NCBI GenBank assembly: GCA_012728915.1
Contig: JAAYEC010000075.1
Span: forward strand, 82-64,081
DNA length: 64,000 nt
Source of the DNA: Deltaproteobacteria bacterium
GTDB taxonomy: Bacteria > Desulfobacterota > Syntrophia > Syntrophales > UBA2192
Direction of reading: 5' to 3'
Shown here: positions 1 to 64,000 of the stretch, piece by piece
Numbering within the stretch: the stretch's first letter is position 1
Layout: every line of letters begins with the position of its first letter
Translations under genes and position numbers: made by a program
The notes under the pieces: model-generated
What the model was told of the DNA's origin: nothing
Databases searched by the model: none
What the model saw: the letters and a program-made list of their open reading frames with translations, nothing else

Positions 1-107
1 GCCACTAAGGGCGTATCCGTAGGTAACGTGTTTTTGTTGCAATCAGGAAGATCGGATGACCGTACAGTCTTTTTTTCTGCTCTTCCGCTCCTCCTCTCTT
101 CCTCATT

Positions 108-845
108 TCAGGGCCTGTGGCCCTTCCCCGTGGGGAAGGTCAGCTCCCCCCCGAGATACCCGATGACGCTCACGAGGGGGACAACGGAAAGAACGAGGAC
201 CAGGTAGACCGAACGGCCGGTGCCTGCCGTATCCGCGACGGCCGGCTCGGCAAACCGCCAGGCGAAGGCCGCCGCCGAGACCGTCAGCAGCAGCCACGAA
301 AGCCGCTTCTTGACGGTGACAGGCCTCATGGGTTTTGCCATGTAATTGAGCCACCACGAGAACCACCCCGTGAGCATGGACGGCGCCATGAAGAGGATCC
401 CGCCCGCCAGGCAGTAAAACGATGTCGCCTCGAAGGACTTCTCCCCGGTGAGCATGCCGAGGAGAACAAAGAACGCGGCCGAGTACATGAACACGATGGG
501 GAAGTGCACCACCATCGGGTGGGGGTGCCGGCGCAGGAACGGGACCTGCTCGAGCAGCCCGGCAAGCCAGTCCGGCATGGGCATCCCGGCGGCCGGTTCC
601 GTTTTCAGCACACCGGCCCGCACGACCTTCTCGAGCACCTCCCTGCCATGCGGCGCCGCAGCGAGATCGGCCGAGAGATCCCCCCCCGCACGGTGGCGCT
701 TCATGTGCAGGCCGCCCTTCCAGAGCCTGCTCGCGCTCACGTCATAGACGACTCCATCGACGGCGATGCAGGATGGCTTTCCTGCCGTGCCGTCGCACTC
801 GGCAAGCGCCTTCGCGTCGAATGGCTTTCCCGCCTGCTCGGTCAT
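108..845 (-). CDS. Cytochrome b5-like heme/steroid-binding domain fused to a DUF2231-type membrane domain
   Basis: N-terminal CIAVDGVVYDVS...W..G.H...H.AG.DLS..L..APHG (cyt b5-like). C-terminal HPHPMVVHFPI followed by about 4 TM helices. ATG at 845 with GGAGG upstream; 16 nt gap after the cydB stop. Confidence 0.8.
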   Translation of the reverse strand: MTEQAGKPFDAKALAECDGTAGKPSCIAVDGVVYDVSASRLWKGGLHMKRHRAGGDLSADLAAAPHGREVLEKVVRAGVLKTEPAAGMPMPDWLAGLLEQVPFLRRHPHPMVVHFPIVFMYSAAFFVLLGMLTGEKSFEATSFYCLAGGILFMAPSMLTGWFSWWLNYMAKPMRPVTVKKRLSWLLLTVSAAAFAWRFAEPAVADTAGTGRSVYLVLVLSVVPLVSVIGYLGGELTFPTGKGHRP

Positions 846-861
846 GGGATCCTCCGGGACA

Positions 862-1881
862 TCAGTAGTTCGACTCACCCCCCTGCTCGGCCTTGCCACG
901 GAACACGAGGCACTGCCAGGCATTGTAGGCAAGCATCACTGGCAGCAGCACGGCGCTCACGGCGAAGAGGAACCACAGCGAGCGCGGCGGGGCCGCCGCA
1001 TCGAAGATGGACAGGCCGGGCGGAACGGCCGTGGGGTACAGGGCCGCGGCGATCCCGACCACGAGGGTCAGGAAGAGGAGCACGCTCCACTGGAAGGGCC
1101 TGTCCTGTTCTTCCCTCTTGAGGCTTCGCTGCAGCATGGCGAACTCGAAGAGAAAAATAGGAAGGGTGAGATAGATGTAGTGGCCCTGCTTGAGCGAAAG
1201 AAGCGAGAAGCCCCCCCGGCCCTGCTGCAGGGTCATCCAGAGCAGGATCATGGACAGGCCGGCCAGGACGGCCCACGCGGCCATGGCGCCCGTCTTCAGG
1301 GCACGCTGCCGGAGCTCCCCGTCCGTTTTCATCGCCAGGTACGTCGTGCCGAGAAGGACGAAGCCCGCCGTCCCCCCCGCGGCGACGAGGAGCGAGAAGG
1401 GGTTGAGCCAGTCGCCGAAGCCGCCGGCAAATTGCCTTTCGACGACGGGCATGCCGCTCAGAAGCCCCCCGAGGATAAACCCCTGGGCAAGGGTCGCGGC
1501 CAGACTCCCCAGCCCGAAGGCAAGGCCCCATCGAGCGCGACGGGGCGACTCGTGGTAGAACTCGATCGCCGTGCCCCGAAAGGCCAGCCCCGCCAGCATG
1601 AGCATGACGGGGATGTAAAGGGCCGACATCGCCACCCCGTAGGCGACGGGAAAGGCGCCGAAGAGAAGACCGCCGAGAATGACGAGCCAGGTCTGGCTCG
1701 CGTGCCAGGTGGGGGCGATCGAGCTGATCATCAGGCCTCTCTCCTCCTCGTGCCGGGCCGCCAGCGAGAAGATCCCCAGCCCCAGGTTGTAGCCGTCGGT
1801 GGCCATGTAGAGGAAAAGGATCAGCCCCAGGGCGAGGAAGAAATAGTCGGGCAGGTAGATCTGCAGGGTCTCCATGGGCAT
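862..1881 (-). CDS. cydB: Cytochrome bd ubiquinol oxidase subunit II
   Basis: DGYNLGLG, IAPTWHASQTWLVILGGLLFGAFP, FRG..IEF motifs; hydrophobic; directly follows cydA. Confidence 0.93.
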   Translation of the reverse strand: MPMETLQIYLPDYFFLALGLILFLYMATDGYNLGLGIFSLAARHEEERGLMISSIAPTWHASQTWLVILGGLLFGAFPVAYGVAMSALYIPVMLMLAGLAFRGTAIEFYHESPRRARWGLAFGLGSLAATLAQGFILGGLLSGMPVVERQFAGGFGDWLNPFSLLVAAGGTAGFVLLGTTYLAMKTDGELRQRALKTGAMAAWAVLAGLSMILLWMTLQQGRGGFSLLSLKQGHYIYLTLPIFLFEFAMLQRSLKREEQDRPFQWSVLLFLTLVVGIAAALYPTAVPPGLSIFDAAAPPRSLWFLFAVSAVLLPVMLAYNAWQCLVFRGKAEQGGESNY

Positions 1882-1888
1882 CCTCCTC

Positions 1889-3262
1889 TCAGTGCGCCGC
1901 CGGGGCCTGCGGGGGCTCCAGGGTGGAGGGGTCGGGCCCCCGGGCCAGCACGCGCCCCGTCAGGGCGACAAACGCCGCCGTGAGCAGGCCGGCGACCACG
2001 AGGTACCCGGCAAGGGACGCGGCGACGGTCCCCGCGGGCAGCGGGGTGGCGGCCTCGCTCGTCCGCACGAGGCCGTAGACGAGCCAGGGCTGGCGGCCCA
2101 CCTCGCGGGTGACCCAGCCGCCCTCCACGGCGGCCCAGGCGAGCGGCCCCGCCGCCATCCAGGCGCGGAGAAGCCATGTTTCGCCGGGAAGCCGATCGGC
2201 AACAAGCGCCCCCTTCTTCCAGCGCCACCCCGTCCAGAGCGCCAAGCCCAGGAACGCGAAGCCGGCGAAGACCATGACCCGGAAGGGGTAGAAGGTCATG
2301 AGGATGGGGGGGTGCAGGTCCTTCGGGAAGTCCTTGAGCCCCTTCACCTCGCCCGTCGGCGAGTGGGTCAGCAGGAGACTCAGCGCGTAGGGAACCTCCA
2401 CGGCCCAGAGATTTCTCTGGTTCGCCTCGTCGGGCCAGGCCGCGATGATCCATGAGGCCCCCTGCCCCTCGGGGTTCGTCTCCCAGTGCGCCTCCATGGC
2501 GGCGAGTTTCGTGGGCTGCAGGTTCGCCACCTCGCGGCCGTTCTCGTCCCCGATCCAGACCTGCAGGGGCGCGATCACGAGGGAGGCGATCAGGGCCGCC
2601 TGGAAGGACCGGGCAAAGAACGCGGTGTGGCGCCCCTTCAGGACGTACCAGGCGCTGATCCCGCCGACGACGAGGAAGCTCGTCTGAAGGCAGGCGACGT
2701 ACATGTGGGCCGTGCTGAACACCATGTCGGGGTTGAAGATCGCCTCCCGGAAGTCCGTCACGATGATGCGTCCGCCGTCCAGGGTGACCCCGGCGGGGGA
2801 CTGCATCCAGGAGTTGGCCACCATGATCCAGAACACCGAGAGGGCCGATCCCAGCACGACCATGCAGGTGGAGAAGAAGTGGAGCTTCGGGGGAACCCGG
2901 TTCCAGCCGAAGACCATGACGCCCAGGAACCCGGCCTCGAGCATGAAGGCCGCCAGGGTCTCCGTGCCGAGGATCTCTCCGAAGAAGGCGCTCTTGGCCG
3001 CGAAGGGAGCCCAGTTGTTCCCGAAGGCGAACTCGAGGGGAAGGCCCGTGACGACGCCGATGCCGAAGTTCAGCAGCAGCAGCCGGCTCCAGAAACGGGC
3101 ATGGCCGTACCAGGCGGGGTCCTTCGTCTTGAGCCAGAGGCCCTCCATGACCGCGATGAACAGGGCAGTCCCGACGGTCAGCACCGAAAAGGAGATGTGG
3201 ACCATGGCCATGGCGGCGAGCTGAAGGCGGGAAAGCATCACGGAATCGAAGAGCGCGTCCAT
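1889..3262 (-). CDS. cydA: Cytochrome bd ubiquinol oxidase subunit I (short Q-loop type)
   Basis: H19-equivalent (MVHISF), LEFAFGNNW, ANSWMQSP, HMYVA, QPTKLAAMEA, FRVMV, EGGWVTREVGRQPW. Confidence 0.96.
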   Translation of the reverse strand: MDALFDSVMLSRLQLAAMAMVHISFSVLTVGTALFIAVMEGLWLKTKDPAWYGHARFWSRLLLLNFGIGVVTGLPLEFAFGNNWAPFAAKSAFFGEILGTETLAAFMLEAGFLGVMVFGWNRVPPKLHFFSTCMVVLGSALSVFWIMVANSWMQSPAGVTLDGGRIIVTDFREAIFNPDMVFSTAHMYVACLQTSFLVVGGISAWYVLKGRHTAFFARSFQAALIASLVIAPLQVWIGDENGREVANLQPTKLAAMEAHWETNPEGQGASWIIAAWPDEANQRNLWAVEVPYALSLLLTHSPTGEVKGLKDFPKDLHPPILMTFYPFRVMVFAGFAFLGLALWTGWRWKKGALVADRLPGETWLLRAWMAAGPLAWAAVEGGWVTREVGRQPWLVYGLVRTSEAATPLPAGTVAASLAGYLVVAGLLTAAFVALTGRVLARGPDPSTLEPPQAPAAH

Positions 3263-3310
3263 CGGACCTCACCCATCATGGAAATCCCGGCATGAGGCCG
3301 GGCGGACATA

Positions 3311-3411
3311 AGAAGAAGGCAAGAAGGTGAGAGGGTGAGAAGGTTGGATAAGACCGCAATCGTCGCAGAACCTGACCCTCTTACCCTCTCACCTTCTCAC
3401 CCTCTTCTTCT
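3311..3411. repeat. Inverted pair of 8-mer tandem arrays (AGARGGTG-like) forming a long hairpin upstream of cydA
   Basis: agaaggca-agaaggtg-agagggtg-agaaggtt (3314-3345) against accctctt-accctctc-accttctc-accctctt (3375-3406). Confidence 0.75.
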
Positions 3412-3417
3412 GTTGGG

Positions 3418-3687
3418 TCACTTGATCCGCGTAACGAGAAGCGTGGCCGTGTCGAACCCCTCCACGGACAGCAGGCGGACCTCGTAGAGAGCGCCGTCGG
3501 CGCACTCGAACTGGACGAACTCACCGAGGTTGAGACGTTCCACCTCGAGGTTCCTGACGCCCACGGCCCCGATGCGGATGTGGACGAAGCTGTGGGCCAC
3601 GCTGACGATGCTCACGAGCAGGGCCCCCCCGGCGGCAACTGCCGTGGAGTACTGCTTCGTCGTGATCGTTTCACTCGGGTAGGTCAT
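3418..3687 (-). CDS. Small hypothetical protein (89 aa, beta-strand-rich)
   Basis: ORF MTYPSETITT...LLVTRIK with GGAG upstream and genome-typical codon usage; no recognisable motif. Confidence 0.65.
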   Translation of the reverse strand: MTYPSETITTKQYSTAVAAGGALLVSIVSVAHSFVHIRIGAVGVRNLEVERLNLGEFVQFECADGALYEVRLLSVEGFDTATLLVTRIK

Positions 3688-3811
3688 GGCACGTTCTCCG
3701 AAATCCTTTGCGGGGTCAAGCACCTCCGGGTGCTGAAAAAAAGGGGCCCCCTGTCCCCTGTCGAATCCTAGGCCGGCCCCGCGAACGGGGCCCCGCGGGG
3801 CGCGCTGCCCA

Positions 3812-3839
3812 TTCTAGCAAATAAGCGCCTGATTGCCAG
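3812..3839 (-). promoter_or_regulatory. Putative sigma70 extended -10 promoter (TGcTAGAAT) for the hypothetical gene and possibly cydAB
   Basis: Minus strand reads ctggcaatcaggcgcttatttgcTAGAAT. Confidence 0.4.
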
Positions 3840-3930
3840 TTTTTTTTGCGCGGCGAGGGGCAATCGAGGCCCCGGACACCGGTTGATAGCTCAGGGGGCT
3901 GCCGGGGCAAGAAAAACGGTGGACGGGCTA

Positions 3931-3959
3931 TTGCTTTTCCCCGTCGCGGACATTATATT
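3931..3959 (+). promoter_or_regulatory. Sigma70-type promoter TTGCTT-N17-TATATT
   Basis: -35 at 3931-3936, -10 at 3954-3959, exact 17-nt spacer; no credible + strand CDS downstream. Confidence 0.65.
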
Positions 3960-3964
3960 AGGTG

Positions 3965-4231
3965 CAAAAGTGGCATGCCGGTTTCGGTATCGCTCTTCCT
4001 CATCTGCCGCAGCAGCTGCTTCTCGCACGGACCGAAGAAATCTCGCCCCAGCCCTACCGAAGCCAGCGGGCATCCAGCCTCCCCCTCCTTGGCTGTTTGC
4101 CCTGCCAGGGGCTTTTCCCTCCTCCTTTGGCCCCTCGGACGACGGTAGGGCAGGGCCTGAAACCGCCCGCCCGGACACAGCTGGCAATACGGGCGCACCA
4201 AAAAAAGCAGGGCACAGGGCCCTGCTTTTTT
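3965..4231 (+). ncRNA. Candidate structured small RNA with two hairpins exposing C/U-rich anti-Shine-Dalgarno loops
   Basis: Bounded by a promoter and an intrinsic terminator. Stems 4051-4059/4143-4151, 4068-4079/4091-4102 and 4107-4112/4130-4135. Loops UCCCCCUCCUU and UUUUCCCUCCUCCUUUG. Confidence 0.55.
4200..4231. terminator. Bidirectional intrinsic terminator
   Basis: AAAAAAA-GCAGGGC-acagg-GCCCTGC-TTTTTT between the sRNA candidate and the convergent PilZ gene. Confidence 0.85.
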
Positions 4232-4255
4232 CATATGGGAAAGGAGGATTTGGAT

Positions 4256-4627
4256 TCAGTTCATCGCCTCACGGAAGGGGGTGATCAGGTATCCCGTATC
4301 GAACCCGATGGCCATCCCCGCCGGACCGGACCGGATGACGGTCCCGTTTACCTTGATGAGCCCTCTCGTGTTGTCGCCGGGTGCGCTGACGTTGCGGACG
4401 GGCAGCAGGATGTCCATCTTGACCTTGGTGCCCGCGGCAAGCGCCGTTTTTGTGGGAAAATAGGCTCCGCCCGCACAGATGTCCTTCGTCAGGAGTTCGA
4501 GGAGGGAGGCCGCATCCGGGGAGGACAAGACCTCGATCTTGGCCGGCACCTGGAGTTCGAACCGCTCCAGTCTCCTGCGCTCGTACACCAGATCGTAGCT
4601 GTCCGCTATACGGGTTACTTTCCTCAT
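4256..4627 (-). CDS. Stand-alone PilZ domain protein (c-di-GMP receptor)
   Basis: ERRRLERF (RxxxR) and TKDICAGGA (D/NxSxxG-like) motifs. Confidence 0.85.
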   Translation of the reverse strand: MRKVTRIADSYDLVYERRRLERFELQVPAKIEVLSSPDAASLLELLTKDICAGGAYFPTKTALAAGTKVKMDILLPVRNVSAPGDNTRGLIKVNGTVIRSGPAGMAIGFDTGYLITPFREAMN

Positions 4628-4775
4628 GGCACCGTCTTCCTTTCCTTGCCCTCGCCGACCCTGCCCGCGGTTGTCATCCGGTGATCCTGCGATGCCCTTC
4701 ACCCCGCCGCCTCGCCCGGACCGGGGGAGTGAGGATCCTCCCGCGGACGGCGGAGTCAGGCTACCCCGTATTCTA

Positions 4776-4791
4776 TTCAGAATTCGTGCCA
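4776..4791 (-). promoter_or_regulatory. Possible sigma54 (-24/-12) promoter of the PilZ gene
   Basis: Minus strand TGGCACG-AATT-CTGAA: perfect -24 element, -12 reads GA instead of GC. Confidence 0.45.
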
Positions 4792-4875
4792 ACTCGGGAA
4801 AGTTTTAGGGCGGGGGGAAGAGGGTTGCGTACCCCGCACCGAGGGACCGGGAATCCCGATCCTGCGGCGGACGGC

Positions 4876-6399
4876 CTACCTCGGCTTCGCGTCGAGCACC
4901 TCGCGCACTTTCGACAGCATGTCCTTGAGCTGGTAGGGCTTGCTCACAAACCCGACGGGGTGGGGCTTGAAGGCCTCGCGGACCTGCTCCTCCGCCGAGG
5001 CACCCGTCGAGATGATGACCTTGATCTCCGGGTTGATCCTCAGGAGTTCCTGAAAGCACTTCTGCCCGCCCATGCCGGGCATGATGAGGTCGAGGATCAC
5101 CAGGTCGATGCGGTCCTTCTCCCTGCGGTAGATCTCGATGGCCTTCTCTCCCCCGTCGGCCAGGATGGTCTCGTAGCCGTACTGGCGAAGCAGGTCCTGG
5201 CCGATGTCGAGGACGGTCTTCTCGTCGTCGACCAGCAGGATCCTCTCCCGGCCGCGGGGCGTGTCGGCCGGCGCCTTCGCCTCGGCGCCCTTCAGGGCGC
5301 CGTCGTCCTTCAGGACGGGGAAATAGATGCGGAAGGTCGTCCCGCCGCCGGGGCGGCTGTCGACCTGGATGTAGCCGTTGTGGTTCTGGACGATGCCGTA
5401 GACGATGGCGAGCCCGAGCCCCGTTCCCTTTCCCGCCTCCTTCGTGGTGTAGAAGGGCTCGAAGAGATGCTGCAGGGTTTCCTTGTCCATCCCCTGGCCC
5501 GTGTCGGACACGGTCAGGAGGATGTACTCGCCGGGGTTGGCCCCGAGCATGGAGGTCGTGTAGCCCCGGTCGAGGTATACGTTTTCCGTCTGGAAGGTGA
5601 GGATGCCCCCTTCGGCCATGGCGTCGCGGGCATTCACGCCGAGGTTCATGAGGATCTGCTCTAGCTGGGCCGAGTCGGCGTTGACGACCTTGAGGTTCTC
5701 GGAGAGCCTGAGATCGATCGTGATCATCCGCGGGATCGTCCGCTGGAGGATCTTGCAGACCTGCATGACCTCGTGGTTGAGATCGAGGGGCTTGAGCTTG
5801 CTCTCCATCTTGCGGCTGAAGATCAGGAGCTGCTTGGTCAACTCGCTGGCCTTCAGGGTGGAGCTCTGGATGACCTCGAGCTTGCCGTAGTCGGGGTCGT
5901 TCGAGTCCTTGCGCATCAGCAGCAGCTGCGTGTATCCCGAGATGGCCTGCAGTAGGTTGTTGAAGTCGTGTGCGATGCCGCCGGCCAGGGTGCCGATGGC
6001 TTCCATCTTCTGGGCATGCAGGAGCTGGTTCTCGAGCTTCTTCTTCTGCTCCTCGGCCTGCTTGCGCTCGCGGATCTCGCGCTGGAGCTCCTCGTTGGCG
6101 CGGCTCAGCTCGGCCGTACGGATCTGGACTCTCTCTTCCAGCTCGTCGTGGGCGTGCTGCAGGGCTTCCTCGGCCTCCCGGCGCTGGTTGATGAGGAACT
6201 GGGTCATCATGCCGTAGGTGAAGATGAGGACCACGACCAGGAGGCGCGTCCAGAACTGGTCCGTCACCATGGAGTCGAAGATCCAGTAGATGAGGGCCAT
6301 CGCCACGGCGATGATCAGGAGCCCGTTCTGCTCGATCTGGTTGCGAAGGGTCAAGTTCCTGCGGATGTCCATCCTCATGCCGAGACTGCCTATGCTCAT
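4876..6399 (-). CDS. Membrane-anchored hybrid sensor histidine kinase (2 TM, HisKA, HATPase_c, REC; CckA-like)
   Basis: AGGIAHDFNNLL H-box, NLGVNARDAM, EPFYTTK..GKGTGLGL, C-terminal receiver ILLVDDE...LDLIMP. Start codon uncertain (6399/6378/6372). Confidence 0.93.
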   Translation of the reverse strand: MSIGSLGMRMDIRRNLTLRNQIEQNGLLIIAVAMALIYWIFDSMVTDQFWTRLLVVVLIFTYGMMTQFLINQRREAEEALQHAHDELEERVQIRTAELSRANEELQREIRERKQAEEQKKKLENQLLHAQKMEAIGTLAGGIAHDFNNLLQAISGYTQLLLMRKDSNDPDYGKLEVIQSSTLKASELTKQLLIFSRKMESKLKPLDLNHEVMQVCKILQRTIPRMITIDLRLSENLKVVNADSAQLEQILMNLGVNARDAMAEGGILTFQTENVYLDRGYTTSMLGANPGEYILLTVSDTGQGMDKETLQHLFEPFYTTKEAGKGTGLGLAIVYGIVQNHNGYIQVDSRPGGGTTFRIYFPVLKDDGALKGAEAKAPADTPRGRERILLVDDEKTVLDIGQDLLRQYGYETILADGGEKAIEIYRREKDRIDLVILDLIMPGMGGQKCFQELLRINPEIKVIISTGASAEEQVREAFKPHPVGFVSKPYQLKDMLSKVREVLDAKPR

Positions 6400-6501
6400 G
6401 CCGCTTTACCGTCCTTGTTCTCCCGCGGGCCCTTCCGACGGGCAGACCGACAGGCAACCATCAGGGTCCGGACGTAATTTCCCCGTCTCTCGCAGCTTCT
6501 T

Positions 6502-6517
6502 TGCAAGGAATCTGCCG
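6502..6517 (-). promoter_or_regulatory. Putative sigma54 promoter of the hybrid kinase
   Basis: Minus strand CGGCAGA-TTCC-TTGCA with correct GG-N10-GC spacing. Confidence 0.5.
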
Positions 6518-6607
6518 GAATTCTCCTTTTTTACCCATTTATTTAAGGGAGATAGACTTTTTCTTCCGGAAAGTTCGTTCCCACTCTGTCGTCTTTTCCT
6601 GATTTTT

Positions 6608-8146
6608 TCAACAAAAATTTAGAAGAAAGGGCGCGTGATTGGACGTGAAGAAAGGCGGCTGGCGCCTCATGATGGGCGCAACGGCGGGGTGGCGGCGGAA
6701 CTTGCGGTCCAAAAAGCCCCGCACCTCCCGGCGCCCCCAGCCGGAGGGGTGCTCGAAATCGGCGTACAGTGAGAGGTCTCCCTCGTAGAACGGGCGTATC
6801 TTCAGGCGGCCCGCCTCCTCGGAGGCGGCGGGCAGGTTGAAGACGGCCAGGTTGAGGTAGTCGATCAGGCCGGCGTGCTGCGCGGTGAACGCGAGGGTGC
6901 GCCCGGCCGCGTCCGCATCCTCGGGCGGCGTCCCGAAGAGAAGGTAGACGTAGGTCCCGATGCCGGCCTCTTTCAGGGCCCCCAGAGCGCGCGAGGCCTC
7001 GTCGACGCGGATCCCCTTCTCCAGGGCGTCGAGTACCCCCTGGTCGCCCGACTCGATGCCCAGCTTCAGCATCACGCAGCCGGAGTCCCTGAGCGCCCGG
7101 CAGAAATCCCCTTCGCCCAGCCGGGAACTGACCCGGGTAAACCCGTACCAGGGCGCGCCCGGCGGCCGGCGGGCCAGGTGCTCCAGGAGGCGGGGGCTCA
7201 TCGTGCTGTCGAGAAAGTGGATGAGGGAGGGCCTCGCATGGGAGACAAGCGCCCGCAGGTCCGACTGGACTTGGTCCTCCGGAACGGGACGGCAGCGCTG
7301 GCCCTCCGCGCGTTCGGGGCAGAAGGTGCAGCGGCGCCAGTGGCATCCCGACGACGCGCTGTACGGAAGGACGGCTCCGGGGGACAGGTACCCCTCCGCG
7401 GGGAAACCCCCGTAGTCAGGCCGGACGAAGCCCTCGTCGCCGGCCGAAAGCCCGGCAAGGCCGAGAAGGAAGCCCTCGCCGGGACCCGCGACGCAGTGAT
7501 CGATGAGCCCCGTGAAGGGGTTGCGACCGCCCGTCTGCCTGAGCCACGACGTCACGAGCCCGCCGCCCAGCACGGTGACCATTCGAGGGAACCGGTCCCG
7601 GGCGAGGCCGATCATGGCGAAGGCGCTGAGGGCCTGGCTCAGGTAGTTCAGGGAGACGCCGACGGCATCGGGGGCGTGTTCCTCGACGAGGGCCTCCATC
7701 CTGCCGGCAAGCACGGACACAAACGGGTTGGATTCGTGCTCCCGGGCGGCCCGGAGGAGATCCTCCGACCGGAGGGGCGAGAGGCGGCTGTCCTGGTAAT
7801 CGGCCAGCGTGATCGAGACGCCGGCCCCGCGTCCCTTCCGGGCGAGCAGACGGTTGACGTCGTTGACGCAGCGGCGGTACCGGTCCGGGTTGCCGTAGAG
7901 CTTCGTGCCCCTGAGGGCCGAGAGATGCTCCGGCAGTCTCCGGCGGGCCCGGTCCGTCCAGGTATCCCCGCTCCGGCCGACCGGGCGGGCAGCCTCGGCC
8001 AGGAGGCTCAGCTGGCCTTCCAGGCTTGCGTCCCACACGGTGCAGCCCACCCCGTGTTTCTTCAGGCACCCGGCCAGCCGCGCAATGCCGCCGGGCGGCT
8101 CACAGGCCCTGGCGACGGGGGGATGGATGAGCAGGATGTGCTTGAT
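6608..8146 (-). CDS. B12-binding-domain radical SAM protein; apparent ATC start
   Basis: CHWRRCTFC (CxxxCxxC), VLGGG, GIESG. The frame stays open 32 codons upstream of the track start (IKHILLIHPPVARACEPP...). AAGGAG lies 7 nt before the ATC at 8146; an in-frame TGA lies 2 codons upstream. Confidence 0.85.
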   Translation of the reverse strand: MKHILLIHPPVARACEPPGGIARLAGCLKKHGVGCTVWDASLEGQLSLLAEAARPVGRSGDTWTDRARRRLPEHLSALRGTKLYGNPDRYRRCVNDVNRLLARKGRGAGVSITLADYQDSRLSPLRSEDLLRAAREHESNPFVSVLAGRMEALVEEHAPDAVGVSLNYLSQALSAFAMIGLARDRFPRMVTVLGGGLVTSWLRQTGGRNPFTGLIDHCVAGPGEGFLLGLAGLSAGDEGFVRPDYGGFPAEGYLSPGAVLPYSASSGCHWRRCTFCPERAEGQRCRPVPEDQVQSDLRALVSHARPSLIHFLDSTMSPRLLEHLARRPPGAPWYGFTRVSSRLGEGDFCRALRDSGCVMLKLGIESGDQGVLDALEKGIRVDEASRALGALKEAGIGTYVYLLFGTPPEDADAAGRTLAFTAQHAGLIDYLNLAVFNLPAASEEAGRLKIRPFYEGDLSLYADFEHPSGWGRREVRGFLDRKFRRHPAVAPIMRRQPPFFTSNHAPFLLNFC

Positions 8147-8344
8147 GGCTCAACTCCTTGCCCGGCAGGGCGGTTTTCAAGACAGCGGGGATCGGGTCCG
8201 CGGGATCGGGAAGCAGGACGCCTCCATGGATCAGGATTCCAAAGGCCTCCGTCCCCCTCTCCCCGATACCTTCCAAAATATCGTTTGACAAGGCGGATTT
8301 CGTGTGCAAATTACACGTAAGTGAAATCCTCCGGAGGACGTTTC

Positions 8345-8665
8345 ATGTTCGAAATCACACCCAAAGCGGAAGAGATGATGCTTGCGTTCTTCAAGGAGCG
8401 CAACGAGAAGGCTCTCGTCCGGATATTCCTCAACGAGGGCGGCTGAGCGGGCCCCTCTCTGGGGATGGCTCTGGACGAGTCAAACGAAGGCGACGAGATT
8501 TTCACCCGCAACGGCCTCACCTTCATGATCGCGAAGACCCTCTATGAAGACGTAAAGCCGATCAAGGTCGACTTCATCGAGACCCCGCGCGGATCGGGGT
8601 ATGCGATCGAATCGAGCCTCAAGAAAGCGGACGGCTGCAGCGGCTGCGCGGGCTCCTGCGGATGA
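8345..8665 (+). CDS. HesB/IscA-like selenoprotein (Sec at codon 34, TGA 8444-8446)
   Basis: GGAGG then ATG at 8345. Reads MFEITPKAEE...VRIFLNEGG-U-AGPSLGMALDE...CSGCAGSCG. GG[U/C] is the A-type carrier motif; selB is in the same window. Confidence 0.88.
8467..8481 (+). promoter_or_regulatory. Putative bacterial SECIS hairpin
   Basis: GGCUC-UGGAC-GAGUC, with the apical loop 25 nt after the UGA and G in loop position 2. An extra CCCC-UCUCU-GGGG hairpin lies between them. Confidence 0.6.
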
Positions 8666-8691
8666 CCGGCGAGGAAATCGGCAGAGAACGT

Positions 8692-8718
8692 AAAGGGGGG
8701 CCTCGGCTCCCCTTTTTT
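8692..8718. terminator. Intrinsic terminator between convergent hesB-like and ABC-F genes
   Basis: aaaGGGGGGCCtcGGCTCCCCtttttt. Confidence 0.7.
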
Positions 8719-10688
8719 CATCCTTTCCGCTCCTCCTTCTCGATGGCATCGATCCTTCCCTGCAGGTCGCTCCAGCGCAGATAGAGGCTGTCGAGCGCCG
8801 GCGCGAGCTCCCGGTACTCGACCCCGAGCCCCTTCGCCCGGTTGCCGTCCCCATAGGTCGCGGGATCAGACAGCAGGGTCTCCAGCTCGGCCTTTCGCCT
8901 TTCCCTGGCGTCGATTTCCGCAAGCACCGCCTCCAGGCTCTCCCGCAGGGGCCTTATCCTGCGGTAGCGCTCCTGCCTCCGCTCGGCTTCCCCGCGCTTG
9001 CGGTCGCGCTCCTGCCGCAGGGGGCTTTTGCCGTCCGGGTCGGCATCCCCCCGGGGCTCGGCGCCCTGCGCCTCCCGCTCGTGCCAGATCCGCAGGTAGT
9101 CGTCGACGGAGCCCGGGTAGAGGACAATCCCTCCCTCGCGGGCCACGAGCACCTTCGTGACGAGGCCCGCCAGGAAATCCCGGTCGTGGGACACGATCAC
9201 GAAGGTCCCGTCGAACGCCCTCAGGGCCTCCTTCAACACTTCCTTTGAACGCCTGTCGAGGTGATTGGTGGGTTCGTCGAGGATCAGGAAATTGGCCGGC
9301 GCAAGGAGCATCCTGGCCAGGGCCAGCCGGCTTTTTTCCCCGCCGGAGAGCACGGAGACGCGCTTGAAGACGTCGTCGCCGGAAAACAGGAAGTGCCCCA
9401 GGAGCGTCCGGAGGTTGCCCCCCGCGCCGAAGGAGGCGACCTCCTCGACGGACTCCAGGACGGTCCTTTCCGGGTCCAGCGCGTCGGCCTGGTTCTGCGC
9501 GAAATAGGAGGCGGCGACCCGGTGCCCCTCGGTGCGCCGCCCGCTCTGGATGGGCTCGATGCCGGCCAGGACCCGGGCCAGCGTCGATTTCCCCGCGCCA
9601 TTGACCCCCAGCACGGCGATGCGGTCCCCGCGCTCGACGGTGAGCGATGCGCCCTGAAAGACGGTTGTGTCCCCGTAGCGTTTGTCCACGTCCTCGAGCT
9701 GCAGCACGACCTTCCCGGAGCGGGGCGGAGGGGGGAAGCGGAAGGCGATCTCCTGCTCGTCCCCGTCCAGCTCGATGAGATCGATCTTCTCGAGCCGCTT
9801 GAGGCGGCTCTGGACCTGTCGGGCTTTCGTGTTCTTGGCGCGGAAGCGCTCGACGAAGCGCTCCGTTTCGCGGATCATCTTCCGCTGGTTCCCAAAGGCC
9901 GCTTCCTGCAGGCTGCGCTGAGCCTCTTTTTCCCGCAGGTAACCCGAGTAGTTGCAGGCGTACTCCGTCACCCGGCCCCGGGAGATCTCGACGGTGCGGC
10001 CCACGAGGTTGTCAAGGAACCGCCGGTCGTGGGACACGAGCAGCAGCGCCCCCGCATAGTCCTTGAGGTAGCTTTCGAGCCATTCGAGGGATTCGATGTC
10101 GAGGTGGTTGGTGGGCTCGTCGAGAAGCAGCAGCGAGGGTTCGCGCAACAGCAGCTTCGCCAGTTCGATCCGCATCTGCCACCCGCTGCTGAACTCGCCC
10201 GAGGGGCGGCCCAGGTCCCGCTGCCGGAATCCGAGCCCGAAGAGAATCTCCTTGGCCCTCGCCTCGATGCGCCAGCCCTCGGCGTCCTCGATGCGATGCT
10301 GGACCCGCCCCAGTTCGGCAAGAAGGCCTTCGATCCCCGGGCCCGTTTCCCCGGCGGCGCTCCTCGACCGGATCTCCGCTGAAATACCATCGAACTGCTG
10401 ATGGAGTCGCCGTACGTCCTCGAAGGCCCTCAGGGTCTCCTCAAGAAGAGTCCGGCCCCTGTGCCCGATGAGTTCCTGGGGAAGGTAGCCCACGGTGGTG
10501 AACCGCGACCGGTGGAGAATCCCCGAGTCGGCCTCCACCTCTGCCACGATGATCTTCATCAACGTCGACTTGCCCGCCCCGTTGGGTCCGACGACGGCGA
10601 TCCGGTCGCGCTCGCCGATGAACAGCGACAGGTCTTCGAAAAGGATCTTCGGGCCGTACTGCTTGGAGATGTTGTCAATTGATAGCAT
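8718..10688 (-). CDS. ABC-F family ribosome-associated ATPase
   Basis: Two NBDs (GPNGAGKST, GVNGAGKST, LLLDEPTNHLD twice), no TM segments, C-terminal coiled coil. Confidence 0.93.
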   Translation of the reverse strand: MLSIDNISKQYGPKILFEDLSLFIGERDRIAVVGPNGAGKSTLMKIIVAEVEADSGILHRSRFTTVGYLPQELIGHRGRTLLEETLRAFEDVRRLHQQFDGISAEIRSRSAAGETGPGIEGLLAELGRVQHRIEDAEGWRIEARAKEILFGLGFRQRDLGRPSGEFSSGWQMRIELAKLLLREPSLLLLDEPTNHLDIESLEWLESYLKDYAGALLLVSHDRRFLDNLVGRTVEISRGRVTEYACNYSGYLREKEAQRSLQEAAFGNQRKMIRETERFVERFRAKNTKARQVQSRLKRLEKIDLIELDGDEQEIAFRFPPPPRSGKVVLQLEDVDKRYGDTTVFQGASLTVERGDRIAVLGVNGAGKSTLARVLAGIEPIQSGRRTEGHRVAASYFAQNQADALDPERTVLESVEEVASFGAGGNLRTLLGHFLFSGDDVFKRVSVLSGGEKSRLALARMLLAPANFLILDEPTNHLDRRSKEVLKEALRAFDGTFVIVSHDRDFLAGLVTKVLVAREGGIVLYPGSVDDYLRIWHEREAQGAEPRGDADPDGKSPLRQERDRKRGEAERRQERYRRIRPLRESLEAVLAEIDARERRKAELETLLSDPATYGDGNRAKGLGVEYRELAPALDSLYLRWSDLQGRIDAIEKEERKG

Positions 10689-10861
10689 GGCTTACGGCAA
10701 AGGGCTCAGGACAAACGACGAAAGGCCGGGAAACAGGGGGCGCCCTTTCCTCTTCGAAGCCCCATGCCTTTCGGCTTTCACCTTTCGCCCTGATTGCAAA
10801 CGAAAGGCGAGAACAACCGTCCTCGCCTTGTAACCCATATCGATTTCGTTTGCAATCAGAC

Positions 10862-11359
10862 TCAGGCGTATTCCGTGTTCGACGTCAGGTGCGCAAGCGC
10901 CCTCTCGCCGATGAGCAGAACGCGCGTGTGATTGAGTCTCGAGGCAAGCAGCCGCGTGAGCCCCTTCATGATCTCGAATCCCATCTCGCAGTCCTCTTCC
11001 ATGAGGGCCCTCATCTTGCCGCCGTCGAAGACGGTCATCTTCGTCGGTTCGGCAATCAGCGCGCTGAGGGTGTGGAGGTTGGGCTCGACGAAGGCGGACC
11101 AGCCGAAGGCTTCCCGGCGCGTCACGACGTCGATGATGACCTGCATCGGGGGACGCGCCGGTCCCATGTCGCTCTTCATTTCCAGGAAGACCTTGCCCTG
11201 TTCGACCAGGTAGAGGTGAGTCGACGGATCCCCTTCCTTGTACAGCAGGGTTCCCGTCGGGAAGGATTCCTCCCTTGCGATCTCAACGAGCTTGCCGATC
11301 TGCGCGTCGCTCAGTCCGCTGAAGACGTTACATTCCTTCAAAAAAGCCGCTGATGCCAT
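10862..11359 (-). CDS. Cyclic nucleotide-binding domain protein (no HTH)
   Basis: LYKEGDP...LYLVEQGKV...EAFGWSA: cNMP fold signature. Confidence 0.85.
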   Translation of the reverse strand: MASAAFLKECNVFSGLSDAQIGKLVEIAREESFPTGTLLYKEGDPSTHLYLVEQGKVFLEMKSDMGPARPPMQVIIDVVTRREAFGWSAFVEPNLHTLSALIAEPTKMTVFDGGKMRALMEEDCEMGFEIMKGLTRLLASRLNHTRVLLIGERALAHLTSNTEYA

Positions 11360-11474
11360 GGGACCTCACCTCCTTGCCGGGATAAACGGGATGACCCTTT
11401 TCATCTTTATATCAGCCTTCGGGTCCGAATTCTATCGGAAAATTCCGGCTGCCCCCTGGCCCTCCCCCCCCATC

Positions 11475-11503
11475 AAAAACGGCGCCGTGGAGGGCGCCGT
11501 TTT
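11475..11503. terminator. Intrinsic terminator after the cold-shock gene
   Basis: AAAAACGGCGCC-gtggag-GGCGCCGTTTT. Confidence 0.75.
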
Positions 11504-11521
11504 CCGAGGGTCTTGTCGCGT

Positions 11522-11722
11522 TCAGATCACTTCCACGTTTTTCGCCTTCGGCCCCCTGTCGGTCGTCTCGACCTCGAACTGGACCCGCTGTCCCTCCTGC
11601 AGGCTTCTGAACCCGGCAGCCCGGATGGACGTATAATGGACGAAGAGATCACCGCCCCCGTCCTGCTGAATGAAGCCGAATCCCTTTTTCTCGTTGAACC
11701 ACTTTACGATTCCCTGCGCCAT
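11522..11722 (-). CDS. Cold-shock protein (CspA family)
   Basis: [18 protein letters not shown]...LFVHY; strong SD; long 5' leader after TTGACA-N18-TATGGT (about 11859-11888). Confidence 0.96.
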
Positions 11723-11969
11723 CGTGCTCCCTCCTGTGAAAAATTCTCGATGGCCGGGAGCAGACACTCTGACAGAACAACCGGGAACCGTCCGACAGAC
11801 CCCGGATCGGCGGTCCCTGTCCCCTCCAGAATGGTCCCCCCCTTAGACCACAGCGCGAACCATATCGCCGCCCCGCGACGCCTGTCAAGCACATTTTGAG
11901 GCGCCGGCGCGGAGCAGGAGACCCGTCCGCATTGCAGGAACCGGGGGTTTGTGCCATACTCCGCCCATC

Positions 11970-13010
11970 ATGACACCCCTGCGAATGACGGGTCGGGGCC
12001 TCGCCTGCGAGGCCGGCGGCTTCGACATCGATCCCCGGACGCCCGTGGCGCGGGCCGTCATCACCCACGCGCACGCCGACCACGTCGTCCGCGGGTGCGG
12101 GGCGTACCTCGCGGCCCGGGAAGGGGCCCACGTCCTGAGAAGCCGGCTGGGCAACGACGCCCTCGTGCGGTTCGTGGAATACGGGGAATCCGTTGTCCTC
12201 GACGGGATTCGCCTGTCGCTGCACCCGGCGGGCCACATCCTGGGGTCGGCCCAGGTCCGGGTCGAGCACCGGGGCCGCGTCACCGTTTTCAGCGGCGACT
12301 ACAAGCTCCAGCCCGATCCCACCTGCACGCCCTTCGAGCCCCTGCGCTGCCACTGCTTCATCACGGAGTCCACCTTCGGCCTTCCCGTTTACCGCTGGGA
12401 CGACCCGGCGCAGGTCCTGGCCGACATTCGCGCCTGGTGGCGCTCCAACCGGGAGGCAGGCCGCGCCAGCGTGCTCTTCGCCTACGTCCTCGGCAAGGCG
12501 CAGCGGGTTCTTGCGGGCCTCGATCCCGCCATCGGGCCCATCTTCACGCACGCCTCGGTGGAGGAGATGAACCGCCGGTACCGGATGAGCGGGGTGGGAT
12601 TGCCGAACACGGCCGCCGTCGAGGCGGCAGGCCGGAAGGCGGACTTCGGCCGAGCCCTCATCCTCGCGCCGCCCTCGGCCCGCCGCACGAGCTGGATGAA
12701 GACCTTCGGCGAGTGCTCCACCGCCCTGGTCTCGGGCTGGATGCGCCTGCGCGGCATGCGGCGGCGGCGCGGCGTCGACCGCGGCTTTGCGCTCTCCGAC
12801 CACGCGGACTGGCCCGGCCTCATGGAGGCCGTCGCGGCAACGGGCGCCGGCGAGGTTCTCGTCACCCACGGCTACGTCGACCCCGTGGTCCGCATGCTCC
12901 GGGAAAAGGGTCTGGACGCGAAGCCGCTGACGGCAAAGCCTGCCGAGGACGAAACGACGGAAGATCGACCCCCTCGTGCCCTGGGCCCGCAGGCCTGGGA
13001 ATTCCCTTAA
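11970..13010 (+). CDS. Metallo-beta-lactamase-fold exonuclease (ligase-associated DNA damage response type)
   Basis: ITHAHADH, PAGHILGSAQ, SGDYK, ITESTFGLPVYRW, GKAQR, SDHADW, VTHG. Promoter TTGCAG-N17-CATACT 9 nt before ATG, no SD (near-leaderless). Confidence 0.9.
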   Translation: MTPLRMTGRGLACEAGGFDIDPRTPVARAVITHAHADHVVRGCGAYLAAREGAHVLRSRLGNDALVRFVEYGESVVLDGIRLSLHPAGHILGSAQVRVEHRGRVTVFSGDYKLQPDPTCTPFEPLRCHCFITESTFGLPVYRWDDPAQVLADIRAWWRSNREAGRASVLFAYVLGKAQRVLAGLDPAIGPIFTHASVEEMNRRYRMSGVGLPNTAAVEAAGRKADFGRALILAPPSARRTSWMKTFGECSTALVSGWMRLRGMRRRRGVDRGFALSDHADWPGLMEAVAATGAGEVLVTHGYVDPVVRMLREKGLDAKPLTAKPAEDETTEDRPPRALGPQAWEFP

Positions 13011-13095
13011 CCCTTAGCCCTTCGCCCTCCGTCTTCGGTCTCTTCCCCTTCGCACCTGACGAGCTGTGAGCGCGCCTTCGGGAACAGGTCCCCGC

Positions 13096-14670
13096 TCAGG
13101 CATCGTCCGCGGGGAGGTAATCCACGGTAAAGCCGCCGCCCCCCGCGTCGAAGCGAAGGCAGGAGTTACGCCGCCAGCGGCTGTCGTCCTGCGCCGGGTA
13201 ATCGCCCCGCAGGAAACTCCCGCGGCTCTCTTTCCTGCCGATGCCCGCCTCCAGGACGGCCTTCAGCGTTACGGCCCCGGCGCGGAGATCGCAGTGCGCG
13301 AGCTTCTCCGCCGCGCTCCCCGGGGCAAGCCGCCCCAGCCGCTCCTCGATCCCGCCGAGCGCGGAAAGGGCCTCGCGCATGGAGTCCTCCGTCCTGATGA
13401 TCCCGGCTCCCCTCCAGGCCGCCTCCTGCAGCGCGGCCCGAAGCGCCCGGTAATCCGCCGCCGTCCCGGCGTCTTCGGGACCGGCCGCGGGCTTCGCTCC
13501 CGGCACGGGGGACGGGACGGTCGCCGCGCCCTGGGCCAGTTCCGCGGCAAACCGGCCCGCAAGCGCCCCCGACACGACGCACTCCGTCAGCGCGTTGCCG
13601 CCGAGACGGTTGGCCCCGTGGAGGCCCCAGAGGATCTCGCCGCAGGCAAAGAGCCCCATCAGGTCCGTCTCGCCGGTCTCGGCCGCCCGCACGCCGCCCA
13701 TCATGAAGTGCGCCGCCGGGGCGACGGCCACGGGCCTTTCCCGGAAGGGGAAACGGAACCGCCGGAAGATGGCCAGGGGGTGCACGCTCCAGGCCGCGGC
13801 GGGAACCGCCCGGAGGTCGAGAAAGACGCCCCCCGCTTGCGACTCCTCGAAGAGCAGCGCCGAGAAGCGATCGCGCTTCTTGACGATCGCGTCGTTGACA
13901 TCGGCCAGGCCGTGCTTTGCGAGCAGATCGGCCCCGGAGACATCGATCAGCTTCGCCTCCCCCGCAAACGGCGGATAGACGATGAGGGCGGGCAGCCCCG
14001 GTTCGGCGAGCACGAGGGGATAGAACTGCACGAACTCCATGTCCAGCAGGGGGAGACCGGCCCGCGCGGCCAGCGCGTACCCCTGCCCCATGATCCGCTT
14101 CTGGTTATCGTGCCTTCGCCAGACGGCCCCGGCCCCACCTGCAGCCAGGACCACGGCCGGTCCCCCGATCTCGAGCGGCTCTCCCTTCCGGTTGAAGCCC
14201 CGGACGCCGCAGGCGCGGCCCTCACGGTGAAGGAGTTCCGTCACGCAGAAGCCCGGCAGGGTGTGGATGCCGTCGAGGCCCCGCACGTAACCCGCCAGCT
14301 TCCGCATCAGGGTCACCCCGGGGATCACCCGCGGGTCCGGCGACACGACGGTTCTCCGGGCGCCGCGCTCCCTCAATGGAACCCCGACGGAATGAAGGAG
14401 CCGGAGTGCCGGCGGCGCCTCGCGGGCCATGAGCCGGACCCGCGAGCCGCTGTTGAGCCCGTCGCCCGCGCGCAGCGTATCCCGGACGTAATCCTCGGGC
14501 CCATAGGTTTCCGAAGGACCCGTCATCACCCCGTTGGCCAGGGCGGAGTTCGTCCCCAGCCCGATGGGGCCCCGGTCGACCACGAGAACCGATGCCCCCT
14601 CCTTCCGTGCGGCGAGTGCCGCCATCAGCCCGGCAAGGCCTGCCCCGATGATGATGACCCGGTTCGTCAT
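13096..14670 (-). CDS. FAD-dependent oxidoreductase, L-aspartate oxidase/SdhA/FrdA flavoprotein superfamily
   Basis: IIGAGLAGL, DMEFVQFYP, AHFMMGG, GLFACGE..GLHGANRLGGNAL, RKESRG. Confidence 0.88.
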   Translation of the reverse strand: MTNRVIIIGAGLAGLMAALAARKEGASVLVVDRGPIGLGTNSALANGVMTGPSETYGPEDYVRDTLRAGDGLNSGSRVRLMAREAPPALRLLHSVGVPLRERGARRTVVSPDPRVIPGVTLMRKLAGYVRGLDGIHTLPGFCVTELLHREGRACGVRGFNRKGEPLEIGGPAVVLAAGGAGAVWRRHDNQKRIMGQGYALAARAGLPLLDMEFVQFYPLVLAEPGLPALIVYPPFAGEAKLIDVSGADLLAKHGLADVNDAIVKKRDRFSALLFEESQAGGVFLDLRAVPAAAWSVHPLAIFRRFRFPFRERPVAVAPAAHFMMGGVRAAETGETDLMGLFACGEILWGLHGANRLGGNALTECVVSGALAGRFAAELAQGAATVPSPVPGAKPAAGPEDAGTAADYRALRAALQEAAWRGAGIIRTEDSMREALSALGGIEERLGRLAPGSAAEKLAHCDLRAGAVTLKAVLEAGIGRKESRGSFLRGDYPAQDDSRWRRNSCLRFDAGGGGFTVDYLPADDA

Positions 14671-14753
14671 GCCTCCGGGAATCTCCTTTCGAAAGCCTTG
14701 GCCGCTTCCGGCGGCTCGCCCCGGAAACGGCCATCCCGAGGGCTCCGTCGGCC

Positions 14754-15644
14754 TCACTCGAACCCCTTGTCGTAAAGGGCCTGCCGGGACGGGATCCCCG
14801 CTCGGCCGCCCATCCTCGTCGCCACCTGCGCGGCCGCCCAGGCGGCGAGGTCGAAGCATCTCTCCGGCTCCCACCCGCGGACCAGTCCGTAGGCGAGCCC
14901 GGCGTGGAATACATCGCCGCAGCCCGTCGTGTCGACGGCCACCACGGCGCAGGCGGGCTTCACGATCGTCCGCCCGCCGAACATCGCCGCGTAACCCCTC
15001 GCGCCCAGGGTGACGCCTGCGATTCGCGCCCCCCGCTCGAGGATCATCCGGCAGGCCCCCAGGGGGTCGTCCCCGCCGGTCAGTGCCCGGGCGAAGGTCT
15101 CGGAGGCCACGAAACAATCGCTCGTCCGCGCCAGCTCCAGCATCCCCTCCCGGAGGGTCCCCGCATCGACGGAGACGAGGACTCCCGCCGCCCTCGCCTC
15201 CGACGCGGCGGCCAGGGACGCCTCGGGGAAAAGGCCGTCGGTGTGCAGGACCCGGCAGCCCCGGAGAATCTCCATCCGGAGCTCCGACGGCGCGAGCGCC
15301 ATGCCCGTCGGCCTCTGCCAGAAGATGGTCCGCCGGCCGCCGGGCTCGACGGCGATGAAGGCGTACTGGGAGCGATGCCCGGGCCTCGGGACGAGGCCCG
15401 ATGCATCCACCCCCTCGTCCCGGAGGAAGGCTGCGATCCGGCCCCCGAAATCATCGTCGCCGGTCACCCCGGCGAAGTGACAGGCAAGACCCCAGCGGGA
15501 GAGGGCTGCAAGGGCCGTGGCCACTGGACCGCCGCCCTGGATGACCATGTCCCGGAACTCGCATTTGCTGTCGGGGTGGGGCCACGCGGGGATTCGAGCG
15601 ATCACGTCGAGGGAGCACTGGCCGAGACCGTAGACGTCCATCAT
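14754..15644 (-). CDS. PfkB/ribokinase-family carbohydrate kinase
   Basis: GGGPVATA, GDDDFG, VTLGARG, VDTTGCGDVF. Confidence 0.9.
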   Translation of the reverse strand: MMDVYGLGQCSLDVIARIPAWPHPDSKCEFRDMVIQGGGPVATALAALSRWGLACHFAGVTGDDDFGGRIAAFLRDEGVDASGLVPRPGHRSQYAFIAVEPGGRRTIFWQRPTGMALAPSELRMEILRGCRVLHTDGLFPEASLAAASEARAAGVLVSVDAGTLREGMLELARTSDCFVASETFARALTGGDDPLGACRMILERGARIAGVTLGARGYAAMFGGRTIVKPACAVVAVDTTGCGDVFHAGLAYGLVRGWEPERCFDLAAWAAAQVATRMGGRAGIPSRQALYDKGFE

Positions 15645-15751
15645 CCTCCGGCGTTGAATCGTGAGCGTTGAGTCATGATCGGTAGGCGGGGACGGGTCTC
15701 CTCCGTCCAACGCCCAGCGCTCAAAACGCATGACCGTTTTTTCAGGAGGGG

Positions 15752-16678
15752 TCATTCGCAGAGGCTGTCCGTCAACTCGCCCCGGAGCCAGCGCTCGGCC
15801 AGGGCACGGGTCAGGCCGATATCGCTATCCGACCGCTTCGCCGCCTCTTCGAGCAGGGCCATCGTCGAGCGGACCTTCTCCCCCATCCCGAGCAGGGCGT
15901 AGATCCGCACGCTCTGCTCCCAGGATCGCACCGCAGCGGCGTCATCCCGCACCCCTGCGCGGCACCGGCCCAGGGCGGCGAGGTCATCGGCGATCCCGCC
16001 GTAGAAGCCGGCCTTGCGGTCGCGCTCCAGGGCCCTGTCGAAATAGGGGGCTGCCTCCTGGAACCGGGACTGGCCGAGCAGGAGTTCGCCCATGGCGTAA
16101 TTGGCGGCCGCCCCGCCTTCCGGATGCCCCCGGCCGACGGCATCGAGGGCTTCCTTCAGCACCGTCTCGGCCCCCTTGACGTCGCCCAGCCGGGCCAGGA
16201 GGATTCCCTTCACCGTGAGGGCCGGGACAAACGGCGTGCCGCCGTTTTCGATCTTCAGCGCCGCGTCGATGTTCTTTCCGGCCGATGCCAGATCCCCCGT
16301 GTCAGCCTGGGCCGCCGCGAGGTTCGACAGGGCCTGGCGCACCCTGTCAGGCTCACCGGGGTCCCCGTAGAGCCGCAGGGCATCTTCGAAGAAGGGGATC
16401 GCCGCCCCGGCCTCCCCGATCGCGCGGTACACGACGCCGATGTTGTTTGCGCTCATGGCCATGCCCTGCCTGTCCCCGACGGCGGTATAGAGCTCCTGCG
16501 CGCGGGTGAAGTGTTCCAGGGCCCTTGCATAGCAGCCCCTCTCGTAATAGGGCGTCCCCCTGGCGGTCTGCTCGGCGCCCGCGCTGAGGTGACCGGGAAC
16601 GACGGCCTCCTTCCTGCCGCCGCACGAGGCCGCCAGGATCGCCAGAATCACCAACAGGCAGCGCTTTACCGTTTTCAT
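15752..16678 (-). CDS. TPR-repeat lipoprotein
   Basis: Lipobox ILAASC; repeated TPR helices (NNIGVVY...A...FEDAL). Confidence 0.85.
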   Translation of the reverse strand: MKTVKRCLLVILAILAASCGGRKEAVVPGHLSAGAEQTARGTPYYERGCYARALEHFTRAQELYTAVGDRQGMAMSANNIGVVYRAIGEAGAAIPFFEDALRLYGDPGEPDRVRQALSNLAAAQADTGDLASAGKNIDAALKIENGGTPFVPALTVKGILLARLGDVKGAETVLKEALDAVGRGHPEGGAAANYAMGELLLGQSRFQEAAPYFDRALERDRKAGFYGGIADDLAALGRCRAGVRDDAAAVRSWEQSVRIYALLGMGEKVRSTMALLEEAAKRSDSDIGLTRALAERWLRGELTDSLCE

Positions 16679-16685
16679 AGCCGAC

Positions 16686-17633
16686 TCACCTCCTCAGGCC
16701 TGCGTCCAGGTCCTTGCCCTCCGGCTTCGGGGGGAGGTTTCCCTTGATGAGCGGGTTCTTCTCCAGGGACTTGACGACGCGGTTGATCTCGTCGACCCCG
16801 TCCCGGACCTCCCGGATACCGCGCTGCGTCGCCCGGATCAGGGCGGGCACATCGCGACTCCCCTTCTCGAGGTTGGCCGTGATCTCCCGGATCTTCTCCA
16901 TGCTTTCCTTCAGGTTCTCCGTGACCCCGGGGGTGGCACCCTCGAGATTCTTCAACACGTTGTCCAGCCGCTCCATGGACGTGTTCACCCGGTCGATGAG
17001 CTCATCCGACCGCAGCAGCTGCCCGACCGTTCCCTTGCCCTCCTTGAGATCGTTGGTGACGAGCTCCACGTTCCTCAGGTTCTTCTCGATGGCGTTGAGG
17101 GAGCCGAAGAGGGGCCCCTCGGGGTCGCGCAGCTCGTCGATGATGTCGGCCAGGTTGCGGATCGTCTCCGTCAGGCGCTTGGCCGTCTCCTCCACCTCGT
17201 ACTCGGCCAGCACCTCCGAGAGGGTCCGTTTCTCCTCGGACTTGACCGTCCCTCCCGGTTCGACGAGCCGGCTCTCGGGCTTTCCGGGGCGGACGGCCAC
17301 GTACTCGGATCCGATGAAGGTGGGGCTCTCGACGGTCACCACCGTGTCCTCCCGGAACCGCGTGTGGTACTCCTCGAAGATCGAGAGCCGGACCCGGACG
17401 GCGTCCCCGACGAGCGACACGCTCCGCACCTTCCCGATGTCGGCCTTGTAGAGCTTCACGGGGGATCCCGGCGCGAGGTTGTAGTTCTCCTTGAACTGCG
17501 CGTAGTAGGTCACCGTCGGCCGGAACCAGTCCTTGCCCCGCCCGATGAGGACGACGGAGCCCACCATGAGGGAAAGGACGGCGATGATGAAGATGCCGAC
17601 CGCCCGGTCCATCCTGCTGAATTTCAGTTCCAT
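16686..17633 (-). CDS. MCE/MlaD family protein with long helical C-terminus
   Basis: N-terminal TM, LAPGSPVKL..IGKV, FIGSEYVAVRPG, GKGTVGQLL. Confidence 0.9.
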   Translation of the reverse strand: MELKFSRMDRAVGIFIIAVLSLMVGSVVLIGRGKDWFRPTVTYYAQFKENYNLAPGSPVKLYKADIGKVRSVSLVGDAVRVRLSIFEEYHTRFREDTVVTVESPTFIGSEYVAVRPGKPESRLVEPGGTVKSEEKRTLSEVLAEYEVEETAKRLTETIRNLADIIDELRDPEGPLFGSLNAIEKNLRNVELVTNDLKEGKGTVGQLLRSDELIDRVNTSMERLDNVLKNLEGATPGVTENLKESMEKIREITANLEKGSRDVPALIRATQRGIREVRDGVDEINRVVKSLEKNPLIKGNLPPKPEGKDLDAGLRR

Positions 17634-17657
17634 GTGCTCCTCGCAGCGGGGCGGCGC

Positions 17658-18323
17658 TCAGACGACCTGCACGACGCCGTCCCGGATATAGATGTCTCTC
17701 TTCTTGAACAGACGGTCGTACTGCGTCAGCCCGGCATAGTAGACGCAGGGGATGCCCGCATCGATCATCTTCCGGGTCATCTCGATGTAGAGCTCGACGG
17801 CCGGGCGGGCAAGTGCGACGAAGGCCTGCTCGATGAGGTAGGCCTCGGCCCCCTTCGTCATCTCCCGGACGATGATCGCCGCCCGCACGTCCTCCGGCGC
17901 GACCTGCGCGGGACGGAGGTCGAGCTTTTCCTCGATCCCCAGGAGACGGCACAGGGACATCTCCTCGTCGCCCAGGGTCAGATCCAGGCTGTTTTCGTAG
18001 TAGTAGCGCGAAAGCAGCAGATTGGTCCGGAGCGTCCGGTTGCCGATCAGGGCCGCATCGACCCCCATGTAGCCGATCTTCCTCCGAACGGCGAGAAGCC
18101 GCCGGGGCTTGAGAAAATCCAGTTCCTCGCCGTCGAACAGGTACAGGCCCTCTTCCGGCGGCTCCAGGGTCGCCAGTGCCCGCAGGAAAAGGTGCGCGTC
18201 GTCGATCCGGTCGGCGTGGAGGCTGAAGGCATCGCCCTGCGAAAGGGAGAAGGAGAATTTCCTCAGGCCCTTCCCCCGGCCTGTCGGGGCGTGCGCGTAG
18301 TCTCGGAGTTCGATGAGCGCCAT
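17658..18323 (-). CDS. MlaF-like ABC NBD homolog with degenerate Walker A, signature and Walker B
   Basis: Sits between mlaE and mlaD; NBD-like scaffold (FSFSLSQGD, PEEGLYLFDG, RRKIGY, RTLRTNL, RPAQ), but catalytic motifs are absent. Confidence 0.75.
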   Translation of the reverse strand: MALIELRDYAHAPTGRGKGLRKFSFSLSQGDAFSLHADRIDDAHLFLRALATLEPPEEGLYLFDGEELDFLKPRRLLAVRRKIGYMGVDAALIGNRTLRTNLLLSRYYYENSLDLTLGDEEMSLCRLLGIEEKLDLRPAQVAPEDVRAAIIVREMTKGAEAYLIEQAFVALARPAVELYIEMTRKMIDAGIPCVYYAGLTQYDRLFKKRDIYIRDGVVQVV

Positions 18324-18329
18324 ACCCAC

Positions 18330-19106
18330 CTACAGGAAAAAGGCGGCAAAGAGCGCGAAGTTCACCGCCAGGCAGTAGAAGAGGCACGCCACGGCCCCCC
18401 TCGACGTCGCCACGGGGACCTCCGTGATCCCCCTCCGGACGGCGAGGCCGTAGTGCAGCGAGATCACGGTGATGCCCACGCCGAAAAAGAGGGCCTTCAG
18501 CGCCACCACGGCGATGTCGACCCCTTCGATGGCCTTCCCGATCTGCGCAAGGAAGTTCTGCAGCGGCAGGGTCGTCAGCACCCAGGCGATGGCGTACCCT
18601 CCCAGCACGGAGGTGATGCAGAAAATGGTGATCAGGCAGAAGAGGGAGACCGTGATGCCGATCAGCCGGGGTACGAACAGGACGTCCAGGGGGTCCACGC
18701 CCTGGAGTTCCAGGGCCTCGATCTCGCGGAGGACCTTCATGTAGCCCGTCTCGATCGTCACCGCCGTCGCCGACCGCAGGATGACCACCAGGGCCGTGAC
18801 GAGGGGACCGAACTCCCGGATCAGCAGGGCCACGGTGACCTTGCCCAGGTCATGCTGGGCGGCCACGCCCGAGAGCTGGAGGATCATCATGCTGCCGAGC
18901 AGCAGCGAGATGGGGATCACGATCCACAGCGCCTCGACGGCCGTGAAGTAGATCTGCTCGACGACGATCCGGAGTCTCAGCCGGCGGCCGGCCCTGGGGT
19001 TGAGGACGACCTGGCGCAGGATGCGGTAGAACAGCGCGGACTGGTCCGCGTATCGGTTCAACCGGTCCGCGGTCTGCCTGCCCAGATATCCCACGTAATC
19101 CCGCAC
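18330..19106 (-). CDS. MlaE family ABC permease
   Basis: IREFGPLVTALVVILRSATA, EIEALELQGVDP...PRL, VPVATSRGAV. Confidence 0.92.
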   Translation of the reverse strand: MRDYVGYLGRQTADRLNRYADQSALFYRILRQVVLNPRAGRRLRLRIVVEQIYFTAVEALWIVIPISLLLGSMMILQLSGVAAQHDLGKVTVALLIREFGPLVTALVVILRSATAVTIETGYMKVLREIEALELQGVDPLDVLFVPRLIGITVSLFCLITIFCITSVLGGYAIAWVLTTLPLQNFLAQIGKAIEGVDIAVVALKALFFGVGITVISLHYGLAVRRGITEVPVATSRGAVACLFYCLAVNFALFAAFFL

Positions 19107-19152
19107 CGCAACGGCCTCCCGAGAATTCCTGTCTCGATCGCGATTTCAGGAA

Positions 19153-19181
19153 ACTCTAAACGAAACCCCCGTCTCCGTCAA
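19153..19181 (-). promoter_or_regulatory. Sigma70 promoter TTGACG-N17-TAGAGT of the mla-like operon
   Basis: Exact spacing, about 47 nt upstream of the GTG start. Confidence 0.6.
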
Positions 19182-19277
19182 TCGTGAAGTCTCGGCGACC
19201 CGGGGCGCGGCGCCGGGCGGCCTTCCTGCCGGCAAGCGGCGCGGGGTGTTGGGCGGGAGGAAGAACGCGCACCAATG

Positions 19278-19303
19278 AAAAAGGCCCGGCGGTCCGGGCC
19301 TTT
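19278..19303 (-). terminator. Intrinsic terminator after leuB
   Basis: Minus strand AGGCCCGG-accg-CCGGGCC-TTTTT. Confidence 0.75.
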
Positions 19304-19313
19304 CGTCGCCTGT

Positions 19314-20384
19314 TCAGGGCTCGAGAATGTACTTGACGACGAGATCCCCCACCTCCCGCGTACCGTGACCCATCCTGCCGGCGTCCATGCTCTTCATGTC
19401 GTCGCGGATGACCTTCTTCACGGCATCGAGCAGGACCCCTGCGGCGGTCGCCTCGCCGAGGAACTCGAGCATCATCTGGACGGAGCAGATGGCCGCGAGC
19501 GGGTTGATCCGGTTCGTGCCCGCGTATTTCGGGGCCGAGCCGCCGATGGGCTCGAAGATCGCCGTCTGGCCCGGGTCGGGATTGATGTTGCCCCCCGCGG
19601 CAATCCCCATGCCGCCCTGGATCATCGCGCCCAGGTCGGTGATGACGTCTCCGAACATGTTGTCCGTCACGATGACGTCGAAGAACTCGGGGTTCTTCAC
19701 CATCCACATGCAGATCGCGTCCACGTGGGCGTAATCGGTCTTGACGTCGGGGTATTCCTTGGCCACCTCGTAGTAGACCCTCTCCCAGAGGTTCCAGGCA
19801 TAGGTGAGGACGTTGGTCTTGCCGCAGAGGGTGAGCTTCTTCTGCCGGTTTCGCCTGCGGCAGTACTCGAAGGCGTACCGGATGCAGCGCTCGACGCCCT
19901 TGCGGGTGTTCACCGACTCCTGCACGGCCACTTCCCCCGCCGTGCCCTTGCGCAGGAACCCCCCGCTGCCGGCGTAGAGCCCCTCCGTGTTCTCCCGCAC
20001 GACGACGAAGTCGATGTCCTCGGGGCCCTTGTCCTTGAGCGGCGTGTAGACCCCGGGCAGCAGGACCACGGGCCTCAGGTTGATGTAGAGGTCGAGCTCG
20101 AAGCGCATCTTCAGGAGGATCTCCGTCTCGAGGATCCCCGGCCGGACGCCCGGATGGCCGATGGCGCCGAGCAGCGAGGCGTCCATGGCGCGAAGCTCCG
20201 ACAGCACGGAGTCCGGCAGAAGGTCACCCTTGGCCAGGTAGCGCTCCCCGCCGATGTCGTAACGGGTCAAATGGAATTCGATCCCCTCGGCATCGGAAAT
20301 GGCCTTGAGGGCCTTGAGGGCCTCGGCGACGACTTCGGGTCCCGTGCCGTCGCCGGGCAGCACGCCGATGTTGTAGGTTTTCAT
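19314..20384 (-). CDS. leuB: 3-isopropylmalate (beta-decarboxylating) dehydrogenase
   Basis: PGDGTGPEV, NLRP, VRENTEGLY, KTNV, NMFGDVITD, FEPIGGSAP, INP. Confidence 0.93.
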   Translation of the reverse strand: MKTYNIGVLPGDGTGPEVVAEALKALKAISDAEGIEFHLTRYDIGGERYLAKGDLLPDSVLSELRAMDASLLGAIGHPGVRPGILETEILLKMRFELDLYINLRPVVLLPGVYTPLKDKGPEDIDFVVVRENTEGLYAGSGGFLRKGTAGEVAVQESVNTRKGVERCIRYAFEYCRRRNRQKKLTLCGKTNVLTYAWNLWERVYYEVAKEYPDVKTDYAHVDAICMWMVKNPEFFDVIVTDNMFGDVITDLGAMIQGGMGIAAGGNINPDPGQTAIFEPIGGSAPKYAGTNRINPLAAICSVQMMLEFLGEATAAGVLLDAVKKVIRDDMKSMDAGRMGHGTREVGDLVVKYILEP

Positions 20385-20426
20385 GCTCTGTCTCCCGTCT
20401 GTGTGGTTTCCTGATGGCCGTTTCGC

Positions 20427-20927
20427 TCACCGGGCGGCGAGCTTTTCCTTCCGGATGTACTCGACGAGCCCGCCCTGCCGGATGAGCTGCTCCATGAACG
20501 GCGGGATCGGGCGGGTGCTGTAGGACTTGCCGCGGGTGAGGTTCTCGATGCGGCCCGCGGCGAGATCGACGGCAAGCCGGTCGCCGTCCCGGATGTCGTC
20601 GACGGCCTCGGCCGACTCCAGGAGCGGCAGGCCGATGTTGAAGGCGTTGCGGTAAAAGATCCGGGCGAAGCTCTTCGCGATGATGAGCGGCACCCCCGCC
20701 GCTCTGATCGCAATCGGCGCGTGCTCCCGCGAGGAGCCGCACCCGAAGTTCCGTCCCCCGACGACGACATCGCCTGCGGAGACGGAGGAGGCGAACTCGG
20801 GCCGCCCGTCGGCAAAGACGTGTTTCGCCAGGGCGGCCCCGTCGGAGACGTTGCAGTACCGCGCCGCGATGATCATGTCCGTGTCCACGTCATCGCCGAA
20901 CTTCCAGGCTCTTCCTTCATATTTCAT
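20427..20927 (-). CDS. leuD: 3-isopropylmalate dehydratase small subunit
   Basis: FGDDVDTD, NFGCGSSREHA, SFARIFYRNAFNIG. Confidence 0.95.
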   Translation of the reverse strand: MKYEGRAWKFGDDVDTDMIIAARYCNVSDGAALAKHVFADGRPEFASSVSAGDVVVGGRNFGCGSSREHAPIAIRAAGVPLIIAKSFARIFYRNAFNIGLPLLESAEAVDDIRDGDRLAVDLAAGRIENLTRGKSYSTRPIPPFMEQLIRQGGLVEYIRKEKLAAR

Positions 20928-21062
20928 GGCATCTCCTTGCAGTCGACGCAGGCTTCAGGCATCAGGCTTCAGGATTGAAGGAAACGCATTGTCGGTCTGT
21001 CCTGCATCCCGAGGCCTGAATCCGGAATCCCGCCGGTGATCGCCGTTCCGCTCTCCAGCGGG

Positions 21063-22322
21063 CTATAGTTCCTCAGGGGAACCGATTCTGCCTAACACCG
21101 CCGACGCCGCCGCGACGGACGGGTTGCACAGATACACCTCGCTCTTCGGGTGTCCCATGCGGCCCACGAAATTTCGGTTCGTCGTGGCCAGCGCCCGCTC
21201 GCCCGAGGCGAGGATCCCCATGTGTCCGCCCAGGCAGGGCCCGCAGCAGGGGGGGCCGACAACGGCCCCGGCCTCGAGGAAGGTCTCGACGAGCCCCTCC
21301 CTCGTGGCATCCTTCAGGATCGTGGGGGACGCGGGGATGACAATGAGGCGCAGACCCTTCGCCTTCTTACGGCCCTTCAGGATCTTCGCCGCGTCGCGCA
21401 GGTCCTCGAGCCAGCCGTTGGTGCAGGACCCGATAAAGACCTGGTCCAGGGCGATGCCCTTCGCCTCTGAGACGGGGCGCACGTTCGCAGGCGACGGGGG
21501 AAAGGCAACCTGGGGCTCGAGGTCCGTTGCGTCGATCGTGATGACCTTCTCGTATTTCGCGCCGGCATCGCTGGCGAGCCAGAGGGGTTCCCACCGTGCC
21601 CGACCCTTGACATAGGCCTTCGTCGTCTCGTCGGGCGCGATGATGCCGTTTTTCGCCCCCGCCTCGATCGCCATGTTCGCCATGGCGAACCGGTGCGGCA
21701 TGGAGAGCTTCCCGACGACGTCCCCGCAGAACTCGAGCGCCGCGTACAGCGCCCCTTCCACGCCGATCTCGCCGATGAGCCGCAGGATCAGGTCCTTGCC
21801 GCCCACCAGCGGCCGCAGGGTCCCCGTGAACTCGACGCGGATCGTCGGAGGGACGCGCAGCCAGGTCTCGCCCGTGGCCATCACGGCGGCAAAGTCGGTG
21901 CTCCCCACGCCGGTGGAGAAGGCCCCCAGGGCCCCGTAGGCGCAGGTGTGGCTGTCGGCCCCGATGACGAGCTGACCGGGCACGACGAGCCCCTGCTCCG
22001 GAAGGAGCACGTGGCCGATGCCGGCCTCGCCGACCTCGTAGTACAGCTCGAGGTCCTGCTCGCGGGCGAACTCGCGCATGAGCTTGGCCTGCTCGGCCGA
22101 GGCGATGTCCTTGTTCGGCACGAAGTGATCCGCCACGAGGGCGACCCGCCTGCGGTCGAAGACCTTCGGGGCGCCGATCTGCCTGAACACCTGGATGGCG
22201 ATGGGGGCCGTGAAATCGTGGGCGAAGGCGAGATCCACCCTGGCCTCGACGAGGTCTCCGGGGGCGACGCTCTCGAGCCCCGCATGCCGGGCAAGAATTT
22301 TCTCCGTAATCGTCATGGGCAT
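21063..22322 (-). CDS. leuC: 3-isopropylmalate dehydratase large subunit (short type)
   Basis: MTITEKIL, GADSHTC, IGSCTNG, PCCGPCLG, TTNRNFVGRMG. Confidence 0.95.
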   Translation of the reverse strand: MPMTITEKILARHAGLESVAPGDLVEARVDLAFAHDFTAPIAIQVFRQIGAPKVFDRRRVALVADHFVPNKDIASAEQAKLMREFAREQDLELYYEVGEAGIGHVLLPEQGLVVPGQLVIGADSHTCAYGALGAFSTGVGSTDFAAVMATGETWLRVPPTIRVEFTGTLRPLVGGKDLILRLIGEIGVEGALYAALEFCGDVVGKLSMPHRFAMANMAIEAGAKNGIIAPDETTKAYVKGRARWEPLWLASDAGAKYEKVITIDATDLEPQVAFPPSPANVRPVSEAKGIALDQVFIGSCTNGWLEDLRDAAKILKGRKKAKGLRLIVIPASPTILKDATREGLVETFLEAGAVVGPPCCGPCLGGHMGILASGERALATTNRNFVGRMGHPKSEVYLCNPSVAAASAVLGRIGSPEEL

Positions 22323-22542
22323 GGTTCATTCTCCGCTTGTCTGCTCGATATGGAAGCCGGAGCCTTTTCGAGAGGCTCCGGTTGCTGTGCATGAACCGCG
22401 GAACTGAGGAAAAGCGGAAGATCGGATCAAAGGCTATGGTCCTTTCCGCGCGTCCGAGGTTCTGCTCTTCCGCTCTTCACCTCCGCAAGGCGGAAATCAA
22501 GCGCCCTGTTTTCCGTGCCGGGGCGCCTCCGCTCGTCCGTCT

Positions 22543-24153
22543 CTAAGCGACGGCCTTCCGCGCTTCCTTTCCGTTCCGGTTCAGCCTGTCCTTGCTCAGC
22601 TTGTACTGGATGCTGTCCACCAGCGCATGCCAGCTCGCTTCGATAACGCTCTCGGAGACCCCGATCGTGCTCCAGATATCCTTGTCGTCGCGCGACTCGA
22701 TGAAGACGCGAACCTTGGCAGCCGTCCCCTCGCTGCCCTCGAGGATGCTCACCTTGAAGTCGGTCAGGTGCATTCGGGCCAGCTCGGGGTAGAACTTCAC
22801 GAGGGCCTTGCGCAGGGCGTTGTCCAGGGCGTTGATCGGGCCGTTGCCCTCGGCAGCGGTGATCTCGGCATCCTTGCCCACGATGACCTTGATGAGGGCC
22901 TGCGAGCGGGAGGGCTCGTTGCCCTGCTTTTCGTTTATAACACGGAAGCACTCCAGATAGAAGGGCTCTTCGAACTCGCCCGTGGCCTTCCGGATGATGA
23001 GGGCCAGCGACCCGTCGGCGGCCTCGAAGCTGTACCCCTCGTTCTCCATGCGCTTGATCTCCTCGACGATGCGGCGGCTCTTCGCGTCGTCCCCGCCCAG
23101 GGAGAGGCCCATCTCGGCCGCCTTGTACTCGATGTTGCTCTTGCCGGAGAGATCCGAGACGAGGACACGCCTCTTGTTGCCCACGACCTCGGGGGAGAGA
23201 TGTTCATAGGCCGCGGGGTTCTTGAGCACGGCGTGCACGTGGACGCCGCCCTTGTGAGCAAAGGCGCTGCGTCCGACGAAGGGCCGCGAGTTCAGCGGGG
23301 TGATGTTGGCGATCTCGCCGACGAAGAGCGACAGGCGGGTGAGCTCCTTCAGGGCGCCCTCGGGGAGGCAGCGTTTTGCCATCTTGAGCTCCAGGTTGGC
23401 CATGATCGGCACGAGATCCGCATTGCCGCAGCGCTCCCCGTAGCCGTTGACGGTCCCCTGGACCATGCGGACGCCCTTTTCGACGGCAGCCAGCGAGTTG
23501 GCCACGGCAAGCCCCCCGTCGTTGTGGGCGTGGATGCCCAGGCGCTCCCGCGGGATCCGGGAGGCCACCTCGTCCACGACGCGGGCGATCTCCGAGGGCA
23601 GGGTCCCGCCGTTGGTGTCGCATAGCACGACGAGGTCGGCGCCGCTCGCAAAGGCCGCCTCGATCGTCTGCAGGGCGTAGCGGGGGTTCGCCCGGTAGCC
23701 GTCGAAAAAGTGTTCGGCGTCGTAGATGACCTCCTTCTTCTTCGCCTTGAGCCAGGCCACCGTCTCGCCGATCATGGAGAGGTTCTCCTTCATGGAGATC
23801 TTGAGGATCTCCCTGACGTGCAGGTCCCAGCTCTTGCCGAAGATGGTCACCACCGGGGTCTGCGCCTCGAGCAGGGCCTGGACGTTCGGGCACTCGGCGC
23901 AGGGCGTGTGGGCCCGCCGCGTGCTGCCGAAGGCCGAGAGACGCGCGGTTGTGAACTTCACCTTCCGGGCCAGCTCGAAGAAGCGCATGTCCTTCGGGTT
24001 CGAGCCGGGCCAGCCGCCCTCGATGTAGGCAATCCCGAACTCGTCGAGTCGCCTGGCCACGCGGAGCTTCTCCTCGGCCGTGAAGTTCACCTGCTCTCCC
24101 TGGGTGCCGTCCCGCAGGGTCGTGTCGTAGATGAGAACTGTCCTGTCGTCCAT
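22543..24153 (-). CDS. cimA: (R)-citramalate synthase
   Basis: YDTTLRDGTQGE, IEGGWPGSNPKD, FGKSWDLHV, DAEHFFDGY, AFAHKGGVH, SDLSGKSN: bacterial CimA clade with C-terminal regulatory domain. Confidence 0.92.
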   Translation of the reverse strand: MDDRTVLIYDTTLRDGTQGEQVNFTAEEKLRVARRLDEFGIAYIEGGWPGSNPKDMRFFELARKVKFTTARLSAFGSTRRAHTPCAECPNVQALLEAQTPVVTIFGKSWDLHVREILKISMKENLSMIGETVAWLKAKKKEVIYDAEHFFDGYRANPRYALQTIEAAFASGADLVVLCDTNGGTLPSEIARVVDEVASRIPRERLGIHAHNDGGLAVANSLAAVEKGVRMVQGTVNGYGERCGNADLVPIMANLELKMAKRCLPEGALKELTRLSLFVGEIANITPLNSRPFVGRSAFAHKGGVHVHAVLKNPAAYEHLSPEVVGNKRRVLVSDLSGKSNIEYKAAEMGLSLGGDDAKSRRIVEEIKRMENEGYSFEAADGSLALIIRKATGEFEEPFYLECFRVINEKQGNEPSRSQALIKVIVGKDAEITAAEGNGPINALDNALRKALVKFYPELARMHLTDFKVSILEGSEGTAAKVRVFIESRDDKDIWSTIGVSESVIEASWHALVDSIQYKLSKDRLNRNGKEARKAVA

Positions 24154-24170
24154 CGCCGTCTTTCCCCCTG

Positions 24171-24210
24171 AAATAAAAAATCCGTTACCAGGGAGCCTGA
24201 TAACGGATTT
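24171..24210 (-). terminator. Attenuator terminator upstream of cimA
   Basis: mRNA reads AAAUCCGUUAUCAGG-CUC-CCUGGUAACGGAUUU followed by UUUAUUU; ends 17 nt before the cimA ATG. Confidence 0.9.
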
Positions 24211-24244
24211 CGTTGATTCTTCCGATTGTTGCATCAAGCCATCA

Positions 24245-24322
24245 TCAGCCCCCTACGCCGCCCGGACGTATGCCGATTATGTCGATAATAATGGGGAGGA
24301 TGATGCCGATGCTGCTCTTCAT
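24245..24322 (-). CDS. Ile-rich leader peptide MKSSIGIILPIIIDIIGIRPGGVGG (25 aa, 9 Ile)
   Basis: ATG at 24322 to TGA at 24245; lies between the promoter and the attenuator terminator; includes two ATA codons. Confidence 0.85.
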   Translation of the reverse strand: MKSSIGIILPIIIDIIGIRPGGVGG

Positions 24323-24353
24323 GTTGAAATCCAACCCTCTCAAAGGTGCGGTG

Positions 24354-24382
24354 AGCATAAAGCGTAGCGCTGTGTTTGTCAA
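24354..24382 (-). promoter_or_regulatory. Sigma70 promoter TTGACA-N17-TATGCT of the leader-cimA transcript
   Basis: Near-consensus -35 at 24377-24382 and -10 at 24354-24359. Confidence 0.85.
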
Positions 24383-24389
24383 CGAAAAT

Positions 24390-26342
24390 TTACCGGGGGG
24401 GAGGCCTGTCGTCTCTCCGGATGCCGCAGAGAAGGAGAGCGGCGGCACCGAGCCACCCGAGCATCCCGACGGTCTCCGCTTTCGCGCCCAGCAGGGCATC
24501 GCTTGCATCCGCAAGGGGGGTGAGCATCGCTCTCGTGCCGGCTCGCAGGCTCTCGTCCGCGGCGATGAGATCGGCCAGAGAGGGTGAAAGCGCGTAGTAG
24601 AGCCCCACGAAGGCCCTGCCCGAGGTGGAGGGCAGCAGGTAGGCGTCGCGGAATCCCCGCAGCGCCACCACGCGCGGCTCGAGCGCCGAGCCGAAGGCCG
24701 CCGTGGCGATGAAGCACCCGCCGCCTCCCCCGCCGCCGCCGCTGCCGCCCGATACGGCCGGTCCGACGGTGGTGAAGGTCCATGCGCTCGAGGAGGCAAG
24801 CGCCACCCCCTCGCTGTCCTGCACGGCACTCGTCAGCGTCGCCGTGTAGGTCGTGCCATAAGCGAGATTCGACAACGGGGTGAAGGTGGCCGTCAGGGTG
24901 CCCCCATTGTAGGACACGGCCCCCGCGACAGGGACGCCCCCCTGCGTGAGCGTGAAGGACGAGGTCGTGATCGACGCCGCGCTCATGGTCTCGCTGAAGG
25001 TCGCCGTGACGGACGTGTCGACAGCCACATCGGCAGCTCCAGGGGTGGGGCTTCTTCCCGAGATCGTCGGCGGCACACCGGCCTGGGTCACCGCGTAGGA
25101 GTGGCCCGCGATGGTGATGGTTCCCGTCCGCTGCTTCGCCCCCGTGTTTTCGGCAACGCTGTAAGTGACCGTCCCGTTCCCCGTGCCGCTCGAGCCGCCG
25201 GTGATCGTGATCCAGGCGTTGTTGGAAACGGCGAGCCACGAACAGGTCCCGCCCGTTGTCACCGTCACGCTGCCCGTCGAGGCATCGGCGGAAACGGACG
25301 CATTCGCCGATTGAAGCGAATACGCACAGGAGCCCGCGAACGAGACGCCCAGCGACTGAAATCGCCTTGCCGTGGTGTACGGCGGCATGGAACAGCCATA
25401 ATTCATCCTCATCTTCATGCGGAACAAGCCATTCGGCCGATCTCCGCCCGAAGTGCCCCAACTGTTGAGGACGATCCAGTAGTGTTTGGCCGGATCGGCA
25501 TCGTCGTCGTTGTATCCGACAACGATGACCGCATGGCCTCCACCCTCGTCGGGTGAGTCATCGTATTCGGTTCCACAATATGTATCGGGATTCCACAATG
25601 CCATTTCGTTCTGGTTGTTCCAGAAGGTGTAAAAGGAATCCCAGGCTGCACGGTTCGGCAGATAATAGGAAAGCCATACGCCCTTTCCCTGGTTGAGGAT
25701 CGCCTTGATGTTGAGTATTGCATCGTCCTGGCTGACGGAGGTCGTCGTGATCGTCTGAACAGTCAGGGTCGAGGAGAAGGCATAGTTCGTCGGGTACCGG
25801 GACACGGATCCACAGGAACCCGAACAAATGCCGTCGTTGTCGATATACGCCGCACCCGGGTTCGACCAGGGAACGGCGAAACCCTGGCCGTTATAAAAGC
25901 TCGCAAACATGGTTAGGTTTCCACCACCACATGCACAATCGCCGGTCTTGCATGAATTCAGAAATTGGATGGATAGCCTGTCCTTGATCGAAAGTCCTGA
26001 CTGGAGGGCGAGTTCCAGCAAGCCTGTCCCTGCCCATACCCAGCAGTTACCGCACATGCCTTGGTTCCGCTCGGACGGCGTATATTGGATATTGTCCAGA
26101 AGGCTCAGATAGGCACCAAGCCTCTGATCTGTCGCCATGACGAGCCCGGCCCGGACGAGTTCGTCAATGGCCGCCCTGGGCGCATTCTCGTACTCTCGCT
26201 CCCACCTCTCCAAGGTCTTGGCATCAGGGCGCATGACGGGAGGTCGCGGCTTCGGACTTCCCTGGGAGAACGCGCTGGACGCATAACCCACGGCAAGGGC
26301 CAGGGACAGAAGAAGAGTCAAGCCGGTTCGGGTCTTTCTCAT
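24390..26342 (-). CDS. Secreted papain-like (C1) cysteine peptidase with BACON-like and Ig-like domains and a CFI-box-CTERM
   Basis: Signal peptide; QGMCGNCW (Cys), [10 protein letters not shown] (His), WIVLNSWG (Asn); NAWITIT...[20 protein letters not shown] (BACON); [14 protein letters not shown]. Confidence 0.88.
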
Positions 26343-26430
26343 GGGGTCAGTCCTGCGCATGAATTCCTTCGACGATGCGGAAACGAGGTATCCTGCCGTT
26401 CCTGCTCACCGGGCCCCGTCGAGACCTCCC

Positions 26431-26898
26431 TCAGCGGGGCGCCGGCGGGGGGAAATCGAACAGGACCGGCGTGCAGGTCCCCCGCGTGATCACCCGGAGC
26501 GTACAGCCCACCCGTGTTCCCGGCCGGATGTCAAGTTGTTCGACGTAGGCCCTGTCGGGAGGCATCTCCCGGTCCGGCAGGAGAGGAAAGGTCCTCTCGA
26601 GCGCCGATTTCCCGAGGGGCTCCTCGACGACCCCGTCGGGGATGAAGCGGAATCTTACGTCGAATCGCCCGCTTGCGGCCGTTGAGGGGGTCACCGAGAC
26701 GATCTCGGCCTGCCCGGGGTAGGACCTGTACTCGCAGGGTCCTCCTACCAGGGGTTCCCGTGCAATTTCCGAACCTGTTTTGGAGCAACCGATCCCCGGC
26801 AGTGCCGCCACCAGGAGAACAATCGCCCAAAAGCCCGCTCTCTCGAGGAAACCCGCCCGGGCGCCCGCCGCGTCCCCCCGGTCCCTTCTGCTGTCCAT
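26431..26898 (-). CDS. Hypothetical lipoprotein
   Basis: Hydrophobic stretch ending LPGIGC; GGPCEY...GTCTP; GGAGG SD. Confidence 0.7.
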   Translation of the reverse strand: MDSRRDRGDAAGARAGFLERAGFWAIVLLVAALPGIGCSKTGSEIAREPLVGGPCEYRSYPGQAEIVSVTPSTAASGRFDVRFRFIPDGVVEEPLGKSALERTFPLLPDREMPPDRAYVEQLDIRPGTRVGCTLRVITRGTCTPVLFDFPPPAPR

Positions 26899-26917
26899 AC
26901 GATCCTCCCTGTTCCGG

Positions 26918-28279
26918 TCACCTGTCTTTTTTTGTCTCCGGCCTGTCACCCTCTTCCCAGCCGACCCCCATGGCCCGATCGAGCACCGCCCGCGCGATCC
27001 GGTAGTCGCACAGGGCATTGGACCAGGAGGCCCTGGCCGAGGTCAGCAGCGTGAGGGCATCGAGAACGTCCGTCATCCGGGATACCTGCTCCCGGTAACG
27101 CTCCTGGTTGATCCGGTAGTTCTCCTCGGCCTGCTCGATTGACTTTTCCGTCACGGCGATGAGCGCTTCGGCCTCCTTCACCGCGAGCCAGGCGTTTTTC
27201 ACCTCGAGAGAGACCTGATCCTGGACGCCGGTCAGCATGTTCCGCGCCTGTTTCTCCTGGCTGACGCTCGCATCTCGGGCATACTTCGTGCGCCCCCACT
27301 CCCAGAGATCCCACGTCGCCACGGCCGCGACGGACCAGTTCTCGGGGTCCCGGTATCGGGAGCCGTTGAGGTCGCCGCCGTCGCCGTAGCGCTGGTAGCT
27401 GCCGACCACATTCAGCGACGGGTAGAACTCGCTCTCCACGACCCTGACCCTCTTGCCCGCCTGCTCGGCCCTCGCGGCAAAGAGGCGGATTTCGGGCCTG
27501 TTCTCGAGGGCCGTTTTCAGGCACTCCTCGAAGGGGGTCTCGTAAGGGGTGTGGCCGAGGATGTCCTCCACCTCGGCTGCCGCGTCGATGGAGCGCCGCA
27601 GCACCGTGTTGAACCGGGCCTTGGCCTCCAGCAGCCTGTTCTCGGCCCGGACGAGACCCTGGGTGCCGTCGGCCAGCCTCACCTCGGCCTGCAGGTAATC
27701 GTTGCGGGGGACCAGGCCCACCTCGTAAAAACTCTTCGCCAGGTCCCTCTGGGCCGAGAGCTGCTCGACGGACTGCTTCGCCACGCCGACGAGACGCCGT
27801 GCCTTGAGGATGGTGAAATACGAACGTTTCACCTCCAGAACGATGTCCTGCAGCGTTCCCCGTTCTTCCTGCCTCGACGCGTCAACCCCCAGCCTCTGGA
27901 TATCGTAGTTCGCCTTGATCCGTCCCCCCGTGAAGAGGGGCTGCCGGGCATCGAGGGACCAGGTGTAGTTGTTCTCCGTCCCGGTGATCTTCTCGCCGAT
28001 GGGCGCATCGAGCCTCACGAAGGGCTCCTCGTTGAGCCTCGTGTACCCGTAAGACGTGCTGATCTTGGGGAGAAACCCCGTGAAGGCCTCCTTCCGCCTC
28101 GCCTCCGATGCAAGGACCCCTTCCCGTGCCGACTGGATGACGACGCTTTGTTTCAGCGCAAGGGCAATGCTTTCCTCCAGCGTCATCGCCGCCGCACCCT
28201 TCTGCGCCCCGGCGACATTGAGCGAGATCAGGACCCAGCATGCGCCGGTGATGGTTCCAATCCGTGTGAATCGTTTCAT
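26918..28279 (-). CDS. TolC family outer membrane efflux protein
   Basis: MTLEESIALAL, FLPKIS, QPLFTGG, FYPSL, WDLWEWG; two OEP repeats. Confidence 0.92.
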   Translation of the reverse strand: MKRFTRIGTITGACWVLISLNVAGAQKGAAAMTLEESIALALKQSVVIQSAREGVLASEARRKEAFTGFLPKISTSYGYTRLNEEPFVRLDAPIGEKITGTENNYTWSLDARQPLFTGGRIKANYDIQRLGVDASRQEERGTLQDIVLEVKRSYFTILKARRLVGVAKQSVEQLSAQRDLAKSFYEVGLVPRNDYLQAEVRLADGTQGLVRAENRLLEAKARFNTVLRRSIDAAAEVEDILGHTPYETPFEECLKTALENRPEIRLFAARAEQAGKRVRVVESEFYPSLNVVGSYQRYGDGGDLNGSRYRDPENWSVAAVATWDLWEWGRTKYARDASVSQEKQARNMLTGVQDQVSLEVKNAWLAVKEAEALIAVTEKSIEQAEENYRINQERYREQVSRMTDVLDALTLLTSARASWSNALCDYRIARAVLDRAMGVGWEEGDRPETKKDR

Positions 28280-28370
28280 ACCGCTCACCTCACTGCCGTG
28301 CATGTATGATCAACAGGCCCTTCCTTACCCTTTCCTCACTTCTTCCGCTTCCTTCACCGTCACGAAGCGG

Positions 28371-29492
28371 CTAATCCAGCCTCTTCCGGAACCGCCCCAC
28401 GGCCCCGGCAAACACCGCCGCCCCCAGGATGACGAGGGCCAGGTACTGGGGCCAGAGGACCTCCATCCCCACGCCCTTGAGAAAGACGCCCCGGATGATG
28501 ACGATCATGAAGCGAAGGGGGTTCAGGCAGGTGAGCCACTGCACCGCGACCGGCATGTTCTCGATGGGAAAGATGAACCCGGAGAGCATGAAAAAGGGCA
28601 CGATGAAGAAGAAGGTCGTCATCATGGCCTGCTGCTGGGTGGCCGAAATCGTGGAAATGAAGAGACCGATGCCGAGGTTGCTCAGCAGAAAGAGGCACAC
28701 GCCCGCGAACATCAGCAGGACGCTGCCCCGCATGGGCACGTCGAACCAGAAGACGGCAAAGAGGCTCACCGCCACCATCTGGGCAATCGAGATCAGGGTG
28801 TAGGGGATCGTCTTGCCGAGGATCAGCTCGAAAGGCCGCATGGGCGTCACGATGAGCTGCTCCATGGTCCCCACCTCCTTCTCCTTGATGATCGCCATGG
28901 ACGTGAAGAGCAGCGAGATGATCATGATCAGGACGGCGACAATGCCGGGGACGAAGAAGTCCCGGCTCTCCAGGTTCGGGTTGAACCAGGTCCTGGTGCG
29001 GGCGTCGATGCGGCCGTAGTCGACCCGCTGGGGAACCAATTCGCGGAGGAAGTCCTGGCTGAGCTTCTCGAGGACCTGCAACGTGTAGGCGACCCGCACC
29101 CCGGCGAGGTTGCTCATGCTGCCGTCGGCCAGCACCTGGACGGCGGCCGTCCGGCCGCTGCGAACGCGCTCGCTGAAGTCGGGGGCGATCTTGACGGCCA
29201 CGTCCACCCGGCGCCGCAGCAGGAGCTCCTCCAGTTCCCGGGGATCGTCCACGCGGTGCGTGATCCGGAAGACGGGGCTCCCCTCGAAGGCCTGGCTCAC
29301 GAGCCGGCTCTCCCTCGTCCGGGACTGGTCGAGAATCCCCATCTTGATGTCCCGCACGTCCGTCGAGACCACGTAGCCGAAGATGAGGAGCTGGATGAAC
29401 GGCATGACGACGAGAATGGGCCGGTTCTTCCGGTCCCGGAAGAGCTGGATGAACTCCTTGCGGACGATCTCGCGGATCCGGACCCGGTTCAT
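28371..29492 (-). CDS. ABC-2 type permease (YbhR-like)
   Basis: KEFIQLFRD, WFNPNLES, KEKEVGTMEQLIVTP, SGFIFPIENMP. Confidence 0.93.
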   Translation of the reverse strand: MNRVRIREIVRKEFIQLFRDRKNRPILVVMPFIQLLIFGYVVSTDVRDIKMGILDQSRTRESRLVSQAFEGSPVFRITHRVDDPRELEELLLRRRVDVAVKIAPDFSERVRSGRTAAVQVLADGSMSNLAGVRVAYTLQVLEKLSQDFLRELVPQRVDYGRIDARTRTWFNPNLESRDFFVPGIVAVLIMIISLLFTSMAIIKEKEVGTMEQLIVTPMRPFELILGKTIPYTLISIAQMVAVSLFAVFWFDVPMRGSVLLMFAGVCLFLLSNLGIGLFISTISATQQQAMMTTFFFIVPFFMLSGFIFPIENMPVAVQWLTCLNPLRFMIVIIRGVFLKGVGMEVLWPQYLALVILGAAVFAGAVGRFRKRLD

Positions 29493-29493
29493 C

Positions 29494-30633
29494 CTAGAGG
29501 CCCTCCCTGCGCATCTTCACGACGGCCACCGCCGCGCTGAGGCCGAACATGGCAAGCAGCACGAGATAGCTCGGCCACAGGTAACCCATCCCCACGTTCC
29601 GCAGGAACAGGCCGTTCAGAATGTCGATGTAGTACGTCGCCGGGACGATGTAGGTCACGGCCTGGAGCATCCGGGGCATGTTCTCCACGGGAAAGACGAA
29701 GTTCGACAGCAGAAGGGCCGGCAGGTACGACGCGAGAAGCGCGATCTGATTGGCCACGAGCTGGGACTTCGTGGCGATCGAGATGAAGAGCCCGAGCCCG
29801 AGCGCCACGGACAGGTACAGCGACGAGGCGAGGATCATGAGCCAGAAACTCCCCTTCATGACGATCCCGAAGAGCAGCTGCCCCATGAGAAGCGCCACGA
29901 GGACATCCGTCATGGCGATGAGGAAGTAGGGGATGGCTTTCCCCGCGAGGAACTCGAAGGCGTTCAGCGGCAGGGAGCGGATGGTTTCCATGGTCCCGTT
30001 TTCGTACTCCCTCGCGATGACGAGCGAGGTCAGCATGGCCCCCACGATCATGATGATGACGGCGATGATGCCGGGCACGATGAAGTTGCGGCTCTCGAGC
30101 TCCTCGTTGAACCAGACCCGGACGCGCCCCTCCACGGGCGGGCGCAGCCCGTCGATCCCCTGCCGGTCCAGGAAATCGGCCAGGAGCCTGCCGTTGTAGC
30201 GCTCGACGAAGGAAATGATGTAACCGCGGGAGATCGATCCGATGTTCGGGTCGCTCGCGTCGATGAGGACCTGCAGGGGCGCGTCGCGGTTCGATCGGAT
30301 GTCCTCGGTCCACCGCGGCGGAACGACAATGGCGATCGTGGCCTTGCCCGCGTCGAGCCACTCCGCGGCGGTACGGTCGTCGGGCAGGATGGCCGCCAGG
30401 TGGAAGTAGGCCGACGCGTCGAGGCGGCCTGCAAAATCCCTGGAGAGCGACGTGCGGTCGTGATCGACGACGACGACCTTCACGTTGTCCACGTCGAGCG
30501 AAAGCGCATAGCCGAACAGCAGGATGAGCACGAGCGGCAGCGCAAAGGCCATGTACAGGCTCCGGTAGTCCCGGACGATGTGGTAGAACTCCTTCCGGGC
30601 CACGGCCTGCACGTTTCGGGGATGGATCAGCAT
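29494..30633 (-). CDS. ABC-2 type permease (YbhS-like)
   Basis: KEFYHIVRD, LFGYALSLDV, WFNEELES, AREYENGTME. Confidence 0.93.
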   Translation of the reverse strand: MLIHPRNVQAVARKEFYHIVRDYRSLYMAFALPLVLILLFGYALSLDVDNVKVVVVDHDRTSLSRDFAGRLDASAYFHLAAILPDDRTAAEWLDAGKATIAIVVPPRWTEDIRSNRDAPLQVLIDASDPNIGSISRGYIISFVERYNGRLLADFLDRQGIDGLRPPVEGRVRVWFNEELESRNFIVPGIIAVIIMIVGAMLTSLVIAREYENGTMETIRSLPLNAFEFLAGKAIPYFLIAMTDVLVALLMGQLLFGIVMKGSFWLMILASSLYLSVALGLGLFISIATKSQLVANQIALLASYLPALLLSNFVFPVENMPRMLQAVTYIVPATYYIDILNGLFLRNVGMGYLWPSYLVLLAMFGLSAAVAVVKMRREGL

Positions 30634-30637
30634 CGCA

Positions 30638-30682
30638 GTCTGTTCCGTCTGTTCGATCTGTTCGGTCTATGCCGTCTGTTCC
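30638..30682. repeat. Five tandem 9-mers (consensus GTCTGTTCS)
   Basis: gtctgttcc gtctgttcg atctgttcg gtctatgcc gtctgttcc fill the intergenic gap. Confidence 0.85.
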
Positions 30683-30683
30683 G

Positions 30684-31520
30684 TCATGCCTTCTTATTCC
30701 CTCCCTCTTCCCCCTGGTTCCTGGACCCTGTACCCTGAACCCTTTCTTTTTTCATCAGCCGGATGAACGCCTCGTTCAGCGTGGCCCCTTCCTCGCCGGG
30801 GCAGGCCCCGCGGATGATCTCCCCGGGGCTGCCGATGGCGACGATGCGGCCCTCGTTGATCATGACGATGCGGTCGCAGTTCAGGGCCTCGTCCATGTAG
30901 TGCGTCGTGACGAAGACGGTGACCCCCTGCCCGGCCAGCTCGCGGATGAATTCCCAGAAATGGCGCCGGGTGCCGGGATCGACGCCCGAGGTGGGCTCGT
31001 CCAGGAACAGGATCTCCGGACGGTGCAGCAGGGCACAGGCCAGCGCCAGGCGCTGGCGCCAGCCCGGCGCGAGCTCCCGCGTCAGCCGGTCACGCATCCC
31101 GCCGAGCCGGGCCATGCCGAGGGCCCACTCCGTGCGCTCCGGCCAGTCCCTCTCGGGAACGCTGTAGATCCCCAGGTAGAAGCGGATGTTCTCCACCGGC
31201 GTGAGGTCCTCGTAGAGCGAGAATTTCTGGGACATGTACCCGATCGTCTGCTTGATCGACTCGGACTGGCGCACGACATCGTAGCCCGCCACGAGACCGG
31301 AGCCTGCCGACGGCGTGATGATGCCGCAGAGCATGCGGATGGTCGTCGATTTTCCGGCGCCGTTGGGGCCGAGGAACCCGAAGATCTCGCCGCGGTCGAT
31401 GGAGAAGCTGACGCGGTCGACGGCGACAAAATCGCCGAATCGCTTCTCCAGGTCCCGAACCGAGACGATGGGAGTCCCATTTTCTCCGCTGCCGGCCGCG
31501 CCCGGCTGACGATTCCTCAC
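30684..31520 (-). CDS. ABC transporter ATP-binding protein
   Basis: GPNGAGKST, YMSQKFSLY, FLDEPTSGVDP; GTG overlaps the upstream TGA. Confidence 0.92.
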   Translation of the reverse strand: MRNRQPGAAGSGENGTPIVSVRDLEKRFGDFVAVDRVSFSIDRGEIFGFLGPNGAGKSTTIRMLCGIITPSAGSGLVAGYDVVRQSESIKQTIGYMSQKFSLYEDLTPVENIRFYLGIYSVPERDWPERTEWALGMARLGGMRDRLTRELAPGWRQRLALACALLHRPEILFLDEPTSGVDPGTRRHFWEFIRELAGQGVTVFVTTHYMDEALNCDRIVMINEGRIVAIGSPGEIIRGACPGEEGATLNEAFIRLMKKERVQGTGSRNQGEEGGNKKA

Positions 31521-32308
31521 CGTTCTGCCGCCTCCGCTTCCCCGCTGCCGGACCCGAACCCGTCCCGCGCCGTCTCCCCGTCCGTCTCCTCGATCCGCCG
31601 GATCATGGCCTCTTCGAGAGTCGCAAAGGGGGAGCGGATCTCGCCGGGCGTTCCCTCCGCCAGGATGGACGCGCGGTGCATCAGGGCGAGCCGGTCGCAT
31701 TTTTCGCCCTCGTCGAGGTAGGCCGTCGAGACGACGATCGTCATCCCCGAGCGCCTCATCTCGAGGAGGATCTCCCAGAACTCCTGCCGCGAGACGGGAT
31801 CGACGCCGTTGGTCGGCTCGTCGAGGATCAGGACCCGCGGCTCGTGCACCAGCACGCAGGCAAGGCCCAGCTTCTGCTTCATGCCGCCCGAGAGCTTCCC
31901 CGCCGGCCGGTCGGCAAAGGGCAGGAGGTTCGAAAACCCGAGGTACCGCTCGCGTCTCGACTTCCGCTCCCGGCGCGGGATGCCGAAGATGTCCATGAAG
32001 AAGGCAAGGTTCTCGTCGACCGTGAGATCGGCCCAGAGACCGAAGCGCTGGGGCATGTACCCGATGAGCCGCTTCACCTTCCGCTGCTCGCCCCTGACGT
32101 CGAGACCTCCCAGGGCGATCCGCCCGGCGCCCGGCGGAAGCATGGTGGCCATCATGCGCAGAAGCGTCGACTTGCCCGCTCCGTCGGAGCCCACGAGCCC
32201 GAAGATCGAGCCCTCCTCGACCGCCAGCGACACGTCCCGCACGGCCTCCACCTGCCCGAACCGGCAGGAGACGTTCTCGACCTCGATCATGGGCTTTCCT
32301 TCAGTCAC
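31517..32308 (-). CDS. ABC transporter ATP-binding protein
   Basis: GSDGAGKST, YMPQRFGL, LSGGMKQK, LDEPTNGVDP, STAYLDE. Confidence 0.93.
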   Translation of the reverse strand: MTEGKPMIEVENVSCRFGQVEAVRDVSLAVEEGSIFGLVGSDGAGKSTLLRMMATMLPPGAGRIALGGLDVRGEQRKVKRLIGYMPQRFGLWADLTVDENLAFFMDIFGIPRRERKSRRERYLGFSNLLPFADRPAGKLSGGMKQKLGLACVLVHEPRVLILDEPTNGVDPVSRQEFWEILLEMRRSGMTIVVSTAYLDEGEKCDRLALMHRASILAEGTPGEIRSPFATLEEAMIRRIEETDGETARDGFGSGSGEAEAAER

Positions 32309-32355
32309 GATGGTTTCTTCCCCTGCCTTTCGCCCTTCGCCTTATGCCTTTCACC

Positions 32356-33372
32356 TCATCTGATCCACACATCCGCCGGCATCCCCGTCTTGAGCTCCAG
32401 GTTCGGGTTCGGCACGGCCACCTCCACGAGGTAGACAAGCTTCACGCGTTCCTTCTGCGTCTGGATGATCTTGGGGGTGAACTCCCCCTCGGGCGAGATG
32501 AAGCTGACCGTGCCCTCGAAGGTTTTCCCGGCGTGGCTGTCCACCTTCACGTCGGCCTTCTGTCCCGGCCTGACCTGTCCGATCTCCGTCTCGCCGACGT
32601 AGATTTTGACTTTGACGCCGGAGAGATCGGACAGGGTCATTGCCTGGCGGGTGGGCGTCACGACCTCGCCGGGCTCGATGTTGCGGCTCGTCACGATCCC
32701 CGGGAAGGGGGCCCGCAGTTCCGTGCGCTCCAGCTGGATCCGGGCCTGCTCCAGGGCGGCCTTCGACGCCGCGGCTTGGGCCCTGGCCGCCTCCAGCTCA
32801 CGCTCCATGGCCCCGATCCGGCCCAGATTGCTCTTCGCCTGGCGCAGAACGGCCTCGGCCTCAGCCACCCGGGACCGGGCCGTGTCATCGTTGAGCTTGA
32901 CCCCTTCCCACTCTTTTTTCGAGACGACCTGCCGCGCGTAGAGCTGGTCGTAGCGCTCCCGGTTCGACTGCGCCTCCGTCAGCACGTCCCGCGCGTTCGC
33001 CAGCCCCGCTTCGGCCCTGGCCACGTCGTCGGGCAGAGCCCTGCGGCTGACCTCGAGGATCGCCGCCAGCTGGGCGGCGCCCTTCTCGGCCCGATCCAGC
33101 GTGGCCCGGGCCTGCTCGTGGGCCGCCTCGAACTCGCTGCGGTCGAGTTCCGCCAGCGGCTGGTCCTTCTCCACCCGCTGCCCCTCCGTGACGAGCACCT
33201 TCACGACCCTTCCCCCGACCTGGAAGGACAGGTTCGAAAGGGTTGCGGCCTCGATCGTCCCCGAATAGGTCAGGCCGCCTTTCTTCGCACCCTGCTGGCC
33301 GAGCCAGACGACAAGCCCCGCACCGAGCAGCAGCAGGACAAACGAACCGATGATGATCTTCTTCTTTTTCAA
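32356..33372 (-). CDS. HlyD-family periplasmic adaptor (YbhG-like)
   Basis: N-terminal TM, SGTIEA, alpha-hairpin, EGEFTPKIIQT..ERVKLVY, LKTGMPAD; TTG start with GGAGG. Confidence 0.92.
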   Translation of the reverse strand: MKKKKIIIGSFVLLLLGAGLVVWLGQQGAKKGGLTYSGTIEAATLSNLSFQVGGRVVKVLVTEGQRVEKDQPLAELDRSEFEAAHEQARATLDRAEKGAAQLAAILEVSRRALPDDVARAEAGLANARDVLTEAQSNRERYDQLYARQVVSKKEWEGVKLNDDTARSRVAEAEAVLRQAKSNLGRIGAMERELEAARAQAAASKAALEQARIQLERTELRAPFPGIVTSRNIEPGEVVTPTRQAMTLSDLSGVKVKIYVGETEIGQVRPGQKADVKVDSHAGKTFEGTVSFISPEGEFTPKIIQTQKERVKLVYLVEVAVPNPNLELKTGMPADVWIR

Positions 33373-33397
33373 CGGAATCCTCCTCCCCTCCCGACTG

Positions 33398-34072
33398 TCA
33401 TGTCTGTGCCGTTCGCCGTTGCGGTCCGGCCTTTGCTACGCTTCGCCGGCCGGCTGGTTTTCCCCTGCCGGTCGCGGCCGCATGCTTCCTGAGCGTGCCC
33501 CTGACGAACAGGCGGACAAACTCGGCCGCGAACCGCTCCCGGCGGCGCAGGTCCGCCCTCTCCTCGAAAAAGAAACTCAGTCCGTGCACGTCGGCAAAGA
33601 GGGCGCCGAGGAACGCCCGGGCGGCATGATCGGCGTCGAAATCGAGGAGAATGCCCCGCTGCTGCAGGCGGCGGAAATAGTCGGCCAGAATGCCGAACAC
33701 CTCTCCGAGAATTCCCCGGAAGATGTCCCTCACCGGTGCGGGGTAGGAAAGCCGCTCGGCCAGCATGATCCGGATCAGGTCGCGGCGCTCGTCGAGGGTC
33801 GACAGGAAATGCCGCGCGATCGCCAGGAGCGTCTCCTCGTAGCCGGCCCCTTCCAGCCGGGGAAGGATCCCTTTCATCGTCGGCAGGAAGGAGTAAACCC
33901 GGATCACCTCCCCGAAGAGCTTCTCCTTCGAGCCGAAATGACGGAACAGGGTCACCTCGGCGACCCCGGCCTCCCCTGCGATCCGGCGCGTGGTGGCGCC
34001 CAGGAAGCCCCTCTGCGAGAAGAGCCGGAGCGCGGCGGCCAGAATGGTTTCCCGTGTTGGTTCTGCTTTCAT
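33398..34072 (-). CDS. TetR/AcrR family transcriptional regulator
   Basis: ILAAALRLFSQRGF..ATTRRIA..AGV..VTLFRHFGSKE HTH. Confidence 0.93.
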   Translation of the reverse strand: MKAEPTRETILAAALRLFSQRGFLGATTRRIAGEAGVAEVTLFRHFGSKEKLFGEVIRVYSFLPTMKGILPRLEGAGYEETLLAIARHFLSTLDERRDLIRIMLAERLSYPAPVRDIFRGILGEVFGILADYFRRLQQRGILLDFDADHAARAFLGALFADVHGLSFFFEERADLRRRERFAAEFVRLFVRGTLRKHAAATGRGKPAGRRSVAKAGPQRRTAQT

Positions 34073-34114
34073 GTACGTATGCACTTACTTACATAAACGG
34101 GAATGACCTGTCAA
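34071..34114 (-). promoter_or_regulatory. Promoter (TTGACA at 34109-34114) with overlapping 24-bp palindromic TetR operator
   Basis: ATGTACGTATGCACTTACTTACAT (34071-34094) is an imperfect inverted repeat covering the -10 region and abutting the ATG. Confidence 0.7.
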
Positions 34115-34436
34115 GGAGAAGAATCGAGGGGCGGGGGGCGAAGGGGGGAACGGTGGACAGGGGCCGGGGCTCGCGACGCACCGGCAGGCGGGCAGCCGTG
34201 GAAAACGGCGGGGCGACGACCGGCCCTGCGGTGCCGCGCACGGACCTTCCGGTTTGCCGTCCCCGATGAAGGCTGTGCCGGGAGATCCTCGATGCAGGCG
34301 GCTCTTCCCGGGGCCCTGCACTCGATCCTCCGACCTGATCGACGCGCGGTCCCGCGGCCGGCAGACCCCGCCCGCCGGCCTCTTTCCGGTTTTTTCCCCG
34401 CATCCTTCGGATCGCAGGCCCGCCGGAGACGGGATG

Positions 34437-34739
34437 TCACTCCTTGATGTCGAAGTGTCGGTCGAGACGCATGGTCTTCAGCAGGCCCAGGATCTCCTTG
34501 GACACGTTGACAATCGCGAGCCGTCCCTGTTTCTTCTTGAGCGAGTTGTGGGCCGCGATCAGCACCCCGAGACCGATGGAGTCGATCATCTGCACTCTCG
34601 CCAGGTCGATGGTCACGTCCGTGACGCCCTCTTCGATGAGAGACCACAGGTTGCGTCGCAGCTCCTGGGCATAGGAGGCGACGACGTCCCTCCCGGGGGC
34701 GATGAGCGTTTGCTTTTCGTTCTGGATGACCTGTTCCAT
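34437..34739 (-). CDS. STAS domain anti-sigma factor antagonist
   Basis: IDLARVQMIDSIGLGVL with the conserved phospho-Ser. Confidence 0.92.
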   Translation of the reverse strand: MEQVIQNEKQTLIAPGRDVVASYAQELRRNLWSLIEEGVTDVTIDLARVQMIDSIGLGVLIAAHNSLKKKQGRLAIVNVSKEILGLLKTMRLDRHFDIKE

Positions 34740-34793
34740 GAAACCTCCTGTTGATTCGATAGGCTTGATGAGCATGATACGGGACCCGCCGCG

Positions 34794-35213
34794 TCAGTCA
34801 CGCTTCCAGTAGACGGCAAGCCGGTTTCCCTTCTCGTTGTACTGAAATCCGGAGGAGTAGAGCGTCATGATGGCCGTCCCCCGGCCGGATTCGGACGTGA
34901 TGTCGGGGATGTCGGCCGTCTGGCTCTTCCAGTCGAAGCCGTCGCCGTCATCCTCCACCTCCATGGTGAGCCCTCCCGGGTCTAGCCGCAGGCTGTAGCG
35001 GATGCGGGAGTCCTCTTCGTGGCGGCTCCCGTAGAGCACCGCATTGGTCAGGGCCTCGCGCATGATGAGCAGGACTCCGAAGGCGTCGATTCCCGCGCCG
35101 TTTTCCGCGAGGAAGCGCTCGGTCTCTCGGCCTGCCTCGTCGATGTAGCGGAGTTTCGGCGCAAGAAAGACCTCCAATCCTTCCGGCGCCCGGCTGACCT
35201 CGAAACCGTCCAT
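34794..35213 (-). CDS. RsbW-like anti-sigma factor / Ser kinase (HATPase_c)
   Basis: EALTNAVLYG, VEDDGDGFDW, ESGRG, YNEKGN. Confidence 0.88.
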   Translation of the reverse strand: MDGFEVSRAPEGLEVFLAPKLRYIDEAGRETERFLAENGAGIDAFGVLLIMREALTNAVLYGSRHEEDSRIRYSLRLDPGGLTMEVEDDGDGFDWKSQTADIPDITSESGRGTAIMTLYSSGFQYNEKGNRLAVYWKRD

Positions 35214-35248
35214 GATTCCCCTTCCGTGCAAAATTCAGTCCGCGGCGC

Positions 35249-36400
35249 TCACACCTCCACGCCGAGCAGCAGCACGTCGTCCTGCATGCGTCCCCGGTCC
35301 GGGCAGATCAGGGACACGATCTCGTCAACGGCCCTCCCGATCGGCTGCTCCCGCGTCTCGGCGCAGCAGGCCATGAGCGCGTCGATCCCCTCCTCGCGGC
35401 CCCGCGGGTCGTCGCCGAAGACCTCGAGCAGGCCGTCGGTGAAGAGAAAGAACCGCTCCCCCGCGCAGACCGGCATGCGGAGAGGCTCGAAGAGGACATC
35501 CTCGAAGACGCCCAGGATGTCGCCCTCGGCGGCCAGCGTCCGGATCTCGCCCGCCCGGGACAGGTGGATCACCGGGAGGTGCCCGGCATTGACGACGGTG
35601 AGCTCCGAGCGTCCCCGGTCGAGCCGCGCGTAGACGCCGGTCAGGTGTTCGCCGTTCTTCATGAGGCTCGTGAACACGCGGTTGATGACCTGCATCGTCT
35701 CCTGGGGCGGGATCTGCGGCCCCGTGTTCTGGCTGATCAGGGCCTTGAGCGCGAAGGTGTTGTAGGAGGTGCGGATGTCATGACCACTGAAATCGGCGGC
35801 GAAATAGCCGAAGGCTCCCTCCCCCAGGGGAAAGACGTCATAAAAGTCTCCGCCCGCCTCGATGATGGGCGTGTAGCTCACGCCGAACACCGCCTCGGGA
35901 AACTCCACCGGCCGCGTCAGGATCGCCTGCTGGGCCTCGTGGACCTGCCTGAGCTTGGCCGCCTGCAACTCGATGATGCCCCGGTAGGTATCCCGCGTCT
36001 CGAGGTGCCGGCCCACCCTCGCGAGGACCTCCTTCTTGTCGAAGGGCTTGGTCATGTAATCCACGGCCCCGAGGGTCAGACCCGTCACCTTGCTCTCCGT
36101 GTCCGTCTTGGCCGACAGGAACACGACGGGGATGTGGGCCGTCTGCGGGTCCTTCTTGAGTTTTTCGCAGGATTCGAACCCGCTCTCCCCGGGCATCATG
36201 ATGTCCAGGAGGATCAGGTCCGGAAGACGGCTGGCGGCCAGCTTCCTTCCCTCGGGCCCGTTTTCGGCCGCGAGCGTCCGGTAGCCGCCGGCGTCCAGGA
36301 TCTTTTCGAGCAGCCGGATGTTGACGGGGTGATCGTCGACGATCAGGATGGTCCCCTTCCGCCCGTCGGCCGGACTGTTCTTGTCGGGTTGTGTCGACAT
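35249..36400 (-). CDS. Response regulator with PP2C/SpoIIE phosphatase domain (RsbU/RsbY-like)
   Basis: REC (ILIVDD...LLDIMMP) plus AGGDFYD, ADFSGH, NAGH, FTDGL, QDD. Confidence 0.93.
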   Translation of the reverse strand: MSTQPDKNSPADGRKGTILIVDDHPVNIRLLEKILDAGGYRTLAAENGPEGRKLAASRLPDLILLDIMMPGESGFESCEKLKKDPQTAHIPVVFLSAKTDTESKVTGLTLGAVDYMTKPFDKKEVLARVGRHLETRDTYRGIIELQAAKLRQVHEAQQAILTRPVEFPEAVFGVSYTPIIEAGGDFYDVFPLGEGAFGYFAADFSGHDIRTSYNTFALKALISQNTGPQIPPQETMQVINRVFTSLMKNGEHLTGVYARLDRGRSELTVVNAGHLPVIHLSRAGEIRTLAAEGDILGVFEDVLFEPLRMPVCAGERFFLFTDGLLEVFGDDPRGREEGIDALMACCAETREQPIGRAVDEIVSLICPDRGRMQDDVLLLGVEV

Positions 36401-36424
36401 GCTCTGTTCCTTTTCGGGATGGGG

Positions 36425-38392
36425 TCACGCCCCCCCGTTGCCTTTTTTCTCCACCCCGTTGCCGGCCAGAACCGCTTTGATGCTGCGCGAGAGCTGCTCG
36501 AGGTTGAAGGGCTTCTGGATGAAGCCGTTGCAGCCCCGGGAGAGGATCTGGGTGGCTTCCCCGTCGATGCTGTACCCCGACAGCAGGAGCACCTTCACCG
36601 AGGGATTGATCGACTTGATCCGGTCGTAGGCCTGCCCCCCGCCCATCCTGGGCATGACGATATCCAACAGGACGAGGTCGATCTCGTCGCTGCGGCCCCG
36701 GTAGATCTCGACGGCCTCCTCGCCGTCGCGCGCCGTGATGACCCGGTACCCCATGGTCTGCAGGAGGTCTCGGCCGATGTCGAGCATCATCTGCTCGTCG
36801 TCGACGAGCAGGATCGTTTCGCTGCCGCGCTTGATCGTCTCGGTGACCTCGGGGCTGCCCTGCGCGACGGGCTTGTCCGTGGCGGCCAGGTAGATCCGGA
36901 ACGTTGTGCCCTTGCCCTTCTGCGACTCCACGTCGATGAAGCCGCCGTGCCCCTTGACGATCCCGTACACGGAGGCCAGGCCGAGCCCCGTCCCACGCCC
37001 CATCTCCTTGGTCGTGAAGAAGGGCTCGAAGAGCCGCCCCATGGTCTTCTGGTCCATGCCCATGCCGCTGTCCGCCACCGTGATCAGCACATAGTTGCCC
37101 GGCTTGGGGTTGTAGAGCTTTCCCTTCATGGCATGATGGTCCGTGTTGACCGTCCGGACAACGAGGTTCCCTCCTCTCGGCATGGCGTCGGCGGCATTGA
37201 CGAAGAGGTTCATGAGAACCTGCTCGAGCTGCCCGGCGTCGGCCTCGATGGCGTAGAGGTCGCGGGCCAGTTCCTGGTGGATGAGGATCTCCTTCCGGGT
37301 GCGGTTGAAGGTCTCGCAGGCCTCCTCGACGAGCCGGTTGAGGTCCAGGGGCTTCACCTCGTAGCGTCCCTTCCGGGCGTAGCCCAGGAGCTGGGACGTA
37401 AGCCGCGATCCGCTCTGGACCTGTTTCTCGACGCTCTTGAGCCGTTCGTAGAAGGGGTGCTTTGGATCGAGCTCGTAGAGCATCAGCGAGATGTTTCCCT
37501 GGATGACCATGAGGAGGTTATTGAAGTCGTGCGCGATGCCGCCGGCCAGCGTCCCCACGGCCTCCATCCGCTGGGCGTGGTGGAACTGGGCCTCGATACG
37601 GCGGTGCTCGCTGACATCCTCGAGCACCATGATGAGGGTCCGCTTCATGTCGTCGCGGATCGGCAGCAGCTTGATCATGAACTCGCGGTCGTTGAACTTC
37701 ACCGGGCTGTCCGCCGCCGCCATATTCGCCTCGGCCGCCACACGGTCGATCATCTCCCGCACGAGGAGCTTGTCTTTCGCGTCGAACAGGGCGAGCACGC
37801 TCGAGGCCAGCAGGCGCTCCTCCGGGATGCCGGTGAGCGAGATGGCCGTGGGGTTGGCATAGACGATGCGGCCCCCCGGGGTAATCTCGAGGATTCCCTC
37901 GGAGAGGCTGCCCAGGACGACCTCGAAGTGCTTCCAGATGGTGAGCAGCTCCTTCGTGATCTGGCGCGAGTAGAGGTTCTCGGCGCCCAGGATCCTCTCC
38001 GGCACGTCCTGCGTGCGCCTGTGCTCGGCGTTGTGCAGCGCAGCGGTCACGTACTGGCCCATCTTGTCCAGCGGCCCCTTGGCGATGCAGGCGTTGGCCC
38101 CGATGGCCCGGAAGTCGATCTGCTCCTCGGCGGCGGCGGCCGACAGGATGATGAGGTAGGTCTGCTGCATCTCGGGCATGGCCCGGATGATCTGGCAGAG
38201 CTTTTTGCCGTCGATGTTGGGCATGATCAGGTCGACGAAGATGATGTCCGGGCGCCAGTTCTCCAGGAGGTCCAGGGCGTGCAGGCCGTCTTCCGAGGTG
38301 CGGACTTCGTGCCCGTCTTTGCCGAGAAACTTGGACATGTACTCCAGGATGATCGGGTGGTTGTCCACGACGAGGATCTTTTTCTTCTTCAT
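36425..38392 (-). CDS. Cytoplasmic hybrid histidine kinase (REC-PAS-HisKA-HATPase-REC)
   Basis: KILVVDN...FVDLIMP; YANP; AGGIAHDFNNLL; FFTTKEMGRGTGLGL; C-terminal REC. ATG overlaps the upstream stop. Confidence 0.93.
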   Translation of the reverse strand: MKKKKILVVDNHPIILEYMSKFLGKDGHEVRTSEDGLHALDLLENWRPDIIFVDLIMPNIDGKKLCQIIRAMPEMQQTYLIILSAAAAEEQIDFRAIGANACIAKGPLDKMGQYVTAALHNAEHRRTQDVPERILGAENLYSRQITKELLTIWKHFEVVLGSLSEGILEITPGGRIVYANPTAISLTGIPEERLLASSVLALFDAKDKLLVREMIDRVAAEANMAAADSPVKFNDREFMIKLLPIRDDMKRTLIMVLEDVSEHRRIEAQFHHAQRMEAVGTLAGGIAHDFNNLLMVIQGNISLMLYELDPKHPFYERLKSVEKQVQSGSRLTSQLLGYARKGRYEVKPLDLNRLVEEACETFNRTRKEILIHQELARDLYAIEADAGQLEQVLMNLFVNAADAMPRGGNLVVRTVNTDHHAMKGKLYNPKPGNYVLITVADSGMGMDQKTMGRLFEPFFTTKEMGRGTGLGLASVYGIVKGHGGFIDVESQKGKGTTFRIYLAATDKPVAQGSPEVTETIKRGSETILLVDDEQMMLDIGRDLLQTMGYRVITARDGEEAVEIYRGRSDEIDLVLLDIVMPRMGGGQAYDRIKSINPSVKVLLLSGYSIDGEATQILSRGCNGFIQKPFNLEQLSRSIKAVLAGNGVEKKGNGGA

Positions 38393-39357
38393 GCCGTGCA
38401 TCCTTTCGCCGCCGGGCGCCGGGCTGCCGCGCCCCGTACCGTGTTTCGCCCGTCCCGCTTGGCCTGGTACAGGCACCCGTCGGCCTGCTCCATCAGCTGG
38501 TCGAGGGTGATCGGTCCGGCCTGCTGCGCCGGCTGGTAGACGGCGACCCCGAAGCTCGCCGTGATGCAGGATTCCCCTTCCTTCAGCTTGAAGGGGGTTT
38601 CCTCCACGAGCTGGCGCAGCCGCTCTGCCACGACACAGGCGGGGGGCAGGTCCGTCTCCGGCAGGACGATGAGAAATTCCTCTCCGCCGTAACGAACCAC
38701 CCAGTCGACGTCGACGCGGATGGAACCCGCCATCCGGCACGCAAAGTCCCTGAGGACCTCGTCGCCGGCCCGGTGGCCGTGCCGGTCGTTCACGCTCTTG
38801 AAGTGATCGATGTCGCACATGATGAGCGACAGGGGATGACCGTATCGCCGGGAACGCTTGAGCTCCTGGGGGAGACGCTCCATGAGGTACACCCGGTTGA
38901 AGACCCCCGTGAGCGGGTCCCGGATGGACAGGGCGCGCACTTCCTCGTTCGTCATCCGCAGCGACCGATCGAGATCGATGATCCGCCGCGCCGCCCCGAC
39001 GCTGGCCGACAGCTCGGCCCCGTCGACCGGCTGCACCAGGACGGCATCCGCCCCGGCCGCCAGCCCCTCGAGGACCGGGGATTTGCACCTGCCCCGTGCC
39101 AGGATCAGAATGTAGACGTAGGCGCCGGCCCGGCGGGCGCGGATGGCGCGGCACAGATCGTACTCCGTCATGCCGGCCAGGCGGCCCCCCGCAATCACGA
39201 GGGCAAAGACCCCTTTCTCCATGGCGGCAAGGGCCTCGGGGCCGCTGGCTACGGCCACGACTCGTCGGTATCCCGCGCGGGCAAGGGTCTTCACCAGGAA
39301 CCCCCGCTGGGCGGAGTCGCCCACGGCAATCAGGATGGACACGTCCTGTTCGTTCAT
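38389..39357 (-). CDS. Diguanylate cyclase with N-terminal (pseudo)receiver domain
   Basis: DPLTGVFNR, DIDHFKSVND..GH..GD, RYGGEEF, LYQAKRDGRN. Confidence 0.93.
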   Translation of the reverse strand: MNEQDVSILIAVGDSAQRGFLVKTLARAGYRRVVAVASGPEALAAMEKGVFALVIAGGRLAGMTEYDLCRAIRARRAGAYVYILILARGRCKSPVLEGLAAGADAVLVQPVDGAELSASVGAARRIIDLDRSLRMTNEEVRALSIRDPLTGVFNRVYLMERLPQELKRSRRYGHPLSLIMCDIDHFKSVNDRHGHRAGDEVLRDFACRMAGSIRVDVDWVVRYGGEEFLIVLPETDLPPACVVAERLRQLVEETPFKLKEGESCITASFGVAVYQPAQQAGPITLDQLMEQADGCLYQAKRDGRNTVRGAAARRPAAKGCTA

Positions 39358-39396
39358 TCCCCTGCCCTGCCGGGGGATCGCGCCCCCGGACGGTCC

Positions 39397-39717
39397 TCAG
39401 TTGCGCCCGAGGGCCGCGGCGATCGAGGCGAGCTTGCGCTCCAACTCCCCGATCGCATCGGCTGCGCCGTCGAGCCTCTGCACACGGGCGTCCTTCTCCA
39501 CGCGCGCGGCGATTTCACAGATGTCGCTGAACCCCAGGTTGGCCGAAGCCCCCTTGAGGGAGTGGGCGGACATGACGACGCCCTGGCAGTTCCGGTTTGC
39601 AACCGCCTCGCGCAGCCTGTCCAGATCCGATTCGCCCACGCTGACGAACAGTTCAAGCATTTCCCGGAAGTCCTGCTCGTCGAGCCCGATCGTCTCCGCC
39701 ATCTCACTGAAATTCAT
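39397..39717 (-). CDS. Stand-alone Hpt phosphotransfer protein
   Basis: SAHSLKGASANLG. Confidence 0.93.
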   Translation of the reverse strand: MNFSEMAETIGLDEQDFREMLELFVSVGESDLDRLREAVANRNCQGVVMSAHSLKGASANLGFSDICEIAARVEKDARVQRLDGAADAIGELERKLASIAAALGRN

Positions 39718-39801
39718 CTCTTGCCTCTTTCGATTCGTTTCTCCTATCGGTCCGGCGGCCCGGCCTGCTTTGCCTTTCGCCTTTTGCCCTTAGCCTTTCG
39801 C

Positions 39802-42681
<2,880 letters not shown>

Positions 42682-42776
42682 TCTCCCGTCCTGGTTGCGT
42701 CGTGAAGAGGAGGGAACGGCCGGGGGCGATTCCCTCCCCCCAGCAGGCCGTACGCACCTCACCGCCAAGATGGCGA

Positions 42777-42792
42777 TGCACGAAACATACCA
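42777..42792 (-). promoter_or_regulatory. Putative sigma54 promoter of the signalling operon
   Basis: Minus strand TGGTATG-TTTC-GTGCA with GG-N10-GC spacing, about 95 nt upstream of the start. Confidence 0.5.
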
Positions 42793-42874
42793 GGGAAACG
42801 GCAGCTCCTCGCTGCTGCAGCCTTTATGCAATTCCCTTTTTGTGTTAACAGGATGGGCGCGGAGGAAGAATCCC

Positions 42875-43870
42875 ATGCCCTGGAACATCCTTGCCCGGCT
42901 CAGCGGCCTGCTCGTCTGGGCGATCCCGGCCATGATGGCGCTCGGGTTTGCGGCGGGGCTCGTCGTGGACGCAGCCCCTCTCAAGGGCTTGATCGTGCCT
43001 TTCACCTTCCTGATGGTCTACCCCATGATGGTGACCCTGAGGGTGCGCAAAGTCCTCGAGGGGGGCGACGGGAGGCTGCAGTGGGTTTCGCAGATCGTCA
43101 ACTTCGGCCTCATCCCCTTCCTGGCCTACGGGGCGGGCCGGTTTTTCCTGCCCGACCACCCCTACATGGTCCTCGGCTTCCTGCTTGCGGGCCTCGTGCC
43201 CACCAGCGGGATGACGATTTCCTGGACGGGGTTCGCGAGGGGAAACATCGAGGCGGCGGTGAAGATGACGGTCATCGGGCTGACCCTGGGGTCGCTGGCC
43301 ACGCCGTTCTACGTGAAGGCCCTCCTGGGGGCGCGGGTGGAGGTCGATCTGGCGGCCGTGGCATCCCAGATCGGCCTCATCGTCTTCCTGCCCATGGCAG
43401 CCGGGCATGTGACGCAGCAGGCCCTCGTCCGCCGGCACGGCCGGCAGGCCTTCCAGTCGGTGTGGGCGCCGCGCTTCCCCGGCCTCTCGACCCTGGGCGT
43501 GCTGGGAATCGTCTTCATCGCCCTCGCGCTCAAGGCGAAGGACATCGCGGCCTCGCCCGGGCTTCTCGTCAGGCTCCTCATCCCGCTCGTGATGGTCTAC
43601 GGGGTCAACTACGGTCTGAGCACGCTTGTCGGCAGGGCGTTTTTTTCGCGCGGCGACGCCGTCGCCCTCGTCTACGGCACGGTGATGCGCAACCTCTCCA
43701 TCGCCCTGGCCGTCGCAATGAACGCCTTCGGCGCTGCGGGCGCCGAGGCGGCGCTCGTCATCGCCATGGCCTACATCGTCCAGGTGCAATCGGCGGCGTG
43801 GTATGTTAGAGTGACGGACCGCGTGTTCGGTCGCCCCGCGCCCAGGACAGGGCCGGCCGGGGCGTCGTGA
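42875..43870 (+). CDS. Acr3 / bile acid:sodium symporter family transporter
   Basis: FLMVYPMMV, NFGLIP, PTSGMTISWTGFARGN, MRNLSIALA; about 10 TM; GGAGG SD. Confidence 0.85.
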   Translation: MPWNILARLSGLLVWAIPAMMALGFAAGLVVDAAPLKGLIVPFTFLMVYPMMVTLRVRKVLEGGDGRLQWVSQIVNFGLIPFLAYGAGRFFLPDHPYMVLGFLLAGLVPTSGMTISWTGFARGNIEAAVKMTVIGLTLGSLATPFYVKALLGARVEVDLAAVASQIGLIVFLPMAAGHVTQQALVRRHGRQAFQSVWAPRFPGLSTLGVLGIVFIALALKAKDIAASPGLLVRLLIPLVMVYGVNYGLSTLVGRAFFSRGDAVALVYGTVMRNLSIALAVAMNAFGAAGAEAALVIAMAYIVQVQSAAWYVRVTDRVFGRPAPRTGPAGAS

Positions 43871-43916
43871 GAAAACCCGGGGGGTGCAGCATGCAAAGAC
43901 AGGGGCAACGCCGTTC

Positions 43917-44522
43917 ATGAAGACCCCGGAACTGATCCTGGCCTCGGCCTCCCCCCGCCGCAGGGAGATGCTGCGGATGCTGGGCGTCGAGTTCACCGTC
44001 CTGCAGAGCAGCGTGGACGAGAACCCGCATGCGGGCGAGTCCCCGGAAGCCTACGCCCTGCGGCTCTCCGAGGCGAAGGCCAGGGCCGTCGCAGCGCTGC
44101 GGCCCGGCCGCTGGGTCCTGGGGGCGGACACGATCGTGACGATCGACGGCGAGCTGCTGGGCAAGCCCCGCACCCCGGAGGAGGCGCGCCGCATGATCCG
44201 CAGGCTGAGCGGGCGGGCGCACACGGTCATCACCGCCTTCACCCTGTTCAACAGCGGACGGAACCGTCCCATCCGCAGGGCCGTCTCGTCGCAGGTGGTT
44301 TTCAAGGAGATCCCCGACGACGAGTTGGAGTGGTACGTGTCGACCGACGAACCCTACGACAAGGCCGGCGGGTATGCCGTCCAGGGCAAGGCCGCCCTGT
44401 TCGTCTCCGAGGTTCACGGCTCCTGGAGCAGCGTCGTGGGGCTGCCGCTTTGCGAAGTCGTCGAGGCGCTGAAAGGTCTGGGTCTGGCGGATTTCACCGG
44501 GAGGGGTCCATGTCCGACGTGA
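43917..44522 (+). CDS. maf: Maf family nucleotide pyrophosphatase
   Basis: LILASASPRR, GADTIV, LGKP, DKAGGY, VVGLP. Confidence 0.93.
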   Translation: MKTPELILASASPRRREMLRMLGVEFTVLQSSVDENPHAGESPEAYALRLSEAKARAVAALRPGRWVLGADTIVTIDGELLGKPRTPEEARRMIRRLSGRAHTVITAFTLFNSGRNRPIRRAVSSQVVFKEIPDDELEWYVSTDEPYDKAGGYAVQGKAALFVSEVHGSWSSVVGLPLCEVVEALKGLGLADFTGRGPCPT

Positions 44523-45202
44523 GGGAAAACATCCTACGGATCCGGGAGCGGATCGCCGCGGCCGCCGTGCGGTCGGGTCGCGATCCGTCGGAGGTGCGGC
44601 TCATGGGGGTCACGAAGACAGTCGGCGACGACCGGATCCTTCAGGCCATCGAGGCGGGGATCGACATCATCGGCGAGAACTACGTGCAGGAGGCCAAACG
44701 GAAGATCGAGCTGATGGGCAAGAGCGTGGAATGGCACTTCATCGGCCACCTCCAGAGCAACAAGGCCAGGTATGCCGTGCGCCTCTTCGACATGATCCAT
44801 TCCGTGAACCGGGTGAGTCTCGCCGAGGAGTTGAACCGCCGCGCGGCCGCCGCGGGGCTCGTCTGCCGGGTCCTCGTCGAGGTCAACCTCGCGGGCGAGG
44901 AATCGAAAAGCGGCGCCCCGCCCGAGGAGGCGCCGGGGCTCGTCCGCGCCGTCTCGCAGCTGGCGAACCTTTCCGTTCGGGGGCTGATGACCATGGCCCC
45001 CTGGTACGAGGACCCGGAAAAGGCGCGGCCCTGCTTCGCGGGCCTGCGCGGGCTGCGGGACCGGATCGACGCCGAGAAAATCCCGAACGTCACGCTGCGG
45101 GAGCTCTCCATGGGGATGACGGACGACTTCGAGGTTGCCGTCGAGGAGGGATCCACCATCGTCCGGATCGGGCGGGCGATCTTCGGCGAAAGGACAGGCT
45201 AA
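44510..45202 (+). CDS. yggS: PLP homeostasis protein (YggS/PLPBP)
   Basis: VTKT, GENYVQE, WHFIGHLQSNK, GLMTM, LSMGMTDD, VRIGRAIFG. Confidence 0.95.
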   Translation: MSDVRENILRIRERIAAAAVRSGRDPSEVRLMGVTKTVGDDRILQAIEAGIDIIGENYVQEAKRKIELMGKSVEWHFIGHLQSNKARYAVRLFDMIHSVNRVSLAEELNRRAAAAGLVCRVLVEVNLAGEESKSGAPPEEAPGLVRAVSQLANLSVRGLMTMAPWYEDPEKARPCFAGLRGLRDRIDAEKIPNVTLRELSMGMTDDFEVAVEEGSTIVRIGRAIFGERTG

Positions 45203-45252
45203 GGGCGAACGGCAAAGGGCTAAGGGCAGACAAGTGATCCCTGCCTTTCGCC

Positions 45253-46209
45253 TTATGCCTTTTGCCCGCCTTTATACAGGAACCGTTCGAAGAACCGGTG
45301 GAACGGGGTCCATTCCGACTCCCCGGCACCCGAATTCCCGATGAACTCCTGGAAGGCCGCCACCTTGGCATCGAGGTCGTCGACGAAGTGGACGATGAGG
45401 GCCTCCACGGTCTTGGGCCGTTTGGGCGACCCGAAGTCGAGTTCTCCGTGATGGGCGAGGATCACGTGCTTGAGCTCCAGGGCCAGGTCTTCGGGGAACC
45501 CCTCGATCGACGCGATCTTCCGGTCGAGCATCTCCACCCCGAGCAGGATGTGCCCCACGAGGCGTCCCGGCGTCGAGTAGTCGATGGCCCGGTCGTAGGT
45601 GAACTCCTCGGTCTTGCCGATGTCGTGCAGGATGCCGCCGGCAATCAGCATGTCGCGGCTCGCCGCCGGGTAGTGACCCGCCAGGGCGTCCAGGATCTTC
45701 ACCATGGACAGGGTGTGTTCCAGCAGCCCCCCGAGGTAGGCATGATGGAACCCCTTGGCCGCGGGGGCCCGCTTGAGCCGCGCGGCCAGCTGGGGGTCGT
45801 CGAGAAAGGCCGCCAGCAGCTTCTTCAGCCAGGGGTTCTCGACGGAGCCCGCGTAGGCCGCTAGCGCCGCAAACATCTCCTCCACGTCGCCCTTCGTGCT
45901 GGGAAAGTAGTCCCAGGGGTCGATCCCGGTCTCATCCATCCTGCGGATGTCCAGGACGGCCAGCTGCGTGGCGTCGCGGTAGCTCACGGCCCGTCCCTGC
46001 ACGGAGACGATGTCGCCCTTCCGGAAAAGCGGATCGAGGGCCGCGACGTTGTCCCAGACGCGCCCCTCGACATCCCCCGTCCGGTCACGGAGCTTCACGC
46101 TGAGATAGGGCGCCCCCTTCTGCGAATAGGCCAGATTCTTTTCCATGACGAGAAAGGAGCTCTTGATTTTCTCCCCGGCTTTGATGTCCTTGACGTACAG
46201 TGTCTTCAC
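45253..46209 (-). CDS. OB-fold/HD-domain 3'-5' exoribonuclease (YhaM/Cbf1 family)
   Basis: LRDRTG, PAAKGFHHAYLGGLLEH, LHDIGK, GRLVGHI, HHG..FGSP. Confidence 0.92.
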   Translation of the reverse strand: MKTLYVKDIKAGEKIKSSFLVMEKNLAYSQKGAPYLSVKLRDRTGDVEGRVWDNVAALDPLFRKGDIVSVQGRAVSYRDATQLAVLDIRRMDETGIDPWDYFPSTKGDVEEMFAALAAYAGSVENPWLKKLLAAFLDDPQLAARLKRAPAAKGFHHAYLGGLLEHTLSMVKILDALAGHYPAASRDMLIAGGILHDIGKTEEFTYDRAIDYSTPGRLVGHILLGVEMLDRKIASIEGFPEDLALELKHVILAHHGELDFGSPKRPKTVEALIVHFVDDLDAKVAAFQEFIGNSGAGESEWTPFHRFFERFLYKGGQKA

Positions 46210-46219
46210 GCGGATTGTC

Positions 46220-47056
46220 CTATTCCCCTTTCGCCTTTGCCCTCCGGCCCTTCTTCGGCGCCCCGGACGGCTTTAAATGCCGGGCGCCGGCATACACGAT
46301 GAATGAGCCTCCCCTGGCGCAGCCGGCGATCGCGATGCCCACCTCTTCCGCCTGCGCGACAGCCCTCGAGGTGGCCGCGGAGTGGGAAACGATGAAGGGG
46401 ATCCCCATGCGCCGGGCCTTGGCGACGATCTCCGAGGAAACGCGCCCGGTCGTCAGCAGGACCTTGTCGGAAAGATCGACCCCCTCGAGGAGCGCCCACC
46501 CGCAGAGCATGTCGATCGTGTTGTGCCGCCCGATATCCTCCCGCACCGCAAGGATTCCGCGCGGGCCCGCGATGGCCGAGCCGTGCGTTCCGCGCGTGCG
46601 TTCGTGGATCGCCGTCGCGGCGAGCAGGGCCTCCATGAGATCCGGGACGGCCTCCGCATCGAGCTTCGGGACCGCCGCCGCGGCGGGCTTCCCCCGGCCC
46701 AGCGGCATGAGCGTCCGGCTGCCCCGCGCCCCGCTCGAGGCGATCGTCTTCGGCGGCGTCACGGGAAGGGCCCTGCCCCTGCCTCCGCAGGTCCGGACAT
46801 GGACCCGCCCGGGGCTGAAGTCCATCCTCACGATGTCCGCGGCCTCCTCGATCAGGCCCTCCTGCTTCAGGAACCCGGCGGCAAGCTCCCGCAGGCGGAT
46901 TCCGGCGCAGGCGATCGTCACGACGGCGCGGCCGTCGGCAACGACCTCCAGAAGCTCCTCGTGGACCACGTCCACATCCCTTGCGGCGATCCGCTTCCCG
47001 TCGAAGCGGCGCAGCCTGAGGCGATCGATCCCTTCCGCGGCCGTCTTCTTCCTCAT
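46220..47056 (-). CDS. fdhD: Formate dehydrogenase accessory sulfurtransferase family protein
   Basis: ELAAGFL..EG, TRGTHG, REDIGRHN, TTGRVSSEIVAK, SHSAATS.A. Confidence 0.88.
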   Translation of the reverse strand: MRKKTAAEGIDRLRLRRFDGKRIAARDVDVVHEELLEVVADGRAVVTIACAGIRLRELAAGFLKQEGLIEEAADIVRMDFSPGRVHVRTCGGRGRALPVTPPKTIASSGARGSRTLMPLGRGKPAAAAVPKLDAEAVPDLMEALLAATAIHERTRGTHGSAIAGPRGILAVREDIGRHNTIDMLCGWALLEGVDLSDKVLLTTGRVSSEIVAKARRMGIPFIVSHSAATSRAVAQAEEVGIAIAGCARGGSFIVYAGARHLKPSGAPKKGRRAKAKGE

Positions 47057-47058
47057 CG

Positions 47059-48972
47059 CTACCGCCGCTCCCTCAGCGTCCGGTGATCGCCCACGCGGAT
47101 CGTGAGCCTGGTCGCGTCGAAATATTCCATGAGGGGGATGATGTACTTGCGCGACAGCCCCGTAAGGTCCTTGAAGGTGGCCGGGGTGGCCTTGCCGGCC
47201 TTCATGAGGGCCGCCGTGTAATCCTCCCTGAGCCTGTTGAGCGGACCGCTGTGGACGTAAAGCTCCTCGGTGACCTTCACGAGGACCCCTTCGTTGAGAA
47301 GCACCCCGAGGACGCTCTGGACCTCGGACTTCTTCCCGCCCAACGCCTCCATGACTTCCTTGACGGACGGCACCGCGAGTCCCGCGTCGCGGTAGATCTT
47401 CTCGATCCGGCCCCCCAGGTCGCCCAGGTTGCCCTTGAGATCGACCCGGTGCGAAGCGAGCCGGACGTGCTCCCGATCGGCGAGAATCTTCTTTTCGTTC
47501 TCCAGCTCCTTGAGGGCCATGTTGAAGAGCTTGCTCTCGACCTCGTGGCCCGCCGTCACCCGGAGCTCCTCCTTGGGGACCCCTTCCTTGAGGGGCTGCC
47601 GCTGGTGGTACAGCCCGATTTCCTTCAGCAGCTCTTCCTTCAGCCGCTGGTACGCCGGGAACGAGACGATCCGGGTCTCTTCCCGGTCGATGCGGATCAC
47701 GGTTTTCTCCTCGGCCATGTCCTTCAGGACCCGGCTCAGGCCGGCCAGGGGAATCCCCGCCCGGACGGCAAGCCGGCTCGCCGCGAGCCCCTGCACCGCT
47801 GCGCGCCCGAGGATGACGGCGGCGCGCTCCGCTTCCGTTCCCGTGCGGAGGGTTTCCAGCTCGGCGGCAAAGCGATCTTTCGCCTTTTTCTGTTTCACCG
47901 CGTCGGGGTCGAGAATCTCCCCGCCGCCCACCGTGCGGATCGGGGAGTAGCTCCGGATGACAAAGCGGTCTTTCCCCATGGCCACGACGGGCGCCTCGAG
48001 CAGGAGCTGCGCGTAGACGCGTTCGCCCGGCTTGAGCTCTTCCCGGTCCAGGAGGATGACCCGGGCCATGATCTCGCTCGTCCCCGTGTGGAACCGCACG
48101 AGCGCCCGATTCCTCAGCGCGCGGCCGGCGCCCTTCAGGAACTCGAGGTGGACGTCGAGCCTTTCGGAGGGCTCGAAGATGCCGGGGTGGGCCACCACGT
48201 CGCCGCGATGGAGCGCCGCGCGTTCCAGCCCCTGGAGGTTGATGGCGGTGCGCTGCCCGGCCCCGGCGCTCTGCTGCGCATCGTTGTGCACCTGGATGCC
48301 CCGGACCTTGGCGTGGATGCGCTGGGGAAGGACCTCGACGGTGTCGCCCACGGTCACCTGCCCGGACACGAGGGTCCCCGTCACGACGCTTCCGAACCCC
48401 TTCATGGTGAAGACCCGGTCCACGGGAATCCGTAACAACCCGCTGTCGCCGCGTTCGCCGATCCGGCGGGCCAGCTCCTCGATGGCGGCTGAAAGCTCCG
48501 CGATCCCCTGGCCCGACACGGCGGACACCGGGATGATCGGGGCCCCGTCGAGAAAGGTCGCTTTCATGAACTGACGGACGTCGTCCCGCACGAGGGCAAG
48601 CCAGTCGGCATCGACCAGATCGGTCTTGGTGAGCGCGATGATGCCGTTGCGGATCCCGAGCAGCGTGCAGATGTCGAGGTGCTCGCTCGTCTGGGGCATG
48701 ATGCCCTCGTCGGCGGCGATCACGAGCAGCACGAAGTCGATCCCGGTGGCGCCGGCGACCATGTTCTTGACGAACTTCTCGTGACCCGGCACGTCGACGA
48801 CCCCGAGGGTGCCGCCGTTCTTGAGGGGGAGAGACGCGAAGCCCAGCTCGATCGTGATGCCCCGCTCCTTTTCCTCCTTCAGGCGGTCCGTGTCCACGCC
48901 GGTGAGGGCCTTGACGAGCGAGGTCTTCCCATGATCGACGTGGCCGGCGGTGCCGAGAATGATGTGCTTCAT
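47059..48972 (-). CDS. selB: Selenocysteine-specific translation elongation factor
   Basis: [33 protein letters not shown]-terminal winged helix with [15 protein letters not shown]...R.GD.R. Confidence 0.97.
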
Positions 48973-48982
48973 GCGAAATCGC

Positions 48983-49011
48983 CCCGTTTTCGCGCATCCG
49001 GCGCGAACAGG
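48983..49011 (-). promoter_or_regulatory. SECIS-like hairpin in the selB 5' UTR
   Basis: mRNA CCUGUU-CGCGC-CGGAU-GCGCG-AA-AACGGG ends 10 nt before the AUG and overlaps the only G-rich SD candidate. Confidence 0.45.
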
Positions 49012-49109
49012 CTATGAGATAACAGAAATCCGGCGCCGACTCAATCCCAAACCCGTGCGCAAGGGCGGAACGCATGAATAACGATGGATAAATTTCTCTT
49101 CGTTTAGGC

Positions 49110-49288
49110 AGTCAGTCAGGATTCTTGAAGCGAAGTTAGGCGTGTTTTCGTTAACCGATCTTCGCGAAGCGGAGCGCCGGCGACGCAAACGGTTTGAGCC
49201 CGCAGGGCGAGTTTTTGCGTCCGCGGCACAGCGAGCGTTCGATCGGTCGAAAACCGCCTATTCACGAAAGAATTCTGGTTGAGTGACT
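49110..49288. other. 179-nt long imperfect hairpin (ncRNA or MITE/REP-like element)
   Basis: Nested stems 49110-14/49284-88, 49117-26/49268-77, 49137-50/49248-60, 49154-60/49241-47, 49182-89/49214-21, apical GCCC-GCA-GGGC. Confidence 0.65.
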
Positions 49289-49346
49289 TCAGCTCCGTGT
49301 TTTCCGCCCTTGCACACATCCCCTCCGTCCTTTATATATACCCCCC

Positions 49347-49805
49347 ATGAGAATCCTCGGGATCGACTATGGCGACAAGCGCATCGGCCTGGCCCTGTCC
49401 GACGAGTTGGAGGTGACGGCGCGAGGGCTCGGGGTCATCGAGCGCAAATCGAAGAAAGCCGACCTGGATGCCCTCGCCGCAGTCGTCGCGGAGCACGCCG
49501 TCGGCGCCATCGTCGTCGGATATCCCCTGCGCCTCGACGGATCGGCGGGCATCCAGTGCGGAAAGGTCGACCGGTTCATCGCCGCCGTCCGGGAATCGAT
49601 CCCGGCGGTGCCCGTCACGGTCTGGGACGAGACGCTCTCCACGAAAGAGGCCGAGGGGTTGATGCGCCAGACGGGCGTGAACCGAAAGAGGAAGCGGGGC
49701 CTGGTGGACCGCATCGCCGCCGCATTCATCCTGCAGGACTATCTCGACAAGAAAAGCCGGCATGCCCCGGTCGGGCCCGCCGGCCCCGGGGACGGCCCCC
49801 CATGA
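49347..49805 (+). CDS. ruvX: YqgF/RuvX family pre-16S rRNA nuclease
   Basis: MRILGIDYGDKRIGLALSD, VVGYP, WDETLST, VDRIAAAFILQDYLD. Confidence 0.95.
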   Translation: MRILGIDYGDKRIGLALSDELEVTARGLGVIERKSKKADLDALAAVVAEHAVGAIVVGYPLRLDGSAGIQCGKVDRFIAAVRESIPAVPVTVWDETLSTKEAEGLMRQTGVNRKRKRGLVDRIAAAFILQDYLDKKSRHAPVGPAGPGDGPP

Positions 49806-50827
49806 CGATCCTGAAACGCCTCCGCTGTCGCCGCCTGGCGATCCTCGCGCTCGCCGCGACGGCGGGAATCGCCGCCGCGCTGTGGCTTCTCGTCTCCCTG
49901 CCGGGCCCCGGCGGCCGGGAGGAACCCGTCACCGTGCACATCCCCCGCGGCACGCCCTTCGGCCAGATCGTCAGCCTCCTCGACCGCAATGGGCTGGCGC
50001 GCAGCAGGATCCTCTTGCGCGTCATGGGGTTTGTCACCAACGCCTCCCTGCGGGTCAAGGCGGGGGAATACGAGTTCACGCGGGCCATGCCGCCACGGGA
50101 GATCCTGAGAAAGCTCGTCGAGGGGGACGTGAAGAAGCACCCCGTTGTCGTGCCCGAGGGCTTCACGGTGAGAAAGATCGCCGCGCGCCTGGCCGCCGAG
50201 GGCCTCGTCGAGGAGAAAGAGTTCCTGCGGCTGGCCGGGGACAGGAGACTGCTTGCCGATTTGAACATCCCGGCGCCGAACGCCGAGGGGTTTCTCTTCC
50301 CCGACACGTACATCTTTGACCGGGAGATGGACGCCGCCGCGATCATGAAGAAGATGGCCGCGCAGTTCCGCGTGAAGGTAACGGCGGAGATGACCGACAA
50401 GGCCGGCGAGCAGGGGCTCTCCCTCGTCCAGTGGGTGACGCTGGCCTCGATCATCGAGAAGGAGACGGGGCTGAAAAGCGAGATGCCGCTCGTGGCGGCC
50501 GTGTTCCGCAACCGGCTGAAGAACAAGATGCCGCTGCAGAGCGACCCCACCGTGATCTACGGCATCGAAAATTTCGACGGTAATTTGACGCGTCGGCACC
50601 TGGAGCGCCAAAATCCCTATAACAGCTACCTCAACCGGGGCCTGCCGCCGGGCCCCATCTGCAGCCCCGGCCTGGACGCCCTCCGGGCGGCCCTGAACCC
50701 CGCGCCGGTCAAATACCTGTACTTCGTCTCCCGCAACGACGGGTCCCACCACTTTTCCGAAACCCTCCCCGAGCACAGCCGGGCCGTCCGGAAGTACCAA
50801 ATCAACCGAAAATCCCGCGGAAATTAA
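49802..50827 (+). CDS. mltG: Endolytic transglycosylase
   Basis: KAGEY, PEGF, EGFLFPDTY, LASIIEKE, PLQSDPT, YNSY..GLPPGPI. Confidence 0.95.
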   Translation: MTILKRLRCRRLAILALAATAGIAAALWLLVSLPGPGGREEPVTVHIPRGTPFGQIVSLLDRNGLARSRILLRVMGFVTNASLRVKAGEYEFTRAMPPREILRKLVEGDVKKHPVVVPEGFTVRKIAARLAAEGLVEEKEFLRLAGDRRLLADLNIPAPNAEGFLFPDTYIFDREMDAAAIMKKMAAQFRVKVTAEMTDKAGEQGLSLVQWVTLASIIEKETGLKSEMPLVAAVFRNRLKNKMPLQSDPTVIYGIENFDGNLTRRHLERQNPYNSYLNRGLPPGPICSPGLDALRAALNPAPVKYLYFVSRNDGSHHFSETLPEHSRAVRKYQINRKSRGN

Positions 50828-50836
50828 ACTTTTTTC

Positions 50837-50900
50837 TTGACAGAAACGGAAGACGGCCCTAGTATTGCATCCGGGTGGAGCAAAGTGGATGATTGTGGAG
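50837..50900 (+). promoter_or_regulatory. dcw promoter TTGACA-N17-TAGTAT with three MraZ boxes
   Basis: -35 at 50837-50842, -10 at 50860-50865; GTGGA repeats at 50875, 50885 and 50895 (10-bp period). Confidence 0.85.
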
Positions 50901-50911
50901 GGGTCTCTCGC

Positions 50912-51358
50912 ATGTCTGTGTTCCGGGGGAGATATTACCATACGATAGACGACAAAGGAAGAATCATCTTCCCCGCCCGCCTGCGCGAGGTCTTCGCCGA
51001 AAAGTACGACAACCGCATGGTCATCACGAACTGGGACGGCTACCTCATGGTCTTCCCCTTCGACGAGTGGCAGATCCTCGAAGAGAAAATCTCGCATCAA
51101 TCCATTCTCAAGAAAGAAGTCCGCGCGTTTCAGCGCTTTTTCATGTCCGGGGCGGTGGACTGCACCTTCGACAGCCAGGGCCGCATCCTCGTTCCCCCGC
51201 CCCTGCGCGAGTACGCCGGGCTGGAGAAAGACATCGTCCTGGCCGGAATGGTCCGAGTCATCGAGATCTGGAGCAAGGAACGCTTCGAGGAGGAGGTCCG
51301 CAAGTCCGGCGAACAGATCGAGGGCTTCAGCGATTACATGGCCGACCTGGGAATCTGA
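50912..51358 (+). CDS. mraZ: Division/cell wall cluster transcriptional repressor
   Basis: [34 protein letters not shown]. Confidence 0.96.
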
Positions 51359-51416
51359 CGGGCAGCTCCCCCGGCGTGATTCCCGCGTCCGCCTCCACCT
51401 GAGATCCTTGAAAAGA

Positions 51417-52385
51417 ATGATGAACGACGCAGGCGTGCCATCCGTCTACCACGAACCGGTCCTGCTGCAGGAGGTTCTTGAATCGCTCAACCTCAAGCCG
51501 GGCGGCATCTACGTGGACGGCACCCTGGGCGGCGGCGGGCACGCAAGGGGGATCCTGGCTGCCGCGTCCCCCGACGGTATCCTGGTCGGGATCGACCGGG
51601 ACGGCGACGCCCTCGCGGAAGCCGGCCGGGCCCTGGCGCCCTTCGGGCGACGCGCGATCCTCGTCCAGGGGAACTACGCCGACCTGAAGGAGATCCTCGC
51701 CGCTCTCGGAATCGGGCGCGTCGACGGCATCGTGCTCGACCTCGGGGTCTCGTCGCGTCAGCTCGAGGCGGCCGAGAGGGGCTTCAGCTTCTCGAAGCCT
51801 GCGCCGCTCGACATGCGGATGGACCGGCGGGCATCGACCACCGCGCGGGACCTGGTGAACCGGGCCGATGGGCGGGAGCTGGAGCGGATCCTGCGGGATT
51901 ACGGCGAGGAGCCGATGGCGGGGCGCATCGCGCGGGCCATCGTCGAGAAGAGGAAGGAGGGCCCGATCGAGAGGACGGACGAACTGGCCGGCATCATCGT
52001 CTCCGCCATGCCGGCCCGGGTGCGGCACGGAAGGATCCACCCCGCGACGCGGAGCTTCCAGGCGCTCCGGATCGCCGTCAACGACGAACTGGCCGGTCTC
52101 GCCCGGGGCATCACCTCGGGGATCGACTGTTTAGCGGAAGGCGGGCGGTTTTCCGTCATCACCTTCCACTCGCTGGAAGACCGGATGGTCAAGGAGCTCT
52201 TCCGCGACGCCTCTCGGGTCTGCACCTGCCCGTCCGATCTTCCCGTCTGCGCCTGCGGGGGCAGGCCGAGGCTCCGGGTCCTTACGCGAAAGCCGGTGCT
52301 CCCCGGCCGGGGGGAGACGGAACGGAACCCCCGGGCGCGCAGCGCGAAACTCAGAACCGCCGAAAGGACAGGAGAATGCCGGTAG
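51417..52385 (+). CDS. rsmH: 16S rRNA m4C1402 methyltransferase
   Basis: HEPVLL, DGTLGGGGH, DLGVSS, PLDMRMD, FQALRIAVN, FHSLEDR, NPRARSAKLR. Confidence 0.97.
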   Translation: MMNDAGVPSVYHEPVLLQEVLESLNLKPGGIYVDGTLGGGGHARGILAAASPDGILVGIDRDGDALAEAGRALAPFGRRAILVQGNYADLKEILAALGIGRVDGIVLDLGVSSRQLEAAERGFSFSKPAPLDMRMDRRASTTARDLVNRADGRELERILRDYGEEPMAGRIARAIVEKRKEGPIERTDELAGIIVSAMPARVRHGRIHPATRSFQALRIAVNDELAGLARGITSGIDCLAEGGRFSVITFHSLEDRMVKELFRDASRVCTCPSDLPVCACGGRPRLRVLTRKPVLPGRGETERNPRARSAKLRTAERTGECR

Positions 52386-52696
52386 CGAAGGTGGCACGGC
52401 CCCGGGCTGCGATGGAGGCAAGGGAACATGCGGCGATGCGTGTTCCCACACTCATCCTGGCGCTGCTCGTGCTGGTGGCCGTGGCGCTCGTCTACGTCTG
52501 GTCCCATCTTCACAACACGCAGCTGAAGTACCGGATCGCCGAGGAGATGACCGTCCGGGAGAACCTCACGGAGGAGAACCGAAGGCTCAAGATGGAGATC
52601 GCCACGCTGAAGTCGCCCCAGCGGATCGAGTCCATCGCCCGGGAAAAGCTCAGGCTCCAATACCCCGAACGGGAGCAGGTGGTCCTGATCAAATGA
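52376..52696 (+). CDS. ftsL: Cell division protein
   Basis: Single TM plus leucine-zipper region, LKSPQRIESIAREKL; lies between rsmH and ftsI. Confidence 0.88.
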   Translation: MPVAKVARPRAAMEAREHAAMRVPTLILALLVLVAVALVYVWSHLHNTQLKYRIAEEMTVRENLTEENRRLKMEIATLKSPQRIESIAREKLRLQYPEREQVVLIK

Positions 52697-54678
52697 ACGG
52701 CCGACCCCGAAAATGGTTCCGCTTCCGGATCGCCACGATGCTGGCGCTGTTCCTGGTGCTGTTCTGCGCGCTCGTCTTCCGGGCGTTTCACCTGCAGATC
52801 ATGACGGGGAAGACCTACAAGACCCTGGCTGAAAAGCAGCACAGGAAGACCCTCCAGCTCTATCCCGAGCGCGGCATCATCTACGACCGCAACGGCGAGA
52901 AGCTCGCCGCGAGCATCCTCGCGGATTCCGTCTTTGCCGACCCTTCCAAGATCGACAACGCCGACGAGGCCGCCGCGCAGCTCGCGGCCGTGACGGGCCA
53001 GCCCCGGAAGGCAATCGCCCAGCAGATCTCCAGGTCGAAGAATTTCTGCTGGGTGGCCCGCATGATCACCCCCGCCCAGTCCGAACAGATCAGGAACCTC
53101 AAGATGGAGGGGATTTACCTGATCCAGGAGCCGAAGCGCTTCTACCCGAACCGGGAACTCGCCGGCCAGATCATCGGCTTCGTGGGCATGGACTCCAACG
53201 GCCTCGAGGGTCTCGAGATGCGCTACGACGGCTACCTGCGCGGAGAGCCAGAGAAGATCCTCTGGGGACGCGACGCCCGGGGCAAGAAACTCTACATGCC
53301 CGAACGTTCCGCCACGGGCAAGAAGGACGAGCAGCTGAGCCTCGTCCTGACCCTCGACAGCCGCATCCAGCACGCCGTGGAGTCGAACCTGAAGGAGGCC
53401 GTGCTGCGGACCCGCGCGCGGGGCGGATTCATCATCGTCATGGATCCCCGCACGGGCGAGATCCTCGCCATGGCCAACAACCCCGTGTTCAACCCGAACG
53501 CCTACGCCAGCGCCGCGGCCGACAACAAGCGCAACAAGGCCATCACGGACTGCTTCGATCCGGGCTCCACCTTCAAGCCCTTCCTGGTGGCCGCCGCCAT
53601 CGAGGAGGGCGTTGTGAAGGAGTCGGACCGCTTCTACTGCGAAAACGGCGCCTACCGCGTGGCCAACGCGACCTTCCACGAGGCCAACCGCAAGCGGCAC
53701 GGCGTGCTCACCGTGCGGGAAATCCTGAAATACTCGAGCAACATCGGCTCCGTGAAGATCTCCGAAAAGCTGGGGCGGGAGAAGTTCCACGGCTACATCA
53801 GGAATTTCGGCTTCGGCCAGAAGACGAACATCGAGCTGCCCGGCGAAATCGCGGGCCTGCTGCGGCCCTGGCAGAACTGGACGCAGGTCGACACCTCCAC
53901 GGTCGCCTTCGGCCAGGGTGTCTCCGTGACGGCCATCCAGCTCGTCTCGGCCCTGTCCGCCATCGCCAACGGCGGGCTGCTCATGCAGCCTCACATCGTG
54001 AAGAAGTTCGTCGACTCGAGCGGCGAGACGGTCCGGGAGTTCGCCCCCACGCCCGTGCGACGCGTCATCTCCGCGGAGACGGCCCGGAGGATGACCGCCA
54101 TGCTGACCAACGTCGTCGGCGAACAGGGCGGCACGGGCAAGAACGCGGCGCTGGTCAACGTGGACGTGGCCGGCAAGACCGGTACGGCCCAGAAGTTCGA
54201 CTTCGCGCACAAGCGCTTCTCCAGCGAGCGGGTCCGGACCTCCTTCATGGGATTTTTCCCCTCTGAGAATCCGCGCTTCGTGATGCTCGTCTCCATCGAC
54301 GAGCCGCAGCTCCACAAGTGGGGCGGCGAGGCGGCGGCGCCCGTTTTCCGATCGATCTCCCAGCAGCTCATCCGCTGTTTCGAGCACGACATCGGGGAAA
54401 CACCTCCCGTGCGGGAAAAAGAAATCAACGCGGGCGCCAGGATCCAACTCGTGTCGACCCCCGCGGCAATTCCGGCAACGGGCGCCGCCGAGGAAGAAGA
54501 GGCCGCCATGCCCGATTTCAGGGGGATGACGGTCCGGCAGGCCTTGAAGGCGGCCCAGGACAGGGGGCTGACCATGAATGTCACGGGCAGCGGCTGGGCC
54601 GTCAGCCAGAGACCGGCGGCGGGCAGCCCGCTCAAGGGCCACCGGTCGTGCACCGTGTCCTTCAGCACAGGGGATTGA
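52693..54678 (+). CDS. ftsI: Class B penicillin-binding protein with C-terminal PASTA domain
   Basis: RGIIYDRNG, PGSTFK (SxxK), SSN, AGKTGTAQK; PASTA MPDFRGMT. Confidence 0.95.
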   Translation: MNGRPRKWFRFRIATMLALFLVLFCALVFRAFHLQIMTGKTYKTLAEKQHRKTLQLYPERGIIYDRNGEKLAASILADSVFADPSKIDNADEAAAQLAAVTGQPRKAIAQQISRSKNFCWVARMITPAQSEQIRNLKMEGIYLIQEPKRFYPNRELAGQIIGFVGMDSNGLEGLEMRYDGYLRGEPEKILWGRDARGKKLYMPERSATGKKDEQLSLVLTLDSRIQHAVESNLKEAVLRTRARGGFIIVMDPRTGEILAMANNPVFNPNAYASAAADNKRNKAITDCFDPGSTFKPFLVAAAIEEGVVKESDRFYCENGAYRVANATFHEANRKRHGVLTVREILKYSSNIGSVKISEKLGREKFHGYIRNFGFGQKTNIELPGEIAGLLRPWQNWTQVDTSTVAFGQGVSVTAIQLVSALSAIANGGLLMQPHIVKKFVDSSGETVREFAPTPVRRVISAETARRMTAMLTNVVGEQGGTGKNAALVNVDVAGKTGTAQKFDFAHKRFSSERVRTSFMGFFPSENPRFVMLVSIDEPQLHKWGGEAAAPVFRSISQQLIRCFEHDIGETPPVREKEINAGARIQLVSTPAAIPATGAAEEEEAAMPDFRGMTVRQALKAAQDRGLTMNVTGSGWAVSQRPAAGSPLKGHRSCTVSFSTGD

Positions 54679-54687
54679 GAGGCCGAC

Positions 54688-56217
54688 GTGGATCTGCTTG
54701 ACCTGCTTGAAAATGTCGACGTCCTGGAGGTTCACGGGACGCGGGCGCGGGAGATCGAGGGGATCTGCTACGACTCGCGCCGCTGCGGGGAGGATTCCCT
54801 GTTCGTGGCCGTCCGGGGAGCCAGGTTCGATGGACACCTCTTCGTCCCCGAGGCCGTGAGGCGCGGGGCCAGGGCCGTCGTCTACGACCGGGAGATCGCC
54901 CGGCACGCCGGGTACACCGCGGTCCGGGTGCGCGACAGCCGCCGGGCCCTCGGGGTGCTGGGCAGGAACTTCTTCGGGAACCCCTCGGGCTCGATCGGTC
55001 TCGTCGGGGTGACGGGCACCAACGGCAAGACCACCGTCACCTACCTGCTCGAGTCCATCCTGCGGGAGGCCGGCCACGAGCCCGGCGTGATCGGGACCGT
55101 GAACTACCGCTGGGGCTCCACCCTGACCGCCGCGTCGCACACGACCCCCGAGTCCTTCGAGCTGCAGCGCCTGCTGGCCGAGATCCGCGACGCCGGCGTC
55201 ACCCACGTGGTCATGGAAGTCTCCTCCCACGCGCTCGAGCTGAGAAGGGTGGAGGACTGCGCGTTCGACCTCGGCGTCTTCATGAACCTCTCGCAGGACC
55301 ACCTCGACTTCCACGGCACGATGGAGGCCTACTACGCCTCGAAGAAGCGGTTTTTCACGGACCTGCTCGCGGGGGAGAAGAACGGCCGCCGGCAGGGGCG
55401 GATCATCAACCTCGACGACCCCTGGGGCCGGAGGCTCGCCGGCGAGCTCGGCGCCAAGGGCCTGACGACCTTCGGCATCGACTCGATCGCCTTCGTCCAG
55501 GCCCGGGACGTGGAGTACGATCCCGGCGAGACCCGGGCGGAGATCGAAACCCCGGCAGGCACGTTTCCGATCCGGGCGCCCTTCATCGGAAAGTTCAACC
55601 TCTCGAACATCCTGGCCGCGGCGGCGGCGGCCTGCCACCTGGGGATCCCGCTGTCGGCGATCCAGCGGGGCATCGAGACCGCCAGGCCCGTCCCGGGACG
55701 CCTCGAAAAGATCAGCGCGCCGGGCGAGCCCGCCGTCTTCGTCGACTACGCCCACTCGGAGGACGCCCTGCGGGGAGTGCTGCGGAACCTTGCCCGGTTC
55801 CGCGAGGGACGGATCATCACCGTCTTCGGCTGCGGCGGGGACCGCGACCGCGGGAAGCGCCCGCTCATGGGCCGGGCCGCCGCCGAGGGGAGCGATCTCG
55901 TCGTGATCACCTCCGACAACCCCCGTTCCGAGGAGCCTCTCTCGATCATCGGCGAGATCGAGAGCGGGATCGATTCCTCCGTGATGCGGAAGACCGACCC
56001 GTCGGGCCTCGGCGCCGGCGACAGGGCCTATACGGTCGTGGCGGACCGGCGGGAGGCCATCGCCCTGGCCGTGGGGATCGCCGTCCCCGGGGACATCGTC
56101 CTCATCGCCGGCAAGGGCCACGAGGACTACCAGATCCTCGGGAACCGGACCATCGCCTTCGACGACCGGACCGTGGGCCGAGAGGCCCTGGACAGGAAGG
56201 GAGAGGGAACGCCTTGA
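54688..56217 (+). CDS. murE: UDP-MurNAc-L-Ala-D-Glu--meso-DAP ligase
   Basis: GTNGKTT, MEVSSH, DHLDFH, VDYAH, DNPR (DAP-specific), AGKGHE. Confidence 0.97.
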   Translation: MDLLDLLENVDVLEVHGTRAREIEGICYDSRRCGEDSLFVAVRGARFDGHLFVPEAVRRGARAVVYDREIARHAGYTAVRVRDSRRALGVLGRNFFGNPSGSIGLVGVTGTNGKTTVTYLLESILREAGHEPGVIGTVNYRWGSTLTAASHTTPESFELQRLLAEIRDAGVTHVVMEVSSHALELRRVEDCAFDLGVFMNLSQDHLDFHGTMEAYYASKKRFFTDLLAGEKNGRRQGRIINLDDPWGRRLAGELGAKGLTTFGIDSIAFVQARDVEYDPGETRAEIETPAGTFPIRAPFIGKFNLSNILAAAAAACHLGIPLSAIQRGIETARPVPGRLEKISAPGEPAVFVDYAHSEDALRGVLRNLARFREGRIITVFGCGGDRDRGKRPLMGRAAAEGSDLVVITSDNPRSEEPLSIIGEIESGIDSSVMRKTDPSGLGAGDRAYTVVADRREAIALAVGIAVPGDIVLIAGKGHEDYQILGNRTIAFDDRTVGREALDRKGEGTP

Positions 56218-57638
56218 AACCGAGCGAACTTCCCCGGTTCACGATGGAAGACGTGCTGGCGGCCACGGGCGGCACGATCCTGCGCCGCGGCCAGGCCGGG
56301 GCCTTCGACGGGGTCTCGACGGACTCGCGGAGCCTCGCAGCCGGCAGCCTCTTCGTGCCCCTGGCAGGCCCCCGGTTCGACGGGCACGACTATCTCGGCC
56401 AGGCGGCCGACGCCGGTGCCGCAGGGGTCCTCGTGGAGCGGGGCCGGGAAGGGCTGCTGAGGGATCTCCCCGCGAAGACGGCGGCCGTCTCCGTTCCGGA
56501 CACGCTCAGGGCGCTGGGGGACCTAGCCCGGCACTGGCGGGCCCGGTTCGACATCCCCGTCGTCGCCGTCACGGGGAGCACCGGCAAGACCACGACGAAG
56601 GAGATGGCGGCCGCCATCATGGGGCAGGAGAAGAATCTGCTCAAGAACGAGGGCAACCTCAACAACCTCGTGGGGCTCCCCCTGACGATCTTCCGGATGA
56701 ACGGGGCCCACGAGGCCGCCGTCCTCGAGATGGGCACGAACCGGCGAGGCGAGATCGCCCGCCTCACCGAGATCGCCGCACCCACCGTGGGCCTCGTCAC
56801 CAACGTGGGGCCGGCCCACCTCGAGGGGCTCGAGTCCATCGAGACGATCCGGGAGGAAAAAGGGGACCTCTTCCGCGTCATGGACGGCCACGGCACGGCG
56901 GTCATCAACCTCGACGACGCGCTGCTCGCCCCCTGGACGCAAACGTGGACGGGAAAGAGGATCACCTTCGGGATCGACGCCGATGCCGACGTGACGGCCT
57001 CCCGCATCGCCCACGAGGCCGAGAGGGGCACCGTGTTCACGCTCCTGGCGTTCGGGGCCTCGCGGGAGATCCTGCTGCCGGTGCTGGGGTTCCACAACGT
57101 CTCGAACGCCCTGGCCGCGACGGCCGCGGCGCTAGCCGCGGGGTTCGGCTTCGACACGGTCTGCCGGGGACTCATGGCCTTCCGGCCCGTGGAAGGGCGC
57201 ATGGAGGTCTGGCGGCTGAAAAACGGCGCCTGTCTCATCGACGACACCTACAACGCCAATCCCGCCTCCGTCGCGGCGGCCCTCAGGACCCTGCAGGGGC
57301 TCAAGGGCGAGTGCAGGAGCACGGTCATCCTGGGCGACATGCTCGAACTGGGCGACGAGGCGGAGCGCTACCACGAGGAGATGGGCCGGACCGTGGCCGA
57401 CACCGGGGTCGGGAAGGTCTACCTCCGGGGAGATTTCGCCAGGGCGACGGCCAAGGGGGCCCTGAAGCGGGGAATGAAGGGCGACCAGGTACTCGTCGAC
57501 CTTTCCACCGAGGAGACGGTGGCCCACCTGAAGGCCTGCCTCAAGGCAGGCGACTGGGTCCTCGTCAAGGGCTCGCGGAAGATGAAAATGGAAGAAATCG
57601 TCCGGGCGATCCTGGACGCGATCGGGGTTGCAAAGTGA
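56214..57638 (+). CDS. murF: UDP-MurNAc-tripeptide--D-Ala-D-Ala ligase
   Basis: TGSTGKTTTKE, GNLNN..GLP, DTYNANP, GDMLELG, VKGSR. Confidence 0.97.
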   Translation: MKPSELPRFTMEDVLAATGGTILRRGQAGAFDGVSTDSRSLAAGSLFVPLAGPRFDGHDYLGQAADAGAAGVLVERGREGLLRDLPAKTAAVSVPDTLRALGDLARHWRARFDIPVVAVTGSTGKTTTKEMAAAIMGQEKNLLKNEGNLNNLVGLPLTIFRMNGAHEAAVLEMGTNRRGEIARLTEIAAPTVGLVTNVGPAHLEGLESIETIREEKGDLFRVMDGHGTAVINLDDALLAPWTQTWTGKRITFGIDADADVTASRIAHEAERGTVFTLLAFGASREILLPVLGFHNVSNALAATAAALAAGFGFDTVCRGLMAFRPVEGRMEVWRLKNGACLIDDTYNANPASVAAALRTLQGLKGECRSTVILGDMLELGDEAERYHEEMGRTVADTGVGKVYLRGDFARATAKGALKRGMKGDQVLVDLSTEETVAHLKACLKAGDWVLVKGSRKMKMEEIVRAILDAIGVAK

Positions 57639-57671
57639 AAAGATCCTGTGATAGGGATACGACCTCAATCT

Positions 57672-57698
57672 GTAGGGGCGGGACGCCCCGGGATCCCC
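57672..57698 (+). repeat. Possible single GTAG-type REP palindrome between murF and mraY
   Basis: GTAG followed by the GGGCG-GGA-CGCCC hairpin. Confidence 0.35.
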
Positions 57699-57747
57699 AA
57701 CTGCTTGTGCAACGGGTTGGGGTTTTGTGTTTTGGAGATCTGCCGGA

Positions 57748-58827
57748 GTGATCTATCACCTGCTGTATCCGCTTCACGAGACCATCTCGTACTTCAACGT
57801 GTTCCGCTACATCACGTTCCGGACGATCTATGCGTCCATCACGGCCCTCGCCATCTGCTTCGTCGTCGGCCCCTGGCTCATCCGCAAGCTCGAGTCGCTG
57901 CAGATCGGACAGTCCATCCGCGAGGACGGCCCCGACACGCACCAGTCCAAGTCGGGCACGCCCACCATGGGCGGCATCATGATTATCTTCGCCGTGGTGG
58001 TCTCGACGCTGCTGTGGGCGAACCTGACCAACGACTTCGTCTGGATGCTCGTGGCCGTCACCGTCGGCTTCGGCCTCATCGGTTTCTTCGACGATTTCCG
58101 CAAGCTCACGAAGCGCAACAGCAAGGGAATCCCGGGGCGGACGCGGCTCATCCTGGAATTTGTCATTGCCCTGTTCATCGGGATCATCCTCTACCTCAAG
58201 CCCAACTTCAGCGAGGCGATCACGATCCCTTTCTTCAAGACCATGCTGCCCGACCTGGGCTGGGGGTATGTCCTCTTCACGGCCTTCGTGATCGTCGGGG
58301 CGGCCAACGCGGTGAATCTCACAGACGGCCTGGACGGCCTGGCCCTCGGGCCCGCGCTGATCTGTTTCATCACGTACCTGCTCTTCGCCTACTTCGCCGG
58401 CAACGCGAGGATCTCGGGCTACCTGCAGATCCCCTACGTGCCGGGGACGGGCGAGCTGTCCGTCTTCTGCGGGGCCATGGTGGGGGCCTGCCTGGGGTTT
58501 CTGTGGTACAACACCTACCCGGCGCAGATCTTCATGGGCGACGTGGGGTCGCTCTCCCTGGGCGGGGCCCTGGGGACGCTCGCCATCGTGACCAAGCAGG
58601 AACTCCTGCTCGCGATCGTGGGCGGGGTCTTCGTCCTGGAGACCGTATCGGTCATCTTCCAGGTGGGCTGGTTCAAGATCTCCAACGGAAAGCGCATCTT
58701 CCGCATGGCGCCCATCCACCACCATTTCGAACTGAAGGGGTGGGCGGAACCCAAGGTGATCGTCCGGTTCTGGATCATCTCGATCATCCTGGCCCTCGTG
58801 GCCATCAGTACGCTGAAGCTGAGGTAG
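57748..58827 (+). CDS. mraY: Phospho-N-acetylmuramoyl-pentapeptide transferase
   Basis: [37 protein letters not shown]; GTG start. Confidence 0.97.
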
Positions 58828-58836
58828 GAGCGCATT

Positions 58837-60213
58837 GTGGAGCTGAAGGGCAGGAACATTCTCGTCATCGGCCTCGGCAAAACGGGGATCGCCGCGGCAC
58901 GCTTCGCGGTCGAGCGGGGCGCCTCCGTGACCGTGGCCGACGAGAAGCCCGCCTCCGAACTGCGGGAGGCGATCGGATCCTTGACGGGACTGCCGCTTCG
59001 CCTGTTCACGGGCGGCGCGGATCCGGCGCTCGCCGCCGGCCGGGACCTCGTCGTGCCTTCGCCCGGGGTGCCGCCCTTCAACCCCCTGATCCTCGAGGCG
59101 GAGCGGCGGGGCATCCCCGTCGTGAGCGAGACCGAGCTGGCCTTCCGGTTCCTCCGGGTGCCCGTGATCGCCATCACCGGGACCAACGGCAAGACGACGG
59201 TGACGGCCCTGGTCGGCCACATCCTCGGCAAGGCGGGCAAGCGGGCCTTCGTGGGGGGCAACATCGGCAACCCGCTCGCGGGCTACGTCGGCGGGCCGCA
59301 GGACGACGACTGGGCCGTCCTCGAGCTGAGCAGCTTCCAGCTGCAGCGCATCGAGACGTTCCGGGCGCGGGTGGCGGTGCTCCTCAACAGGGCGCCCGAT
59401 CACCTGGACTACCACGCCGATTACGCGGAGTACTGCCGGGCCAAGGAGCGGATCTTCGAGAACCAGCAGCCGGGCGACCTGGCCGTCCTCAACGCCGATG
59501 AGCCCGGTTCGGTTGCCCTGGCGGGACGGCTCAAGGCCCGCGTGGCGTTCTTCAGCTCCACGGGCGTGCCCGGCGAGGGGATGGGCCTGCGGGAAGGGAC
59601 GATCGTCTGCCGCGCGGGCGGCCGCGAGGTCGAGACCTACCCCCTGTCGATGATCCGGCTCCCCGGGCGGCACAACGCGGAAAACGTCATGGCCGCCGTG
59701 ATGGCCGCCCGGTACGCAGGCTGCGCGCCCGGCGCGATCGCCGGGGCCGTCGAGAGCTTCAGGGGACTTGCCCACCGGATCGAGTTTGCCGGGGAAAAGA
59801 GCGGCGTGGCCTTCTACGACGACTCGAAGGGAACGAACGTGAGCGCCGTGGCGCGGGCCCTCGAGGCCTTCGAGGCGCCCGTCATCCTGCTTCTGGGAGG
59901 GCGCGACAAGAACGGGGATTTTGAGACCCTCGAGCCGTTCATCCGCCGGCGCGTCAAGGCGTTGGTCCTGTTCGGCGAGGCCCGCGGGCGCATCGGCGAG
60001 AGAATCGGGGGCGTCGTGAAGACCGAGACGGCGGTCACGATGGGTGAGGCCGTCCGCACGGCCTACGCCGGCGCCGCTCCCGGCGACGTGGTGCTGCTCT
60101 CGCCGGGATGCGCGAGTTTCGATGAGTTCCGGAGCTATGCCCACCGGGGCGACGTGTTCAAGGAAACCGTGGACCGGCTGGAAGACCGGGAAACGGCGGC
60201 GCGGAGGAACTGA
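58837..60213 (+). CDS. murD: UDP-MurNAc-L-Ala--D-Glu ligase
   Basis: GLGKTG, SPGV, GTNGKTT, ELSSFQL, DDSKGTN, LSPGCASFD. Confidence 0.97.
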   Translation: MELKGRNILVIGLGKTGIAAARFAVERGASVTVADEKPASELREAIGSLTGLPLRLFTGGADPALAAGRDLVVPSPGVPPFNPLILEAERRGIPVVSETELAFRFLRVPVIAITGTNGKTTVTALVGHILGKAGKRAFVGGNIGNPLAGYVGGPQDDDWAVLELSSFQLQRIETFRARVAVLLNRAPDHLDYHADYAEYCRAKERIFENQQPGDLAVLNADEPGSVALAGRLKARVAFFSSTGVPGEGMGLREGTIVCRAGGREVETYPLSMIRLPGRHNAENVMAAVMAARYAGCAPGAIAGAVESFRGLAHRIEFAGEKSGVAFYDDSKGTNVSAVARALEAFEAPVILLLGGRDKNGDFETLEPFIRRRVKALVLFGEARGRIGERIGGVVKTETAVTMGEAVRTAYAGAAPGDVVLLSPGCASFDEFRSYAHRGDVFKETVDRLEDRETAARRN

Positions 60214-60218
60214 GTCCC

Positions 60219-61346
60219 ATGCAGATGCCCGCGAGGGGAAGACGGCCCGATTTCATCCTGCTCTTCATCGTGCTCGTGCTGATCGCCTTCGGCACCGTGA
60301 TGATCTACAGCTCGAGCTACATGCTCGCCCTGCAGAAGTACAACGACGGGTATTTCTTCCTCAAGAAGCAGCTCTTTTTTCTGGTGATCGGACTCGCGGC
60401 CATGTTCGCGCTCATGAGGATGCCCTACACGTGGCTGCGCAGGGTGGCCTACGCGGGCATGGCGGTCTCCCTGGTTCTCCTGGCCGCGATCTTCATCCCC
60501 GGCATCGGCGTGACGAAAGGCGGGGCCAGGCGATGGCTCAACCTGGGGATTTTCACCTTCCAGGCGGCCGAGCTGGTGAAGGTTGCCGTCGTGGTCTTTC
60601 TGGCCCACTACCTGACGCGCAAATCGGCCCATATCCAGGAGTTCCGGAAGGGGTTCCTCGTGCCGCTGGCCGTCGTGATGGTCCCCGTGGCGTTCATCGT
60701 GAAGCAGCCCGACTTCGGGTCGGCCGTGCTGATCATGGCCGTGGCCCTGTCGGTGCTCTACATCGCGGGGACGCGCGTCCGCTACCTCGCCGGCTCGGTG
60801 CTCGCCCTCGTCCCCGTGGCGGTGTCCCTCGTCATGATGAAGGGGTACCGGATGGACCGCTGGAACACCTTCCTCGATCCCTGGAAGGACCCGCAGCACA
60901 AGGGGTTCCAGATCATCCAGTCCTTCCTGTCCTTCGGCTCGGGCGGGCCCTTCGGCGTGGGCCTGGGCGACGGGATGCAGAAACTCTTCTACCTGCCCGA
61001 GCCGCACACGGACTTCATCCTCTCCATCATCGCCGAGGAGAGCGGCTTCATCGGGATCTGCGCGGTCATCGTGCTCTTCGGGCTGCTGATCTTCCGGGGC
61101 TTCGTGATCGCCTTCCGCGTGCAGGACAGCTTCGGGAGCCTCCTGGCCTCGGGGATCACGATCCTGCTGGCGATGGAGGCCTTCATCAACATCGCCGGCG
61201 TGATGGGGCTGATCCCCACGAAGGGCATGGCCCTGCCCTTCCTGTCCTACGGGGGCACGTCGCTCATCGTGAGCTGCATGGCCGTGGGGATCCTGTTAAA
61301 CCTGTCGACGCACCAGAAGTCGACACCCAGGGGGACCGTGGCGTGA
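60219..61346 (+). CDS. ftsW: SEDS peptidoglycan glycosyltransferase
   Basis: GARRW, QPDFGS, LPEPHTDFI, PTKGMALPFLSYGGTS. Confidence 0.96.
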   Translation: MQMPARGRRPDFILLFIVLVLIAFGTVMIYSSSYMLALQKYNDGYFFLKKQLFFLVIGLAAMFALMRMPYTWLRRVAYAGMAVSLVLLAAIFIPGIGVTKGGARRWLNLGIFTFQAAELVKVAVVVFLAHYLTRKSAHIQEFRKGFLVPLAVVMVPVAFIVKQPDFGSAVLIMAVALSVLYIAGTRVRYLAGSVLALVPVAVSLVMMKGYRMDRWNTFLDPWKDPQHKGFQIIQSFLSFGSGGPFGVGLGDGMQKLFYLPEPHTDFILSIIAEESGFIGICAVIVLFGLLIFRGFVIAFRVQDSFGSLLASGITILLAMEAFINIAGVMGLIPTKGMALPFLSYGGTSLIVSCMAVGILLNLSTHQKSTPRGTVA

Positions 61347-62437
61347 GGATCGCGATCGCGGGAGGAGGAACGGGAGGACACCTCTTCCCCGGGGTGGCGA
61401 TCGCGGAAGAGTTCCGCAGGCGCGACCGCGATGCCCGTGTTCTTTTCATCGGGACGAACCGGGGGCTGGAGGCCCGGGTGCTCCCCGGGATCGGCTTCGA
61501 CCTGGCCACGCTCGACGTCGAGGGGATCAAGGGGCGGGGCTTCGCGCGGTCCGCCGCGGCCCTGGCGAAGATCCCGCGGAGCCTGCTCCAGTCGAGGCGG
61601 ATCATCGGCCGCTTTGCCCCGGACATCGTGATCGGCGTGGGGGGCTACGCCTCGGGACCGGCCGTTCTGGCGGCCCGCTTCATGGGCCTGCCCACGGCGA
61701 TCGCCGAGCAGAACGCCATCCCGGGCGAGACAAACAGGGTCCTCGGAAAGTTCGCGGACCGCATCTTCGTGAGTTTCCCCGAGACGGCGCGGTGGTTTCG
61801 CGCCGACCGGGTCCGGGTCACGGGAAACCCGATCCGGGCCGCCATCGCCGGGGGAACGCGTCGGAGCCGGAAGCCGGGCGAGCCGTTTACGGTCCTCGTC
61901 TTCGGCGGGAGCCAGGGCGCGCACCGGATCAACCTGGCGGTTCTGGAGGCGCTGCCGCACCTGGCGGACATGAAGGAACGGCTGCGGATCATCCACCAGA
62001 CAGGGGAGGACGACCTGGAAACGGTGAAAAAGGGATACGGCGAGCATTCGATGGAGGCCGAGGTGCTGCCCTTCATCACGGACATGGCCTCGGCCTACGG
62101 AAATGCCGACCTGCTCGTCTGCAGGGCGGGGGCCACGTCGATCGCCGAGATTACGGCAAGCGGAAAGGCGGCGTTGCTGATCCCCTTCCCCCATGCCGTA
62201 AACGATCACCAGACGAAAAACGCCGAACTCCTTGTCAACAGGGGCGCAGCCGAAATGATCCCCGAGAGGGACCTCTCGGGAGAACGCCTCTCGGGGGTCA
62301 TCCGGCGGCTCGCGGGGAACCCGGCGGCCGTCGGGGACATGGAGCGCAGGGCGGCAGGGCTCGGCAACGCCCGGGCCGCGGCGGACATCGTGGATGAATG
62401 CCTGGATCTGGTGCTTCGCACCAGATCCAGGGCATAA
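61343..62437 (+). CDS. murG: Undecaprenyl-PP-MurNAc-pentapeptide GlcNAc transferase
   Basis: GGGTGGHLFP, GGYAS, EQN, TGNP, GGSQGA, RAGA; GTG overlaps the ftsW stop. Confidence 0.97.
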   Translation: MRIAIAGGGTGGHLFPGVAIAEEFRRRDRDARVLFIGTNRGLEARVLPGIGFDLATLDVEGIKGRGFARSAAALAKIPRSLLQSRRIIGRFAPDIVIGVGGYASGPAVLAARFMGLPTAIAEQNAIPGETNRVLGKFADRIFVSFPETARWFRADRVRVTGNPIRAAIAGGTRRSRKPGEPFTVLVFGGSQGAHRINLAVLEALPHLADMKERLRIIHQTGEDDLETVKKGYGEHSMEAEVLPFITDMASAYGNADLLVCRAGATSIAEITASGKAALLIPFPHAVNDHQTKNAELLVNRGAAEMIPERDLSGERLSGVIRRLAGNPAAVGDMERRAAGLGNARAAADIVDECLDLVLRTRSRA

Positions 62438-62551
62438 GGCAGAAGGCGAAAGGCAATGGGCTTTGAACAAACGACAGTCTTTCTCTACTCAGCTCTTTGC
62501 CATTTGCCGTAAACAAACCCTCGACCGGCCTCTGGCTGAAAAGAAGGCAGC

Positions 62552-63964
62552 ATGCGGAACGGGTATCGCAGAGACCTGATGAAGAGGAAAGTCGGGCGGA
62601 TCCACTTCGTGGGGATCGGGGGGATCGGCATGAGCGGGATCGCCGAGGTGCTTCTCAACCTGGGCTACTCCGTGAGCGGCTCCGACCTGATGGAGTCGGA
62701 CACGACGCAGCGGCTCTCCACCCTGGGGGCCCGCATCCACTACGGCCACCGGGAGTCGAACCTCGAGACGGCCGACGTGGTCGTGACCTCCACGGCCGTC
62801 AAGGCAGACAACCCCGAGGTCCGGGAGGCCCACCGCCGCAACATCCCCGTCATCCCCCGCGCCGAGATGCTGGCGGAGCTTCTCAAGATGAAGCTCTCCG
62901 TCGCCGTCTCGGGCATGCACGGCAAGACGACGACGACCTCCATGGTCTCCACGATCCTCGCCCACGGGGGGCTCGACCCCACGATGGTCATCGGCGGCAA
63001 GCTCTCCTCGATCGGCAGCAACGCGCGCCTGGGCGACGGGGAGGTCATCGTGGCCGAGGCCGAAGAGAGCGACGGCTCCTTCCTGAAGCTCTCCCCCACG
63101 ATCGCTGTCGTCACCAACATCGACCGCGAGCACCTGGACTACTACCGGGACATCGACGACATCAAGGAGGCCTTCGTCCGCTTCGCCAACATGGTGCCCT
63201 TCTACGGGGTGACGATCCTGTGCGTCGATGACGCCCACGTCCGGGAGATCTTCCCGCGGATCAAGCGGCGCACGATCACCTACGGGCTTTCCGACGGGGC
63301 CGACTACCGGGCGAAGAACATCTCCCTCGAGGGCCCCGAGTCGCGCTACACGCTCTACCACAAGGGGGTGCGCCTGGGTGAGATCACGCTGCGCGTGCCG
63401 GGACTCTTCAACGTACTCAACTCCATGGCGGCCTTCGCCGTGGCGCGGGAGCTCGACATGGAGGTCGACGTGGCCCGCGCGGGGCTGAACGCCTACCGCG
63501 GCGTGCAGCGGCGCCTCGAGGTGAAGGGCGAGGCCAACGGCGTCACGGTCGTCGACGACTACGGCCATCACCCCACGGAGATCCTGGCCACGCTGAAGGC
63601 CGCGCGGCAGCTCTGGAAGGGGCGCCTCATCGTCGTCTTCCAGCCGCACCGCTACACGCGCACGCGGGCCCTGTACAAGGAGTTCCTCACGTGCTTTCCC
63701 GACGCGGACGAACTGGTCCTGATGGACATCTACCCCGCGAGCGAGACGCCCATCGAGGGGGTGACGTCGTTCAACCTCTTCAAGGGAATCGAGGCCGTGG
63801 GCCACCGCAGTGTGCGGCACATCCCGTCGGCCGACGGGATCGTGAGCCACCTTCTCGAGATCGCCCGGCCCGGCGACGTGATCATCACCCAGGGCGCGGG
63901 CAACGTCTGGAGGGTGGGGATGGAGTTTCTGAGAAAGGCAAAGGAGGAGAAGGCAGACCGCTGA
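62552..63964 (+). CDS. murC: UDP-N-acetylmuramate--L-alanine ligase
   Basis: [40 protein letters not shown]. Start at 62552 or 62579. Confidence 0.97.
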
Positions 63965-64000
63965 GGCGGGCGGGGCGACCCCTCCGCGCCGTCCCCCCGG

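Follow-up and report, generated by a model that had tools for sequence, protein, structure and literature searches.

Two minus-strand genes in the window, by which we mean the whole 64,000-nt stretch of Syntrophales DNA that was analysed, leave a gap of 530 nt between them, and this gap houses a structured, non-coding RNA gene on the plus strand (3966-4231; Table 1). A sequence-only reading of this DNA had proposed a promoter of the form TTGCTT-N17-TATATT. Its coordinates were verified, and across homologues its position is invariant: the two promoter blocks, TTGCTTTT and TATATT, are fixed in place in 23 same-genus and 3 sister-genus copies, with a spacer of variable sequence between them. Within the first block, TTGC is constant in 23/23 same-genus sequences and TTG in 3/3 sister-genus copies of the sigma-70 type; single-position variants are TTGCGT (L013) and TTGATT (L031). 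Members from other families have TTGACT-type promoters, likewise on the plus strand. The intrinsic terminator named in the same reading was also found in place. It is composed of GCAGGGC-acagg-GCCCUGC followed by U6 (4207-4231) and is kept in the genus and in the sigma-70-type sister-genus copies. The terminator loop varies among homologues and its position does not; at the innermost position 18 sequences have a CG pair and 4 have UA, and the window's copy has an unpaired C-U. A consensus scan for promoters and terminators listed neither of these two signals, the promoter being absent because its -35 hexamer, with only three of six matches to TTGACA, falls under the threshold of the tool. In the genus, and likewise in three sister-genus copies, the RNA is followed by the same end of the PilZ gene. 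With conserved promoter blocks and a terminator, a convergent next gene and no plus-strand gene downstream, the RNA is an independent transcription unit, its start site being predicted from the promoter. The claim that the region has no credible coding sequence held as well: among 23 close relatives no ORF is conserved over it on either strand, the starts, frames, positions and lengths all differing, and the homologue alignment contains 1-nt indels within the core, in its loops.

Table 1. Features of the RNA gene and its convergent neighbour, in window coordinates
Feature	Position	Strand	Remarks
Predicted sRNA, ~265-266 nt	3966..4231	+	5′ end deduced from the -10 hexamer; 3′ end is the terminator U-run
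-35-like hexamer TTGCTT, inside block TTGCTTTT	3931..3936	+	3/6 match to TTGACA
-10 hexamer TATATT	3954..3959	+	17 nt past the -35; invariant in 26 sequences (23 same-genus, 3 sister-genus)
Small 5′ hairpin (CCGG-UUUC-GGUA region), genus-specific	3977..3988	+	RNAalifold, 23 sequences; pair types AU/GU, CG/UG, CG/UG, GC
Conserved core: closing stem and two hairpins, 118 nt	4040..4157	+	R1 134.7 bits, against 19.4 on the opposite strand
Closing stem, 5′ arm, GCCC-ca-GCCCUACCG	4045..4059	+	Pairs with 4143-4156; sequence nearly invariant
Hairpin 1	4068..4102	+	Loop 4080-4090, UCCCCCUCCUU
Hairpin 2	4108..4135	+	Loop 4113-4129, UUUUCCCUCCUCCUUUG
Closing stem, 3′ arm, CGGUAGGGC-a-GGGC	4143..4156	+	Pairs with 4045-4059
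3′ hairpin, genus level only, weakly supported	4169..4194	+	RNAalifold, 5 pairs: 4 invariant, one GU/GC
Intrinsic terminator, bidirectional (A-run, GC stem, U-run)	4201..4231	+	Common to the convergent PilZ gene; 13-pair hairpin (fold and RNAalifold)
PilZ-domain gene, convergent neighbour, syntenic, outside the RNA	4256..4627	-	Pfam PilZ 23.7 bits, cut-off 22.5

Several elements of the flanks lie outside the RNA. On the minus strand, an 89-codon ORF (89-101 codons) at 3418-3687, without a Pfam family, precedes the gene for cytochrome bd subunit I; RNA contigs from one sequencing run (X2) cover it at a depth of 150-186. A promoter-like CTGGCA-N17-TAGAAT for the upstream minus-strand gene is found at 3839-3811, and this block is conserved across the genus. 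Between the small ORF and cydA, the minus strand can form a long hairpin (3296-3420; about 34 pairs, -67 kcal/mol) with arms of GGUGAGAR-type 8-mers. Matches of 27-39 nt to these arms, at 87-97% identity, are scattered over more than 30 of the genome's contigs, which marks the hairpin as a dispersed palindromic repeat, REP- or MITE-like; the repeat also accounts for the loose contig ends clustered at 3313-3349 in three RNA runs. On the other side, just past the terminator, the plus strand reads AAAGGAGGA at 4238-4255 and the minus strand UCCUCCUUU. The latter forms part of the PilZ mRNA at its 3′ end, right before the shared terminator, and is kept in most, not all, of the same-genus genomes. 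It could be an anti-Shine-Dalgarno RNA derived from the 3′ UTR, or mere chance.

Fold, covariation and coding strand

A long closing stem around two hairpins with loops complementary to the Shine-Dalgarno sequence had been described from the letters alone. The coordinates of these elements were verified, and the plus strand of 3960-4231, folded by itself, adopts the same architecture at -121.2 kcal/mol (z = -3.73; 0/200 shuffles as good); the fold of the minus strand reaches z = -2.38. Both loops contain CCUCCUU, which is unpaired in the minimum-free-energy and consensus folds alike. CCUCCUU is the core of the anti-Shine-Dalgarno tail of 16S rRNA, by which the general sequence is meant rather than one read from the 16S gene of this genome. 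The loops are strongly conserved: CCCUCCUU of loop 1 is kept in 29/29 copies from the window's own family, and CCCUCCU of loop 2 in 31/36 sequences, among them 5/7 distant ones. The exceptions in loop 2 are L059 and L060, which have C-rich variants, and three same-genus copies that read CCUUCCU. Conservation extends past the Shine-Dalgarno complement to CCCCC in loop 1 and to UUUUCCC and UUUG in loop 2.

The core is the sole part of the RNA that is conserved beyond the genus. Within the genus, a full-length alignment of 23 sequences additionally contains the small 5′ hairpin, the 3′ hairpin, which is missing from the sister-genus copies, and a pyrimidine-rich variable linker. Two further pairings that the sequence-only reading had considered possible were not borne out by the relatives. 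The first, CGGUUUC (3979-3985) with GAAACCG (4159-4165), can form here and is not conserved, the 3′ partner reading UGAAUAAG, UGAAUCAG or AAAAACAG in close relatives; CGGUUUC lies instead within the local conserved hairpin at 3977-3988. The second, CAGCUG (4013-4018) with 4178-4183, is not conserved either, and 4013-4018 falls in a variable stretch. A short junction helix leading from the closing stem to the hairpins was sought by eye and dropped, since its registers differ between clades.

Covariation was assessed in 36 distinct sequences, in an alignment that was fitted to the covariance model and therefore leans toward the structure. In this alignment paired cells make up 97.8%, and both sides change in 15 of the 28 pairs, including all nine pairs of hairpin 1 and three of the six in hairpin 2. 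None of 500 shuffled controls reached any of the five measures, and controls in which the structure was slid were 33-57% paired. When RNAalifold was applied to an independent MAFFT alignment, it likewise returned 28 pairs, 8 of them with a compensatory change. The closing stem contributes UA>CG and AU>GC changes, which occur in two sister-genus copies. The helices contain 49 G-U/U-G cells against 3 A-C/C-A cells and thus fit the plus strand only. All promoter-like elements also lie on the plus strand, and the sigma-54-type element of the sister-genus paralogues described below, being on the same strand, is a further indication of it.

Distribution, paralogues and expression

Homologues were sought by DNA search, by covariance model and by pattern. 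In the DNA search, 15 of the 17 other genomes of the genus match 3700-4260 (E <= 2.6e-46), and the remaining two, which are 64% and 88% complete, gave noise only. All four genomes of the sister genus match 4038-4156 only, that is, the closing stem and the two hairpins. A covariance model (R1) built from 23 cores finds a single copy in the window's genome (134.7 bits) and copies in 20/22 genomes of the family, the two misses again being 64% and 88% complete. Across the order, R1 finds copies in 17/151 genomes, with 11/11 in the window's own family and 5/10 in a second one; it detects none in the 22 families that remain. The exact pattern of the closing stem occurs at 23 places in 185,579 species genomes, 22 of which R1 confirms; the titles of the 23 records name Syntrophales, Syntrophaceae, Syntrophobacterales or delta-proteobacterial MAGs. 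In metagenomes, the pattern GCCCYRCCG..CCCTCCT..CGGYRGGGC is found in at least 118 stretches. R1 recognises 16 of the 80 examined, 14 of them scoring 98-137 bits and the other two 33-34, with the next best at 22.1. An occurrence in soil and marine contigs was rejected: the remaining pattern matches are the chance product of a permissive pattern and are not recognised by R1. A second model that includes distant members (R2) gives weak matches of 22-29 bits (L206-L211) in five further families; two of these, L209 and L211, give matches on either strand and resemble palindromic repeats. The RNA family was found only in the Syntrophales.

Three loci from other families of the order (L060, L205 and L206) specify RNAs of about 90-107 nt with the same plan of a stem, a UUCCCC loop and a CCCCCCUCCUUU loop. 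This type is without most of the closing stem, and in L060 a U8 tract directly 3′ of the closing stem lets the stem double as a terminator.

The sequence-only reading had not recognised the family, and it matches no Rfam family: a covariance search of Rfam 15 at gathering score returned no match in the whole window or in 10 homologous loci. In E-value mode, 3650-4350 gave terminator-driven matches only, the best being SorX at 25.2 bits, where the gathering score is 46.6. In the literature searched, which included few subscription journals, no sRNA described for Syntrophales was found.

The sister genus carries a second class of copies. In four of them (L026-L029) the sigma-70 blocks are replaced, at the same place about 70 nt upstream of the core, by cGGCACGgtaa[C/G]TGCAt, in which GG and GC are spaced as in the -24/-12 consensus of sigma-54 promoters. 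Both types of copy are present in three of the four sister-genus genomes, and the fourth (G019) has the sigma-54 type only. The sigma-54-type copies have no clear terminator, only GUUUCU after the closing stem. A gene for sigma-54 is present in the window's genome. The -24/-12-type element makes it probable that at least this sister-genus copy responds to signals by way of an enhancer-binding protein. The one such copy whose surroundings were examined, L027, has no sigma-54 activator gene beside it; it is flanked by a deoxyhypusine-synthase-like gene and an MFS transporter (names read from translations). In the window's genus, the RNA would be driven by the sigma-70-type promoter, and the second copy of the sister genus would, at least probably, be under sigma-54 control.

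Traces of expression were looked for in public sequencing runs. Half or more of the sampled words occur in each of 20 runs from 12 studies; 13 of these runs are labelled as RNA. The RNA evidence consists of assembled contigs, which give neither strand nor ends and carry one depth figure per contig; parts of 3000-5200 without RNA contigs were given no weight. In run X2, contig depth is 293-634 over the bins from 3962 to 4183, against 20-27 before and 36-58 after them, and adaptor-like loose ends lie at 3978 and 4183. Run X1 assembled only 3891-4259 of 2.2 kb, two small pieces aside. A contig of X5 covers 3947-4194, and two of X4 cover 3641-4101 and 4072-4227. The contigs of X1 (3891-4259) and X5 (3947-4194) and the first of X4 (3641-4101) start upstream of the predicted start at about 3966. 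Since the contigs are unstranded, they are a hint, not proof, that a discrete, abundant RNA is expressed.

Possible function and targets

We favour, with moderate confidence, the view that this RNA of about 265 nt is a stand-alone, trans-acting and chaperone-independent repressor, restricted to the Syntrophales, that acts through predicted pairing of its anti-Shine-Dalgarno loops. The loops would pair directly with the G-rich Shine-Dalgarno regions of several mRNAs, and such pairing would exclude the 30S subunit and so repress translation. Because the pairing between loop and ribosome-binding site is GC-rich, a chaperone would be unnecessary. The sequence-only reading had pointed to csrA and hfq as genes to look for, and neither was found: the Hfq, ProQ and CsrA families gave no match in the window's genome, whose completeness is 100% as judged by marker genes (for CsrA, the search with PF02599 detected the control genomes).

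Potential binding sites are numerous. At a duplex energy of -18 kcal/mol or below, loop 1 pairs with 213 and loop 2 with 225 of 2044 crude gene starts, numbers that are biased because the starts came from a GC3 filter and their choice favoured those bearing a Shine-Dalgarno sequence. Target prediction by exact complementarity and duplex energy returned many Shine-Dalgarno sites and no specific regulon; predicted pairing to ribosome-binding sites is abundant but unspecific. The top match is to a 319-aa secreted protein (13 nt), and a dockerin match was sub-threshold only. One candidate target is the carbon-starvation transporter gene cstA (Pfam CstA, 432 bits), judged by the complementarity of its ribosome-binding site. 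The site reads GAAGGAGGGGGAUU-AUG in 11/11 close orthologues of the genus, with 11 bases complementary to loop 1, and the sister-genus orthologues (3/3) have GAAAGGAGGAGA, which fits loop 2. Since the whole region upstream of cstA is conserved in the genus, the match could reflect relatedness, or merely a strong Shine-Dalgarno sequence.

The closing stem introduces a complication. Its sequence is nearly invariant across two families, which pure loop pairing does not explain and which hints at a protein or some other partner. The RNA might therefore be a decoy or scaffold, its invariant closing stem and C/U-rich loops being bound by an RNA-binding protein that it titrates or delivers. The stem (GCCCUACCG/CGGUAGGGC with GCCC/GGGC) is indeed almost invariant while hairpin 1 covaries in 9/9 pairs, contig depth hints at a high abundance, and mimicry of the 16S tail could attract tail-binding proteins. 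We nevertheless regard a decoy as unlikely. No candidate protein is at hand, Hfq, ProQ and CsrA not having been found in the genome, and among the unpaired bases it is precisely the Shine-Dalgarno complement that is conserved best. The neighbours of the copies also differ (PilZ here, and elsewhere an MFS transporter with a deoxyhypusine-synthase-like gene, or cheD, names again read from translations), and hence there is no linked partner gene.

The abundance of predicted sites raises the possibility that the RNA is a global competitor, imitating the 16S 3′ tail in abundance to damp translation of every mRNA with a strong Shine-Dalgarno sequence, without a defined regulon. CCUCCUU in both loops, the more than 200 of 2044 crude gene starts at or below -18 kcal/mol, the high contig depth in small metatranscriptomes and the failure to find a specificity-conferring chaperone are all compatible with such a role. 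However, the conserved loop extensions (CCCCC, UUUUCCC and UUUG) suggest selective pairing, and known C-rich sRNAs possess defined regulons, as far as the accessible text of PMC6486639 describes them; we therefore give the competitor a slim chance. A more far-reaching version, which we put forward as a decidedly long shot, is that an abundant, order-specific 16S rRNA 3′-tail mimic, displaying two CCUCCUU copies on a rigid, sequence-invariant stem, would be a global governor of translation initiation in slow-growing syntrophs without Hfq, ProQ and CsrA. It might compete with 30S subunits for strong Shine-Dalgarno sites or engage a factor that binds the anti-Shine-Dalgarno tail, and the sigma-54-driven paralogue would tune the dose.

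It is very improbable that the locus is a cis-acting element of the minus strand, either the leader of the small ORF/cydA operon or the 3′ UTR of PilZ, with GGA-rich loops as a CsrA-type sponge or site. Both flanking genes do lie on that strand, the terminator is bidirectional, the minus strand folds below its own shuffles (z = -2.38), and the X4 contig spans 3641-4101. Against this stand the 49 G-U and 3 A-C cells, the absence of a detectable csrA and the unrelated contexts of the other copies. Moreover, the promoter-like site of the minus-strand gene at 3839-3811 lies downstream of the RNA on that strand, and the terminator, read as 4231-4201, would halt PilZ transcripts short of the core. 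A minus-strand CsrA sponge had been the alternative offered by the sequence-only reading, and it falls with csrA, the pair counts and the exclusively plus-strand promoter-like elements. A relationship to CsrB/RsmY-type sponges was rejected on the same grounds, the loops being GGA-rich on the minus strand only. To the encoding of a small protein we give virtually no credence: GC-rich as it is, the region offers ORFs of 40-87 codons in either orientation, but their starts, frames and lengths are not conserved among the 23 close relatives, the core tolerates 1-nt indels, and substitutions are compensatory for pairing.

An anti-Shine-Dalgarno repressor acting in trans is thus the reading that we carry forward. 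The Syntrophales, relatives of Syntrophus and Smithella, are key degraders of fatty acids and hydrocarbons in anaerobic digesters and sediments, and they are mostly uncultured. Covariation, strand evidence and metatranscriptome traces together provide this order with a well-supported family of putative riboregulators. If the predicted pairing is correct, the use of C-rich loops against Shine-Dalgarno sequences would have arisen once more, in a lineage in which none of Hfq, ProQ and CsrA was detected. The models R1 and R2, which describe the core at 4040-4157, can be used to annotate MAGs and metatranscriptomes, and the RNA's candidate connection with carbon-starvation transport (cstA) and with sigma-54 signalling is open to testing.

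Comparison with known regulatory RNAs

As an RNA gene the locus is solid, and the family is new, belonging to none of the RNAs compared here; its function we infer, and the kind of regulator that we propose, a C-rich loop directed at the Shine-Dalgarno sequence, is already known. Two comparisons concern single features. SorX (RF02784), the sole sub-threshold Rfam match (25.2 against 46.6 bits; minus strand, 4200-4277), was rejected as a relative: the match lies far below threshold and spans the shared terminator and the CCUCCUU stretch in the PilZ 3′ region (UCCUCCUUU), not the core. Pxr of Myxococcus is a sigma-54-dependent sRNA. One class of sister-genus paralogues resembles it in having a -24/-12-type element, whereas the sequences are unrelated and the window's copy has sigma-70-type hexamers.

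Among the sRNAs of Firmicutes, those of the RsaE/RoxS and RNAIII type pair with ribosome-binding sites through unpaired C-rich motifs, CCCC or UCCC. The Syntrophales RNA differs from them in having an extended copy of the anti-Shine-Dalgarno sequence, is unrelated in sequence and fold, and gave no Rfam match.

In design there is a parallel with the cuckoo RNAs (the alphaproteobacterial RSs0680/CcsR, alpha-r14 and NfeR1 type). According to the accessible part of PMC4615179, where RNAIII is mentioned alongside them, cuckoo RNAs are built of 2-4 adjacent hairpins, each with CCUCCUCCC in its loop; compensatory changes alter their stems and leave the loop motif intact, there are paralogous copies, and the family occurs in Rhodobacterales/Rhizobiales. 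The Syntrophales RNA shares with this description several hairpins, C-rich loops of anti-Shine-Dalgarno type, compensatory stems and paralogues. In contrast to the adjacent cuckoo hairpins of that account, its two hairpins lie inside a long closing stem of invariant sequence. The loops differ from the motif CCUCCUCCC as given there, loop 1 reading CCCCCUCCUU and loop 2 CCCUCCUCCUUU (CCUCCUCCU, 8/9). The hosts are Syntrophales, not Alphaproteobacteria, and no Rfam model matched.

Pairing to the ribosome-binding site that blocks initiation, the step proposed here, is the mechanism given for the cuckoo family in PMC4615179 and for 6C RNA in PMC6486639, both in the portions accessible. In the latter source, 6C RNA of a GC-rich organism binds several mRNAs directly through C-rich loops, independently of Hfq and ProQ. 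The Syntrophales RNA is unlike the actinobacterial 6C RNA in phylum, in architecture and in length (about 265 nt), and it gave no Rfam match. As far as that text describes 6C, the two have in common their C-rich loops and a setting free of Hfq and ProQ, since the window's genome is likewise without a detectable copy of either.

Follow-up and report, generated by a model that had tools for sequence, protein, structure and literature searches.

What controls cimA, the gene for (R)-citramalate synthase, in the Syntrophales, and why is it preceded by a very short open reading frame (ORF) crowded with isoleucine codons? The question arises from the minus strand of a 64,000-nucleotide stretch of contig JAAYEC010000075.1, a Deltaproteobacteria bacterium assembly, which is called the window below. 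The reading favored here, with a probability of roughly 0.87, is that cimA is governed by a classical trp-type, ribosome-mediated leader-peptide attenuator that is specific for isoleucine, and that this element probably acts on the whole cimA-leuC-leuD-leuB unit. Within this reading, translation of the leader, stalling of the ribosome at the Ile codons and the response to isoleucine are the parts that we infer. The genes concerned are the following.

22543..24153, minus strand: cimA, for a 536-aa (R)-citramalate synthase that includes a LeuA allosteric domain (TIGR00977, 719 bits, cutoff 450)
21063..22322, minus strand: leuC, isopropylmalate/citramalate isomerase large subunit (TIGR02083, 636 bits, cutoff 611)
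20427..20927, minus strand: leuD, isomerase small subunit (TIGR02087, 202 bits, cutoff 109)
19314..20384, minus strand: leuB, 3-isopropylmalate dehydrogenase (NF002898, 512 bits, cutoff 393)

The identity of cimA had already been proposed from the letters of the DNA, and the score against TIGR00977 bears it out. CimA contains the domains PF00682, PF22617 and PF08502 (HMGL-like plus LeuA allosteric), whereas all LeuA models score below their own cutoffs, and by the NCBIfam model the gene product is assigned as citramalate synthase. LeuD additionally aligns with TIGR02084 at 223 bits, under the cutoff of 246. By these assignments, cimA-leuC-leuD-leuB encodes the branch of isoleucine synthesis that leads from pyruvate to 2-oxobutyrate. 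From cimA to leuB, a terminator scan gave nothing on the minus strand; a hairpin near 22383-22350, considered as a cimA/leuC terminator, was rejected as it is not followed by a U-tail. The controlled unit is therefore probably a cimA-leuC-leuD-leuB operon with leuB as its last gene, in which leuCDB would be co-transcribed with cimA. In the host genome, estimated to be 100% complete, no biosynthetic threonine dehydratase scores above cutoff. The stretch is contained in 13 recorded RNA-library runs, and contigs of four of these, from four studies, cover 22300-25200 (two in one piece); such contigs, spanning the upstream gene, the leader and cimA, are blind to transcript starts, ends and levels, may stem from DNA carry-over and are silent on attenuation.

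Directly upstream of this amino-acid biosynthetic gene lie a promoter and a short 5′ leader, with the following elements.

24354..24382, minus strand: predicted sigma-70-type promoter (-35 TTGACA at 24382-24377, 17-nt spacer, -10 TATGCT at 24359-24354)
24335..24341, minus strand: Shine–Dalgarno-like GAGAGGG, 12 nt 5′ of the leader ATG, a spacing longer than usual
24245..24322, minus strand: leader ORF of 25 codons plus TGA, with its ATG at 24322, encoding MKSSIGIILPIIIDIIGIRPGGVGG
24269..24310, minus strand: putative regulatory Ile-codon run, nine Ile in codons 5-18 by codon count

The promoter agrees with the consensus at 10 of 12 positions, and 23900-24700 contains no other promoter-like site (shuffle mean 0.0). 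At the -35 element, TTGACAAA is invariant throughout the window's family (13 of 13 loci), and the -10 element is kept within the genus; transcription is predicted to start near 24347-24349. The Ile codons of the leader are five ATC (codons 5, 7, 8, 13 and 16), two ATT (11 and 12) and two ATA (15 and 18). Since the genome uses ATC for 85%, ATT for 10% and ATA for 5% of its Ile codons, four of the nine are rare codons. The other branched-chain residues of the peptide are one Leu and one Val, and Thr is absent from the 14-codon Ile stretch.

Judged from its sequence, the ribosome-binding site of the leader appears poor. An A(A/G)AGG motif stands at the same distance from the leader ATG throughout the genus (12-13 nt), and among the 62 leaders of the family that were compared, 53 start with ATG and only 30 have a Shine–Dalgarno-like word at -6 to -17. 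An in-frame TTG at 24334 was rejected as the leader start, as the Shine–Dalgarno-like motif would abut it. The idea that a small hairpin between the motif and the ATG shortens the effective spacing was dropped as well, its pairing being inconsistent across the genus in a comparison by eye. Reportedly, leader-peptide formation in the ilvBNC operon of Corynebacterium glutamicum takes place without a ribosome-binding site (Morbach et al. 2000). By analogy, this case is a possible precedent for the weak Shine–Dalgarno sequence of the cimA leader.

Between the start of the Ile run and cimA, the leader RNA contains segments that can form mutually exclusive helices.

24293..24312, minus strand: segment 1, the 5′ strand of the predicted anti-antiterminator, within the beginning of the Ile run; bound to segment 2 in the unconstrained minimum free energy (MFE) fold
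24231..24253, minus strand: segment 2, with its core GGGGGCUGAUGAUGG at 24253-24239 and the 1:2 helix reaching 24231; partner of either segment 1 or segment 3
24191..24206, minus strand: segment 3, serving both as terminator 5′ arm and as 3′ strand of the predicted antiterminator
24171..24211, minus strand: intrinsic terminator, a 16-pair hairpin at 24211-24177 followed by a U-run that ends at 24171

The sequence-only reading had described the promoter, the 25-codon ORF with its tally of Ile codons, the U-tailed terminator ending 17 nt before the cimA ATG (24153) and segments 1 (24312-24293), 2 (24253-24239) and 3 (24206-24191); all of these were recovered at the same places. Segment 1 corresponds to nucleotides 11-30 of the ORF and the Ile run to nucleotides 13-54, so that the 5′ strand overlaps the regulatory codons, and the leader stop codon (TGA, 24247-24245) lies inside segment 2. 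The unconstrained MFE fold consists of the 1:2 helix plus the terminator, at -61.3 kcal/mol (z = -3.4; none of 200 shuffles as good). Folded as separate regions, 1:2 reaches -31.1, 2:3 reaches -23.5 and 3:4, the terminator hairpin, reaches -21.2 kcal/mol. In any order, the Ile codons would remain complementary to segment 2, so that shuffling them would not discriminate as a control for 1:2.

The folds change with the position of a ribosome. When a ribosome is modeled as a mask, 2:3 folds in the nascent RNA whichever of the nine Ile codons occupies the A site, and 11 of the 16 bases of the terminator 5′ arm are paired upstream. With the mask at the stop codon, 2:3 is not formed (-4.2 kcal/mol). 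In equilibrium folds of the full leader, however, the terminator is present in the MFE regardless of the mask, and because of this, antitermination would, on these models, have to be kinetic. Kinetic antitermination is usual for leader-peptide attenuators as a class.

Put together, these elements would work as follows. Transcription would begin at the TTGACA/TATGCT promoter, and a ribosome would translate the 25-codon leader. With charged tRNA-Ile in good supply, this ribosome would reach the TGA inside segment 2 and cover this segment, leaving segments 3 and 4 to form the terminator, and transcription would stop 17 nt short of cimA. Under a shortage of charged tRNA-Ile, the ribosome would stall at one of the nine Ile codons, covering segment 1 and leaving segment 2 free. 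Free segment 2 would then pair with newly made segment 3, the terminator would not form, and RNA polymerase would enter cimA. Lastly, if the leader is not translated at all, 1:2 and 3:4 could both form, leading to termination.

The composition of the leader is far beyond chance. The host genome has a GC content of 63.8%, and Ile makes up 4.3% of the codons in its long ORFs, which gives a binomial probability of 8e-10 per window for at least nine Ile in 14 residues. Among the 26,056 short ORFs of the whole genome (ATG-started, 10-45 aa), only the cimA leader, with two nested starts, has at least seven Ile in a 14-residue window; it has nine, and the next best short ORF has six.

The sequence-only reading had further proposed that Ile-rich short ORFs should be found before cimA in relatives, and they are. 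Of the 28 usable loci from 41 relatives, 26 have an ORF with at least five Ile per 14 residues some 170 to 90 nt before cimA, and an Ile-rich ORF is likewise present in five of six usable public loci labeled as Syntrophales, counts that overstate the independent support in that the compared leader sequences are related. Two leaders are weak, namely L026, with three Ile per 14 residues, and L003, which is frameshifted. Of the 151 genomes of the class, 144 have a match to the covariance model R1, built from the cimA leader; the genomes are all of one order, judged to be Syntrophales by their nearest named relatives. The nearest named relatives of the host are metagenome-assembled genomes of Syntrophales, which agrees with the lineage that the sequence-only reading had suggested. 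All 30 of the best-scoring R1 matches that were examined are directly upstream of cimA.

What is kept among these relatives is not the peptide as such. One could suppose that the product of the short ORF is a small hydrophobic peptide with a function, that this ORF has a terminator of its own, and that its place upstream of cimA has no regulatory meaning; the peptide is indeed hydrophobic and conserved within the genus. Between families, however, its sequence varies widely and its length is free, Ile richness alone being kept. Each of the 62 leaders has its stop codon close to where segment 2 begins (-12 to +15 nt), in one of three different registers, although part of this placement follows from the selection of candidates, which was limited to stop codons at -30 to +15. 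Since the stop codon lies near segment 2 in three registers, the conserved block is an RNA signal rather than a peptide signal: depending on the leader, the block at segment 2 is read in one frame or another or follows the stop codon. Moreover, the antiterminator covaries with the terminator, and all genes found behind the element are branched-chain amino acid genes (cimA, ilvB, ilvD and leuA). A peptide with a function of its own is the most improbable of the alternatives considered here.

Another possibility concerns the signal. The attenuator might respond to general translation capacity or to several amino acids instead of isoleucine, or it might work mainly through Rho or translation coupling and not through the intrinsic terminator. 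Leaders of the family outside the Syntrophales mix Ile, Leu and Val, and the leader in the window has five Gly in codons 17-25, its last nine sense codons, which would fit such a broader response. Against this, nine of 14 consecutive codons of this leader encode Ile, while Leu and Val occur once each and Thr is absent; the pooled composition of the 62 Syntrophales leaders is 32% Ile, with 4.5% Val, 5.2% Thr and less than 4.5% Leu; and the strong U-tailed hairpin is conserved. These observations make a signal other than isoleucine, or a mainly Rho-dependent mode, very improbable compared to the Ile-specific attenuator.

For the comparison of relatives, the sequence-only reading had also named covarying 1:2, 2:3 and 3:4 stems as a check. 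Two of the three stems came out clearly, with compensatory pairs in both 2:3 and 3:4, and the third is weaker. In the terminator, 96.9% of cells are paired, three pairs and 18 cells are compensatory and slid controls reach 21-47%; on 62 sequences the paired fraction is 97.0%. The terminator is predicted independently by RNAalifold and satisfies a strict terminator rule in 37 of 40 loci. The antiterminator 2:3 is paired in 89.4% of cells, with three compensatory pairs and 14 compensatory cells (slid controls 23-49%), and in 91.9% on 62 sequences, with 34 compensatory cells. At column 143 of A2, each of the 19 U-to-C changes in segment 3 has G as its partner in both segment 2 and segment 4, and at column 140 the same holds for 10 of 10 changes. 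Covariation is thus seen in the terminator as well as in the antiterminator, and positions that the two share show three-way compensation. Across the order, comparative support is poorest for the 1:2 helix: outside the window's family, its common short-range version shows 77% pairing, with six compensatory cells and one slid control at 62%. Per sequence, duplex z-scores below -2 are obtained for 2:3 in 27 and for 1:2 in 24 of 40 loci. Altogether, the trp/ilv/leu-type attenuation that the sequence-only reading had proposed is supported by Ile-rich leaders throughout the order, by covariation, by the placement of the stop codon and by ribosome-mask folding.

As a further alternative, the conserved terminator/antiterminator switch might sense not a stalled ribosome but a ligand, an uncharged tRNA in the manner of a T-box, or an RNA-binding protein, in which case the Ile-rich ORF would be a by-product of pairing. 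The core sequences CCUGAUAAUGG, CCGUUAUCAGG and CUGGUAACGG are unusually conserved across the order and beyond, which can hint at a trans-acting partner, and the weak ribosome-binding site of the leader points in the same direction. A simpler cause of this conservation is nevertheless at hand, as segment 1 consists of Ile codons (AUU/AUC/AUA), by which segments 2, 3 and 4 are constrained in turn. No T-box or riboswitch matches at E up to 10 in 23900-24700, the T-box covariance model included, or at gathering score window-wide. All 62 leaders have a start codon and in-frame Ile codons and end at -12 to +15 nt of segment 2. In addition, leaders on other genes keep the core and change their amino-acid composition by gene and lineage, which is explained by a reading ribosome and not by a fixed ligand. 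A switch of this kind is therefore highly unlikely.

As to whether the element belongs to a described family, Rfam 15 contains no match, either in a permissive scan of 23900-24700 (E up to 10) or in a gathering-threshold scan of the whole window. Weak matches to MH_s36, CyVA-1, Thr_leader and microRNAs lie far under their gathering scores and were rejected as chance; Thr_leader (RF00506), which aligns at 15 bits compared to a gathering score of 55, is the sole leader family among them, and the element is not a member. In line with the earlier suggestion that such a leader was undescribed in this lineage, no description of the cimA leader or of a Syntrophales attenuator was found in the main-text literature covered by the search (including PMC545781, PMC4833913 and PMC13158618). 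The mechanism is textbook knowledge, while an Ile attenuator on the cimA pathway or in this bacterial group apparently had not been described before.

The closest comparison is with the textbook four-segment attenuator, trpL of the E. coli trp operon, which has two adjacent Trp codons. Both leaders have a promoter, a short ORF with regulatory codons in segment 1, a stop codon at segment 2, mutually exclusive 1:2, 2:3 and 3:4 helices and, immediately ahead of the first structural gene, a U-tailed terminator. They differ in that the cimA leader spreads nine Ile codons over 14, and there is no sequence similarity between them; phylum and target pathway are different as well. In E. coli, the leaders of ilvGMEDA (ilvL), ilvBN and thr contain Ile codons together with Leu/Val or Thr codons. 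They share with the cimA leader the leader-peptide attenuation of branched-chain or Ile-related biosynthesis, but they are multivalent and act on the threonine-dependent or common pathway, whereas the cimA leader is essentially Ile only and is placed on citramalate synthase. The same mechanism is reported from outside the Proteobacteria in the ilvBNC leader of C. glutamicum (PMC11857589), in a Leu-rich attenuator peptide of Staphylococcus aureus (PMC5794164) and in branched-chain leaders surveyed in Actinobacteria (PMC1262725). These actinobacterial and firmicute leaders are reported on other genes (ilvBNC, ilv-leu), with other regulatory residues and RNA sequences unrelated to that of the cimA leader.

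The conceptual surprise is modest because the mechanism itself is textbook; the meaning of the element lies rather with its genes and its host group. Regulation of this kind is evidence, obtained without recourse to homology, for a role of the TIGR00977-type synthase in isoleucine synthesis in the Syntrophales, and it suggests that these bacteria make isoleucine mainly or solely by the citramalate route. Syntrophales, of which few have been cultured, are key syntrophic degraders of fatty acids and aromatic compounds in anaerobic digesters and sediments. With its presence in nearly all sampled genomes of the class and its paralogs on other branched-chain operons, the element is a candidate new family of cis-regulatory RNAs. 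It could enter Rfam and would improve the annotation of metagenome-assembled genomes, since a 25-codon ORF is too short to be called.

The occurrence of the family on ilvBNC, ilvD and leuA, like the cimA-leuC-leuD-leuB unit and the weak ribosome-binding site, is an observation beyond those of the sequence-only reading. Many Syntrophales carry a second copy of the element on ilvB-ilvN-ilvC, and other Desulfobacterota have versions upstream of cimA, ilvB, ilvD and leuA. These paralogs match R1 and have the same segment 2, segment 3 and terminator core as the cimA leader, but the composition of the leader differs: in Syntrophales the ilvBNC leaders are rich in Ile, and beyond this order the leaders mix Ile, Leu and Val. 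Related leaders that are Ile-only, Val-rich or mixed form a natural series on one scaffold in which the evolution of attenuator specificity could be followed.

A broader, tentative reading, to which we would give somewhat less than even odds as a whole, is that all of these are one Desulfobacterota-wide attenuator family with a single conserved RNA core that has been copied and retuned. In this proposal, the Ile codons of segment 1 would dictate segments 2, 3 and 4 in turn, the core would have been placed before cimA, ilvBNC, ilvD and leuA, and changes in leader codons alone would shift it between pure Ile and mixed Ile/Leu/Val sensing. The Ile-only version would then, in the window's family, have taken leuCDB into the cimA operon. 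A canonical leuA or ilvA was not seen in the genomes of that family concerned. If this proposal is true, LeuCDB serves isoleucine synthesis alone, and the organism is either a leucine auxotroph or has a bifunctional synthase.

The host genome itself offers a second leader. Its ilvB is preceded by a separate, Val-rich leader, which does not match R1 and for which an Rfam scan gave no family. This leader has a terminator of its own, and its composition indicates that the lineage uses the leader-peptide mechanism with amino-acid-specific leaders.

Judged from its sequence, the element preceding cimA on the minus strand is very probably (roughly 0.87) a functional isoleucine-responsive leader-peptide attenuator. 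Four RNA segments can pair in mutually exclusive ways, with 1:2 as anti-antiterminator, 2:3 as antiterminator and 3:4 as terminator. The promoter, the 25-codon ORF with its 9 Ile and the U-tailed terminator are present as the sequence-only reading had described them, and the downstream gene does encode a citramalate synthase.

Elements of the leader and the genes downstream of it
24382-24377, minus strand: -35 element TTGACA, read from sequence
24359-24354, minus strand: -10 element TATGCT, 17 nt from the -35
24322 (ATG) to 24247-24245 (TGA), minus strand: leader ORF of 25 codons, encoding MKSSIGIILPIIIDIIGIRPGGVGG
24312-24293, minus strand: segment 1, pairing with segment 2 in the unconstrained fold
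24253-24239 and beyond, minus strand: segment 2, partner of segment 1 in that fold
24211-24177, minus strand: terminator hairpin of 16 pairs, with a T-run after it whose last T is at 24171
24153-22543, minus strand: cimA, 536 aa, TIGR00977 (NCBIfam) at 719 bits against a cutoff of 450
22322-21063, minus strand: leuC, downstream of cimA
20927-20427, minus strand: leuD, downstream of leuC
20384-19314, minus strand: leuB, downstream of leuD

Apart from the TTGACA/TATGCT pair, 23900-24700 has no promoter-like site, and shuffles of the region yield none. Leader codons 5-18 hold the 9 Ile (five ATC, two ATT and two ATA) next to one Leu and one Val; the ribosome-binding site of the leader is weak. 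From the end of the terminator T-run to the cimA ATG at 24153 there are 17 nt. The adjoining upstream gene (24390-26360, minus strand) encodes a product of 656 aa that includes a CFI-box-CTERM domain (88 bits to NF041770). Its end precedes the leader -35 by 8 nt and no terminator was found in between, so that readthrough into the leader is possible. RNA-library contigs span the leader region, although such contigs cannot reveal transcript ends or levels.

The leader peptide is exceptional within its genome assembly (2.79 Mb, 81 contigs, 63.8% GC). In ORFs of at least 400 codons, Ile accounts for 4.3% of codons (ATC 85%, ATT 10%, ATA 5%), and the rare ATT and ATA make up four of the nine leader Ile codons. 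A six-frame census of the whole genome yielded 26,056 ATG-started ORFs of 10-45 aa, of which a single one, the cimA leader (with two nested starts), reaches at least 7 Ile per 14 residues. Its densest stretch has 9, the runner-up short ORF 6, and the binomial probability of at least 9 Ile in 14 residues is 8e-10 per window.

When the leader RNA is folded without constraint, it adopts the 1:2 helix together with the terminator (-61.3 kcal/mol, z = -3.4, 0 of 200 shuffles as good), which contains the pairing of segments 1 and 2 proposed earlier. Folded alone, the helices reach -31.1 (1:2), -23.5 (2:3) and -21.2 kcal/mol (terminator). The terminator is present in every full-length equilibrium fold, so switching would have to depend on kinetics, in keeping with the classical model. 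To mimic a ribosome, the leader of the window was masked to 12 nt past the A-site codon, and the nascent RNA was folded as far as the terminator loop. When any of the nine Ile codons occupies the A site, segment 3 is predicted to pair with segment 2, and 11 of the 16 bases in the 5′ arm of the terminator have upstream partners; when the mask represents a ribosome at the stop codon, the 2:3 pairing is not formed (-4.2 kcal/mol). The trp, his, leu and ilv attenuators use the same mechanism as the one proposed here. In such a scheme, segment 1 would be built from the Ile codons AUU, AUC and AUA, and segment 2 (…CUGAUNAUGG) would be constrained to complement them. Segment 3 (CCGUUAUCAG) would resemble a string of Ile codons because it must complement segment 2, and segment 4 would be the complement of segment 3. 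The origin of segment 1 in Ile codons may be the reason for the strong conservation of the core. GIIRP, a frequent peptide motif in other families, corresponds to GGCAUAAUUAGGCC, pairing with GGCCUGAUAAUG.

CimA is present in 35 of 41 related genomes, as determined by protein search, and 30 loci were taken. The leader survey comprised 28 of these, leaving out L014, in which the gene is cut at its 5′ end, and L005, which has 159 nt upstream and no ORF. At least 5 Ile per 14 residues occur at 26 of the 28 loci, bearing out the expectation of conserved Ile-rich ORFs: 22 have 7-10, in an ORF running from about 170 to about 90 nt upstream of cimA, and four have 5-6. The leader of L026 is weak, with 3. 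In L003 (contig C17 of genome G013), a one-base frameshift within the Ile run gives MKSIIGTIIAHYYRHNRH...; apart from this, the RNA segments are preserved. The MAG is 68% complete, and the shift may stem from faulty assembly or be a genuine inactivation. Ile richness is the sole constant across families, as the peptides diverge strongly (e.g., MYRDIILIIRPIIIIVIQDTSG, MITIIIRPIIIIEGIILVSKT, MKNIFAIIIIAIIIRGADNAP).

The nearest named public relatives are Syntrophales and Smithella MAGs (CimA identity 62-67%). A scan of public genomes covered 80 loci, of which seven are Syntrophales-like. In six of those (L031-L033, L035-L037), the leader is rich in Ile, at 4-8 per 14 residues; L034 is too short to classify. 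Another six (L038-L043, labelled Desulfatiglandales, Desulfobacteria or Thermodesulfobacteriota) have longer leaders in which an Ile run is followed by a Leu/Val run. No comparable leader was found at the other 67 cimA loci, from many phyla; at many of these, cimA is placed after a gene ending in MISTSEIKIS..., residues that resemble the ACT-domain C-terminus of aspartokinases.

Under a strict rule that requires a hairpin and T at 5 or more of 7 positions, the terminator is detected at 37 of 40 loci; the three misses all come from a single genus whose tails read TTTTCAA, and their folds still show the hairpin. From these 40 leader references, 30 were aligned (alignment A1), leaving out L003 (frameshifted), L008 and L013 (peptides duplicating kept rows), L026 (long, weak leader) and L038-L043 (mixed Ile/Leu/Val). 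RNAalifold independently predicted the terminator from A1. The covariance model R1 was built from A1 with the terminator as its only structure, to which the antiterminator columns did not contribute. A second alignment, A2, consists of 62 full-length rows out of 82 R1 matches in 71 loci; the remaining 20 matches were set aside because they were incomplete or hit the palindromic hairpin on the reverse strand.

Pairing and compensatory changes in the leader alignments
Terminator 3:4, A1 (30 rows): 96.9% of cells paired; compensatory changes at 3 pairs, 18 cells; slid controls 21-47%
Antiterminator 2:3, A1 (30 rows): 89.4% of cells paired; compensatory changes at 3 pairs, 14 cells; slid controls 23-49%
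Terminator 3:4, A2 (62 rows): 97.0% of cells paired; compensatory changes at 4 pairs, 48 cells
Antiterminator 2:3, A2 (62 rows): 91.9% of cells paired; compensatory changes at 3 pairs, 34 cells; slid controls 26-52%

For both A1 helices, none of 500 shuffles comes up to the real alignment in pairing, number of compensatory cells or covariation score, with the proviso that shuffles ignore relatedness and that the relatives' genomes are related, not independent samples. In A2, the same segment-3 positions are compensated in segment 2 as well as in segment 4. Where column 143 is C (19 rows), the segment-2 partner is G in 19 of 19 and the segment-4 partner is G; the 10 rows with C in column 140 all have G as the partner in both segments. 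The alternative pairing of segments 2 and 3 is supported by these changes. Testing the 1:2 helix is less straightforward, segment 1 being located in the variable ORF. Evaluated per sequence against mononucleotide shuffles, the best duplex between segment 2 and the ORF has z < -2 at 24 of 40 loci, compared with 27 of 40 for the 2:3 duplex. Leaders from outside the window's family commonly share a short-range 1:2 pairing, which is 77% paired across 49 rows (21-62% in slid controls; 6 compensatory cells). Of the three covarying stems anticipated, 2:3 and 3:4 are thus well supported, while support for 1:2 across the order is moderate. Together, conservation, covariation of 2:3 and 3:4 and mask folding argue for the attenuator interpretation.

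Relative to where segment 2 begins, the frame of the Ile codons stops between -12 and +15 nt in 62 of 62 leaders, in registers of about -12 or -8, +1 to +5 and +12 to +15; candidate stops were limited beforehand to -30 to +15 nt, so that this placement is partly owed to selection of the stops. The conserved block is read in differing frames or left untranslated, which points to selection on the RNA.

In the window's genome, R1 finds the cimA leader only. In a sample of 151 genomes from the class, which are all assigned to one order, 144 match at E up to 0.001, many of them two or three times; the best 30 loci examined all lie directly upstream of cimA. Nine of ten second-copy places are upstream of ilvB with Ile-rich leaders, two in a confirmed ilvB-ilvN-ilvC arrangement. 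The tenth, L159 (contig C24 of genome G006, 8540-8671), lies at the end of a short contig duplicating the cimA leader of the same genus, and is probably an assembly or strain duplicate rather than a second locus. An Ile-rich second attenuator of the same RNA family before ilvB-ilvN-ilvC is seen in many other Syntrophales families, at L157, L158 and L160-L168 (e.g., MHTANIANIIIIIIGIIIPFHKRAG). In a sample of 151 genomes from the phylum, 12 match, five from the order (including the window's genome) and seven others. In those seven, the core precedes cimA (L170, L173, L174), ilvB (L175), ilvD (L169, L172) or leuA (L171). The leader ORFs visible outside the order (L169-L173, less clearly L175) mix Ile, Leu and Val, and none is evident upstream of the L174 hairpin. 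The terminator/antiterminator core is shared by L038-L043 as well, and its distribution suggests an old attenuator family that was duplicated and retuned. The ilvB leader of the window's genome (L116 1274-1357, contig C6), MIRQILAGIPVVVVVVIVQAGTAARIL, has 7 Val, 6 of them consecutive, and matches neither R1 nor Rfam. Its region (L116 1215-1460, upstream of ilvB at 1474-3207) contains a promoter-like TTGACA and two terminator-like hairpins with T-runs after the leader. Apparently, the organism uses amino-acid-specific leaders for different branches.

Against the Rfam family Thr_leader, the cimA leader scores 15 bits, compared with a gathering score of 55; it falls in none of the curated Rfam families and has no T-box match, consistent with the initial impression of an undescribed leader. 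No cimA leader or Syntrophales attenuator was found in the literature covered, which takes in only part of the surveys possibly listing delta-proteobacterial leaders, so that "undescribed" is provisional. On that footing, the cimA leader would count as a new RNA family that acts on a new target, is specific for Ile alone and uses an already known mechanism. The element is clean, widely conserved and mechanistically ordinary, and is of use for annotation and for the study of attenuator evolution.

The terminator scan revealed no minus-strand terminators among cimA, leuC, leuD and leuB. The cimA-leuC linkage occurs at 15 of 17 loci of the window's family, the contigs of L012 and L013 ending before the leuC position. 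Outside this family, a leuC homologue follows cimA only in L101 (labelled Chloroflexaceae), and it is distant (35% identity). The cimA product has HMGL-like, HCS_D2 and LeuA allosteric domains and scores under the cutoff of every LeuA model. No biosynthetic threonine dehydratase lies above cutoff in the window's genome (completeness estimate 100%); the best scores are 54 bits, where the cutoff is 411, and 62 bits, where it is 379. A canonical LeuA was not found in this genome either; the top TIGR00973 match is CimA itself (248 bits). LeuA is above cutoff in 16 of 41 relatives, including 5 of 17 in the window's genus and 0 of 4 in the sister genus. The organism may be auxotrophic for leucine or have a bifunctional synthase, either of which could account for the lack of a leuA match. 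Since LeuCDB may serve isoleucine synthesis alone, placing their genes under an Ile-only attenuator would be sensible.

The spacer between cimA and leuC ranges over 48-280 nt in the genus. In the window it is 220 nt long and contains a GC-rich hairpin without U-tail (22350-22383, minus strand, CCGGAGCC...GGCUCCGG), which may serve in processing, terminate weakly or have no role. The remaining HMGL-like proteins of the window's genome are an HMG-CoA lyase, an OadA-like protein and an HMGL-Cache fusion. The fusion (681 aa, L122 1168-3213, contig C26) is under the cutoff of all LeuA, CimA and homocitrate synthase models and shows an unusual domain pairing, with an HMGL-like catalytic domain at 112-387 and a C-terminal Cache/PDC sensor-like domain at 539-651.
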